Shown: positions 1 to 64,000, counted from the first letter of the stretch. The stretch: 64,000 nucleotides of DNA from Paraphysomonas bandaiensis (GCA_965644295.1 CBFFRP010000455.1:1-64000), one strand, 5' to 3'. Numbers and translations are program-made. Notes: generated by a model from the sequence alone, not told the origin.

Positions 1-79
1 CACACATGTTCCATACGAAAACATCAACACAAAAAAAAGAAGTGGGACCGCACTGGTCCGCTTTGTCGAAAAACGCCTC

Positions 80-260
80 TATGTATGTATGTATGTATGT
101 ATGTATGTATGTATGTATGTATGTATGTATGTATGTATGTATGTATGTATGTATGTATGTATGTATGTATGTATGTATGTATGTATGTATGTATGTATGT
201 ATGTATGTATGTATGTATGTATGTATGTATGTATGTATGTATGTATGTATGTATGTATGT
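80..260 (+). repeat. (TATG)n microsatellite upstream of the SOAT gene
   Basis: Perfect tetranucleotide array ending about 95 bp before ATG 355. Confidence 0.98.
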
Positions 261-354
261 GGTCATATGTTAGTTAGATGTATCATATATATCTATATCA
301 CGATCTCTCTCCAGTTCACCACCTTCTCATCCTCTACAAACTCATTTCCCAAAC

Positions 355-2227
355 ATGCCGAAAACAAAAAAATCTTCCAAACTCTCCTCTAACTCCCCTA
401 ATAAGGACATCCCTTCTACCACACATACCCCCCCTCCCACTGATCATATATACACTGAAACAATGAAACAAGAAGCACTTGATAAATTAATTACAGATAT
501 TCTTATACAATCAAAACAACGTATTGAATCTACTGTTGAAGATATTAAACTTGAATTCAATCAGAAAATGGATTCAATTTCAACTGATCTTCAACTTCTA
601 TGTCGTCGACAGACATCATTATCAATACAGAACAATAAGAAACCATTTGGACGTAAAGAATTTATACCACGTGAAAGTTTATTATCAAAAATGCTTCATT
701 ATGATGATGAGAATTATAAGACAATCTTTAATATTATGGTGTGTTTCATCATCCTATGGGGAGTAGGACTGGCCTTTGAAGATATCAACACATACGGTCT
801 CCCTAATTTTGATTTACTAATATGGGGAGTTGTAAGAGATATTCAACCATTTATGCAGTATTGGCTTATGATGGTTGTATCAAGCTTTACAGTAGTATTA
901 CTTGCTCATTTTTCTGCTGAATGTAAAATGAGATTTATGCGGACGTTTTTTATTGTATGCTATACCGTCCTTCAGATTGGTATGTTTGTATTCAGTGCAT
1001 GGGCAGTCAATTCTCATGCACCACGATTTGCAATGCCGCTAGCTGCGGGTCTGATGTGCGAACAAGCACGCATGAGTATGAAGATGCATAGTTACTTCAG
1101 AGAAAAAATCATGTGGCGGCGTTATAATGGGAAATTTGCCTGTCAACCGAAATCCACTGGCCACTTTCTTATGCTCCCCATCCCAGATCTAGACTACATC
1201 GTCACGGAGGGATTCCGCTTTTTGGAATTCATATTTATCCCGACACTGGTATATAGAGATAACTACCCACGGACATCCCGCATCCGCTGGGACTACGTCG
1301 TAGTGAGATCTTTAGAATTTATAGCGATGGTCTACTTTGCATTCCTTCTGTTTAGGGCGGTGCTTCCTCCCCTGGAGTCTTCCGCCGGCACCTCCGTGTC
1401 TCTAACAGAATATACCCGCTTGTCCTTCAATTGCATGTGAGTTTGTTTATATATAAATAGATTTTCGTATTGTCAGACTTTTATCTAATGTTTGCTATCT
1501 GGCAGGGGACCGTCAATGGCAATTATGTTCATGGCGCACTTCCTGGTATTACATACTGTACAAAATATAGGCGCAGAACTTACTCGATTCGCAGACAGGC
1601 AATTCTACCAGGTAAAAAGTAGTGGCATGTTTTCATATATATCATTTAGTTGTAGAATTGATGCTTCAATCACATATATCTGGCATATGCGCATGTTTTA
1701 AATTTTTGGTACATCTGTGAGATATGGCGTAGGATTGGTGGACAGCGCGCACATTCTCTGTATTTTATCGTAAGTGGAATGGTGTTGTCCATGACTTCAT
1801 TCATTCATACATGTATATGGACATGGTCGAGCTACTTAAGATGAACAAAACTGCTTCTCTGCTTTTGTCTTTCATCTTGTCTGCTGTGATCCACGAGTAC
1901 ATAATTTGTTTCTCAATGGGATTCTTTTTACCTATTCTCGGTGTTTTATTCACTGGGCCAGGGCTAATCTTCATTCTTCTGACTAAAAATAAAACCGGTC
2001 GGCTCTGGAATATCTTTATGTGGATGATGCTGGCCCTAGGAAATGGCCAACTGCTCGTGATGTATGCGAGGGAGTACTACAGTCGGGAGTTATACTCCGG
2101 CAGTGATCTATCTTCTTGTAGTGATTCGTGCTCCCCAGAGGAGCTGCAGTACAGGGGGTATAATGATTTCTGGGTGCCACTGACACTCCGCATGCAATTT
2201 CCTCATATTTTCGGAAAGGTCCCTTGA
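355..2227 (+). CDS. SOAT: Sterol O-acyltransferase (ACAT/SOAT-type MBOAT); exons 355-1436, 1506-1611, 1733-2227
   Basis: GT-AG introns 1437-1505 and 1612-1732 join the frames to give MKMHSY, PTLVYRDNYPR, AELTRFADRQFYQDWWT (FYxDWWN-like), FYRKWN and SAVIHEY (catalytic His). Confidence 0.9.
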
Positions 2228-2671
2228 AGTGATTTGTGAAGATGATATTAGCTGTAATGTCGTCAACGGTTCCGTGTTGCATTGGGATATTGTAGTCGGA
2301 GTTGTATTCAATTTTGGTATTGTAGAACAAGGAATGTTGTAGTTATAACTTATATAGCTCAAGTTTCTTACTAATTTCTACCTTTCTTCTATTCTTCGAG
2401 ACTCTACGGGGAGTGCCTGAGCTTCACCGTGTACTGGAAATATTGGGTGAAGGAGTTGCACAAAGCCTCATTGCAGAAGTTTAGAATTTGTAACTTTTAC
2501 CCTTGAATTAATAAGTATATAGATATATAATATATAGAAATTCAATGAGACATACACTTTGTATTTGGTATAACCTTTCAACCACACTCAAAAACCAAAG
2601 ACCTTATCTATCAACATTTGACATTTAGGATGGATACTCTTAAACAACTGAACATTGATATTACATGGTGA

Positions 2672-2758
2672 CCCTCAACAAAGTCGGACTCGCACCTTTT
2701 CGAGGTGTTCTGGGGGATAAGTGCCGGAGAGATTCTCTCTGGGAAACTAACGTGAGCC
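2672..2758 (+). ncRNA. Putative HDV-like self-cleaving ribozyme (L1Tc/ingi Pr77-type), copy 1
   Basis: Manual fold: P1 CCCUCAAC/GUUCUGGG(GG) (imperfect), P2 GG(A)CUCGC/GUGAGCC, P3 ACC/GGU, L3 UUUUCGA, P4 2724-2742, J4/2 GAAACUAAC with candidate catalytic C at 2747. Confidence 0.65.
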
Positions 2759-3878
2759 GCAAACATAGTCAGCAGATATTGTTCTGCCCACTCATAGCCA
2801 AATGCTTGTGTGGTACAAGGGACACTAATAAGTGTCACTTGTGTAGACGTCTTTGGGCCCTGACAAATAAACAGGCATCCGGGAATGGGCCCACCTCAAG
2901 GGCATCCGGGACAGGGCCCACCAGAAGGGTAACCGGGGTATTGGGCTGCCTGCTGAAGTTAAGCATCCGGGATGTTCACCTTAAGAACTCAAAACACCTG
3001 AAGTCAGCAGGTGTCAGGTATATCAACATTCTGCTTGCTCCCTGCGTTTGCTTTGAGTGATTGATGCTGAGTATGAGCTCACATTATTCGGTATCTGTGT
3101 GGCCAATGACCGAGGTAATGCGTCAAACTTTCCTCATGGATGCATGGCAATGGCAATGATGTGCTTAGACCTGTCATGTCTTCTCACACGTCTACTGCCT
3201 AGTCTTGGTTTCTCCTGACCCAGGTCATTGAGATTATATCAAGGCTCTGGCACTGTTCTCCAAGCAGTGTCAGGTACATTTGTGGTGCTTTTATGTTATT
3301 CTTGCTTAGTAGGTTTTCATCCGAGCGGGGAAGGTGCACGGTTTCCTACTAGTGTAAGTCACTCGGGAGAAGAGTGCAAGGTGGATGCATGTGCTGGACG
3401 AGTGCACACAATGGAGGGAAGACATTGGAGTCAGCTTGAATTTGTAACAGATTTTGGTAGATGTCTGTTTCATGCGTCAGTGTGCAAAATTGCACCTGTG
3501 AGACAGCTTCGTGACCGTGGGAGGACCCGGCGCTATAGAGCTACTTTATTCTCCCTTCCAGACTACCTGCTGCTGTGAACACCACATTGAAGAGGGCCCT
3601 AAAGATCTGCCGCATATACAGGAGACATATGCCGAAGACACCGACCGCAAGTTGTTTGTGTTAGGACAAGTAGATTGGGCAGGAGCGTATGATCCGGCTT
3701 AAACACGCAACTCGTCGTATGCCCATGTAGCTAACTAAATCGTGTTGTATAGTTGAGCACTTGTCGGTGCATGCAATAGTAACTAGATGAGAGTCATGTT
3801 ATGCATAGTGTCGCGCGAGTTGTTAGGTTGGTCGCGGCAACGCACAAGCTTGCGCTTCTTAATAATCAGATTTTCAAC
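2672..3878 (+). mobile_element. Non-autonomous non-LTR-type retroposon, copy 1 (ribozyme-headed family)
   Basis: Perfect 14-bp TSD ATATTACATGGTGA at 2658-2671 and 3879-3892; first ~320 bp shared with 50575-50893; 3' end TAATAATCAGATTTTCAAC resembles the end of copy 2. Confidence 0.85.
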
Positions 3879-4350
3879 ATATTACATGGTGATTAATTAG
3901 TAAAATTATAACCAAGCACTCTCATCATTCATTGATATTCACTGTTAGAGCTGGACATTACACTGAAGTTAACTTAGCCATGCTTTGTTGTTTGTTGCAC
4001 ACAATGTCCTTTCAAGAATCAATCTTTCAAGAAACTACTGTACATGGCGAAAGTATTTTCTCTATTCTTGCATGGATTCCAGTCAACATCAGATACACTG
4101 CACAAAAACCTCATGTCTAGCCTGATGTCGCCTATGATACGTCGATACCGTACGTACTACAGTACTACATATATATTGTAATTATATGAGGACACATAAG
4201 CCCGCCATGTGAATCAAACTATTAATATTCATTACTACTGGTGTTAGTATATCACGGTACTTCAGCAAAGCCACAAAAACAACAAGTCCATGTACGAAAC
4301 AACAGTAGAAATTGTTTCGATACAGACTACAGGAGCCACTGCACTATCTA

Positions 4351-5499
4351 CTACGACCATATCTGTCGTAGTCACATAAGAGCCTAACATAAAAGAGTAA
4401 TACATATATTTACCTTTATAGTTCTATCGGCAGAGGCAGTACAGAGGGCGGCTCCCGATGCGCTCAAGCCCACTGAAGTAACATCGCCAGTGTGCTCCGT
4501 CAGCACGAAGGAAGGAGAAGAAGTTGGGGAGGTCGTGTCCCAGGCCTTGCAGGATCCGTCGCTATATCCGACAAACATCAGTCGACCAGACCTAGAGAAA
4601 CATACTATATATCTTTTAAATCCAAATTTCCAGAAAAAATCTGCATGAAACTTACCCGATGACGCCGGCACCTGGCTGTCATCCGACTCAAAAGACGCAA
4701 CCTCGCCATAACTTCTCGTGTCAAACACTTTACATGTAGAGTCCGTAGAAGCAGTACCCACCGCTACACCGTCTGGGAAGTAGGCGACACTATTCACATC
4801 GGACTCATGTCCATGGAACGTATGGGTGCAGGATCCGCTATTGACATCCCAGAGCTTGACGGTGCAGTCTGCGGAGGCGGTAGCAAAGGATTGTTGTGAG
4901 GGATGCGTCGCCACATCAAGGCAATCTGCAGCGTGTTCAGTAAATGAGTGTTTAGCATGCACCCGTGTGATGTCCCATACAGTTGCACTGGAATCTCCAG
5001 AGGCTGTCACAATATTGTTAACTCCCAAAAACTTACAAGATGATAGGTAGCCGTCGTGACCCTTGAGTTCAGCAGAGGGATGTGTCATACCAACTTGTCC
5101 AACAATAAATACAGAACAGACCCTATCTGCACCACCTGTAGCAACAAGACGATTTGCACTACACTCATATGCACATGTCATCAACCACTGGGTCTTATGT
5201 TTAATGGTCTGTATACGACTCTTATTTATACCATTCCATACTATCAACTGACCATCTTTACCAGCACTAACAAAAATACCTTCCTGGCTTGACCATTCAA
5301 TTGAAGTAACATTATCAGAGTGTCCCATAAGAGTTCTTGAGCATATAAGCTGTTTAATAGTATGTAACTTCTCTCTTGATTTTACTGCGCTTTGTTTAAG
5401 TGAACCATTCCGTTTAATATGTTTAATATTTTCCATTTCATTTGTTAATGTTAATAGTTTTTCTTTTGCATGTTGTATTTGTGTTTGTATGTCTGTCAT
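4351..5499 (-). CDS. Heterotrimeric G-protein beta subunit (WD40); exons 5499-4656, 4604-4414, 4362-4351
   Basis: N-terminal coiled coil, RTLMGH, WLMTCAY, GHDGYLSSC, GHESDVNSV, FSRSGRL; two 51-nt GT-AG introns restore SSVCFS and the C-terminal KIWS*. Confidence 0.9.
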
Positions 5500-5750
5500 T
5501 GTTGTGTGGGTGTATGTATATATATATGAGGGGGGATATATATATATATGTGTGTATATGTGTGTGTAGTAGTACAGTGTATATGAATCCTACACTAATA
5601 GATACTCAATGAGAGAGTGAAGAGATGAGGATGAAGAGATGGGATGGGAATGTAGATTTGTTTGTCTCGAGTAAAAGGAGCTCGAGTGACGTGGTAGAGA
5701 TAGAGCACAATTGTGCAACTTACTCATCAACTCCGTATCCATAATACCAC

Positions 5751-6181
5751 ACATACATACATACATACATACATACATACATACATACATACATACATAC
5801 ATACATACATACATACATACATACATACATACATACATACATACATACATACATACATACATACATACATACATACATACATACATACATACATACATAC
5901 ATACATACATACATACATACATACATACATACATACATACATACATACATACATACATACATACATACATACATACATACATACATACATACATACATAC
6001 ATACATACATACATACATACATACATACATACATACATACATACATACATACATACATACATACATACATACATACATACATACATACATACATACATAC
6101 ATACATACATACATACATACATACATACATACATACATACATACATACATACATACATACATACATACATACATACATACA

Positions 6182-6211
<30 letters not shown>
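5751..6211 (-). repeat. (TATG)n microsatellite between divergent G-beta and GH79 genes
   Basis: ~460-bp perfect (CATA)n on the + strand. Confidence 0.98.
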
Positions 6212-6212
<1 letters not shown>

Positions 6213-6266
6213 GACTATCTATAGGTATTAACATCTACATGTAGTTTATCTCTGTAATATCATCCC

Positions 6267-7898
6267 ATGAACTCCCATTTTAATTACCGTCTAATCCCTC
6301 TCCTCCTCTCCCTTCTCCCTCTCTCCCACTCCCTCATCTTCACCCTCAACACCTCTCTACCTATCCACACACAGAGCTCAGAGCATCCGTATATATGTAC
6401 TACACTCGACTGGTGGCCTATTAATAAATGCGATAGTGAAGATGGACAATCGAACTGTGCATGGATAGAAGCATCTGCATTAACAGCTCCTATTACTGAA
6501 CAACGTTTACAGAATGCTCTATGGGCATTAGGGGATATCACGTTACGTATAGGGGGTACACTTGCCGACACTGTTACGTATGATATTAAAGGGGACATAG
6601 AGAAACGTTGTCCCGAATTTTCTCCTGAACCACCAGAGAAATCGAAATTGTTTACCGGAGGATGTTTAACAGCTTCGAGATGGAGAGATCTTCAAGACTT
6701 CTGTTCAATTGATAGTGGCTGTGAGATGATATTTGACTTGAATGGTATGGTCGGTAGAGTTTGTGAAAATGTAGAACCTGGAAGGGCACCTTGCTTCTAT
6801 CCTGAAGCAACGTGCACCTCTGATTGGGATTCGTCCAATGCGGAGACCCTCATTCGATTTACAGCCGAAGCAGGATATCCTATTAGTGCGTACGAGCTAG
6901 GCAACGAATTGACTTGTCTGTCACCTACTCAGTACGCACAGTCCATCTGGGAATTGCACGACATATTGCAACGGGTTTACTCGAGCGTTAATCAGAGCAC
7001 CCGGGTTCCCGATATTGTAGCCACAGATGCCGTGAATGGAGACACTGCCTTCCTGCAAGAATTCCTGCCTCTTGTGAGTGATGTGCTCTATGCGTATAGC
7101 TGGCACGATTACCCACTTGGCCCTGGGGTATACTGCTCCGGTTCAGACGGGAAGAATAACACCTCTGTAGATGAGATCATCATGGATCCGCAGGGCCTTG
7201 ATGGTTTCACCAGTGATGCTGCATCGATATCGGAAGTTTTGTTGAATGGTGGTGGTGACGTACGGGCGTACATGGGAGAAACGGGTGGTGCATATGATAG
7301 TGGATGCAATGGGTCAACTAATGCCTTTATGTCCGGATTTTGGTATTTGAATTCGTTGGGATCTTTTGCAGTTAATGGGCATGATATGTTCTGCAGGCAG
7401 ACACTCACGGGAGGTAATTATGAGCTAGTTAACAAATTAACCCAAATTCCCAATCCAGACTTCTACTCGGCACTGTTGTTCTCTCGCTTAATGGGCCGAG
7501 GAGTTCTTGCTGCAAAAACTAGTGGAGTGGGACATGAGAATGTGAGGATATACGCCCACTGTGCGAAGCAGCCTGAGTCGGGAGTGGCAGTGCTGTACCT
7601 GAACTTCGGCAATCATCCAGTCTCTGTAGAGGGTGTCAGAGTGCTTGGACTAGATGCACTGTATTCCGGAGAGCGACTGGAATATATACTCACAGGGGTG
7701 CAGTCGGCACGATCAGCAGATCCTTTACACAGTGATGTTGTAGCTCTCAATGGTAATATTCTGAGGCCACAGGAACCGTCTGGCAAAATGCCGCCATTGT
7801 TGCCTAGGTCGAATAATGCTGACGAACCATTGATTCTTCCTGCATTCTCCTATGGCTTTGTAGTCTATCCCAATATGCCAGCAGAGGGCTGCGAATGA
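6267..7898 (+). CDS. Heparanase-like glycoside hydrolase family 79, secreted
   Basis: Signal peptide; TLDWWP, LRIGGT, YELGNE (acid/base), YMGETGGAY (nucleophile), GFWYL, FCRQTLTGGNY, PNPDFY; single ORF. Confidence 0.92.
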   Translation: MNSHFNYRLIPLLLSLLPLSHSLIFTLNTSLPIHTQSSEHPYICTTLDWWPINKCDSEDGQSNCAWIEASALTAPITEQRLQNALWALGDITLRIGGTLADTVTYDIKGDIEKRCPEFSPEPPEKSKLFTGGCLTASRWRDLQDFCSIDSGCEMIFDLNGMVGRVCENVEPGRAPCFYPEATCTSDWDSSNAETLIRFTAEAGYPISAYELGNELTCLSPTQYAQSIWELHDILQRVYSSVNQSTRVPDIVATDAVNGDTAFLQEFLPLVSDVLYAYSWHDYPLGPGVYCSGSDGKNNTSVDEIIMDPQGLDGFTSDAASISEVLLNGGGDVRAYMGETGGAYDSGCNGSTNAFMSGFWYLNSLGSFAVNGHDMFCRQTLTGGNYELVNKLTQIPNPDFYSALLFSRLMGRGVLAAKTSGVGHENVRIYAHCAKQPESGVAVLYLNFGNHPVSVEGVRVLGLDALYSGERLEYILTGVQSARSADPLHSDVVALNGNILRPQEPSGKMPPLLPRSNNADEPLILPAFSYGFVVYPNMPAEGCE

Positions 7899-8268
7899 TT
7901 ACGTTAACTTATGCATATTATATTTTACGTATTGGGCACCAAGTCATTGTTAATAGTAGGGTTGTTATCTGACTATTTCTGATGCTGGATCTTAGAAACA
8001 CTAAAAGCGGCTGTAATGAAATCATATTTGCCTAATATACTGAATGTCCAACAGTACGTGACTTGAATTCAAAAACCAAAAAGCGATAATCATGAGATTG
8101 TAATAAATTGCATGGAATATATGTAATAATTGCAATTTACTATATTTAGTATAAGGATATATTAGAATTAGAACTAGGAAAAGGTTGGCCTCTCATTATA
8201 AATTTCTTTACATTTTAGAAGGCTTTCTTTGTACGGTCGATTACGTTTCCTTCCTCCTGGCATTGAGC

Positions 8269-9103
8269 CAGGGCCTGGTAACCGTTAATGGCCCATTAAT
8301 GGTAGTCCAGTTCCCGGCAATTATAATGGCCGTGGTAAATGGCCATTTAATGGCCATTAATACCTACTAACTTAAAGTATATAATACCGCGTGGTGCTCT
8401 CTTAATTACTAATATTAAATTAATAGTAGACAACGAATTGAAACTACTTCTTGCTCTCTACTGACACATCAGGATCTTCTTGCAGAGCTTCATGGAGGGT
8501 ATAAGCATCCCACAACATGTAATTGGCTCGTATACAAGTATACAATCATGTTTCTACGATAATAATATTGATAATCAACTTTGCACGACCTAAGAGCCTC
8601 TCAACAACATTAGATTGTGCTTCAATATGAAGCAAGCAGGGGTAGTTGGACTCATAGGTACCAAGTCGAGCTCTCTTGTGGTTACCTAGGCGCTCTACAG
8701 AACACGCTGTGCAAAATCAGTTCCTTCACTCTCGTTCTCGTTATTTCTGTCTGTGTTATGTTTCTATGTGAAATATGCATATTTTCAATGTTATTTTAGA
8801 GTTTTTGTGTATATGGGTCCGTTGCTACATGGATATCGCTCAGGACATTATTCTCTAACTGTGGAATGCATTAAGAACATAGTGAACAAGGTTACCACAG
8901 AGTGCCAGTAGAGTTGCATGAACATTGTTGTCTAATATTGTTTAGAGTTTCTTCGGAGTGTAGAGGAGATACTATATTCTACATTATCTTAAAAACACTC
9001 ACTTCTATATATAGCAGTACAGGTCATTAATGGTAGTCCGGTTACCGGCAATTATAATGACATAACCATTAATGCCATTACCATTAACGGTTACTAGGCC
9101 CTG
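8269..9103 (-). mobile_element. Non-autonomous hAT transposon (internal deletion derivative)
   Basis: 23-bp TIR CAGGGCCT(G/A)GTAACCGTTAATGG with 1 mismatch; 8-bp TSD CATTGAGC (8261-8268) / CCTTGAGC (9104-9111); minus-strand remnant HIEAQSNVVERLLGRAKLII...IRANYMLWD resembles the hAT C-terminal dimerisation motif. Confidence 0.88.
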
Positions 9104-9349
9104 CCTTGAGCTATAAGCACATCGTATATATGGAATGCTCATTACCCTTCTAGTTTTAAGATATCTATAAGTAGTTAATGATTGAACTTTACTACGAACT
9201 GGACGTGCACGGCATGTATGTGCTGTACATCATGGTATTATCAGGGTTTGTCGAAATCATGGATATTTAGAGTTTGGTCTGAGGATTGTGTCTTTGATAG
9301 TTTGGTAGGATGCGCTTTGCACAAACTGAACTAGCTCTGCATCTATATT

Positions 9350-9886
9350 GTGAAGAGCATTATCCTAAGTTGTTGAATAGCACTCTGAACATGCAAGCAA
9401 ATTGTGAGGAAAAGCAAGCAAAGAATTTTGGAGTTGGCAGGAGATCTGGGCAGGAGCCATTTTGACGATGATGTCAACAAAGTAATCCCAAATGCAGTGA
9501 CACATGCTAAATTAGAGCGCTTGTCAGCGGAGTTAAGAGAATGCAAAAACGTTTCTATGACCAATCCAACTAAGTACGGCTTATTTACTCCACTACTACT
9601 TGTATGGAAAGGCTTTTCATATCTGTGATACGATGGGGGTTTCAGGTGGGAGTAAGCGGTCGTATAGCTAAGTTTCTTGTGATATCGTTTACAGTAGAGC
9701 AAAATCAACATGCGAAATCTACGCAAATCCATGGCACCTCATCGATTGGAGGCCCTTATCCCTTATCTCTAATAGACTTCTGTGGAGTGCAAGTGCGGTT
9801 GAAGATGCTATACATGTTATGAAATTGTAATATAATTGCTCAAAAACATTCGCAATTTCATTGCAATTAATTGTTACACAGCCCTG
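9350..9886 (+). mobile_element. Degenerate hAT transposase 3' relic with a CCCTG-type terminus
   Basis: Frameshifted SCDIVYSRAK...LRKSMAPHRLEAL resembles the hAT ERLFSRAK...RKSM.P..LE motif; ends ...GTTACACAGCCCTG. Confidence 0.5.
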
Positions 9887-10008
9887 TTTTACACAGGGTC
9901 CAAACGACGAAACATAGTAGCAAGTCCATTATTCCCATGAACAAAGGGGACTCAGTGAACAAATCTAAATGACTAATTTCCACACATCTCCACACATAGC
10001 ATGCGTAC

Positions 10009-11370
10009 TCAATATTGTATACGCCCTGGCGATGGAGGGTCCTGTGAACAAAGCCACTTCAGAACATCCAGGCGTTGTTTCATAATAGCTGCACCCCTGG
10101 TTCCCTTATCCCATGGACATGGAGGGTCCTGTGAACGAACCCACTTCAGAACATCCAAGTGGCCACCACCAGCAGCAGCAGCGCAAGTCCAAGTATCCCA
10201 TGGACATGGAGGGTCCTGTGAACGAAGCCACTTCAGAACATCCAGATGTCCACCACCAGCAGCAGCTTTGCAAGTGTATTCATCCCATGGACATGGAGGG
10301 TCCTGTGAACGAAGCCACTTCAGAACATCCAAGTTTCCACCATCAGCGGCAGCAGCAGCTTTGAAAGTCCAAGTATCCCATGGACATGGAGGGTCCTGTG
10401 AACGAAGCCACTTCAGAACATCCAGATGTCCACCATCAGCAGCAGCTTTGCAAGTGTGTTCATCCCATGGACATGGAGGGTCCTGTGAACGAACCCACTT
10501 CAGAACATCCAGTTGTCCACCACCAGCAGCAGCAGCGCAAGTCCAAGTATTCCATGGATATGGAGGGTCCTGTGAACGTAGCCACTTCAGAGCATCCAAG
10601 TGGCCACCAGCAGCAGCAGCCTCATAGCAAGTTAGTTTATTCAATAGACATGGAGGGTCCTGTGAACGAACCCACTTCAGAACATCCAGTTGTCCACCAC
10701 CAGCAGCAGCAGCGCAAGTCCAAGTATTCCATGGACATGGAGGGTCCTGTGAACGTAGCCACTTCAGAGCATCCAAGTGGCCACCAGCAGCAGCAGCCTC
10801 ATAGCAAGTTAGTTTATTCAATAGACATGGAGGGTCCTGTGAACGAACCCACTTCAGAACATCCAAATGGCCACCAGCAGCAGCAGCTTTGCTAGTCCAA
10901 GTATTCCATGGACATGGAGGGTCCTGTGAACGAAGCCACTTCAGAACATCCAAGTGGCCACCACCAGCAGCAGCTGCGCAAGTGTGTTCATCCCATGGAC
11001 ATGGAGGGTCCTCTGAACGAAGCCACTTCAGAACATCCAAGTGGCCACCTCTTGCAGCTTCACTGCAGGTTTTTTCATACAATACAGCTGCATACATAGG
11101 TATGTGCATAGGGTCCCCCATCTATGGAGGTGTATATATAAGTCTCATGAGGTGTTTCATCTGCTGTATTCTGCCGTATAGTGCACATCTATTCATTAGC
11201 AGTGTATCTGGGCAGCCCATAGCCAGAGCCCATGAGACCATTGAGTTATTAGTGTATAATATATCGTGAAATCTCTTACAAGTCATGATCACAGGAAGGA
11301 TACATGTACGTGAGATCATAGAAATGATGAGACGTATCACATCATCATTAAGAAGAGATATACTTGACAT
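10009..11370 (-). pseudogene. F-box-like N-terminus plus 12 ankyrin-like 30-aa DPPCPWD repeats, split by an in-frame TAG
   Basis: ORFs 11370-11122 and 11121-10009 are contiguous and in frame, separated only by TAG 11124-11122; repeat TCxAAAxGGHLDVLKWLRSQDPPCPW. Confidence 0.7.
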
Positions 11371-11465
11371 AACTGTATCTATACTGATAATATGATGAGG
11401 TTAGGAGACTCTAGTGTGCTGTGGTCATATCACTGCTGGATTCTGCCTGATGGATGATGTATCGG

Positions 11466-11600
11466 CATCCTTCGTATATTTTTGTTCCAACATGCCTCTA
11501 ATATTGAGACAATAATTATCTGTATTCGAGCCGTAGTTGTACTGCATTAATATAGAGAATATTAATCTCAATTTATTTCCGAAAAATATGATGATACGGA
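11466..11600 (+). repeat. ~150-bp dispersed repeat family M (MITE-like), copy 1
   Basis: Aligns with 43443-43587 and 53101-53250 (ATGCCTCTAATATTGAGACAA...TAATATAGAGAAT). Confidence 0.8.
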
Positions 11601-12090
11601 TTAGCAGACTGACTTTCTTTAGAGTATATCAAAAATCTGTCAAATTCAGTAATTTTACTACTATAAAATTCGTTAAAATTAGACATGATTTCTCAGAATA
11701 TAAATGAAAACTCATAATTTTGTGACATGAGGTGGGATAAAAACACCATACTGTATGTAAAAGTGGACAAAAAATACAGGGTTTTTAGTTGTATGCTGTG
11801 TTTGGTGTGATCAATATACTCCGTACTGCTGTACACAGTATACAGTATCTATGTACAGGCAGTACAGGCAGTACAGACGTACATATGGAGCCTCTTGTGT
11901 GCATATACATACTCACATATAGATTGTGCGTAGAAGCTACAATAGCAGACATACACGCACATTGTGAATAGACGCCTTAACAATCACAACATGAGTATCT
12001 ATATCCTCCACTGATCAAGAGATACTTATATCTGGTGCTGTGCGTACACTATACACTGTAGTCTGCCGGTCATTGTATTCTAGCCGTTGA

Positions 12091-12302
12091 ATGAAGGATA
12101 CAGTCGCTTAGATGAAGGATGCAGTCGCTTAGATGAAGGATGCAGTCGCTTAGATGAAGGATGCAGTCGCTTAGATGAAGGATGCAGTCGCTTAGATGAA
12201 GGATGCAGTCGCTTAGATGAAGGATACAGTCGCTTAGATGAAGGATACAGTCGCTTAGATGAAGGATACAGTCGCTTAGATGAAGGATACAGTCGCTTAG
12301 AT
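12091..12302 (+). repeat. 21-bp minisatellite, 10 units GATGAAGGAT(A/G)CAGTCGCTTA
   Basis: Direct tandem units without spacers; variant order A, 5xG, 4xA. Confidence 0.95.
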
Positions 12303-12454
12303 GGGACTGTGTAAGATCGTGACTGTCTATTGAACCATTCTGAGATCGTGCCCTAGTGAAGTGCTAGTGTTGACTAGGCGAAGTAACGTACAGATTGTTA
12401 ATATAATCTTAGCGTATTCTTTGTGTGTCGGCACCAAGAAAACTCTAGCTAGGT

Positions 12455-12825
12455 CTACACTATACTTGTATAGCCTATAGAAGATTACGAGTAACCCCGC
12501 GCATTCTAGGGAGGGGTGGGGCGGCCAATGCCACGCAAGGGTATACTGAGTCATGCATGATCACGAGAAGCTCCGCGTAATCTTTGTTAGGTAATGGGAA
12601 GGTAAACATGGTCCTACTAGAATCTGCGCGAATTACGTGTTTAAGCCATGCATTGCTATGAAAAGTCCCATGTAATTTTTAGCAAAGGTGAACACGGGTG
12701 GGGCGGCAACAGAATCTGCACGTGATCTATGCTGTCAGCTACTTTAGTACACGGATAGGCAGGTGGTAGAGTCAGTGCACAATCTCGGTGTTATATGTTG
12801 TGTAGCAGCGAGCCTACACTAGGGC
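12455..12825 (+). repeat. Dispersed repeat family A
   Basis: Aligns with 50133-50325 + 51113-51330, 24435-24590, and on the minus strand 54740-54907 (CGGCCAATGCCACGC, AGAATCTGCGCG, GCGGCAACAGAATCTGC, GTCAGCTACTTT). Confidence 0.8.
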
Positions 12826-13149
12826 AATATTATTCTTAAGTATGTGAAGTATCCTTCTAAGTAGTATTTAGGTAAACATGAGTTCCCTCTGTCACAAATA
12901 CTTTTATATTATTTGTAGTCCCTATTCAGAATTATTCTTCATATAATCAGAGCTGCGGTGTCATAGAGCGGAAATTACACTTCATTGTAACCACGTAACC
13001 ACTATGATTTATTTACTATTTAAATTGGGACTCTCGTGTAAGTATCAGAGGTACATATATTGTAGTGGGCTTGCTATGTACTACTAAACTGGGCTTGCTA
13101 TACTAGTGGCGGGCAACCGTCTCGGGACTGCTTGTGCATCGCTGCGAGC

Positions 13150-13310
13150 ACCATGGTAATTATAATGGCATTTATGAAAAATGTTCCGGCGATTGTAATG
13201 TTCATTAATGCCTACTAAGTAAATAGTACAGCTAGTGTGGTGCTCCCTCGTAACTATTAATTGCGTCAAATAACAATCTACGAATCGTATCTACTTTTCG
13301 CTTTCCACGC
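13150..13310 (+). mobile_element. Relic of the subterminal region of the 8269 hAT family
   Basis: Similar to 8310-8460 (CCGGC.ATT.TAATG, CATTAAT.CCTACTAA, GTGGTGCTC). Confidence 0.45.
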
Positions 13311-13553
13311 ACAGTGATAAAATAATTTCAATACTAGCTGCCACTGACAAGCCACTGCGCTACTGAAAAACTATTTTTTTAATTCTCCGTGGTACTTAGA
13401 AATACACAACTACAACAAACATCAACTAAAGAAGCACATGCTCACCAGGTAGGCATCTGAAAACTATAAACATTCAACATTGAAATCGACATCTCACTGA
13501 TGAAAACTATTATGGAACTATATATCTAAAGCAAAACGTACGTGTACTTGGTA

Positions 13554-14803
13554 TTAAGAAGGTTGAGGTTCCTGTGTGCCCTCGTTTTGCCTCCCATCAA
13601 CTACATACTGCGCTATTGATGACAGATACCGCCAAGTTGCAGTCCCAACAGAGTCGGTCATTGTATCCCATCCCGCCCGCTCCTCTGCTTTTTGTTGTGA
13701 ATCTGATGCTCCTGATTCTCTGTCTTCATCATCACCATTTGAACCAGTTGCTCGTGTTGGTGGGATGGGTGGTTCACTACCAAGGGAGAATAAAGACTGC
13801 AGGAGCACACCCAAGGCTCCCATAGAAGGTTCCCTCACAGATCTTTTCAGTATATGAAATAGCGCATTAGTAGTGCTCGTGATCCATACTGGTACAACAG
13901 GGGCTTTAATCTATCATAGTAATCACAACTCGGCTCAAAAACATAATACGCACCCACCACTTGCATATCTGGATCGTCAGATGACAGAGACGAAATATCA
14001 CTCTCTACTTCCTCCTCTTCGTCATCGCTCTCACTTCTATCTTGCCTCTCACCACCTTCTAAATCTGCTCCACCACGTTTGCGTCCAGAATGTCGAATCT
14101 CAGGGGTGGAAGGGCTAGCTGTGGAGGAGAAATGATTCGGCGGAGGAGGTAAGCCATAAGTAGAAATAAACCGCGTGGAATTCTCTGCACTGTAAGAACT
14201 GTTATGTCTCTCATTACGATCCCACTCAGAGTCAATATAGTTGTTGGTGGGAGCATGTGTTATTCTCTGTGCATATCGCTCAATGAGCCTCCGCTCACGC
14301 TGTAACGTCTCCATCATACAGAACTTAACACAGCAATATATCGAACTCACCGCAAACTCCTCCTGTCCTATTTCAGACTGTAAGTATTCCTGAAACTCCA
14401 GTTCCTCTTCATCTTCTTCCTCATCATATTCCTCATCATATTCTTCGTCCTCATCATCGGCAGATGAGCTGTCTTGATCACTATAATCCATTGCAGCAGA
14501 CGTGTGTATCCTTTCATATGAATCATATGAATCATTCATATGATGAGATGAGATGGATGGTGGTGTATACGTCTCCTCATATCTCCCTTTATATGTATCT
14601 TCATATCTTTCTTCATATGTCTCTTTATATGTCCCTTTATATGTCCCTTTTTGGTCATATTCATATTCATATTCAGCCCACTGAGACTCTCCTGTATACT
14701 CATTATAATAATAGGGATAACCCTCTGAGGAGTAGTAGAGGATCCAACCATCGGAAAGAGAAAGAGAAGTAGAGGTAGGGTGGTCGTTATAGTCGTAGTT
14801 CAT
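13554..14803 (-). CDS. WW-domain protein, acidic; exons approx. 14803-14351, 14299-13958, 13910-13554
   Basis: GWILYYSSEGYPYYYNEYTGESQWA; GT-AG introns of 51 nt and ~47 nt link the two ORFs. Confidence 0.72.
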
Positions 14804-14924
14804 GATATGGATGTGTATATGTTGGCAATGTTAATAGAAGTAACTGCTGCCTGCATATGTTCCACATAGCATGCATGTACACACCTCGAGACCTACCTAC
14901 CCAACTACATACAGAGAGTACCCA

Positions 14925-15095
14925 CCTACATACAGTGTACATACATACATACAGTGTACATACATACATACATACATACATACAGTGTACCTACATACAT
15001 ACATACATACATACATACATACCTACCTGTACATACAGAGTACCTACCTACAAAAGTACATACGTACATAGTAGATACATAGGTACATACATACA
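14925..15095 (-). repeat. Degenerate (TATG)n array upstream of the WW gene
   Basis: CATA-rich tract on the + strand, about 120 bp from ATG 14803. Confidence 0.85.
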
Positions 15096-15395
15096 CCTGC
15101 AACGTAACCACATACTGGTGTATCGCTCCACTCTGTCTAGCTGTGGACTATGATCACTGTATGCATGATCTTCCCACAGGACGATACTCCCTTCAACTTA
15201 CTAATCAAACTAAGGTCATTATAGTTGCTGAATATCAATATGCATATGAGACTTACAGTGTAACTATTTCATCAAGTGTTTCACTGCTTATGACTCTGAT
15301 TGTGTTGCTATATGCCGCAGTGACACAATACACTGACATAAATATATTAAGAGTGTTATTGAACGGAATGTTTATACAGTGATCATTAAGATGAT

Positions 15396-15480
15396 AATTC
15401 ATATGTACGGCTACAGTGGTGACATCATATGAAAGGCTCGTTGTCGGTATTGACGCCATCATCCTCTACTCTGAGGTAGT
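15396..15480 (-). pseudogene. Short diverged duplicate of the SF3B1 C-terminus and 3' UTR
   Basis: Aligns to 16573-16669 with a 12-nt deletion. Confidence 0.75.
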
Positions 15481-15639
15481 TTAAACATTTGGACAAACCG
15501 AAATATATTGACTGTATAAGATCGTGACTATAGAAGATCTGATAATATTCATTATTGTCTATAGTATTACTAATTGGCTATAGAGTGAGTACAGTGTTCA
15601 GTTACTTCATTTAACTGTTCAAAAGTCAAGCATTGATAC

Positions 15640-16075
15640 AAAACTCCACTCTCTGCAGAGGAAGCGCGTTCATCCCAGGAATATCCGAAATTGTCACTTA
15701 GATGGTTAAAATTAAGTAGATATACTTGCTTGAAGTTTCGAGATTGTTCGGAAGAAGAATATCAATAAACTCACATTAAAATTAATTTAAAATATTGATA
15801 AACATCTCTCATCTTTCATTATCATTCACTATATCCATATTACCTATTACCAGTCATGCTGATTTTATACAGTCAATATGTTATAGCTTCACTAATATAG
15901 TGTCTATTATTTCATTAATTCATGTAATACTGTGTCCATTGCTGTATTTGCTTTTCAAGAAATAGGCATAATTCAAAACACCTAAATAACAGCTTTAAAT
16001 TGCTTACCAATTAACATAATTGATCTATGAACATCCAGGGTCCTGTGATCGAAGCAACTATAGAACATTACGATT
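15640..16075 (-). pseudogene. Highly decayed third DPPCPWD-repeat gene relic
   Basis: Minus-strand fragments NVL*LLRSQDPGC (16030-16069) and PWDERAS (~15660-15680). Confidence 0.4.
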
Positions 16076-16601
16076 TCATTACAGTCGTCCAAGCACTATT
16101 ACACCCTCTAAAATGACACGAAAATTACCGTAGTACCGTAGTACTCCATAAGATGCATCAGAGTACAAAAGAATCTAATGGTTCGATTTCTTGTGTAAGC
16201 AACGAATGAATGTCGAGCGATATAATAGTATCTATGGTTAGGGTGTGTGACAAATTTATATTATGGTGAATCGTGCAGTACCTACCACCGCATTCCGACA
16301 GATTTGTGAGAATTCAAAATTGGAATGGCAACTGCATACTGTATCGTAGAATAGTAATGACAGTTATGCAGAACTCTCGTATCACACGTTTTAAAAGGTA
16401 TACCTTTATTATCATAACACGTTTCAGTGAGAGCAATTTAAAAGTAAACACTACCAGAAATAACACTTTCAAATTACGTCTCCTGACACATGTCACTCCG
16501 TTTAAGGAGCGAACTATATCATAAAAGCCACCTCACTCTAGCTTTCTGGCGAACATTGCTAAATAGCTTTCCAATTCACCTATACGACTACAAAGGTGAC
16601 A

Positions 16602-19600
16602 TCATATGAAAAGCTCGAGGTGTGTGCGCTTGTAGGTATTGACACCATCATCCTCAAGTCTGGGGTAGTAGGGAGTCAAGGCGTCTTGGCCAAAGATATA
16701 GAGGGAGTTGTAAATCTTCCAATAGACATCTCTGACCTTGCGGGCGGGGTGAAAGAGTCCCTGTAACACATACTGCAGCACCTTTCCGGCACCGAGAGAT
16801 ACCATACATCCTTCCATGGCTTCCATTACCGCGTTGATAACATGAGGAGACTCCTCAAATATATTAGGCCACACATGGTTGAGGAGGTGGAATAGAGCAT
16901 CTTCACATCCCAGACCTACGACACCGAGCGCTAAGTGTTTCACGGTAGTGGCTGCCGTCTGGCGGTGAATCATATCTCTATCAGAAAGAGCTTCTTCCAG
17001 CAAAGGTACCACCGCATATATGTAGTCCTTTGCCATCTCACCGATGTACTCGAACATGAAACTCATCGCCTTCAAAACACCATTCTGAACATTCATATCA
17101 GGAATGCGATACTCATTCATCAGTGCTGGAAGAACAGTGAATGGTGAACATGTTTCTGCCACAATTGCAATAGCCACTGTAGTACAGACTCTCATCTGGC
17201 GCTCCTGTACCTTGAGGTTGTTAAGCAGAGTATGCAAAACATCTTGGGGACCAATGGCTTTTGCAATATACCCAAATGTGTTGACAGAAGCACGACGAAT
17301 GGCTTTCTTGTGAGCCTTGAGCATTTCCAGCAGCTCAAAGCATATGCGCATCCATTCTCGGGCAGATACGAACTCTGCACCGCGGTCAGCAATACGCCCA
17401 ACAAGATCAATACAATTCTCTTGCACTTTTTCATGCCTGTTCTTAAGGATAGGAGTCAGACGTGGGAGGAGGTCCTTAATCGGGGGTGTCATCTTGGTCA
17501 TACCGATAACGTTCACAATGGCTTTAAGGGCTCCAAGAATGCTCCCTAGCACTTCAGGGTACTCCTCACCAAGGTACTCATACAAAACTACGCCGAGATG
17601 CCCCATGAGTTGATCTTCTCCGCAAGTTTTCATTACAACAGCAATGCGGGATATGAGGTCAGCAGCTTGCATGCGCACCTTTGCACTCTTGTTATTGAGT
17701 CTCCACTTAATGGTACCACATATTTGTGGGAGATAAGACTTTACACGCAGTCCTAAGGCATTAATAACAGTCCCGAACCCCGACAACATAACCTGGGTAT
17801 CGTCCGAAGCTTGCTCCTGAAAGGCATAGAGGATACCATCAATAAGTTGCTCCTCCAGCCTATCGTCAATATCAGCCGCTCCCAAATTCTGTACGATCAA
17901 TTCAACGGTTTCCATCACCATCTTGCGGTACGGCTCGGACTCGTCCTTGAGATCATCAACAATTCGCCCCACCACTTCAGTGCAACCAACTTTGTTGGCT
18001 ATTTCGACAGTGGTCTCAACTACCTGTTTATAGTTGCGCCTGTCGAGTGCCATACGACGAACCCAGAAGTGTCGGAAAAACTCAGGGAGAATAGCCTCTT
18101 TCACGTATGATGGCTCTACTCCGTCTGTAGAGACGCACTGCTTGACCACCTTAAGCACGATTTTTTTCATTTCCTCATCTGGACTCTGGAATTCTCTGAT
18201 CAAGATCAACATCACCTCTTTGGTGTAGTAGTTCGCGTAGTTGGTGTCCATCAGTGGGATTATGAACCCAATAGCTTTTAGAAAAGCCGCTAGACCCTTT
18301 CCTCTGTGCTGACGGATGCCTTTCCACAGGGGACGCAGGACACTATCGAATGCCTCGATACCATAAGGGAAGGCGGCCTCTGCCAGGCCGGCCAACGCGA
18401 GAGCAGTAATGGTTCGCACCTTCTGCTGCTCATCCACTAAGCCGTGCTCACATATGCCCACCAACAACTTCAGGTGGGGCAAGACAGCTGCACCCATGAG
18501 AATAGCCACCTGCTGCACGATCTTGATACCAGTGTGTCGTGCGTGCCAATCGGTACGACTGCGACATACCGCCTCTAAGAATGGAAGCAGAGCGGGAATT
18601 CCCAGAGCAGAGGCCACCACCGCAAAAGCTCGAGCAGTAGTGTTACGTACATATTCGTCTGGGTTATCGATATCCGGTCGCATGGTAGCAATCATTGTGG
18701 CCAATCCAGCAGCCTTCGCAAGATTAGAAATGATTTCTCGCCCCTCCACACGCGCGTAGTAATCCTCATCAATAAGAAGTGGCTCAATCACCACAAGAAT
18801 TTTATGAACGAACGGGCGAACCAGGTCACTGAGTTTATAAAGAATACGGTCGATAACTTTGACGAGCAAATGTCTCTCCTGATCTTCCAGAGTAGGAGAC
18901 ATCAGCAGAGGTAGGATTTGGTTGAAAAGGCTTTCCGCACCAAACTCTCTGGCCTTGTCTGCGAGTTGACGAAGAGCAGATTTCCTCTGAGGAGGCGTAC
19001 CGTTTTTGATCTTGAGCAATAGCTTCATGATCTTCCTTTCTTTCATTTCCTCCGGTGGAAGCTCTTCTTCATCTACAGTCTCATCGAGAAGTTTACCGAA
19101 GTACTGGTAGTCCTCGGGCTTAATAAAGGGCATGGCGGACTCCGAGGGAGTCGCAGGAACACCATAGGACTCTCTCGCGGGAGTCTGCTGAATAGAAAAT
19201 CCCGGAGTGGCCCCCATTGGTGTGGGGGTCGCGAGAAGCTTCCTTTGAGGAGTTCGGATAGGCACATATCCCGGAGGTGGGTCCAACACCCGATATCCCG
19301 TGGGAGGAAACATCATATCGAGCTCATCATCAGTGAGAGGTCGGTTGCGTTCTTCGATTTCAGCTTCCCATCGCATGCGCTGAGCCATCTCCGGAGTCAT
19401 AGGGCCAAGATATGACGACGGGGTCTGCATACCCCCCGGACCAGCTGGGGTTGCCCCGCCAATGTCTACCGGAGTTTCATCCCACCTTGAACGTTTCTTG
19501 GACCCACCGGGAGTAGGAGTGGCCCCGGACATATCTCCAGAGGGAGTAGGAGCATCCCAAGAAGAGCCCCCTGTTGCGACAGGTGTTTCGTCCCATCGAG

Positions 19601-20529
19601 AACGCGTTTTAGTGGCGGCACCACTGGGGGCAGCTGGGGTGACATCCCATCTAGAGGATGCACCGGATCCATTGCTGGCGGCTGGAGTAGCATCCACCTT
19701 GTCCCACTCTGATTTACTCACAACCGGAGTCTCACTACCTGAGTCATCCCACCGCTTCCTCTTTTTCTCTGCCGCAGGAGCCACATCGCTATCCACAGCA
19801 CCGTTACCCGCCTTGGCATCTTCCACTTTCTTTGCAATAGCTTTCCGAACTTCAGTTTCCTCCTTCTGAAGTGCCTGAGCTTGCATGATATCCTTGTAGC
19901 TACGAGCAGGTGTTTTCCCGCCGAAGGCATCACCTCTGTCTGGCGACAGCACTCTATTTCGGTGCCTTGCTTGGTACTACATGATATCATACATTAGCAA
20001 CTGATGCAGATAATAATACATAACTATTACAAAGTAATACAGACAACAGTATTAATTAATGTATAAATAAATTTACAAATATTAAAAATATGCATTTGTA
20101 TATATATATGTGTGCGTGTTTCTATGTATGAATATATATGTGTGTGTATATGTACGTGTGTATTACCTCATTTTCTCGATCTGATATTCGAGTGTTAACT
20201 AATCCAGACCCATACTGCTCTCTATAATGTGATTCCATTCCCGCATCATCAGAAGCATTCACAGATTCATCAATAAGATTTCTAGATGGATTAATTCTAC
20301 TCTTAGTAGAAGGATGAGATGCTTCTTCAACTTCATCATCTTCTTCCTCATATGCTGGTAGTGATGTTACATATTGTTCTTTATCTGGTCCACCATATAT
20401 ATCACTATCATATTGTCCTTGTCCAGTTAAACTAACTCTATCTTGATTATGAATACTTGTATTAGTACTTGATAATATTGATCGTCTATCTTCTTGTAGT
20501 CGCTTGATTTCATCTTGAATATCACTCAT
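16602..20529 (-). CDS. SF3B1: Splicing factor 3B subunit 1; exons 20529-20167, 19976-16602
   Basis: RWDETP ULM repeats and near-invariant HEAT region ([27 protein letters not shown]); a 190-nt intron joins ISDRENE to [12 protein letters not shown]. Confidence 0.98.
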
Positions 20530-21444
20530 ACTTTTCACTTCTTTTCCCTAATTATATGAAGTATAAAAATTTTACACCAATCAGCGAATTATATCACTGA
20601 AATATGATTAATTATTGGTGTAATATAATAAAGTGAAGTGAAGTTAACTCAAGTGAAGTGAAATAAAATATAATCAAGTCGTATCAATGAGTTATATATA
20701 GGTAGAGCATGAGTTAAAAGCAGCCATATAATAATACCTCCCAATTTGCTGTATGCTTGCGTATATATGCCTATATGCACAATTGGATGTGTAGATGTCT
20801 AGAGGTGTGCATATGCGGTAGCAAGACCATATAGAATACCTTATATCGGAATACAGGCCGACAACTACACTTGGAATACACTGTGCATCCATACTTTGGA
20901 TTCGGTACAGTGTGTATTTTGTACTACAGTTGACGTATTTTTTTATTGTAGTATGAAAACCCTACTTTATAGAGTTCCTTTCTACGACATCCTTTCGGAA
21001 AAGTATAACTTTTCTGTCATAATCAATTGCACACAATGATAGTATATAATCAACAGCGTTCTAGCTTTTCATTTGTGTCACCAGAGTACGACGTGTGGGA
21101 AAGTTGCATGATTTATACATACATTCACTCATACATTACGCTGATCTTCAATTTTTTTGAAGAATCAGAATCACAGAAGGTGATATGTCAAAACTAGAGA
21201 AAGTATACATAAAACCAGGTTTTTAGAAAAAAATCGTCCAAAAGCCTTCTTAAGAAACAAGTGCCCAGATATTTCAGTTTGTGTGACTGTCAAAGATATT
21301 CAGGAAACTGTCTGCTCAAGATATTTATCTGGCAGTTATATTTTTTTGAGGAGGGTTTGAAATCAATGCATTAATACACACATCAAAACTGCATACATAT
21401 AGTATCATTATTCTATTCATTCCTTCACCTACAACAAATAAACA

Positions 21445-21764
<320 letters not shown>

Positions 21765-23193
21765 GTTTGTCACCTTCTGTGCATATGTGAACTTATCTTA
21801 AGATATTAAATATGAGTTATATGGGCTTCGAATTCTTGAGTCTAACGATGTATGTATCCCATTTGTATGTCCCTCTATAGAGAAAATGCATGGACAACTA
21901 CCCTGCGACTTAAGTCGTGGTAGATTGGCCATTATACATATTTTCCAATTCTTGTCCCAAATAGGAGTAATATAGATGTAGCAACACGTGCGCGAAAAAA
22001 TATCATCTAGTAGTGATGTGCGCTACACACAATCGAATAGTCGTGTGTGAATTCAATGTCGATAGTGTAGATCCCAATATGCTAGCTCAGTATTCTTGCT
22101 TGAATCCACCTATACCGCTACAATTTTCCTTTAGTCGTGTTTGTTGAAGTGGTATTCATGAGACGGCACCTTGAAGGCGCGCACAGAGGATAATAGCTTA
22201 ACATTTTTACTATTTTTCTTTTCTGAGTAAATGTACATAATTGGAGAGAGTAAATAGCTATTCTTATCTAATAGCGCAACAACCCCAAGTATTATCCAGT
22301 TATTTAAAATTTTAGCTGTATGACAATCAGGAAGATTACTCTCTAAATAGTAGTTTGCATAGATTTATTCATCCATGTCCATGTTTTAAATCTTCTCCCG
22401 TTCCCATAATAGTTATTAGATTTGACATTTATGGTGCTTTTTATTAAATAGGTGGGTTGAATGCCACATACATGTTGACTAAGATAGGTGGGGTTTACTT
22501 ATTCTATACTCCTATTATAAAGCGTATTAGATTTCAAAATACAAGAATTTAACAGATCAGGAACAAATATCAGTTTAACTTCTTCCTCATTCGACTTGAT
22601 TTGGTGTGAAAACTTCGCTGTATGAAAGCTACGACAATTTACGTCCATATTTTTGAAATAAGCCAGTCTGATAAGCCAACACCAGTCCTATTAAAGTACG
22701 ATATCAATCTGTTAAATTGAACACCTGGTAGGTAATCTGAAATTACAACTTAGATTGAATAATGCTTCTAAGAAATATCTGATCCTTCTATAGATCAAAA
22801 CGACAATTTCGCACGCTTTAAAATAATAACTTTGGTGTTCCAAGCTTACATCAATGTGCTATTAATTGGCAACTTAAACATTAATTTCACAAATCCCAGC
22901 ACACCAAACTGGAGAAATATAGCGGCTCATACAATCAAAATATGGTTATAATATATTGCAGTTGACAACATATTATATGTACACTCCAATCACCACTATG
23001 AAATGTGATATCAAGCAATCAAACTACAGACGCATGTCGCATATATATACATACAACCATAGATAGCCTATGCATTATTGTAGAGTTAGATAAGCATTCC
23101 TATATGGGTACAAGATACAGAGTTTGACAACTCATTGATATGGATAAGTGATTGTGTTAACTCCAAGCATTATATGTCCCAGTCGACACTGAT

Positions 23194-23411
23194 TATGTAC
23201 GTATGTATGTATGTATGTATGTATGTATGTATGTATGTATGTATGTATGTATGTATGTATGTATGTATGTATGTATGTATGTATGTATGTATGTATGTAT
23301 GTATGTACTGTATGTAGTAATGTATGTATGTATGTATGTATGTATGTATGTATGTATGTATGTATGTATGTATGTATGTATGTATGTATGTACTGTATGT
23401 AGTAATGTATG
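23194..23411 (+). repeat. (TATG)n microsatellite, interrupted
   Basis: Two blocks each ending TACTGTATGTAGTAA; ~290 bp upstream of ATG 23700. Confidence 0.95.
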
Positions 23412-23699
23412 TGTGTGTACCTAGCGACGTCTGTATGTTTGTATGTGTGTATGTCTAGATGCGTGTAGGTACCACGGGTACGTACATGACGGTAACTCCG
23501 TCCGTGTTCTTGGTTGAAGAAATATCTTTTCTGTGGTCTGTCCCCATGTATGATATAACCATATAGGAATTCCTACTGCCCTTGCGATAGATGTATGTGT
23601 ATGTGTATGTGTAGGTATATTTATACTCTCATCTCATTATTTTACAGTATATTAACACTCTATTAGTCTCATATATCTGTGTATATTATCAGTATTGAT

Positions 23700-24287
23700 A
23701 TGTCTAATGATGAATGGAATTGTTATTCTGCTGCTGAGTGTGGTGACTTGAATGAACTGAAGCGGCTTCGTTCACTGGACCCTCCATGTCCCTGGGATGA
23801 AAGAACTTGCAGTGGTGCTGCAGGGGGTGGACACTTTGATGTTCTGAAGTGGCTTCGCTCACAGGACCCACCATGTCCATGGGATGAAAGAACTTGCAGT
23901 TCTGCTGCTGGTAGATATGGACAGTTGGATATGCTGAAATGGCTTCGTTCACAAGACCCTCCATGTCCATGGGATGAAAGAACGTGCGCTCATGCTGCAG
24001 CGTGTGGAGATTTGAAGGTACTAAAGTGGGCTCGTTCACAGGACCCTCCATGTCCATGGGGTGTAAACACTTGCACTGCTGCTTCTAGAAATGGACAGTT
24101 GGATGCTCTGGTGTGGCTTCGTTCACAGGACCCTCCATGTCCCTGGAATGAACTGACTTGGAAAGCTGCTGCAGAAGAAGATTTTTTGCATATTCTGATG
24201 TGGCTTCGTTCACTGGACCCTCCATGCCCTGGGATAAGCGGACCTTATGCGGAGTTGCAACCGACAGTAGGGTCTGGTAGCCATTAA
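23700..24287 (+). CDS. Ankyrin-like DPPCPWD repeat protein (6 repeats), no F-box-like N-terminus; frameshifted last repeat
   Basis: Paralog of 10009-11370; the last repeat reads PWDKRT only in another frame, and the stop lies in a hAT-TIR-like sequence. Confidence 0.7.
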   Translation: MSNDEWNCYSAAECGDLNELKRLRSLDPPCPWDERTCSGAAGGGHFDVLKWLRSQDPPCPWDERTCSSAAGRYGQLDMLKWLRSQDPPCPWDERTCAHAAACGDLKVLKWARSQDPPCPWGVNTCTAASRNGQLDALVWLRSQDPPCPWNELTWKAAAEEDFLHILMWLRSLDPPCPGISGPYAELQPTVGSGSH

Positions 24288-24434
24288 GCTTTATAATGGC
24301 GGGGAAATGGGCCCATTAAAATGGGCCATCAATGACATTTACTGATAAGTGATATATGCTATAAATAATTAAATGTTTTTAAGATATAGTATCTTTTTTA
24401 CTCTCCGAAATTTATTTTTCTAGTTGATGGAAAG

Positions 24435-24590
24435 GGAAACATGGCATCCCTGAAATCTGCGCGAATTACATGTACAAGTCATGCATTACTATCCCGCATA
24501 AACACAACAAAGGCGAATACGAATGGGGCGGCAACCACATCTGCGCGCGATCTATGTTGTCAGTCAGCTACGTTGGTACCATTGGTGGGC
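24435..24590 (+). repeat. Family A fragment
   Basis: AAATCTGCGCGAATTAC, GGGGCGGCAAC, GTCAGCTAC shared with 12595-12750. Confidence 0.7.
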
Positions 24591-24921
24591 CATACTAGGT
24601 GCCTATAGGTACTTCATGCATACCTATTAGGTAACTAGCTATATGTATTCCTAGCGACCCTACCAACAGGTAGGTGCCTATTTCTTATCTCTCACCATCT
24701 GTAGGTACCATAAAATCATACCTATATGTGCCTCGTATTACTTATTGGTTAGTTGTTATTTACCAATAGGTGACTCAGCCCGCAGCCCACATTACCTATA
24801 AGGACCATCATATTTATATTACATGTTACATGCCGTCATCATCATTATTAGAGCCACTGGCACTAGATATACTATTACTTTTGTGTTCTGAAAGTAAGAA
24901 GTCATCAGTGTCAGAGTCGAT

Positions 24922-25918
24922 CATGTTATTAGGTCGCAACAATTACACTTTCTGTGAAGTTGATGTTACCAGAGTCATGGAGCGTATCCTCACGTCTGGA
25001 ATATGGCATTGGCGACTCTTACCGACCCCATGATCACTGATTTCTAATCATTTTGCCATCAATGGACGCTAGAGAATTATACTGCGCTCCGTGACCGACT
25101 CTATGGTAATAATCTGGATCGTGCACCTGGATACTGGAAGGTTAATGGTGCCTTACTTCCGCACAAACTGGCTCATCCAAGGTCAAGGCACAAGGAATGC
25201 CTGCGGAAACTCCTAACTGATCCAACTCTCCCGATTTGGAGCTCCGCCACTCCAAAGAAACTCTCTCGCAGAGCCTGGAATACCTCCCTTCCGCAGGTTG
25301 AACGATTCTGGTCAGGAGCAATTACCGAAGCTCAAATGGAAAGCGTTTTCGGAACACACTACCATTGCTCCCTCAATACGCGTGGATAACGTACCATTGA
25401 AACAGCAATTGTTACCCTCCTTCAACCGCTTTATACGGCAGCCAATCAAATGCACCAAGATCGCAGTGGGAGTTATGCTGCTGCCACCAAGAAGGGGCAA
25501 CAAAGACTCCTCCCTAGACTGAGGCAGCGACGTGGACACACACGAAGGCCCCCCAGCTCGCGCTCAAAATGCAGTAATATGCGATTTAAATTGAGCAACT
25601 CCCAGCGAAAGCCACGGGTTCTCCGCTTACTGCGCGTACAGCGGAGACCTAATGCGGTCCCGCCATCCCCGCCCCAGCAGAGACGCCACAACGCCAACTC
25701 CTTCAACTGACGTCCGCAGAGAGCCTCTCCCCCTCACACAAGAACGGAAGTGGTTGTACCTTGATGCTTGCGGCGACGCACAAGGAGCTTATGTAGCGTT
25801 AAATAGTAGGATATGAGAATTTACAGTTACTGGTAGAGGTCGATCTAGCTTGACTAGTCTTCATCTAACTGCTTATCTAGTTTCGATTCTTGACGCCTAC
25901 TACAAATAATAAGACTTC
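24922..25918 (+). mobile_element. 5'-truncated non-LTR retroelement remnant (decayed ORF end plus structured 3' tail)
   Basis: Long frame with a stop and a frameshift ending at 25710; 25741-25917 aligns with the 3' module 50893-51080 of the TSD-bounded retroposon; ends AATAATAAGACTT; no RT motif visible. Confidence 0.55.
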
Positions 25919-26928
25919 CGCACTGCATACGTGCTAGGTATCTAGCTATAGGTATTCCTAGCGACCCTACCAACAGGTAAGTGCCTATTTCTTATTTCTC
26001 ACCACCTGTAGGTACCATAAAATCATACCTAGTATAGGTGCCTCGTATTACCAATAGGTGACTCAGCCCTCAGCCCACATTACCTATAAGGACCATCACA
26101 TTTATAGGGGTCTTGGTCATAGGTATTACCTATAGGTGAGTTGTCATATACCTATAGGTGCTAGCGCATATTGCCTATAAGTATCGGACAGATAGCCTAT
26201 CTACTATCTACCTAGTACCACACAGATAAAGTACTGTGCCTGTCTGGCAAGCAATAAATTCCATAGTAAGTCGTATTTTTGTTGTGAAGAATAACTATTC
26301 ACGTCACTTATATATACCAGGGGAATATATTATAGAATTACATGCCGTCATCATCATTATTAGAGCCACTGGCACTAGATATACTAGTACTTTTGTCTTC
26401 TGAAAGTAAGAAGCCATCAGTGTCAGAGTTGATAGTGTTCTTTGTAGAATGGTTATTTTCTTGCATAGTATTGTGCTGCATTTCTATTGCACCAGAGTCA
26501 TTCCTGTTCATAGATACCTCGCTATCGTCGGCCTTATTATAGTCAGCATTTACCGAATCATTCTACTCGCAACAATCGAAGCTTTTCTTGGAATATACCA
26601 AAATTCGGCCCTCTCGCTATAAAATCATGAGTACAATCTGGAATAACTCGCACCATCTCAATCAATTATATGTAGCATAATATCTGCTGCCATCAGCGAT
26701 TGTAAAGTACCTCTACATTGTATTTGCAAAAGAACAAAACTACTCACTCATCACAATGAATCCATACACTCAGCAATAGAGATGCTTGCAGTCGTCATAT
26801 GATGATAGTTGTGACACTGATATTACTAGTAATTGAACTGGTTGATTATCTCTACTATCATCTCTGTTATGATCTGTTGGTGTTCATTATTATGCAAGGG
26901 GTTCATATATAGCACCACACACATACAG

Positions 26929-26959
<31 letters not shown>

Positions 26960-27051
26960 TGTATGTATGTATGTATGTATGTATGTATGTATATGTATGT
27001 AGGTATGTATGTATGTATGTATGTATGTATGTATGTATGTATGTATGTATG

Positions 27052-27082
<31 letters not shown>

Positions 27083-27490
27083 GTATGTATGTATGTATGT
27101 ATGTATGTATGTATGTATGTATGTATGTATGTATGTATGTATGTATGCATGTATGTATGTATGTATGTATGTATGTATGTATGTATGTGTATGTAGGTAT
27201 GTATGTATGTATGTATGTATGTATGTATGTATGTATGTATGTATGTATGTATGTATGTATGTATGTATGTATGTATGTATGTATGTATGTATGTATGTAT
27301 GCATGTATGTATGTATGTATGTATGTATGTATGTATGTATGTATGTATGTATGTATGTATGTATGTATGTATGTATGTATGTATGTATGTATGTATGTAT
27401 GTATGTATGTATGTATGTATGTATGTATGTATGTATGTATGTATGTATGTATGTATGTATGTATGTATGTATGTATGTATGTATGTATGT
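26929..27490 (+). repeat. (TATG)n microsatellite upstream of the C2 gene
   Basis: ~560-bp array ending 140 bp before ATG 27630. Confidence 0.98.
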
Positions 27491-27629
27491 AGTATGTGTA
27501 TTATTGGACTGTTACTCTGTCTATTCCATCTCGCAACTTGCTGCTTAGTAGAATTCATAATCTAATTCCTCCTTATTACTGTCTTTATGATCTCTGAGAG
27601 TCTATTGCATTCCACACTCAAGTCCTGAT

Positions 27630-30600
27630 ATGGGCGCTATAATCTCCTCTGAAACAAAAGTCATTCAAGACATCTCTAACTGTAAGTCCATTCCACGCAT
27701 CAGTCACAGCATAACACTGTTATAGGGACATACACTAAAGTATGTGATATATGTCAAGAGTATGCAAGAGGGAAGTATGGGTTCATGTTAGACTATAGAG
27801 CAGTTCAACAGCTCACTGGCATGAACGCAGCTGATAGTGAGTCTGTAGTTACTGTACTATCTAAAGATGGGGGCATGTAAGTTGATATTTAACATCAATT
27901 ATTGAGTGTTCTCTATGTTAACTTCTATCGTTAGTGTAAATTCATTATCATTGATTATCACTCTACATATGCTTGGTGAGTGTGAGTCCCTGCCGACCCG
28001 TGTGGGAAACATATTCGACACTGGGGACTTTGCAGGCACGGGTGATATGAATCGTGACGAGCTGGTATGTATAATCTGGTATATTCAGATGTATATTCAT
28101 GTTGAATGCAATAAACAGGCCGTTCTGTTGCTATGTATTGCCTTCACCAGTGCAGCATTGCTGGGTATGAAAGAGAACTGTCCAACTGAGGAGAACATGG
28201 AGATCTTAGCTGGTGACGTATATCTCTATTTGGAAAAGAGCCAGTCTAAACGTGTATCGAGAGAGGAATTTGTTGAGTGGGCAGTGAATTCTGTAGAAAA
28301 TCTGTCCGAACCGACTCTAGGGGTCATCTTCCGAGAAGTTTTTCTACAGCAGTCAAGGAGTAAACTGAGGCGAAGTGAAAGTGGCATGCTATCAGAAGGA
28401 AAGAAGCCAGTATTAGAAAGTAGCACAACGGTGGAGATAGTTGAATTACTTGATAATGTGGCTGGCGGGTACTTGGAGATATATTCTATTGCCCTCACTA
28501 ATATCCGAAATAGACGTACGTGTCGTAATGTACAATGCGTTTTCGATCGTGTTGTGTAGTTGCTGTGGCTATGTCATAATGTGCGATACCTTTGCGTAGT
28601 TGAGTAGTGGGGATCGCACATTATACAATCACTCATGTAAAATGCGATATATGGTGCCATCAGTAATCTCTGTTATTTTAGGAGGAAAAGAACACGACCC
28701 TTATGTCGAATTTATGGTCGGTGATGGCAAGGTTTGGACACAGATCACTCCGATTCGACATAATGTCGGGCATTCAGTTGAGTGGAATGAACTTGACCTT
28801 TCTGGAAGCATCACCCCAAAGGAGATGCGACAAGAGGGTGTGAGCCTAAGAGTCATGGATCGCATTGAGGGTAAGGGCAAGGAGAGACTCATCGGTACAG
28901 GAAGAATCGCTTGCAGAGCGATGTTCGAGCATGTGGACCACTGGGTGGACATTGAGGGTGAAGTAGTCGATGCTTATGGAGACTACGCAGGTATTCACAA
29001 TATCATATCTGCCTTATATGAGTACTCGAGGTTAAAGATGGATTGATGCAATGCTCAGGGAATTATGCACTGAAGGCGCGATTCCGCATGAAACCACCTG
29101 AGAACCCCCAAGAAAATGGCTACCTTGATGTATGTCAGGTGGCGGTAACTCATCTATCAAATACCAGTAAGATATAGCGTAACACACGGCTTGACTGCTT
29201 AAAATATGATTAGGTGGAATACTGGAGGACCAGCATGACTTGGTTGTTGATATGAAAGTTGGGAACGGTCGAGCTTGGTCTCACGCTACAAACCCTGCTG
29301 TAGATGCAAAGAAAGATGCTGTATGGAATATAGCGATTTCAAGCCGCATCAGTCGGAAGGAGGTATTGACTGGACTGATTCATTTGCGCGTGAAGGCCAC
29401 AACTTCGTTCTCTACTGAGCTCATTGGAAGAGCGGTTGTGAGTGATACGGACCTGCTGTTCATTTCTGATAACCAATGGGTACAATTCATTGGGGAGCTT
29501 TTTTCCAAAGAGAATGGGATATGTGGACGCTATTCACTCACTGTAAAGTATCGCTTGGAGGACATGGAGGCCTGCTTCAACATAGTTCCGGCTGACCACA
29601 ATATTTCTGCTCCTCCTTGTTCTCGAATAAGAAAATCCATCGAGGAAAAGAGTGGTTATCTTGAAGTCCTCTTTTTGAATTTGCAACATCTACATAGTGA
29701 AGGTAGTGGTGTACATGTGCCAGTATATTCCAAAGTGAAATAATGTTTTATTATGGACAGAATATGTTGTATCACAAGGGATCTATGCTGAGATCCACCT
29801 AGGTGATGGGAAAACGTGGCGGTTCTGCACTGCGGCTAGGAAGGGTTGCTGGGAACTTGCTTCTTGGAATGGTCTTGATCTTTCGGGGAAAGTTTTGCAG
29901 TCACAACTGCTGAGCAGTCCTTTGATTGTCCGAGCCAAGGTTGAAGGGGACAAAACGGGCAGCTTCATCGGGAAAGCATCTATTGCATGCCAATCTCTGG
30001 TGGATAATGTAAATCGCATCATAGGGTTCCGAGGAAGGCTTGTAGACAAACATGGCAGCGAAGGGTGTGGCAACTATGACATTAAGGTTCGGTATCGAGA
30101 TGAGTCGTTTGACGATTCCGGGTACTTGGACGTATTCAATGTGGAGCTAAGAGAAATTGGCGGGGACATAGGTATGAATATAGGGTTCTCTGTAGTGTGT
30201 GCCAACTAGCGCCGCAGGAGGTAGCGGTCTAAACTTGAGCGTTGAAATCAGCGTCGGGGAGGGCACTACGTGGCGGCATGGTACAGAGGAAGTAGAAAAC
30301 GTCACAACGGAGGCGTCATGGTACACGCAGATATCCGGACCAATAACACAAGCTGAAATCGCGCAAGGGAGTATCGTATTACTCATAAAGCATAGAGGTG
30401 AATCTGGAGACCGAGTGATCAGTGAGACTGTAATCAGTGATGGCGACGAGTTGTTTACTCGTGAGAACAAATGGGTTCAGCTTGCTGGGAAAATAAGTAG
30501 TAATGTCGAAAGACTTCAACTGCAGTATTCCGTAGGCTGTAAATTTCGATTTGAAGATGTGTATCCTTCATTCCCACGACCTCCGGAAGTAGTTAAAGAA

Positions 30601-33600
30601 GCTGTGGAGGAACCGCATGTAGACGAAGTGGATATGTACGATCCCAATGCCGGATATTTAGATGTTTTCAAGTTAGACCTGACGAATTTGAAGAATAAAG
30701 GTGGTCACATGCTGTATTTCTACTCTGATTTTTACGTGCATTGCAGTTGGTATATTTGGAAAACAGTTTCCATATGCTGTTCTACGCGTTGGGTTTGGTG
30801 ACTCTTGGATGCATATACTTGAGCCTGTGACCAATGCTGGTCGTAAGGCATCATGGCGAAAGAATATAACGGGTTCAGTGAAACGAAGTGAAATTATTGA
30901 CGGAGAAGTTTACATCGATGTGAAATCTAAGAACTCGGCGTCTGACGATAAATTCATTGGTAGCGCTTTAATCAGTGATGGAGAGAAACTCTTTGAACAT
31001 GAGAATGAATGGGTTCAGCTCTTCGGCGACTTGGCTGACGAGAAAGGAAGGCCAGCGGGGAAATATTCCGTTAACATAAAGTTTCGTGGGGACCAAACGG
31101 AAGCGGAATTCCCGGAAAATCCTTTGGAGGAGTCAGTGGAGGAAGATAAACAACGGCGGAATTTCGTTTCGTCACATTCAACGAAAGCAGATATCCAGGA
31201 AATCGGGAAAGGTGATGACGAGGCACTGATTCCAGTAATTGACCCCACAAGTATTACTCCACGACACGGAGTGTTAGACGTTGCACTCATAAAATTAACG
31301 GACCTTAAAAACACCAGTATGTGGGCAGTATGGTTTTCTCAGTCAACTGATTGTATTGTTTAGGTGGAATTTTTGGTATCCGACAGAGCCCCTATGCAGA
31401 GCTGTCCGTTGGTAATAATTTAAAGTTTAAAACCGACCCCATTTTGCATGGCGGAAGTGAAGCTTCATGGCAGACTTGTGGTTCTTATCCCGTCATGAAC
31501 AGCAATATTGTAACACAGGGGCTGATTCTATATGTGCGGTCGAAGAATTCTTCTTCTGGCGATATAGAGATTGGTCATGCACTATTGAGTCACGGAGCTG
31601 AATTATTTGACAAAATAGATGAGTGGGTTGATATTCAAGGAGAAATAGAGGATGGTGATGGTAACTTTGCTGGTAAGTTTTCGGCCAGTTTACGGTACAG
31701 CAATGTGGGCAGTGAAGTTAGTGCGGCTGAGGTTGACCCATCTATATTGTCACCTGAGGAGCAGTGCGTGAGTGATAATCCAAACGTGGGGACATCAACC
31801 GCTTTATCGTCAGGTGGGTGTGAAGAGCCCGAATCAGTTGTTGACTCTACTGCGCCTGGATGCCTAGAGGTGCAACATGTGTCACTATGGCGTTTGAAAA
31901 ATACAGGTATAGTAGGATGTGGTGTGCGTTATATATGAAATTGTGAGGGTAACACTATTCTACCATGTAGAGGGTCTCCTTAGTGGCAAACAGGACCCAT
32001 TCGTGGAGCTGATTGTAGGAGACGGCACAGTGTGGAAGTACGTAAGTGATGTTAAGGAAAATTCTGGGGTCAGAGCTTCTTGGAATCTGAATATATCTGA
32101 GAGAATGGAGTTGTCAGCTTTGAAAGAGGGAATGTTAACGCTTCGTGTGATGGATCGGGACCCGAATAAAGATAAGCTCATTGGAAGATCTGCTGTTGAC
32201 TTACAAGCACTTTTCACTGGGTTAGATGAGTGGGTGGAAATTGAAGGCATACTGGTTGATGTCAATCAGCAGATGGCAGGGGAGTATATTCTTCGGATGC
32301 GTTACAGAACTAAGGAGGAGGATAGGGGGAAACTTCAAGTTCGAAAATTAGCAATGACTAGCTTAAAGAACACAGGTAGTACTGTGTGTATATAAGTTTT
32401 TAATTTGTTGTCTTAATTATACTTCTGTGAGACAGAGGGACTGTTTGAGGGGAAACAAGACCCTTACGCTGTCATGACACTCGGCAGCGGGTCGAAATGG
32501 AAGTTTCGAACCGATGTTTTGGAAGATGCTGGTGTCGAAGCCTCCTGGGACTTAAATATATCTGGCAGAGTAGGAGAAGACGACATAACCCAGGAATTAA
32601 TAATATGTGCGAAAGATAGCGACAGCAAGGGTGACAAAGTAATTGGACTTTCCCATGTTGATTTAGAACCTGTGCGATCTGGAGCTTCGCAATGGGTTGA
32701 TATTCAAGGAGAAATAGAGGATGGTGATGGTAACTTTGCTGGTAAGTTTTCGGCCAGTTTACGGTACAGCAATGTGGGCAGTGAAGTTAGTGCGGCTGAG
32801 GTTGACCCATCTATATTGTCACCTGAGGAGCAGTGCGTGAGTGATAATCCAAACGTGGGGACATCAACCGCTTTATCGTCAGGTGGGTGTGAAGAGCCCG
32901 AATCAGTTGTTGACTCTACTGCGCCTGGATGCCTAGAGGTGCAACATGTGTCACTATGGCGTTTGAAAAATACAGGTATAGTAGGATGTGGTGTGCGTTA
33001 TATATGAAATTGTGAGGGTAACACTATTCTACCATGTAGAGGGTCTCCTTAGTGGCAAACAGGACCCATTCGTGGAGCTGATTGTAGGAGACGGCACAGT
33101 GTGGAAGTACGTAAGTGATGTTAAGGAAAATTCTGGGGTCAGAGCTTCTTGGAATCTGAATATATCTGAGAGAATGGAGTTGTCAGCTTTGAAAGAGGGA
33201 ATGTTAACGCTTCGTGTGATGGATCGGGACCCGAATAAAGATAAGCTCATTGGAAGATCTGCTGTTGACTTACAAGCACTTTTCACTGGGTTAGATGAGT
33301 GGGTGGAAATTGAAGGCATACTGGTTGATGTCAATCAGCAGATGGCAGGGGAGTATATTCTTCGGATGCGTTACAGAACTAAGGAGGAGGATAGGGGGAA
33401 ACTTCAAGTTCGAAAATTAGCGATGACTAGCTTAAAGAACACAGGTAGTACTGTGTGTATATAAGTTTTTAATTTGTTGTCTTAATTATACTTCTGTGAG
33501 ACAGAGGGACTGTTTGAGGGGAAACAAGACCCTTACGCTGTCATGACACTCGGCAGCGGGTCGAAATGGAAGTTTCGAACCGATGTTTTGGAAGATGCTG

Positions 33601-36600
33601 GTGTCGAAGCCTCCTGGGACTTAAATATATCTGGCAGAGTAGGAGAAGACGACATAACCCAGGAATTAATAATATGTGCGAAAGATAGCGACAGCAAGGG
33701 TGATAAAGTAATTGGACTTTCCCATGTTGATTTAGAACCTGTGCGATCTGGAGCTTCGCAATGGGTTGATATTCAAGGAGAAATAGAGGATGGTGATGGT
33801 AACTTTGCTGGTAAGTTTTCGGCCAGTTTACGGTACAGCAATGTGGGCAGTGAAGTTAGTGCGGCTGAGGTTGACCCATCTATATTGTCACCTGAGGAGC
33901 AGTGCGTGAGTGATAATCCAAACGTGGGGACATCAACCGCTTTATCGTCAGGTGGGTGTGAAGAGCCCGAATCAGTTGTTGACTCTACTGCGCCTGGATG
34001 CCTAGAGGTGCAACATGTGTCACTATGGCGTTTGAAAAATACAGGTATAGTAGGATGTGGTGTGCGTTATATATGAAATTGTGAGGGTAACACTATTCTA
34101 CCATGTAGAGGGTCTCCTTAGTGGCAAACAGGACCCATTCGTGGAGCTGATTGTAGGAGACGGCACAGTGTGGAAGTACGTAAGTGATGTTAAGGAAAAT
34201 TCTGGGGTCAGAGCTTCTTGGAATCTGAATATATCTGAGAGAATGGAGTTGTCAGCTTTGAAAGAGGGAATGTTAACGCTTCGTGTGATGGATCGGGACC
34301 CGAATAAAGATAAGCTCATTGGAAGATCTGCTGTTGACTTACAAGCACTTTTCACTGGGTTAGATGAGTGGGTGGAAATTGAAGGCATACTGGTTGATGT
34401 CAATCAGCAGATGGCAGGGGAGTATATTCTTCGGATGCGTTACAGAACTAAGGAGGAGGATAGGGGGAAACTTCAAGTTCGAAAATTAGCGATGACTAGC
34501 TTAAAGAACACAGGTAGTACTGTGTGTATATAAGTTTTTAATTTGTTGTCTTAATTATACTTCTGTGAGACAGAGGGACTGTTTGAGGGGAAACAAGACC
34601 CTTACGCTGTCATGACACTCGGCAGCGGGTCGAAATGGAAGTTTCGAACCGATGTTTTGGAAGATGCTGGTGTCGAAGCCTCCTGGGACTTAAATATATC
34701 TGGCAGAGTAGGAGAAGACGACATAACCCAGGAATTAATAATATGTGCGAAAGATAGCGACAGCAAGGGTGATAAAGTAATTGGACTTTCCCATGTTGAT
34801 TTAGAACCTGTGCGATCTGGAGCTTCGCAATGGGTTGATATTCAAGGAGAAATAGAGGATGGTGATGGTAACTTTGCTGGTAAGTTTTCGGCCAGTTTAC
34901 GGTACAGCAATGTGGGCAGTGAAGTTAGTGCGGCTGAGGTTGACCCATCTATATTGTCACCTGAGGAGCAGTGCGTGAGTGATAATCCAAACGTGGGGAC
35001 ATCAACCGCTTTATCGTCAGGTGGGTGTGAAGAGCCCGAATCAGTTGTTGACTCTACTGCGCCTGGATGCCTAGAGGTGCAACATGTGTCACTATGGCGC
35101 TTGAAAAATACAGGTATAGTAGGATGTGGTGTGCGTTATATATGAAATTGTGAGGGTAACACTATTCTACCATGTAGGGGGTCTCCTTAGTGGCAAACAG
35201 AACCCATTCGTGGAGCTGATTGTAGGAGACGGCACAGTGTGGAAGTACGTAAGTGATGTTAAGGAAAATTCTGGGGTCAGAGCTTCTTGGAATCTGAATA
35301 TATCTGAGAGAATGGAGTTGTCAGCTTTGAAAGAGGGAATGTTAACGCTTCGTGTGATGGATCGGGACCCGAATAAAGATAAGCTCATTGGAAGATCTGC
35401 TGTTGACTTACAAGCACTTTTCACTGGGTTAGATGAGTGGGTGGAAATTGAAGGCATACTGGTTGATGTCAATCAGCAGATGGCAGGGGAGTATATTCTT
35501 CGGATGCGTTACAGAACTAAGGAGGAGGATAGGGGGAAACTTCAAGTTCGAAAATTAGCGATGACTAGCTTAAAGAACACAGGTAGTACTGTGTGTATAT
35601 AAGTTTTTAATTTGTTGTCTTAATTATACTTCTGTGAGACAGAGGGACTGTTTGAGGGGAAACAAGACCCTTACGCTGTCATGACACTCGGCAGCGGGTC
35701 GAAATGGAAGTTTCGAACCGATGTTTTGGAAGATGCTGGTGTCGAAGCCTCCTGGGACTTAAATATATCTGGCAGAGTAGGAGAAGACGACATAACCCAG
35801 GAATTAATAATATGTGCGAAAGATAGCGACAGCAAGGGTGACAAAGTAATTGGACTTTCCCATGTTGATTTAGAACCTGTGCGATCTGGAGCTTCGCAAT
35901 GGGTTGATATTCAAGGAGAAATAGAGGATGGTGATGGTAACTTTGCTGGTAAGTTTTCGGCCAGTTTACGGTACAGCAATGTGGGCAGTGAAGTTAGTGC
36001 GGCTGAGGTTGACCCATCTATATTGTCACCTGAGGAGCAGTGCGTGAGTGATAATCCAAACGTGGGGACATCAACCGCTTTATCGTCAGGTGGGTGTGAA
36101 GAGCCCGAATCAGTTGTTGACTCTACTGCGCCTGGATGCCTAGAGGTGCAACATGTGTCACTATGGCGTTTGAAAAATACAGGTATAGTAGGATGTGGTG
36201 TGCGTTATATATGAAATTGTGAGGGTAACACTATTCTACCATGTAGGGGGTCTCCTTAGTGGCAAACAGAACCCATTCGTGGAGCTGATTGTAGGAGACG
36301 GCACAGTGTGGAAGTACGTAAGTGATGTTAAGGAAAATTCTGGGGTCAGAGCTTCTTGGAATCTGAATATATCTGAGAGAATGGAGTTGTCAGCTTTGAA
36401 AGAGGGAATGTTAACGCTTCGTGTGAGGAGCAGGAATTCGAATAAAGATAAGCTCATTGGAAGATCTGCTGTTGACTTACAAGCACTTTTCACTGGGTTA
36501 GATGAGTGGGTGGAAATTGAAGGCATACTGGTTGATGCCAATCAGCAGATGGCAGGGGAGTATATTCTTCGGATGCGTTACAGAACTAAGGAGGAGGATA

Positions 36601-37106
36601 GGGGGAAACTTCAAGTTCGAAAATTAGCCATGACAAGCTTAAAGAACACAGGTAGTACTGTGTGTATATAAGTTTTTAATTTGTTGTCTTAATTATACTT
36701 CTGTGAGACAGAGGGACTGTTTGCGTGGAAAAAGAACCCTTACGCTGTCATGACACTCGGCAGCGGGTCGAAATGGAAGTTTCGAACCGATGTTTTGGAA
36801 GATGCTGGTGTCGAAGCCTCCTGGGACTTAAATATATCTGGCAGAGTAGGAGAAGACGACATAACCCAGGAATTAATAATATGTGCGAAAGATAGCGACA
36901 GCAAGGGTGATAAAGTAATTGGACTTTCCCATGTTGATTTAGAACCTGTGCGATCTGGAGCTTCGCAATGGGTTGATATTCAAGGAGAAATAGAGGATGG
37001 TGATGGTAACTTTGCTGGTAAGTTTTCGGCCAGTTTACGGTACAGCAATGTGGGCAGTGAAGTTAGTACGGTTGAGATTGTTACGGTTGGGAAATCAGTT
37101 AATTAG
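27630..37106 (+). CDS. N-myristoylated EF-hand (calcineurin-B/NCS-like) protein with ~16 tandem C2 domains; about 20 short introns
   Basis: MGAIISS (MGxxxS); EF-like DFAGTGDMNRDEL and VSREEFVEWA; repeated GxLxV...LKNT|G..KQDPxV...ASW...V.D.D...D..IG...W..I.G; the ORF fragments are joined by GT-AG introns. Confidence 0.8.
31624..37067 (+). repeat. 1069-bp intragenic tandem repeat, ~5.1 near-identical copies (two C2 domains and two introns per unit)
   Basis: ORF starts recur every 1069 bp (31919, 32988, 34057, 35126, 36195; 32474...36750). Confidence 0.98.
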
Positions 37107-38052
37107 AATTCTTGTTACATGTCTTGTATGGTGTTGGCACTTGTTTTTTTATTGTGTGTGATTGCATGGAATTCATTTGTTAGCGGCAGAAGAATTAGAG
37201 TAAGTAATATATTGGTAGTTATGAGTGTATATATTTGCATTTGAGAGTTAATTTTTTTTCTGTGTTGATATTATATTGCGATACAGGATATGGAATGTAG
37301 ATTAATTTAGTGACATAAGCACCTCTCATTCCAAATTTGGATAAGCGATAAGCTAGCCTGATTTATTCAATAAGCTTATTCTTTAAGTCCATGTGGTCAG
37401 AAAGGGTTTTATTGACAATTGACCATTTTCAGATGATTAAGATCGTTGTAAGAGAAGTTTAAGTTAGTCAAACTAGATAGATTACTTTATTATGATTTTA
37501 TACACAATTGTGTGTGTTGTCATGTAACACATGTCAACAACATGATAAATTATTTCGTTCATGTCAACCACTGTTCAACTTCCGTATCTTGAATCGTCAT
37601 GATATAATACTTCAGTTTCACAGTTATAGCTATACAGCACCTTTGACTATTGACTACGTATTACTGTTTTTCACATTGTATTTAACGTATTCTACAGTAC
37701 TATCTTAGAGATCCATACGTATTCCAACAGGTTTCATTGTAGCATTATTAGTGACTGCTGGTAGAGAAGGAGGATTGGAGTCCATTACATGCTGGTAGAG
37801 AGTAGGTTGAGGAATGCACTATATTTTACGTTTACATGAATACTAATATGAATTATGCTCGTGAAACTTAGTGTAAATAATTTGTCGGCTTCTATAACCG
37901 ATATCAAATTTTCTCGACAGTAACACCACAACTTATATTATTACACTGGTATCTCGTGTAAGTTCTTTACAGAAGGCCTAAAACAAAATAAACAATCTAC
38001 TCTAATCGGCCCAACGCCACTGAACCAGGCACGGACCTAAATTTCACCACTA

Positions 38053-40035
38053 CTACACCGAACTCGTTTCTATAGGCGGGAAGAGTGTAGTTGCTAGTGC
38101 TTGTACAACACAGTTTGAAAGTATTGTGCTCTTCTCAGCCCTTAAAAGGGGAAGAATAATCGTACAAGCAACACGGATGAGTGTGTGCACTCTGACGAGA
38201 GAATCCCACGATGGCTCATCCCAACACATGCGCTTAACCCCATATAAAGCCACCATAAAGAAGTGGGTGGTAAGGACATCCGGTTTGGGAGTTAAACCGG
38301 ACAGTAAGCCAATTGGACCAGCAGCGTACAGACCACCTAGATTAAGGTACTCGAAGCAAGCCTGCCTGAGCCGCTGTCGAGTGGGATCTCCTCCGGGGGT
38401 GGAGAAAACAGAGTGCAGCGCGCAAGCCAGAACGTTTATCGTGGAAGCATAACACTTCCGAGATTCAAGAAACACAGCGTACCTCTCGAGAATCTTGTCA
38501 TGCAGCGCACACACACCACTGTCGTTCACATCCACTGTGGTCTGAAGCGATCCTGCCTTCCCCATTGTGAAGTCTATATCTGCCAGGAGTCCAGCTAAAG
38601 TCTCTGCATCTCTCAATGCGACAGTCATTCCACCACCTGTCAGAGGATGGCGCATATTCAGGGCGTCCCCAATAAGAAGAGCACCCCTCTTGAGCGGAGA
38701 GCTCGCAGGGAAGAACTTATTGGGCATGGACTTAATATCACTGCTTCGCGGCCCGCCTGGAGTAACCGCCTCAATGAAAGCTTGTCGGAAGCATTCAGGC
38801 ATCTGTGGAGCCACTTTAGATACCATGTAATTCTGCATTGATCCGTCGGCGATTGAGGGCATTTTGCCCAATATATCCACAAGAACCCTTGTCTCGGTAG
38901 GGGATATCTGATATATAAGGCACGGAGAAGGGTCGCAAAGAATCACATGACCATGTTGTGGATGCGGGACAGGGCTTTTCATGGCGGGATGCTGAACCAC
39001 TACTCCCACGAACGTCGAGGCTTGCTGTATCTCTGACGGTGACAAGTGTTTACGCTGAGAAGACCATATTCCATCCGCCACAAGCGTTAGACGAGAGTGA
39101 AGCCGCTTGACCTCATTCCCTCCTTCCGGCAAAGACACTTTGTATTCCACACCTGTAATGATGCCGTTTTCCTCCAGTAGCTTACTCACTGTACCCTCAA
39201 TGACATTTACAGAGGGGTGCGAGATAGCTTTCTCGCGGAGTCGTTGCACAAATCTCGAGTGATGAAATGAGCGTCCGAGTGGCCTCTCCGCACCCCCTGA
39301 ACCTGCATCGGCTTGTGGAAGAATCCCGAAGTACTCACTGGCTGTTCGCGGGTCCGATTCAGGGTACTTCAATACTTGTGTCTTCGGACGACCCGCGGAG
39401 TCACACAGAGACGGGTCAATTACGACATAACCGTCCACTTGAATCGACCCGATGTTCTCTTTGGCACACTCACTCAAACCCATTCGTTCAAGTGCTCGTA
39501 TGCCACCTGGCTGCAGAAGTTCACCAACTATCCTATCCTGCTGACTGAGATCTCTTTCGATTAGAGTCACAGCATGCCCCTTATCAGCCATTGCTAATGC
39601 AATCGTACAACCAGCACATCCTCCACCAACTATAATAACTCTTCCTACCGAATCAATGGGTTCAGATGCACCCTTACCACTCATATTCGAAGAAATATCA
39701 CCAGTAACATCATCTAATACAGATGACGCCATAGCGATACCAAAGAACCCAAAAAAATATGTTAAGGACATAATAATGCCCATAGTTGGCATAATAAACT
39801 CAAATAGATCCGTTCTAATAATTCCGTTCCAATCAGCAATGAGTTTAAATACAGATAATATAAACATTATTACTGCAATGATATTAATTGATTTGAGTCT
39901 GTTTATGTGAGCTGTCCACTCCGATTTGTTTCCGTTACTTCTGCCGAATATTATAATGAGGATCGTACCGGTCACTAGACTCATAAAACATGATGAAAAA
40001 TGCAAAGATATCCATTGAAGGAATTGTTGTTGCAT
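38053..40035 (-). CDS. SQLE: Squalene epoxidase (conventional FAD type) with an N-terminal multi-TM extension
   Basis: IIVGGGCAG, DRIVGELLQPGG, GRSFHHSRF, ADGIWS, GDALNMRHPLTGGGMTVA, STINVLA. Confidence 0.95.
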   Translation of the reverse strand: MQQQFLQWISLHFSSCFMSLVTGTILIIIFGRSNGNKSEWTAHINRLKSINIIAVIMFILSVFKLIADWNGIIRTDLFEFIMPTMGIIMSLTYFFGFFGIAMASSVLDDVTGDISSNMSGKGASEPIDSVGRVIIVGGGCAGCTIALAMADKGHAVTLIERDLSQQDRIVGELLQPGGIRALERMGLSECAKENIGSIQVDGYVVIDPSLCDSAGRPKTQVLKYPESDPRTASEYFGILPQADAGSGGAERPLGRSFHHSRFVQRLREKAISHPSVNVIEGTVSKLLEENGIITGVEYKVSLPEGGNEVKRLHSRLTLVADGIWSSQRKHLSPSEIQQASTFVGVVVQHPAMKSPVPHPQHGHVILCDPSPCLIYQISPTETRVLVDILGKMPSIADGSMQNYMVSKVAPQMPECFRQAFIEAVTPGGPRSSDIKSMPNKFFPASSPLKRGALLIGDALNMRHPLTGGGMTVALRDAETLAGLLADIDFTMGKAGSLQTTVDVNDSGVCALHDKILERYAVFLESRKCYASTINVLACALHSVFSTPGGDPTRQRLRQACFEYLNLGGLYAAGPIGLLSGLTPKPDVLTTHFFMVALYGVKRMCWDEPSWDSLVRVHTLIRVACTIILPLLRAEKSTILSNCVVQALATTLFPPIETSSV

Positions 40036-40687
40036 GATTATAGTTTAATTTCGTTTAATTGATGATAGAATTATGTTAATATTATTGTAGAGTGTCTTTA
40101 ACGTGAAATCCTATATGTTATCTGCATATACGTATATATCCATATATTCTCAATCCATCTGCTGACTTGAACCATTTTGGCCCATCCATTAGATGCAAGT
40201 ATACCCATGGTATACGTTGTATATACAGCTATATCTACAAGAGTTCAACATCAAGTTCAATAATAGGAAAAAATTTAGAGTTTTGTTTGGAGAATATAGG
40301 GGGTTTTGGAGAGAATAATTGGGGTTTTGGTTTGTAAGCAGTATGTATTGCTGTATGAAACTCTCTGTAGACATCATCCGGTTGACGTTGTGTACTACGA
40401 CATACATACAGTACAGAACTACTGTATATATATACCCACAAAGACTGCTGTATATGTATACGAAGTGTATACTACTGCTGTACATACATACTCTGTATAC
40501 ATGTCGAGTGATACGAAGACGAAGTGTCACCTAATTTCAATGATCTTCACACACACACATACATATATCTCACTATCTTAACCACTACACACATACACCA
40601 TATACATACACTACCCTCTACACTAATCCTTATATACATTTCACATACCCCTTCAAGATATAACTCATCTATCCACTTCACTATATC

Positions 40688-42277
40688 ATGCATACAGTCT
40701 CTACACCACAACACATATACACACTCCATCAACTAGTCAGTCAATATAAGAACACATATACATATATATCATCTCAGAGTTTACATAATAAACAAACCAT
40801 TCAATCAGTTCTTATATACATATATAAAAACATATCATCTGATTTTATTTTACCTTCGAAATCTACTTGTTATATGCACCATATAAACCTATGGAATCAC
40901 ACGTATATTGCCCCACTTATCGATCACTTCTATCAATTAAATGAAGATACTACAACTTATACTCTATATACAGTATATCCTTACAAAGATAGATGTATTA
41001 CTATATCCAATCAAATGACTACGAACTCTATTAATAGAACTGTTACGTATGGTGTGCCTGCATTAGAGACCCCTCATATAGTGTCCTTATATCTTACTCT
41101 AATAGATGTACTTGCATATATTCATAGACAAGACAATCGTCCATCTATACATGAAGATATACGACCAGATAATATGATTATACGTGATAATGGAGATGTC
41201 TTATTTGCTTCAATGGGAATGAGTGGTGCCATAGAATCGGGTTGGAATAGCTTCAGTGCTCCTGAGTTTCGAAATGCAAAAGGTGATATGGAAAGAACTG
41301 CTCAGTGTGAGGCGATGGCTGATATGTGGGCATGTGGGGCGACTTTACTGTATGCTGCATGTGGTGCTGTTGCTGATTTTTACAATAAGACAGTGTGGGC
41401 GGAAGGCTCTGGTGTGGACAGTGATGCTGTGGCAGTAGCTGTTCCTGTTCCTGCTGAAGATAATGGTGGAGGGTACGTTACTGTTGGTACAAATGATATT
41501 GACAGTGTTGGTTGCGGGATGCATGAGTGTTCATCAGTGCTGAATGATGTACTCCGTCGCCACTGGGCGGAAATACCCTCCGCAGAGATGTTGTGGGCCA
41601 CAGTTCCTACCCCTATCAAAGTAGCCATCGAGAAGTGCTTGCGACTTGATCCGTCGGAGCGTCCTTCTGCCGCTGAACTAAGACAATGCACTGATTACTC
41701 TGTTTTTCTCAGAATGGCCAGTCGGAAGAATCACTCTGATGGTAATGATGTTGATATGCTGGAAATAAAACTGAAAGAAGCTCTTGAGCGGGCAGAAGCT
41801 GCCGAAGGAGCGCTACAACGAGAAAGAGAGGCAAGGGAAGTGGCAGAGGACAAGCTACGTTATGAGATAGAACGCCGCCGAGTTGCTGAGGATCGTGCAG
41901 GAGTGATGGAACTTGAGGTAAAGAGACTGAAGGAGAAAGAGCGGGAGCGAACAGAGGCTGTATATGGCTTACAGGAGTCCTCGTTATTGGCGCCTTCACT
42001 TCCCACTCCTCCCCCACCTCAAAAACAGAGTAGTATAAGCCCCCCTCGTGCAGATGAATCCACTCCTCGCCACCATCCCGCATTTTTCGAGGGAGAGCAG
42101 GGCTCGTGGATGTGCTGCAACAGAAGGGGACGTACCACGCCAGGGTGCCAAACAGGAGACGTTCGTCATCATCCAGGGTACTATGACCCCTACTCGGGAG
42201 GCCGCTTTGGATGCTGCCAGGGAGGGTGGAACTCCCCGGGCTGTACACCAGGGGAGCAGCCACGTCCTTATCGATAA
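40688..42277 (+). CDS. Pseudokinase + coiled coil + two Btk-type zinc-finger-like motifs (start uncertain)
   Basis: IHEDIRPDN, SMG at the DFG position, SAPE, DMWACG, CLRLDPSERP; HHP...CC...PGC twice at the C-terminus. Confidence 0.7.
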   Translation: MHTVSTPQHIYTLHQLVSQYKNTYTYISSQSLHNKQTIQSVLIYIYKNISSDFILPSKSTCYMHHINLWNHTYIAPLIDHFYQLNEDTTTYTLYTVYPYKDRCITISNQMTTNSINRTVTYGVPALETPHIVSLYLTLIDVLAYIHRQDNRPSIHEDIRPDNMIIRDNGDVLFASMGMSGAIESGWNSFSAPEFRNAKGDMERTAQCEAMADMWACGATLLYAACGAVADFYNKTVWAEGSGVDSDAVAVAVPVPAEDNGGGYVTVGTNDIDSVGCGMHECSSVLNDVLRRHWAEIPSAEMLWATVPTPIKVAIEKCLRLDPSERPSAAELRQCTDYSVFLRMASRKNHSDGNDVDMLEIKLKEALERAEAAEGALQREREAREVAEDKLRYEIERRRVAEDRAGVMELEVKRLKEKERERTEAVYGLQESSLLAPSLPTPPPPQKQSSISPPRADESTPRHHPAFFEGEQGSWMCCNRRGRTTPGCQTGDVRHHPGYYDPYSGGRFGCCQGGWNSPGCTPGEQPRPYR

Positions 42278-42300
42278 CTTGAAGTTATGATGTAATAATT

Positions 42301-42360
42301 GCCTCGTTCCGATGGCGTGGCCATAGTGTCGACTGGCTAGTACACTGACTGGTTGTATAC
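42301..42360 (-). repeat. Family A distal fragment (inverted)
   Basis: Reverse complement matches 51273-51327 (CACTATGGCCACGCC.TCGGAA). Confidence 0.6.
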
Positions 42361-43442
42361 AATGGGCTACGATTAGGAGCAGGCTATATGCACATGAGCT
42401 ACGTCGAGAACGCGTGAGACTCTCACCAATGATATATGTTGTGTGTATGCTATCGTCAGTTCTATGTTTGTGCATGTATTGTATCACACTGTTAACATGC
42501 TTGTTAACACACACTGAGGACGAGGGACGGCCGGGCGTTCTGAGCCAGTTAGGCATCCCACCTGCGCCGGGGGGGGCGCTTCGTCTCGTAATAAAACAAA
42601 ATTCTATTACTCTTTCTTTCTCACTCTAAGTTATTATATATTATATATTTTATAACTAGCTTTAAAATACTCTTCTATAATAATATTAAAAAGCTAAACT
42701 TTAAAAATATAATAAAATTTATCCACTGAAAAAGAAACACTACCAACTAACTAGATAAAATGGATAATACTTCAAAGGATTTAAAATGATAAATATAGTT
42801 GTTTGAGAATAAAAACATCTATCCGAAATATCCACATGAATAAAAGCATAAAAGGCTTGGAGATCATGCTTGAACAAAAACTAAGAATGGATAATTGATT
42901 TAGGCTCTAGGCTCTATGATGTGGTGTGACTTTGTGTACATAAATAGTTGAAGACACTCGTGCAACAAACAATACAAAAAGTAGTTTTAATAAAAAGGCT
43001 TCTATGCCATATCACACTGCATTGGTCATGATTCTTCTCTCGCTGCAGATAGAAAGAATCAGATATCAGTAAAGCACATATATGTACATCCATACATCAT
43101 CATCTATACAACAATGCATATCATCTACATCCAATGAGGAGTATACTAGGAACAATGGAGTTATATGATTGGATTAAATGAATAGTATAGTATCTTCTAC
43201 TAGCTGCAATGAACAGCACTGGACAGCACCTACACCTGCACACTCTGTACGACAAAAGTATGAATCATAAAAAACACATTTTTATAGGTAAAACCCATGT
43301 TTTTGTAGGAAAACCGAAGAACAAAGTTTAAAATCATCTAAATTCGTACACTTTTCTTGTGTCCAATAATTTCCTAAAATATAATTCCTTCCATATCTTC
43401 AATAGTTATTTTCAGTTTACTATGTAGTATAATAGTATGATA

Positions 43443-43587
43443 TTGTATATTTTTGTTCAAAAATGCCTCTAATATTGAGACAACAATTATCTGTATTTTA
43501 GCCGTAGTTGTATTGAAGTAATATAGAGAATATTTGCTTCAATTAATTCCCGAAAAAATAAGATGCTGACTGTCGATACGTAAGATA
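43443..43587 (+). repeat. Family M, copy 2
   Basis: Aligns with 11466-11600 and 53101-53250. Confidence 0.8.
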
Positions 43588-43848
43588 GTGAACCCAATGA
43601 GCTTATGAGCCAATGAGCATCAATACATGGTTAAACACTCTTGCTTTTGGTTGTTAGAATGTCCAGAATTGGATAAAGAACAATGAAATTACTAGTATCT
43701 ATAATAGATATCATGGAATATAGATATGAGTGTTTCTATATGTTATTATCATGTATATATAGTTCTATAGATAGAACCTCATCACTCTATCATCATATAG
43801 ATAGATATAACCATCATTACTATAAGTTTCTATACTTTAATTCATTGA

Positions 43849-46800
43849 ATGATGAGAATGATCTTATTATTACTGTATATGATGGTATTCATAGGCTCAT
43901 ATACACATGGAGATGCATATGATGCATATACATACCATTCCCCTCGTTCATACAGGCCAAAACAATCATTTCGTGGTATCAATGAACTCAATCATTATAT
44001 ACAAGATGAAAGACGATATACACATAGTTTAAATCATCATACAGGTGTACGTATGAACTATGATGTTACTGTACGTGAAGGTGTCTATCAAATCGATCAC
44101 GATGAGAATATTATACATATTAACTGTATAAGTAATGAAACTATACATATTCATTCATTACATCCAAATCAATTACATCAAAATCTTATGGAAATGAAGT
44201 TTATTGTTGGAGATGATACATGGGGATGTATTAGTGGTCGATACACTGATATGCGAGAAGAGCCTCTTTATCGCAGTATTGAAAGCTTATCTATGGATGG
44301 AAATATGGTGATTCTATCAACATTTATTGTGCCATTTACACATCTATTTGAACGAAGTAGTATTCGGCTATATATTCCGCCACTTGTCAACTCTGATAAT
44401 GGTGGCATTCGTACAGAAGGAAAAGATGATGATGAGTCCTGGTTCGCAAGATCAGAATCGGAGACCTTTAACTTTAATTACGACGAGAGTACAGGTCGAG
44501 CGGAGGATGGTTCTATCGATATCCCGTACACATCCGGTACTTGTGTGTGCGAGCAATGTTACGCCTATTTCACGCCAGGGGTTACTTTCGAGATGGATAT
44601 TGACTACGCTTACTATTCGTTCCCGTATGTCGACTACTTAAAGATGCTGTTCACAGGAGAAGCTGAGATTAGTGCTTATGTTCGATTAACTGCACCCACG
44701 GAGGGAAAGAGCGACGAAATTGAACTGTCAAGAGTGTTTAATATGGGTGCCTGGACTTTTAATGTTGGTATTGTACCACTCGTTATTATTCCTAGATTTC
44801 AGCTCCTAGCGCAATTCGAAGTTGTCGAGTCCACATTAGACGCCTCTTTGTTCGGCGGCTATACTGCATCAGCGAGTGTTGAATACGGCATTGAGATTGC
44901 TGATTCGGATGGAGAAGTCAACGTGATTGAAAGTGACTCTTGGTCGTACAGCGGTACTCCTCTCTCGTTGTCGTCTTCCAAGAGCGGTGGCACCTTCAAT
45001 CCACGCATCTATATCATCCCCCGCTTGTACATGTCTCCCTATGGAATTATTGACTTCTATGTGGACCCGAAGCCTTATTTGGGTGTAGAGATATGGGACG
45101 CTGCCTCGGGTGAGCCAGATAATTCTAACCCAGGTAGTAGCAGCGTTTACGACTACAATACTGCAGATAAACCATCCAGACCTTCCAACCCTCCTACTCT
45201 TGTATCAGTTACCCAGGGTACTATCCTGCTTGCTCTTACCGCACCGGCATCAGATTACGAGATCACTAGTTACGAAGTCAAATACACCTGTGGTAGCTGT
45301 TGGTATGCGGATTCATTTACACTTAGCTCTATAGGATTTTTTGAGCGCTGGTCTACAACCACTGCGGAATATCCCAACATAGAACCTATATGGGTAGTGG
45401 ATTTAGCTATCCAGATTGAAGATACGCAGTACGATTCTAATGAAATCCTTTGTGCTGATAAATGTAGGGCGTATGATAGTTGTGTACTTTTCACCTTCAT
45501 CAAGAGCTATAATTATCGCTGTATGTTGTACGATACTACTGACCCTGGAAATAAATACGGGGAGAGTTACAAGTGGGGTGATTTATACGGAGATGCCCTG
45601 ACGTACGAGTTGTTGGGCAATGACGACAGTGGTCGCACTTATTATGAACTTCGAGATGGAGATCTTCTGGGATTTACTGCTGAGGGAGATAATGAATCTG
45701 AAGAGACGATTCATATTGATGTGAGCGACAATGACTACGAAATTTGGTACCGTGCATATAGTGCCAGAGGATTTAGCGAATGGAGCGATGAACTGGATGT
45801 GGAATTGCAGCTTGACGGATCCTTATCACTACTGTACAACTACAAAACGTTGAGAGTGCATATTACAACGAATATTGCTGTTGGCGAAACGATTATGGTT
45901 AACGTGTATGAGAACCATTATTCTGATAACAATCTTTACGGCATCGATTATGTCTATCAGGGAAACTCTTATCTAGATCTGGATATGACTACTGTATACA
46001 GTAATGATCCTGTTTATGCTATCGATGGTAATACTCAAGAGGTATACGTGAAGTTTGAGTATGGAGATTTTTCAAAGTCAACAAGTCAAATTACTTACTA
46101 TCCAGTCAGTTCTTTAGAGTATTTTACCACCACCACGACTAAACTTAAGTTTGAGTTTTACGCAGATCCTGCGTTAGTCTCGGAAATTAAAATATACTCA
46201 AACACCGGGTGGATGTATCCTCTAACCCCTGTTACCTTCACCTTTGACCCTCTCAGTAGTTACTGCGACAGCAGTCATTTTTGTACTGTTTCTTGTACCT
46301 GGTATAATGACCACAATAAGTGGTCAGTAGATGCGTACGATGTTGATGGCAATAAGGCAGATATAACTTTTTTCGAGTATGAATTAGGTGCTTCAGCTCT
46401 TACTCTGCGTGATCGTGAAAGCAATGGAGGAGTAATTAGTGGTGGTTCTACTCCAGTGCGACGATTTACAACAGAATCAGATTCCCAGGCTCTTCGTAAC
46501 AATAAAGTGCGTACTGAACATGGTCCAGCATCGTCGGGACATTCAGTTCCTACATCGTTTGGTACAAAGCAGTCCAAGAGCTCATTGTTTCCATTCTTGA
46601 GTGAAGATGCGTCATCTACTTATACGTCGAGTATGTCTCGAGCATCCACGCTCGATTCACGAGGGAGGTCATATAAGCATCAGCAGATTAAAGGATTTCG
46701 CCTGGTCGGGAACGGCAAATCTAATAATTCACTTTCAAGTGAAAATGTACACAATGGACGACAACTGGCAAGTGATACTTGTGCTTCCTCTGTCAATGGA

Positions 46801-49776
46801 CTGAGCTACAGTTTCTACTTTGGACTTGTTGTCCAGGTTGGCATGGCAGAAGTCTCTGTGCCATACTTAGGCCTAGTTGTATTTGAATCCATGCAATCCC
46901 CTCAGTTTTCGATCTATGCCCCGACATACTATACCTCAACATTTGGGAATGGATGTATGGAATTTCCTGAACAAAAACCTCAAATTGTTGTCGCCAGCCC
47001 GAAACATGGTGACAAGTGGGGTGTTCCGAGTGACTGGCATGTGGTGGAGTGGGACCACTGGTCAATAGATGACTACGCCTCTGTTAGTGTGTGTTTCTAT
47101 CAGTACTTGACGAACACCTACCTGTTTTGTGGTAACACTGCAGCGTCTGGATCGTATGAAATCAGCTTGAGCTCTGATTACTTCAGTGTTGGTTCTCAGT
47201 ACTATGTCAAAGTGTCTACCTCTGACGGTGTTGTGGGTCAGTCTGATTATTTCACTGCTGTTTACCCCAGTGAAGATCCCGAAGTAGGAGACGAGCTTAC
47301 ACTTTCCGAAATGCCGAAGAATGACATAGTTGTTGAGTTCTCTGGGCTGATGCTTCAGACGGGTTCTCTATCATTTTCATTGCTGGACGGTACCAAGTGT
47401 CAAGCTCATTATAAGAATTTCCCTTTGAATGTGCTCTGTGAAGCAGTTGTCGGTATTGATGTGGACAGTAATACGGTGCTATCGTTCACGGTGTTTGCCG
47501 GTGCCTATATCGAAGATCTTTCGCAATTGACAGCTGCTGGCATGGACATGACATGGGGTGTGACGTTTCCGGAGTTCGATTTTCCAAGTGGATCTGACTC
47601 CACGGTTGATTATTTCTTCGAGCAACTGGCAGGCATAGCGCTTACTTCTTCTTCGACCTTTCCTGGGTCAGAAGGGGTGGATATGTTAAAGATTAATGTT
47701 GGAGAGGACAATGAATTGTGTTTGCGAGACTTGATGGAATATTTACTGAACGACAATGACGATGTGACTTCAGACATCGAGAATGCAGTGAATCGTGTTA
47801 CCTCGTTTCTTGACATTCTGGGGATGAGTTTGTGCCTAAATGCCAACATCGCTAGTATTGACAGCGAGAATCAGGGAATCGAGATCGATTTGACTCTTGA
47901 CTTTACCGTATTTGACAAAGATGAAATGTCATGGGAAAAATATTTTGATTCTATTGAAAACGACAAGTTCCAGACGTTTCTTATGTTATCTGGGTCGTTT
48001 TCTGAGGACATGAGTGCTGCAGTTTTTGACCAAATACTGGAGCTCCTTGATCTGTCGTCCAGTGTGTCATATTCTTTTGATATTGGATCAAAACTTGTCG
48101 ATCTTTACGAGAGTTACTCCGCGTCAGATGGTAGACGACTGACTTCTGATGATGTAGCGTTTGTTGATTCGTCAGGAACATTTTTGCTTGGTAGTGCTGC
48201 AACCGGTGGTGCCAATCTGAATCCAACGTCCGACCCAACAATACGTGCGACAGACAAACCGACTCCTGAGCCGACCTATCAGCGTACAGCTCACCCAACC
48301 TTACTGGGATGCGATTCGCCTTATGTTGGGGATGGTTATTGCGATGATTCAGCCAACAACGAGGTGTGTGCTTGGGACGGAGGGGACTGCTGTGAAAATA
48401 CGTGTGTGCCAACACCATTATATTCGTGCGGGTTTAATGGTTACGACTGCAAGGTTACGGTACCTACTCCTACATTTAAGCCTACAGTCTCACCCACGGC
48501 TTTACCCACCAAAATGCCAACATATCAACCAACCATTCGACCAACTCCCAGCCCTACTTTTTATCCCACGCTAAAGCCCACGATGTCTCCCTACCCCACC
48601 ATGACAGATTGCAATGTTAATTTCAGGGAAAATGTCGGAGACGGATTTTGCGATAAAGTTGGTGGATATAACACCGCGGAATGTAACTGGGATGGTGGGG
48701 ATTGTTGCGATTCGACGTGTTTATACGGAAGAAAATACACATGTGGTAGCAATGGGTACAATTGTATCGCATTTAACCCAACGTTAGCGCCAACTTCTTC
48801 TGTTCCAACCACTCTTCCACCCAAACCAATTACTGACTCTCCTACGCTGTTTCCGACCGACGCGCCGTTGTCGTCCCCAACCCCACGACCCACACCCGAA
48901 CATATCCCATTGGCGGTAACATTGTACTTTGACGCTATGGAGACTATTACTGGTCTATCGGCGGATGATTTCGATGATGCCGCGCAACTGTCTTTCCGTA
49001 TGACCACCGCTGATGCAATGCGTAATTTGACCTACGACATGATCGACATCGACAGTATTGTTGACAACAGTAATTCGACGACAGGGCATGCTACACTTTC
49101 TTCCCGGCGTGTAGAACTGATTAATGGACGACTTTTAAGTAGCATTGTTTCTTGTAATATATCATACACAGTGACAACGTTAATGGACGACTTTTCTGGG
49201 TACAGTGACTCGAGTGATTTAGCTATCGACATACAACAAGCTATAAATGACCAGTATATTGATCCTTCTACAGCGCCAGAGTTTGTTTCCACTGCTGTAT
49301 CATTGGGCTCGACAACAATATCTCCTTCGGCTACGGCATCGTTTTCTGTAGCCGAGTTTGGAGACACCTTCACTATCATTGGTACTTATAGTCCCACACC
49401 CGTTGGAGACACAAATACACATAAAAACGATGGAGGTCGAGGTAGAAACGGGGATGATTTTACTCTTGTGATTGTGTCTGTGACTGTCGCATTGGTAGTG
49501 CTGTTTGGAATGGCTGGAGGGTACTGGTATTTTAAGATAAGAGGTAAGTCTCTAAATCGTGAGACTGAAAATGAAACACCTTCTGTTCCTGTCAATGAGA
49601 CCTCATCAAACATTGAGCTAAAAACTGTGCCTGAGTCAACCGAGTTTGTTAATCCAATTTTCGATGAAAGGCGTTTGCCGAGTGACTTGGAGGTTGGTGG
49701 TAATGATGACACGCCTTCGGAGAAAATCTTTCAAGCAAATGAAACTGCTGGATGTAAAGAAGAAGCGGTTTATTAA
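43849..49776 (+). CDS. 1975-aa type I membrane protein: signal peptide, beta-rich domains, FN3, PAN/apple-like, Kre9/KNH-like Ig fold, two LNR/Notch-like repeats, PT stalk, SEA-like region, TM
   Basis: Single open frame; VGDGYCD..NN..C.WDGGDCC twice; YRAYSARGFSEWS; CADKCRAYDSCVLFTF...CML; TM LVIVSVTVALVVLFGMAGGYWYF; cytoplasmic NPIF. Confidence 0.85.
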   Translation: MMRMILLLLYMMVFIGSYTHGDAYDAYTYHSPRSYRPKQSFRGINELNHYIQDERRYTHSLNHHTGVRMNYDVTVREGVYQIDHDENIIHINCISNETIHIHSLHPNQLHQNLMEMKFIVGDDTWGCISGRYTDMREEPLYRSIESLSMDGNMVILSTFIVPFTHLFERSSIRLYIPPLVNSDNGGIRTEGKDDDESWFARSESETFNFNYDESTGRAEDGSIDIPYTSGTCVCEQCYAYFTPGVTFEMDIDYAYYSFPYVDYLKMLFTGEAEISAYVRLTAPTEGKSDEIELSRVFNMGAWTFNVGIVPLVIIPRFQLLAQFEVVESTLDASLFGGYTASASVEYGIEIADSDGEVNVIESDSWSYSGTPLSLSSSKSGGTFNPRIYIIPRLYMSPYGIIDFYVDPKPYLGVEIWDAASGEPDNSNPGSSSVYDYNTADKPSRPSNPPTLVSVTQGTILLALTAPASDYEITSYEVKYTCGSCWYADSFTLSSIGFFERWSTTTAEYPNIEPIWVVDLAIQIEDTQYDSNEILCADKCRAYDSCVLFTFIKSYNYRCMLYDTTDPGNKYGESYKWGDLYGDALTYELLGNDDSGRTYYELRDGDLLGFTAEGDNESEETIHIDVSDNDYEIWYRAYSARGFSEWSDELDVELQLDGSLSLLYNYKTLRVHITTNIAVGETIMVNVYENHYSDNNLYGIDYVYQGNSYLDLDMTTVYSNDPVYAIDGNTQEVYVKFEYGDFSKSTSQITYYPVSSLEYFTTTTTKLKFEFYADPALVSEIKIYSNTGWMYPLTPVTFTFDPLSSYCDSSHFCTVSCTWYNDHNKWSVDAYDVDGNKADITFFEYELGASALTLRDRESNGGVISGGSTPVRRFTTESDSQALRNNKVRTEHGPASSGHSVPTSFGTKQSKSSLFPFLSEDASSTYTSSMSRASTLDSRGRSYKHQQIKGFRLVGNGKSNNSLSSENVHNGRQLASDTCASSVNGLSYSFYFGLVVQVGMAEVSVPYLGLVVFESMQSPQFSIYAPTYYTSTFGNGCMEFPEQKPQIVVASPKHGDKWGVPSDWHVVEWDHWSIDDYASVSVCFYQYLTNTYLFCGNTAASGSYEISLSSDYFSVGSQYYVKVSTSDGVVGQSDYFTAVYPSEDPEVGDELTLSEMPKNDIVVEFSGLMLQTGSLSFSLLDGTKCQAHYKNFPLNVLCEAVVGIDVDSNTVLSFTVFAGAYIEDLSQLTAAGMDMTWGVTFPEFDFPSGSDSTVDYFFEQLAGIALTSSSTFPGSEGVDMLKINVGEDNELCLRDLMEYLLNDNDDVTSDIENAVNRVTSFLDILGMSLCLNANIASIDSENQGIEIDLTLDFTVFDKDEMSWEKYFDSIENDKFQTFLMLSGSFSEDMSAAVFDQILELLDLSSSVSYSFDIGSKLVDLYESYSASDGRRLTSDDVAFVDSSGTFLLGSAATGGANLNPTSDPTIRATDKPTPEPTYQRTAHPTLLGCDSPYVGDGYCDDSANNEVCAWDGGDCCENTCVPTPLYSCGFNGYDCKVTVPTPTFKPTVSPTALPTKMPTYQPTIRPTPSPTFYPTLKPTMSPYPTMTDCNVNFRENVGDGFCDKVGGYNTAECNWDGGDCCDSTCLYGRKYTCGSNGYNCIAFNPTLAPTSSVPTTLPPKPITDSPTLFPTDAPLSSPTPRPTPEHIPLAVTLYFDAMETITGLSADDFDDAAQLSFRMTTADAMRNLTYDMIDIDSIVDNSNSTTGHATLSSRRVELINGRLLSSIVSCNISYTVTTLMDDFSGYSDSSDLAIDIQQAINDQYIDPSTAPEFVSTAVSLGSTTISPSATASFSVAEFGDTFTIIGTYSPTPVGDTNTHKNDGGRGRNGDDFTLVIVSVTVALVVLFGMAGGYWYFKIRGKSLNRETENETPSVPVNETSSNIELKTVPESTEFVNPIFDERRLPSDLEVGGNDDTPSEKIFQANETAGCKEEAVY

Positions 49777-50574
49777 AAACTCAACCGCAAGTTATTTATG
49801 TGCACTGAAGGATATATAAGAATAGCCACGTTTGACAGTTTGTGATTAGCTAGTTATGACTATCATCTGTGACGATTCTAATATGCGTCATTTTACTGGA
49901 AATGTGAGTTGTAGGTAGAATATATGAAAGATATAATGTTATAAAATTTAGACCCCATATATGGTGCAGGAGAAGGTTAGATTGAGAAATATATATTATG
50001 TAGTGGTGTACCTGTGTATACGAGATTCATTCATGCAAGATTATACACTTCTATCGATGAAACATGACTCTTACCAGAAGCTATTGCAGTAGATATCGAA
50101 AATTGAAGCAGTGTAACTGATTCCTATACAGATACACTTTACTTTCATAGCCTATATGCCTATATGAGATTACGAGAGCCCCACGCATTCCAGGGGAGGA
50201 GAGGGCTCGGCCAATGCCACGCTAGGCCTATACTGAGGAGTCACGCATGGTCACGAGAAACTCCACATAATCTTTGTTTGGAAAAATAAAAACGGTTCTA
50301 CTAGAAATTGCGCGAATTACATATTATTAGGATCCTTCTTACTATAAAATGTGTCAGTTATGATGTTCAATGAACTATATCATGAACTGAATTAGAGAGA
50401 GCATCTGTTGAAGGTACGTGATCATCATCACGATCGTCATTATTTGTCAGTTATACTTGTAACTATTCCGTTGTGTGTGATGGTTACGTTCTGCATTATT
50501 ATTCACTTTTTCTATATTGCTGTGTTCATCACTACTTCACACTCTAATAAAACCACAACTTTCTTCTTATACTA

Positions 50575-50660
50575 CCCTCAACAAAGTCGGACTCGCACCT
50601 TTTCGTGGTGTTCTGGGGGATAAGTACCGAGAAATTATCTCTGGGAAACTAACGTGAGCC
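50575..50660 (+). ncRNA. Putative HDV-like ribozyme, copy 2
   Basis: Same fold as 2672-2758; L3 UUUUCGU; AGUA/GAA flanking P4; candidate catalytic C at 50649; differences from copy 1 are concentrated in P4. Confidence 0.67.
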
Positions 50661-51084
50661 ACAAACATAGTCAGCAGATATTGTTCTGCCCACTCATAGC
50701 CGAATTCTTGTGTGGAACAAGGAACACCAATAAGTGTCACTTGTGTAGACGTCTTTGGGCCTTGACGAATAAAATGGCACCCGGGAATGGGTCCACCTCA
50801 AGGGCATCCGGGACAGGGCCCACCTGAAGGGTAACCGGGGTATTGGACTGCCTGCTGAATTCAAGCATCCGAGATGTTCACCTTAAGAACTCAGAGCGGA
50901 AGTGGTCGCACCTTGGTGCTTGCGGCGACGCACAAGCAGCTTCCGTAGCGTTAAATAGTAGGATAAAAAAAGTGTGTACTGATTAGTTGCAGGTAGAAGT
51001 CTAACTAGTTTGTCTAGCATTCATCTAGCTACTAAGTTGGTGCAGGTTTTTAACGCCTATTGCTAATAATAATAAGACTTTCAA
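50575..51084 (+). mobile_element. Non-autonomous retroposon, copy 2 (510 bp; 5' module 50575-50893 + 3' module 50893-51084)
   Basis: 7-bp TSD TATACTA at 50568-50574 and 51085-51091; the empty site is visible in family B at ~55158; same 5' start as 2672. Confidence 0.87.
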
Positions 51085-51639
51085 TATACTATTACTAACC
51101 TTAAATCTGCATTCATATATAGGTCATGCATAGCTTTGAGAAATCCCGCGTAACCTTAGCGAAGGTGAACACGGGGATGCGGCAACAGAATCTGCGCAAT
51201 ATATGCGGTCAGCTACTTTGGTGCACGGGTAGGCGGGCGGTAGAATCAGTGCTATATCTCGGAGTTATATGTGGTATATACCAGCCAGCCTACTACCTAC
51301 ACTATGGCCACGCCCTCGGAATGGGGCACCCCTCACCCCCTGTCCAAATCTATACCATTCAGCCTGTACGCGCAACCGTATTCTGGATTACAGCCAGGAT
51401 TACAACTTTTTAATTCCGGATGCCAAGCTACAATCTTCGGAAAAGCGGATTACCTCGACCATATATTTATGATATCTGTATAGAATACTACGATTTTACG
51501 AATACACTATTTTTCGGCATTGTTTTACCGTTTGGCCGCTATGGCCATTCAAACATATTGACATATAACACCAATGTCCATAAACTACAAGAACAAAGAA
51601 CTTAGAACAAACAAAGAACAATGGATATTATTTGAGAAC

Positions 51640-53050
51640 AAAGTGATTTCAGAGATGAGATTGCACTGCTAACCAAGCATATGCGGTTAATGGATCTTAA
51701 ACTTAGAAAAGTACATGGCCCATGTGCTTCTTAACATAAACAGCCGAACTGGTGTGTATTATGACCCTCCACAATATTACTCGTTTGCACACGGTAATGA
51801 ACATCGAAGTGCTCTTTAAAACATGTAACCCTTTACCGGAAATAGAGATTGTGTTTATGTAAACGCTCGAGGGATTCAAGAGGAAGGTTTCTGGCCTTAA
51901 GCAGCGCGGCTTGTTACCTTCACGATAAGGCAAGACTGCAATGACCTTGAAAGGGATATATTTCTTGCAGAGATAGCTGCTAAACAGGACCGTGACTTTG
52001 GACTTTAAACATTTTGTTTGCCCTATTTATTGCTATGCTGGAACTCGATCGCAAAATCTGTAAGTGGTAAGTGCTGCACATACAATGTACGATCATATAT
52101 CTAGATGCAATGACCATTAATATTTCCAACCCGAAGAATGATCAAGAGGGAAGCAATTGATAATGATAAATCCAAAGAACCCTATAATATGTCCCATTTT
52201 GGTTTTATCAGCATGGGTATTGCTCAAGGCTGCATCGTGAAGGCTCTGATAGGCACACACAGAAAGGAAGAGGGGCAACAGAGCGAGACTCTCCTTTCGT
52301 TTTACTCTATTTTAAATAATAATATTTATAATGCTATACTTTAAATAATAATATTCTGCCTGGCTTCTCATCATTCTATCCTTTAGAGTGACTTTGCCAT
52401 ATCTACTTGCTTCGCTGGCATACCATCATGACTGGCAATTAGAAACACTTTCATATTAAATCATCCTTTCTTTCTCCAAAGGGTTTGGACAAGTGGTATT
52501 CTACAACATCTACGACCGAATGTATTAACTGGTGTGTTTCGTAATGATGTGTCAAGAATGAATGCAACTCGTGTTCCACCCAATGTGAATCTAGCTAATA
52601 GCATTTCGTCGTTGGGAGAAAATGTTGGGAAATTGTCTAGTGATATAATTTTAGCAGATATTAGAACAAGTTGTACATCACAGAATGCAGAGCGAATTCC
52701 TACACAAGACGAACAATCCACATCACGAGAGAATGCTACATTGTGCATATGGGGAAGGCACCATCATTTATTTCCAGAGGGTTTTAGTTATTTAGAACTA
52801 TTTTTGTATGACTATATTCGCGTTCATCTTGATGATATGCGCATGGAGGATTGTCATATACAGCATTCTACGATTACATGTAAGATCGCCAGAGGAATGA
52901 GCGTCAATGGCATGCAATGGAGCTAAAGATAGAAGATAATAGACTTGTATGTATGTGAAGGGGGTCTGTGAGATTCTTCACAGTCATCATCATGCATTAG
53001 TGGAGGGATTGATGAGAATATGACGGTAAAGGAGTTCGATATCAACTTGT
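51640..53050 (+). mobile_element. Decayed Crypton (tyrosine-recombinase DNA transposon) coding relic
   Basis: Colinear frameshifted motifs GFKRKVSGLKQRG..GKTAMT, YLLLCWNSIAKSVS, MYDHIS..DAMTI...KNDQEG, NPKNPIICPIL, IGTH..RK, LPYLLASLAYH, MNATRVPP, WGRHHHLFPEGF. Confidence 0.75.
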
Positions 53051-53100
53051 GGTGGGTAGCTAAATCATCTTGTTGTTTCATGGCACTCTATGCGTATTGA

Positions 53101-53250
53101 CATCCTTTGTATATTTTTGTTCCAAGATGCCTCTAATATTGAGACAATAATTATCTGTATTCCAGCTGTAGTTGTATTGAAGTAATATAGAGAATTTTTG
53201 ATTCAATTTATTCCCGAAAAAATAAGATGCTGTCTGCCCATACGATGGAC
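53101..53250 (+). repeat. Family M, copy 3
   Basis: Aligns with 11466-11600 and 43443-43587. Confidence 0.8.
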
Positions 53251-53636
53251 AGATACAGTAACATATAGAGATGTACGTTAGTTGACATACACACACACAG
53301 CAAGAAGTCACCATCATACAACAGCACTATACACATAAAATACACACACTACCGTACTGTTCGACTACTGTATATAGGATGATATCTGCTGATGATGACT
53401 TCTAGCCGTTTCGTTCATATCATACACATACGTATCATACATACATATACACACATACACATACAGCAGTGTCCATAGCATCCATCTGCATGCATCATAT
53501 ACATACATGCACAGCACAGTGCCTAGAGGAGTTCACAACACTCCTCTAACCCCATATATATAATAATTAAACAGTCATTAATAGCTGTGACAGTGCACAT
53601 AGCATACTGTTAATCTAAACCCTAGTAACACTAGAT

Positions 53637-54063
53637 ATGGCAGCAACCACACAAGTTGAAATTAGTGAACATGATTACCGCAAACTCATATCAAAAGCCC
53701 TCACAAGAGTGAGTATCATATACACATATATACCTAATGTATCTTATCTATTGCACAGAGTGTTGATATGAGTATGGAGATGTCAATGGAATCTATGGAA
53801 ATTATTACTATGGCAGTTGACAAACACGCAGCTACAAAAAACTATGAGGTAATTACATCTATTTGGCGACACGATATAGTAACAGTCATATATCATATAC
53901 ACAGGCGGCAGCTCAACTAATCAAGACAACTATGGATAAAAAGTTTGGGGCAGCATGGCATTGTGTTATTGGCGAAGGGTTTGGCTTTGAAATAACATAT
54001 CAAGCGAAGAATATGGTGTATGTGTATTATGGTTCGATCGGCATTTTGGCGTACAAGTGCTAA
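53637..54063 (+). CDS. DNAL4: Axonemal dynein light chain 4; exons 53637-53708, 53759-53848, 53905-54063
   Basis: DMSMEM..ESMEIITMAVDKH...NYE|AAAQLIKTTMDKKFGAAWHCVIGEGFGFEITY...KC*; introns of 50 and 56 nt. Confidence 0.9.
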
Positions 54064-54739
54064 TGCAAGAATCTTTTAATTGGACAACAACCTACTTGAT
54101 ATGGCATTTTGCCTTGTTTGTATTATACGCTGAAACGAATAAATAATGTTGAGCTTTTACATAAAACATACTGTGGCAGAATACTTCTGATCAGTAATTT
54201 ATTCATCTCAAACAACATAACTTTCCATAGTTGGATACGTAAAATACTAAAAAGCCACATAAATATAATTTGAGTACAGATGTGAACAGGGTAAACGCTT
54301 CGAAATAAGTGTTTGCCGTAGAATATACACTGCGAAGTTGAATAGATTCCACAGCAAGGGGGCAATCTATCAGAATGGTATCGTAAATAATAAACTTGCA
54401 TTCCAACAATACTATTGGAATACTCCTCTAACCAACCCAACCACACTATTGCAATATAATTGTCATTTATTGCAGTGTAGAGTGTAGAGTATAGTGATAA
54501 TATTAATCAGTAACTAATCAAGCTGGAGTCAATTACAATGCAATTGCAATTATGATTTGCTGTCCCAATTCAATTACTGTAATTTCGAAAGTACAAGTTA
54601 ATTAAATACTAATAATTGAAAATCAATTAACTGATAGGCGGCCTTTATATGTTTACTTTTAGTTGTATTCATTAAAACGTGTTATATCTGATCTCGTTGA
54701 GAGAGACATCTTACTACCAGCACCTGTGTTCAATTTCAC

Positions 54740-54907
54740 AAAGGTTACCGGTGTTCTCGTTGCCACGAATTACACAAGTATGTAGTATGCGCAGATTCTA
54801 GAAATACCATATTTATCTTTCCCCTTCTGACAATGTTTACATGGGGGCTCCTGTATCCATGTATGACCCATGTACCATGTTGGTGTAGGCCTAGCAAGGC
54901 TTTGACT
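54740..54907 (-). repeat. Family A fragment (inverted)
   Basis: Reverse complement contains GCTAGGCCTA and CTAGAATCTGCGC. Confidence 0.6.
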
Positions 54908-54917
54908 TCTGCTTACT

Positions 54918-55180
54918 ATTAGGATTCATCTTAATAAAAGATATTATATGTGAAATATAATGCCCAATAAAATAAATCATGAACTGGATTAATAAAAGTA
55001 TCTGTTCAAAATACTTAACCGTCATCGTAATGATCGTCATTGTCAGTTATACTTCTAACTATACCGTTGTGTGTGATTGTTATGTTCTGCATTATTATTC
55101 GCCTTTTTCTACAATACTGTGTTCATCACTTTACGCTCTAATAATCGCAACATTGTTCTTACTATTACTAAGCTTAAATC
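54918..55180 (+). repeat. Family B, uninterrupted copy
   Basis: Aligns with 50326-50574 + 51092-51107. Confidence 0.75.
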
Positions 55181-55560
55181 AACTTTCTTACTTTACCCCC
55201 AGAATACACTGTGTTTCTCGTAATCATATATAGTATAGGGTATAGGGTATAGGTATAATTGAACATGCGTTGTTCTGCCTTGGCATTTCGCACGCAAAGA
55301 ATACGTTGGGATGCATATTGTAAAGAAAAGTGAAAGAATTTTCTTTGATTTTCATCACTGTTTTGTGTGTATTCAGTACAACTTCTCTCTATACTAGGGC
55401 ACGCCATCAGAATATGGCAACCAGTAATCTTTTACACGACAGGGCATAAAGGTGAAGCTGTACTTTCGCCACCATGTTCTGATCACTCTGTTTAGACTAA
55501 GCGAAACTCAATACATATAAACAAACAGTTGTAAACCGTGATAAACTTCACTTAAATTAA

Positions 55561-56241
55561 TTAAGACAACCCCATATTAGAGTTATCATTCGACTCTGCG
55601 ACTTGCGCATCTACGTCCTGAGAACTACTCTCACTATTCTGTCCACCTTCCGAACTCTCTCTTTCGTACTCTTCTTTTAAGGACATCATGAAATCAGCCA
55701 AAGCATTCCTTCTAACTGCACATGCAAGCCATACATCTGCATGAACCAGTGCGCCAGTATCGAGCATTTTTTGCACAGCATTTCTTGTTTCTTCAGTCGT
55801 TGATGGCCCTAAAGACTGAATACTCTCTGTGATATCTTTGGGATCCACAAACGGTGTATCCACTGCATCTAATGATCCATTAGAAAAAGTCGGCATTGCA
55901 TTTCTCTTATGCAATTCACGTAATAGATCCAAATCAGTCTGTAGTCCTGTGTCAGGTGATGCTAATCGTCTAGCTAATAATAATATTAAACATCTTCCAT
56001 TTCCTGCTTGTAAACCTTCTATAAATAATTCAGGTAATAATAAATCAGTGGCTTGTATCGGTTGATTGGCTCGTTGACGTGTTGATGAGGCTGTAAGGGG
56101 CATATCTGGTGAGCATTTTAATAGTAATGAGTGTCTTTCTTCAGTGGATTTCATTAAGTAATATAAACTGAATTGTTTGCATGTGGATCTCCACCAATGA
56201 ACAAGTTGATCATGTTTTTCGGATTGAAGGATTGAAGTCAT
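55561..56241 (-). CDS. Hypothetical protein (likely start MTSILQ at 56241)
   Basis: Open frame with globular composition, divergent from the 56831 gene; no motif recognised. Confidence 0.6.
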   Translation of the reverse strand: MTSILQSEKHDQLVHWWRSTCKQFSLYYLMKSTEERHSLLLKCSPDMPLTASSTRQRANQPIQATDLLLPELFIEGLQAGNGRCLILLLARRLASPDTGLQTDLDLLRELHKRNAMPTFSNGSLDAVDTPFVDPKDITESIQSLGPSTTEETRNAVQKMLDTGALVHADVWLACAVRRNALADFMMSLKEEYERESSEGGQNSESSSQDVDAQVAESNDNSNMGLS

Positions 56242-56830
56242 ATTAGGATTAGGGGAAGAGGATATGTATGTGTTATATGGATGGCTCATACATGTATATA
56301 TATAGCTATATATAGAGCCCACTGTGGAGTATATATGTACTATACGCGGTATACTCTACTGCTGTACTGGTATATGTATATGCGAAGAATATGTATCAGA
56401 ATATGTATGTACTTCGTATACAGACCACACACATACAGTATCCCATCCGCATATCTGATATCTGATATCTGATAGAATATATACTACGTACAGTATAATA
56501 CAGTATAACATTTCTGTAATATATTCTGTAGCAGTGTTCAAAAGCACCTAAAAAAGCAGGTAAATATTGCACAAATATTAGAAAAACACAAAAAAATATG
56601 TTTTTTTTCCAACTAAAAAATAGACAATTTAGTATCAATAAAGCAGTCCATATTTCCTGTATAGAGTAGATGTATTCTTCTCTAGTATCTCCTATGCAGT
56701 ACACTGCTGTATCTGTATATGGAACGTTTTCTAGTAGTATAGAGCTTGACGATATAAGATGCTGTTAACGTTAATATTATAACTATATGTATATATAACA
56801 TAGAAGGGAATATCTAATAGATAAACTATC

Positions 56831-59800
56831 ATGTTATCTGGTCGAGTAGATCATATGGATTCTAGTGATGATGAATATAATTCAAATACATCTCAAAAAT
56901 CTTTTATTACAAAAAAATCATTGAATTCAACAGAAAAATTATTTAATTATAAGAAAAAACCTGTAGATCATATGAGAGGACCCAATAAAAGGGGACCCTA
57001 TAGAACAAATGAAGGGGCTGTTCAATATATGATACAAGAACGTCAAGCAATGGATACAGAAAATGCAGCATTAAGGGCAGAGAATGAAGCATTAAGACAG
57101 AGATTAGAATTACAGAGACAATTATCTTCACATGATGATAGAGATACAAGTGTATACGCAGATAGTATGTATACAGAGGACCGTATACATGAGGATCCTA
57201 TAGACGGATATACTGCTCATAGGAATACTGTATATAACGATAGGGACAATTCACATACGGACACTTCACACACTTCTCATATGGATTACCCGCATAGGGG
57301 CACTTCTCATAAGGATTATACACAGGAAGGCTCTTCTCATAAGGATTACCCGCATAGGGACACTTCACACACTTCTCATAAGGATTATACACAGGAAGGC
57401 TCTTCTCATATGGATTCTACGTACAACTCACCTATCGATTCATCTCATACGGATTATACGTATATACCTTCTAGTAACCAACACAATCATGTCTCCTCTA
57501 CACCACACTCTACATACACATACATTATACCAGAAGCCATAGAATATGACTCGAAATCCATCTCTCCTGATCCAATCACACACTCTTCTTACATTCCCAC
57601 ACAATCCAACCCACAAATCATATCAAATACACACTCAAATCACTTTATATCACCATCCACAAATAAAACCCATTCAAATCATATTATCTCGAAATCACAC
57701 AGTCTTCCAGTCACTCATTCTATTAAAACTAACCCTCCTGACACAGTCACACGTGTACCTCGCCTTAACTTGTCTCCAAACAGCTCCAATAGTCTCCCTA
57801 CTGCCCATAGTGTACATAGTCTTAACAATACCTCTACTCATCATTCCTTTAAGTCTTCAACTGAACCTCTTCACTACTCAGGATTACCGAAAATATTACT
57901 AGAAGGGACAGTTATGTGGAAGTTACCTCTACGTGGTCGTACTCTAGCCGAACAGAGACTTGTGCGTATTAAGAAGGCAGATTCTGGAGCTGGTCCGAGA
58001 TCGAAAGCTGTCCCTGTGGTGTCTGATGATATGCAGGAAGGCATCGCTCATATTGCGTTTCCACCCGTTATCACGTGGTGTAGTCCAGACAAAAGCCATG
58101 ACCACAGCGTAGCTAGGGAGCTCTCCTTGGACGAAGTAATACGGATCGAAGAAGGGCGTCAAACCCCAGCCTTTTTAAGAAGTATCAAGAAAGGTAAGTA
58201 CCATGAAATGTTTTGTTGCTTTGAAGGACATATTTGTGGAATGCACTTGTAGGCATTCAGTTACTGAACTCCATGTGTAGGTTACCCTGTGCCTCCGGAA
58301 CCTCTCTGCTTCTCTCTGATTGGCTCGTCGCGCACATTGGATTTAGCCGCGGAAGACCTAGAGATTGCTTTATTATGGAAGACCGCCCTTCAAGAAATTT
58401 TGGTGATGCTATCATCACACCCAGACTGGGCCGTGCGCTCACTCCGCAAGAAGAGCTCATGGTGGCCTATCACTGGCAGTGGAAAGGATAGTCAAAGAGA
58501 TCTCCAGCGCACTCAGTTCCAGAGAGAGTCATCTGGCAGTAGCAATGAAGAGAGTGCTGAAGTAAGTGCGTACCACCAGGCCTCCGAGACAGCCCGAGAA
58601 AGGGCGCAGCGTGACCGAGTCATCAGTGCTACCCGGAGTGGGAACTATCAAGCTCTTGAGGTTCTTTTAAATGAAGGTGCAGAGGTAGACTCCGTAGACC
58701 CTATCTTACAAGATACCCCCCTTATGATCGCATGTTCCCTGGGTATGGAGGACATTGCTGAACTCTGTGTGGCACATAAGGCGCAGCTAGATCTACAGGT
58801 GAATGGGGGCCCGAGTCCATTGCACTGTGCAGTGGGGAGTGGATCGAAGGAATGCGCTTTGCTTCTTCTACAGTCTGCGGAGAGTATGGGAGAGGGTGTA
58901 GTGGATATTCTCTTGAGTCAGCGCAATATAGAGGGGATGACTGCGCTTCATCTTGCCGCGGTAGAGGGAGACTCAAATATGATATCCCTTCTTCTCTCGT
59001 ATGGGGCTGACATATCTAAAACTGATGGGAAGCAACTGACTGTGCTTCATCATTGTTCTACTCATGGGCACCATACTTCTCTTGCCGCTCTTCTGGACGC
59101 CGGTGGGGATGTGTGTATCGACTCTGTAGACAAAGAGGGGAACACAGCTCTTCACTATGCTGCATATGCCGGTCATTTGGAGTGTGCCCGAATCCTTCTT
59201 GAGACCGCTGCTAATCCTGTGGTGAGGAATAACAAGGGTATGACACCCTACAGACAAGCCAGTGCACAAAATCATAGCGCTGTGTGTGAGCTTCTACTGG
59301 AGTTTACCAATCCCAGTCGTGTCGTCGCACAGCGGCAGATATCAAAGAGAACAGCGTCCTCGAGCCCATTGCGCGATTCATCGCAGTATCTTGTTAGTCC
59401 TGCCCGCGAGTCTACGGGTACTAGAAGCTGGAAGAACGAGAAGCTTGAGGGGTCACCGTCTGCTGCCAAGAAATCAAGACCGCAGAGTGCTTCGCCGGGA
59501 ATGACTGTGGAAAGGCAACCTGCAGCACCATCCCCCCCCCACCAGCAGCGCAAGAACCTTCATTACCTTAACCACGGTGTTCTTCCCCGCTCTAGCAGCG
59601 ATACAACACCTCCTCGAACTGTGCGTATACTGTCGAGGTATGGTAATATATAGTTATTTCACATATTTTGACGCGGCATGGGATTTTTGTTTTTAGTGAG
59701 GATGTCGATGAATCAAGTCCTCGGAGAATGAACGATATGTTTAAAGGTATACACGTTTTGCGGAAATAAAACTATAGTGACATCTCACATCACGCGCAGG

Positions 59801-61067
59801 GTTGCTTGTGAACGATAGATCAAAAGAATCGGAATACAGTAGCTCCTATCAATACGGAGATGACGAACAAACTCCCTATCAGGAAGACTACCCGAAGAGT
59901 GGGGTATATGACAATACCGAGGTTGGCTCCTATAACCAAAGCCAACACCAGGGGGAGACTGAGTATCCTCTCTATGCGACGGGGGAAGAAAACACAGCCG
60001 TCCCAAACTACTCTGCGGACCACGACGCTAGTTACCCAGAATATGGAGAGCACTACACTGAGTTGGAGCAGGATTCGTACGGTGGGTTTGGACAACCAGT
60101 GGAAGAAGCGGAGTATGATAACGTTCACGGTGGCGCGGACTATACCGACGACCCACACTCTCTGGAAGAGTTTTTCTGGGCAGATGTAGAATGGAAAGTG
60201 TACCAGACAGAAGAAGGCGACCGGTATTACGTTGAAGTTGCATCGGGTCATAGCCAGTGGGAGGACCCACGTACCTGCGGCTTCGTCGTTCAGCATGCGG
60301 AAGACGAACCATGTGCAGGGGAGGAATTGACCGAGAGCGTGCAGGAGTCAGTCATTACCCCCGAAAGCACCAGAAGCTTCAGGAGGCCAAAAATTGCCCG
60401 ATCCCCATTGAAGCGTACTCCAGCTAAAGAGCTACCTGGAAGTGGAGAAAAGCGAACGCCCGGATCGGTGCACCGCTCTCAGATTCCCGCCCCCTATTCC
60501 AGCAGTGAAGACGAAGTTGTGATTAGGCAGATACGCCGTGGACCACGGAGATTGCCTACTGACCATCGTCAGCAGAGCAGCCCACTGTACGAAGAAGGAA
60601 GTGGGATTGGATCGCCTGACGACCAGAGCGTGCCTGGACCACCTGTTAGTATCATTGAGAGTTCTCCGACTTCGACAGCTAAGAAAACGAAGAAAAAAAT
60701 CCTGCTTGTAGAGTCGGATAACGACGTTTCTACTGGGGAAAAGTCTCGTGGAAGTTGCTTTTCACCCGACCACTCATCTCGACTGAGGGCGGCTGATTTA
60801 CGGAAGAAGCTGCCCTTCTCCACCCCAACAAGTGTTTCTTCAAAGAAAGAAGGCTTCAAACCATCTGCATGGTATGATGATGACGATGATGTTGAAGATG
60901 GATATTATCCAGGAAACCAACAATACAGTGAGGGTGAGGAGAGTGCACAGGGTGGGAGGGCACCCAGTAGATACGCTAATGAAGATCGACGTCTGAAAGG
61001 TACAGACAAAGTTTTCACTGAGAAAGAAGGATCATATGGAAATGGCGGGAATGTGTTTATGATATAA
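56831..61067 (+). CDS. Coiled coil + PLC-type PH domain + ankyrin repeats + WW protein; exons 56831-58193, 58281-59637, 59697-59746, 59800-61067
   Basis: LLEGTVMWK...IEEGRQTPAF...CFSLIGSSRTLDLAA; TPL/TALH ankyrin repeats; WKVYQTEEGDRYYVEVASGHSQWEDP; frame-preserving GT-AG introns. Confidence 0.82.
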
Positions 61068-61661
61068 TGTTCGTTATCGCTGTGTTTTAATGTCATCTAG
61101 TTTGGTATGAATTTAATGTAGACCTCTTGTTTATAATAGCTACTGGTTGTAGAAAAGAGACAGTTTATTTTGTGATATAATATTTACAATTAAACACTTG
61201 ATAATATAGCTATAAATGGAGTGAAATTATATAACAGAATATAAAACACAAGTAAGACACAGGACAGCAATGCAATTTACAATAATTGAGAGAGTAAAAA
61301 AATGCCTACCATGCTGAATCTTGACTAGCTATTTGTTGTGAATGTCTGATTACTAGCAATGTGTGTTACATAAATTTATGGAACAAATAAAATGTAGCGC
61401 CATCAATGTGATCTTAATGACAAACACTAACAATGGAATCTACTGATGTGCTTACTTACTGATTAGTCACACTAATATGTTGCAATATATTGTAATTGTA
61501 TTGTTGGGCCTGTTTAATATCTCCATCAGATGAATTGCTATGTAACAATAGTATTGCAGTATCATTGCAATATATTGTTTCCTAGTCCTGATGCATATGC
61601 ACACTAAAATCTACAATCTTAAAATCAGAACACACATTCCTTACATAAAATGTATATATTA

Positions 61662-62528
61662 TTAGTTATAGGTTATTCGGCCACACGTACACGTTTCCGA
61701 ACAATCAAACCCATATTCTTCCCGAAGGAAATTCTGTGCATCGTCAAAATTAGAGCTGTGGAAAGCACGCAGCTTCGTGTAATCCAGCAGTAATTCTTCG
61801 TCCTCTGACATATCCTTTAGGGCTACTACATTAAGTACCATACCAGTAAATTTGCACTCAACATTGGGTTCACAGGAATGGTTAATATAGCTGGGCCAGT
61901 CGTATAGAGCAATAGCACCTGGAACATTCGGTATTTCAATAGCATTGAGACAGCATGCACCCAACGTATTCGTATACCAATCCGCATTTATAATCTGAGT
62001 GGCTTCTTTCACATCAATAGAATATAACTTCGATTGAAGTTCAGATGTTTCTTCTGCAAACTCTTCACGGTCTTCATCAGTTACAGTTGGCCGGGCTAAG
62101 GTACCTAAGACTACAGACGTATTCTGATACCCCCTACGCTTCTCAATACATGCCCGATAAGCTAATTTTGTTAGTAATCCATCGAATGGTCCTGAAGCAC
62201 TGGAGTCTCTTAGACGAACTATTGAGGTATGACTGTCTTTAAGTATAGTATAGAGTTCCGGGTCGTCCGTACAGGCCGAACATGGTCCTAATTTATTACT
62301 ACGAAAACAATGATTACATGACCGGTCTAGACGACCAGGGAACTTCCTTCCTGGCCATGCAGCTAAAGGAGGTGCAGAGGCAATTGTTTCTCCGGCGGAC
62401 ACAGAGCGGGAGAGGGACACTCCGGTCATGTCGATAAGCCTCCGGCCTCTACCGACTTTACTTCTACAGGCCTGTATACCCTCTGCATGGAATATTACAC
62501 GATTGATGAATGATAAGACCTCTGACAT
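61662..62528 (-). CDS. SMYD-like SET-domain protein (true start MSEVLS at 62528)
   Basis: GRGRRL, CNHC...CSAC insert, SYINHSCEPN, ELLLDY, post-SET YGFDC..CTC. Confidence 0.85.
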   Translation of the reverse strand: MSEVLSFINRVIFHAEGIQACRSKVGRGRRLIDMTGVSLSRSVSAGETIASAPPLAAWPGRKFPGRLDRSCNHCFRSNKLGPCSACTDDPELYTILKDSHTSIVRLRDSSASGPFDGLLTKLAYRACIEKRRGYQNTSVVLGTLARPTVTDEDREEFAEETSELQSKLYSIDVKEATQIINADWYTNTLGACCLNAIEIPNVPGAIALYDWPSYINHSCEPNVECKFTGMVLNVVALKDMSEDEELLLDYTKLRAFHSSNFDDAQNFLREEYGFDCSETCTCGRITYN

Positions 62529-62576
62529 GATACGATGATAAGAGCAATACAATAATAAGAATAATACACACATATA

Positions 62577-62582
<6 letters not shown>

Positions 62583-62612
<30 letters not shown>

Positions 62613-64000
62613 TGTATGTATGTATGTATGTATGTATGTATGTATGTATGTATGTATGTATGTATGTATGTATGTATGTATGTATGTATGTATGTATGTA
62701 TGTATGTATGTATGTATGTATGTATGTATGTATGTATGTATGTATGTATGTATGTATGTATGTATGTATGTATGTATGTATGTATGTATGTATGTATGTA
62801 TGTATGTATGTATGTATGTATGTATGTATGTATGTATGTATGTATGTATGTATGTATGTATGTATGTATGTATGTATGTATGTATGTATGTATGTATGTA
62901 TGTATGTATGTATGTATGTATGTATGTATGTATGTATGTATGTATGTATGTATGTATGTATGTATGTATGTATGTATGTATGTATGTATGTATGTATGTA
63001 TGTATGTATGTATGTATGTATGTATGTATGTATGTATGTATGTATGTATGTATGTATGTATGTATGTATGTATGTATGTATGTATGTATGTATGTATGTA
63101 TGTATGTATGTATGTATGTATGTATGTATGTATGTATGTATGTATGTATGTATGTATGTATGTATGTATGTATGTATGTATGTATGTATGTATGTATGTA
63201 TGTATGTATGTATGTATGTATGTATGTATGTATGTATGCATGCATGTACGTATGCATGTATGCATGTACGTATGTATGCATGTATGTATGCATGTACGTA
63301 TGCATGTACGTATGTATGTATGCATGTACGTACGTATGTACGTACGTATGCATGTACGTACGTACGTATGTACGTACGTATGCATGTACGTATGCATGTA
63401 CGTACGTACGTACGTATGTACGTATGTATGTACGTATGCATGCATGTATGTACGTATGTACGTATGCATGTACGTACGTACGCATGTATGCATGTACGTA
63501 TGTATGCATGTACGTACGTATGCATGCATGTATGTATGCATGTACGTACGTATGCATGTATGTACGTATGTACGTATGCATGCATGCATGTATGCATGCA
63601 TGCATGCATGTACGTACGTATGCATGTATGTATGTACGTATGCATGTATGCATGTATGTATGTATGTATGTATGCATGTATGTATGTATGCATGTACGTA
63701 TGTATGTATGTATGTATGCATGTATGCATGTATGCATGTATGAATGTATGAATTTATGTATGTATGTATGTATGTATGTATGTATGTATGCATGTATGTA
63801 TGTATGTATGTATGTATGTATGTATGTATGTATGTATGTATGTATGTATGTATGTATGTATGTATGTATGTATGTATGTATGTATGTATGTATGTATGTA
63901 TGTATGTATGTATGTATGTATGTATGTATGTATGTATGTATGTATGTATGTATGTATGTATGTATGTATGTATGTATGTATGTATGTATGTATGTATGTA
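62583..64000 (+). repeat. (TATG)n array over 1.4 kb, with a TATG/CATG/TACG mixed core at ~63239-63740; runs off the window
   Basis: Direct reading. Confidence 0.98.

Follow-up and report, generated by a model that had tools for sequence, protein, structure and literature searches.

A candidate HDV-like ribozyme fold at the fixed 5′ end of two SINE-like retroposon families in a marine eukaryote

HDV-like self-cleaving ribozymes are defined by a nested order of their paired strands (PMC4908430), and ribozyme-defined 5′ ends are already known from retrotransposons of insects and trypanosomes. In these ribozymes P1 is usually 6-7 bp long (PMC4908430) and P1′ normally lies immediately downstream of L3/P3 (PMC3774820). 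U-U or C-C mismatches in P1 are linked to loss of in vitro activity (PMC3774820), Agam-2-1 variants with a 12-nt linker and a short P2 cleave very slowly (PMC4908430), and the TbSIDER1 and TcoSIDER1 heads, which have adequate folds, are inactive in vitro (PMC4035085). It is also documented, for R2, that HDV-like active-site sequences can converge (PMC3774820). Here we describe, in a window of 64,000 nucleotides (the whole stretch of DNA analysed), two retroposon copies whose first 85 nucleotides can be drawn in this nested order, in an atypical form of the fold.

The original prediction was that two non-coding retroposons in the window begin at the same base, immediately after their target-site duplications (TSDs), and our analysis confirms this: the insertions at 2672 and 50575 both start with CCCTCAAC, and each directly follows its upstream TSD (Table 1). 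The two copies (copy A and copy B) are 93% identical over positions 1-320, the stretch that we call the head, and diverge beyond it; copy B, whose length had been put at about 400, measures 510 bp. Neither copy A ORF of at least 80 aa has a Pfam match, and TSD lengths across the elements, copy B included, run from 7 to 15 bp. With TSDs that vary in length, ends that are fixed (5′) and defined (3′), and a lack of coding capacity, A and B are non-autonomous, SINE-like, non-LTR retroposons, and the prediction of a non-coding retroposon family with TSDs and a fixed 5′ base is upheld. Rfam and ARAGORN searches found no similarity of the head to tRNA, 7SL or 5S, ARAGORN detecting no tRNA in the head of copy A, and head positions 26-29 are a TTTT run. 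Such a run would tend to terminate polymerase III.

Downstream of the candidate ribozyme (2757-2995), a CATCCGGGA...GGGCCCACC motif is repeated three to four times in the head, and several copies have one or two deletion variants of this block in common. Some 180 bp separate copy A from the stop codon of a + strand ORF that precedes it in the same orientation (window 2400-2671), which makes read-through from this ORF into copy A conceivable; RNA-library depth is present over the ORF at 2300-2366. Elsewhere in the window there are long (TGTA)n-type microsatellites (1-320, 5600-6200, 23150-23320 and 26800-27560), which create spurious long ORFs in several frames, and an array at 31624-37080 of five identical 1,069-bp tandem units with a sixth, partial unit at 97%.

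Table 1. Window coordinates of the two retroposon copies and of the strands of the proposed fold (positions within the element are counted from C1)
Feature	Window position	Strand	Remarks
Copy A upstream TSD, 14 bp, ATATTACATGGTGA	2658-2671	+	identical 14-mer at 3879-3892
Copy A, full-length A-type non-coding non-autonomous retroposon, 1,207 bp	2672-3878	+	ends ...TAATAATCAGATTTTCAAC
Copy A downstream TSD, 14 bp, ATATTACATGGTGA	3879-3892	+	
P1 5′ strand, C1-A6, CCCUCA; predicted cleavage 5′ of C2672	2672-2677	+	pairs with 2711-2716
J1/2, positions 7-17, 11 nt, unpaired in the model	2678-2688	+	
P2 5′ strand, positions 18-22, CUCGC	2689-2693	+	pairs with 2752-2756; in copy B MFE
P3 ACC/GGU, positions 23-25/33-35, around 7-nt L3, positions 26-32	2694-2706	+	consensus L3 UUUUCGU
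Spacer GUUC, positions 36-39, between P3′ and P1′	2707-2710	+	atypical
P1 3′ strand, positions 40-45, UGGGGG	2711-2716	+	from descriptor; in RNAfold MFE of copy A
P4 hairpin, positions 53-71, 8 bp, 3-nt loop in main subfamily	2724-2742	+	
J4/2 GAAACUAAC, positions 72-80, candidate catalytic C76 at 2747	2743-2751	+	in copy B: 50649
P2 3′ strand, positions 81-85, GUGAG	2752-2756	+	
Remainder of the ~320-nt head module, common to A- and B-type	2757-2995	+	
Copy B upstream TSD, TATACTA	50568-50574	+	
Copy B, B-type retroposon, 510 bp, head + LINE-derived tail	50575-51084	+	
Candidate ribozyme of copy B, P4 one base shorter	50575-50659	+	descriptor match at 50575
Copy B tail, homologous to LINE F2 3′ UTR	50893-51083	+	87% identity, 191 nt
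Copy B downstream TSD, TATACTA	51085-51091	+	

The window's own 62.5-Mb assembly, searched with head positions 1-324, gave 2,490 first-look candidates, of which 40 were scored and found to be 96-100% identical; we put the family at roughly a thousand or more copies, many of them near genes. The 5′ starts of the 30 genomic copies that were fetched are uniform: all 30, which are the best full-length matches and therefore say nothing on how often 5′ truncation occurs, begin at C1, with unrelated sequence upstream up to the preceding base. Wherever the whole element lay within the fetched stretch, a TSD of 11-15 bp abuts C1 with no extra bases. Of the other fetched copies, 23 are 98-100% identical to a reference copy over 1,204-1,215 bp, and the 3′ end of these A-type copies reads ...TAATAATCAGA(T/C)(T/A)TTCAAT, with a few A/T bases before the repeat of the TSD. 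With identities of 96-100% and first-look candidates in the thousands, the family is young and has been very successful, and its master copies were thus fully functional with exactly this head.

With few exceptions the ~320-nt head leads into an A or a B body: a pattern search found another continuation at 4 sites genome-wide after position 85, and at 9 after position 320. The head is therefore confined to the non-autonomous elements. Patterns designed to leave out the consensus and so pick up other head families in the genome matched nothing but point mutants and chance sequences (41 matches, against 21 for a control pattern). In metagenomes, from which records of this genome may be missing, 43 loci matched one degenerate pattern for diverged relatives; all were GC-rich chance matches, and head-like flanks were absent at every one of the 43. 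Two of the 30 fetched elements (L017, G000:C485, and L030, G000:C404) sit within older copies of this head, their TSDs spanning head positions 29-42 and 30-40, and in an RNA-library contig of run X1 a reversed element tail is joined at head position 34 (window 2705). There may be a preferred insertion target inside the head, or these cases may be due to chance.

In several LINE families of this genome an AP-endonuclease domain precedes the reverse transcriptase by about 2 kb, and three of these families (F1, F2 and F3) were sampled. The 3′ UTR of F2 (G000:C433) is 87% identical to the final 191 nt of copy B, in a match that runs to the very 3′ end of the LINE, and the B-type element is therefore the head joined to an F2 3′ UTR. 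The terminal AATAATCAGA motif of the A tail is common to F1, F2 and F3, and the 3′ ends of F1 and F3 read ...TAATAATCAGA(T/C), as in the A-type element. At their 5′ ends, none of the three families carries the head in the stretches read. Matching among the 12 copies of F2 begins at one base, 16 nt before the ATG, and among the 5 copies of F3 four further copies begin to match at the reference copy's first base, where there are tandem monomers of roughly 330-400 bp; the head is absent from both of these defined 5′ ends. It is also absent from the 8.2 kb upstream of the endonuclease domain of F1, whose 5′ end is not defined. Judged by F2 and F3, and by F1 over the 8.2 kb read, the system is thus not of the L1Tc/NARTc type.

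The F3 monomers are spaced roughly 330-490 bp apart, with each match about 400 bp long (L044 4353-5000; G000:C44, C207 and C32), and recall the promoter monomers of mouse L1. The window contains LINE pieces of its own: a 5′-truncated F2-like fragment (25200-25813, + strand), which is 68% similar to the last part of the F2 ORF and 90% similar to the first part of the F2 3′ UTR, the latter being the sequence that forms the copy B tail; and a piece of an F3-type LINE 3′ UTR (~12990-13200, - strand), which includes the hairpin GGTGCTCGCAGCGATGCACAAGCAG and is nearly identical to the 3′ UTR in L043.

In the proposed fold, numbered and paired on the family consensus (U32, A52; T32A, in L3, and A52G are changes private to copy A), the strand order P1-P2-P3-L3-P3′-P1′-P4-J4/2-P2′ can be drawn from element base 1 in both window copies. 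P1 has six contiguous pairs and P2 has 5 bp, each with one G-U, and P3 is paired in 41 of 42 copies. J4/2 has C76-U-A-A and then one extra C before P2′; CUGAC is found instead in one old copy, in L103, which has a B tail, and in a contig from a different organism. The pairings listed originally (ACC/GGU, a 7-nt L3, CUCGC/GUGAG with its one G-U, and CUAA) are all present. The L3 given as UUUUCG(A/U) is indeed a 7-nt U-rich loop, but its final A (2703) is private to copy A, the consensus having U32.

P1 had been expected to be atypical, and it is so in either of two registers: six pairs that follow a 4-nt spacer; or, with P1′ adjoining P3, the pairs C1-G43, C2-G42, C3-G41, A6-U38, A7-U37 and C8-G36, a register that leaves U4-U40 and C5-C39 mismatched in 40 and 39 of the 42 copies. 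We know of no precedent for a 4-nt spacer between P3 and P1′. The options for P1.1, as read from the sequence, are U28-A46 alone or two G-U pairs in the other register. RNAfold, which gives nested structures only, returns P1+P3+P4 for copy A and P2+P3, with a different hairpin in the P4 region, for copy B; the MFE folds of the two copies together recover all four helices. Folding-energy z-scores (-0.2 to -1.0) are not unusual, and are uninformative for a pseudoknot.

How often such an arrangement arises by chance was gauged with a relaxed descriptor anchored on the first base (6-8 pairs in P1 and 5-8 in P2, with 0-15 nt for J1/2; three Watson-Crick pairs in P3; an L3 of 6-8 nt that begins with U and has G as its penultimate base; 0-4 nt of spacer; and C-N-R-A, 0-1 nt, P2′). 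Over both strands of the window (127,780 positions) there are 2 matches, at 2672 and 50575 only. Other loci of the genome (146,622 positions) gave 4 matching positions from 2 independent sequences, and dinucleotide shuffles (189,360 positions) gave 4 from 2 independent places. The background thus stands near 1e-5 per position, and so does the chance of coincidence with the first base set by the TSDs, leaving aside that the ranges were chosen after seeing the candidate, by which significance is possibly inflated one or two orders of magnitude. The match in the head falls on the very base that the TSDs define independently. In L032, L034 and L035 a relaxed match at position 1024 (counted on the + strand in L032 and L034, and on the reverse complement in L035) precedes by some 0.5 kb the reverse transcriptase domain match of another retroelement family; it has GUAUUC as P1, an AU-only P3 and CCAA in J4/2, and is probably a chance match.

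A strict descriptor (7-bp P1, P1′ directly after P3, P2′ directly after CNRA) does not accept the head, because of the 4-nt P3-P1 spacer or, in the other register, the U-U and C-C mismatches. Both the strict and the relaxed descriptor also miss L1Tco, which is an active ribozyme, so descriptors of this kind are imperfect in both directions. In Rfam, whose HDV-type models leave out one of the two pseudoknots, no HDV-type family matches anywhere in the window at gathering scores, and at E ≤ 10 no ribozyme family matches copy A, copy B or a consensus copy; the matches that do appear are noise (lncRNA fragments, a CRISPR repeat, FsrA). The predicted HDV-like head is thus borne out in its nested order from base 1 and in the relaxed descriptor, but not by the strict descriptor or by the covariance models of Rfam.

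We propose that head positions 1-85 may be an HDV-like self-cleaving ribozyme at the front of two non-coding, LINE-dependent retroposon families. The elements would be transcribed by read-through from neighbouring promoters, and the nested double pseudoknot (P1-P4, and J4/2 with C76) would cut the transcript 5′ of C1. The cut RNA would then have a defined 5′ end and a LINE-derived 3′ tail, and the reverse transcriptase and endonuclease of a resident LINE could copy it into new sites; here we infer the cleavage, the read-through transcription and which LINE would mobilise which element. Of the single explanations considered, an HDV-like ribozyme best accounts for a fixed 5′ base together with a rare pseudoknot arrangement at that base. 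Our confidence in it is nevertheless evenly balanced, because the P1/P3 junction departs from that of known ribozymes and no independent model matches; and the precedents of the P1 mismatches, the Agam-2-1 linker and TbSIDER1 place the candidate at the edge of what is known to work. The more specific proposal, that in a protist remote from insects and kinetoplastids a stand-alone HDV-like ribozyme with a non-canonical P3-P1 junction heads SINE-like elements whose tails come from at least two ribozyme-less LINE lineages, is made more tentatively, and we would not lean towards it.

Variation among the copies bears on this proposal, and on its principal alternative. Our alignment comprises 42 non-redundant heads, of which 27 lead into A-type bodies and 15 into B tails. 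In the core (1-49 and 73-85; 62 positions) there are single-copy changes at 27 positions and variants found in three or more copies at none; in P4 (23 positions) the figures are 5 and 5; and in the body (86-300; 215 positions) there are single-copy changes at 82, and substitutions in three or more copies at 11, plus indel blocks. The single-copy changes, which reflect decay after insertion, are evenly spread (27/62 in the core vs 82/215 in the body, p = 0.46), whereas variants in three or more copies, which were inherited from active source copies, are concentrated in P4 (5/23 vs 0/62 at the other ribozyme positions; Fisher p = 0.001). For these latter variants the difference between core and body is weak (Fisher p = 0.13, Poisson 0.02-0.04).

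P4 is the sole part of the head that differs between subfamilies, and the differences that had been noticed there between the two window copies prove to be a property of the family. The hairpin is retained in each of its three main forms (22, 7 and 6 of the 42 copies) as well as in the form found in copy B only, and G55-U69 has become G-C in 7 copies; in P2, G21-U82 has become A21-U82 in 2 of 42. P1, P2 and P3 show no variation beyond single-copy changes in the 42 heads and hence no covariation signal, so that covariation neither supports nor refutes the fold. The propagating lineages thus conserved the core and let P4 drift with its hairpin kept, as is expected of an HDV-like ribozyme; the same conservation of the core is expected of any functional 5′ module.

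The head might instead be an internal polymerase II promoter or initiator that starts at C1, as Pr77 is in L1Tc, with pairings that are non-catalytic and a fixed 5′ base that results from a precise start site and full-length reverse transcription. Core conservation fits this equally well, the module common to both families is the whole ~320-nt head and not its first 85 nt, the head has another continuation at only the 4 and 9 sites given above, and the canonical features of HDV-like ribozymes are not fully present. A promoter of this kind, however, leaves unexplained why a descriptor match with a background of ~1e-5 should lie exactly at base 1, and no untemplated 5′ bases are seen among the fetched copies with readable TSDs. 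Untemplated 5′ bases are often seen with capped LINE-1 transcripts. We regard a promoter as rather unlikely.

The occurrence of the family in poly(A) RNA libraries is a point in favour of a promoter and of the ribozyme alike, whereas contigs that cross the 5′ junction count against the ribozyme. The RNA data comprise 24 runs, as assembled contigs only, from which RNA ends are not readable, and no pile-up of ends is reported. Coverage of the element comes from two marine metatranscriptomes, made from poly(A) RNA or cDNA, and from runs of three coded organisms, so that the host is a eukaryote that occurs in such marine samples. Depth is high on the element and near zero on its unique flanks, and at the 5′ junction (2672) several contigs run on into other flanks. 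Contig coverage of a repeat present in thousands of copies shows neither transcription nor cleavage, and DNA carry-over is possible.

Alternatively, the head may be a look-alike that has decayed or was never active, its resemblance to HDV being due either to descent from a ribozyme or to chance, and its 5′ structure serving RNA stability or recognition by LINE proteins without any cleavage. The atypical P1/P3 junction, weak P1.1, short P2 and long J1/2 would all be at home in such a structure, as would the consensus nested MFE of -25.1 kcal/mol, which is reached via a competing hairpin that sequesters the 5′ strand of P2 and lies below the energies of both nested halves of the pseudoknot (P1+P3+P4, -19.3 kcal/mol; P2+P3+P4, -18.3 kcal/mol); and the TbSIDER1/TcoSIDER1 heads are a precedent for an adequate fold that is inactive. 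Set against this is the youth and success of the family, whose master copies were functional with this head, and a non-catalytic role does not predict a C-N-R-A junction adjoining P2′. We consider an inactive look-alike unlikely, slightly more so than a promoter, and retain the HDV-like ribozyme as our working explanation.

The original prediction also pointed to landmarks of trypanosomatid Pr77, and we compared the head with the L1Tco and TbSIDER1 sequences in the supplement of PMC4035085. In global alignment z ranges from -0.4 to 2.95 and is not significant: the best pair, copy B with TbSIDER1 (z = 2.95), is reached by 36 of 2000 shuffles and by 21 of 2000 random genomic 90-mers, while z is at most 1.3 for each of the three remaining pairs. 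Checked against the published sequences, the landmarks stand as short motifs that the head has in common with TbSIDER1 and L1Tco in the same order (a CCCU start, ACC-N7-GGUG, GUACCGAG, and CUAAC before P2′, the CUAAC being found in TbSIDER1 too), but the overall similarity is insignificant; ACC-N7-GGUG, GUACCGAG and CUAAC are too short to show homology, and the label 'Pr77-type' finds no support. That the head is a true homologue of Pr77, through ancient descent or horizontal transfer of an element of the ingi/L1Tc clade, is most improbable: the motif order is in its favour, but alignment scores lie within or near the shuffle distribution, HDV-like active sites are known to converge, as in R2 (PMC3774820), and the head is absent from the 5′ ends of F2 and F3 and from the 8.2 kb read for F1.

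If the head does cleave, ribozyme-defined retroposon 5′ ends would extend to a marine microbial eukaryote, and a ribozyme could be used as a free-standing module by parasites of ribozyme-less LINEs, which bears on how non-autonomous elements without polymerase III promoters obtain a defined RNA. The structural rules by which genomes are searched for HDV-like ribozymes would relax, and copies near genes could cut host transcripts that read into them; on the more specific proposal above, the fold would also tolerate a 4-nt insertion between P3 and P1. If it does not cleave, the family is an ordinary SINE-like one, young and with a conserved head.

Considering the systems already described, the candidate resembles the L1Tc/NARTc, ingi/RIME and SIDER elements in having an HDV-like fold, of 77-96 nt in those elements, at the exact 5′ end (PMC3185411, PMC4035085), and the trypanosomatid set likewise includes short non-coding retroposons with variable TSDs. 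Trypanosomatid Pr77 also has ACC/GGU as P3, an L3 of 7 nt and CUAA(C/G) before P2′. L3 of L1Tco (UCAACGU) resembles that of the head in length and in its U...CG. pattern, L1TcRz has a single P1.1 pair, like the U28-A46 option here, and the 3-bp P3, the 7-nt L3 with U first and CG at 5-6, and the C-U-A-A in J4/2 are all features of active relatives. In contrast, the trypanosomatid P1 is 7 contiguous pairs directly after P3, and here it is 6 after a 4-nt spacer; a trypanosomatid LINE and its non-autonomous partner have one head, and here the 5′ ends of F2 and F3 differ from it; and the 3′ end here is ...AGAYNTTC with a short AT run, not poly(A) as in the trypanosomatid elements.

In R2 and the insect SIDEs the ribozyme releases the element RNA from a co-transcript and has been kept by non-autonomous derivatives (PMC3774820), a role which the predicted cleavage would share. 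R2, however, inserts at a specific site in 28S rDNA and its cleavage often lies upstream, within 28S, whereas this family is dispersed with variable TSDs; and SIDEs derived from R2 took their head from R2, whereas the head here is not derived from the partner LINE. With CPEB3, drz-Agam and other HDV-like ribozymes known from structure-based searches the candidate shares the double pseudoknot, cleavage (here predicted) at the first base of P1, the C of J4/2, a variable P4 and a P1 within the range of 6-7 bp (PMC4908430); it differs from them in its P3-P1′ spacer, the extra base between CNRA and P2′, and a U-rich L3 that restricts P1.1 to U-A or G-U pairs. Like classical SINEs, these elements are very abundant, combine one head with 3′ tails from resident LINEs and would be mobilised in trans; unlike them, their head has no tRNA, 7SL or 5S similarity and contains TTTT at 26-29. 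Self-cleavage in place of a polymerase III promoter would, if the more specific proposal is true, be a third way to build the head of a SINE.
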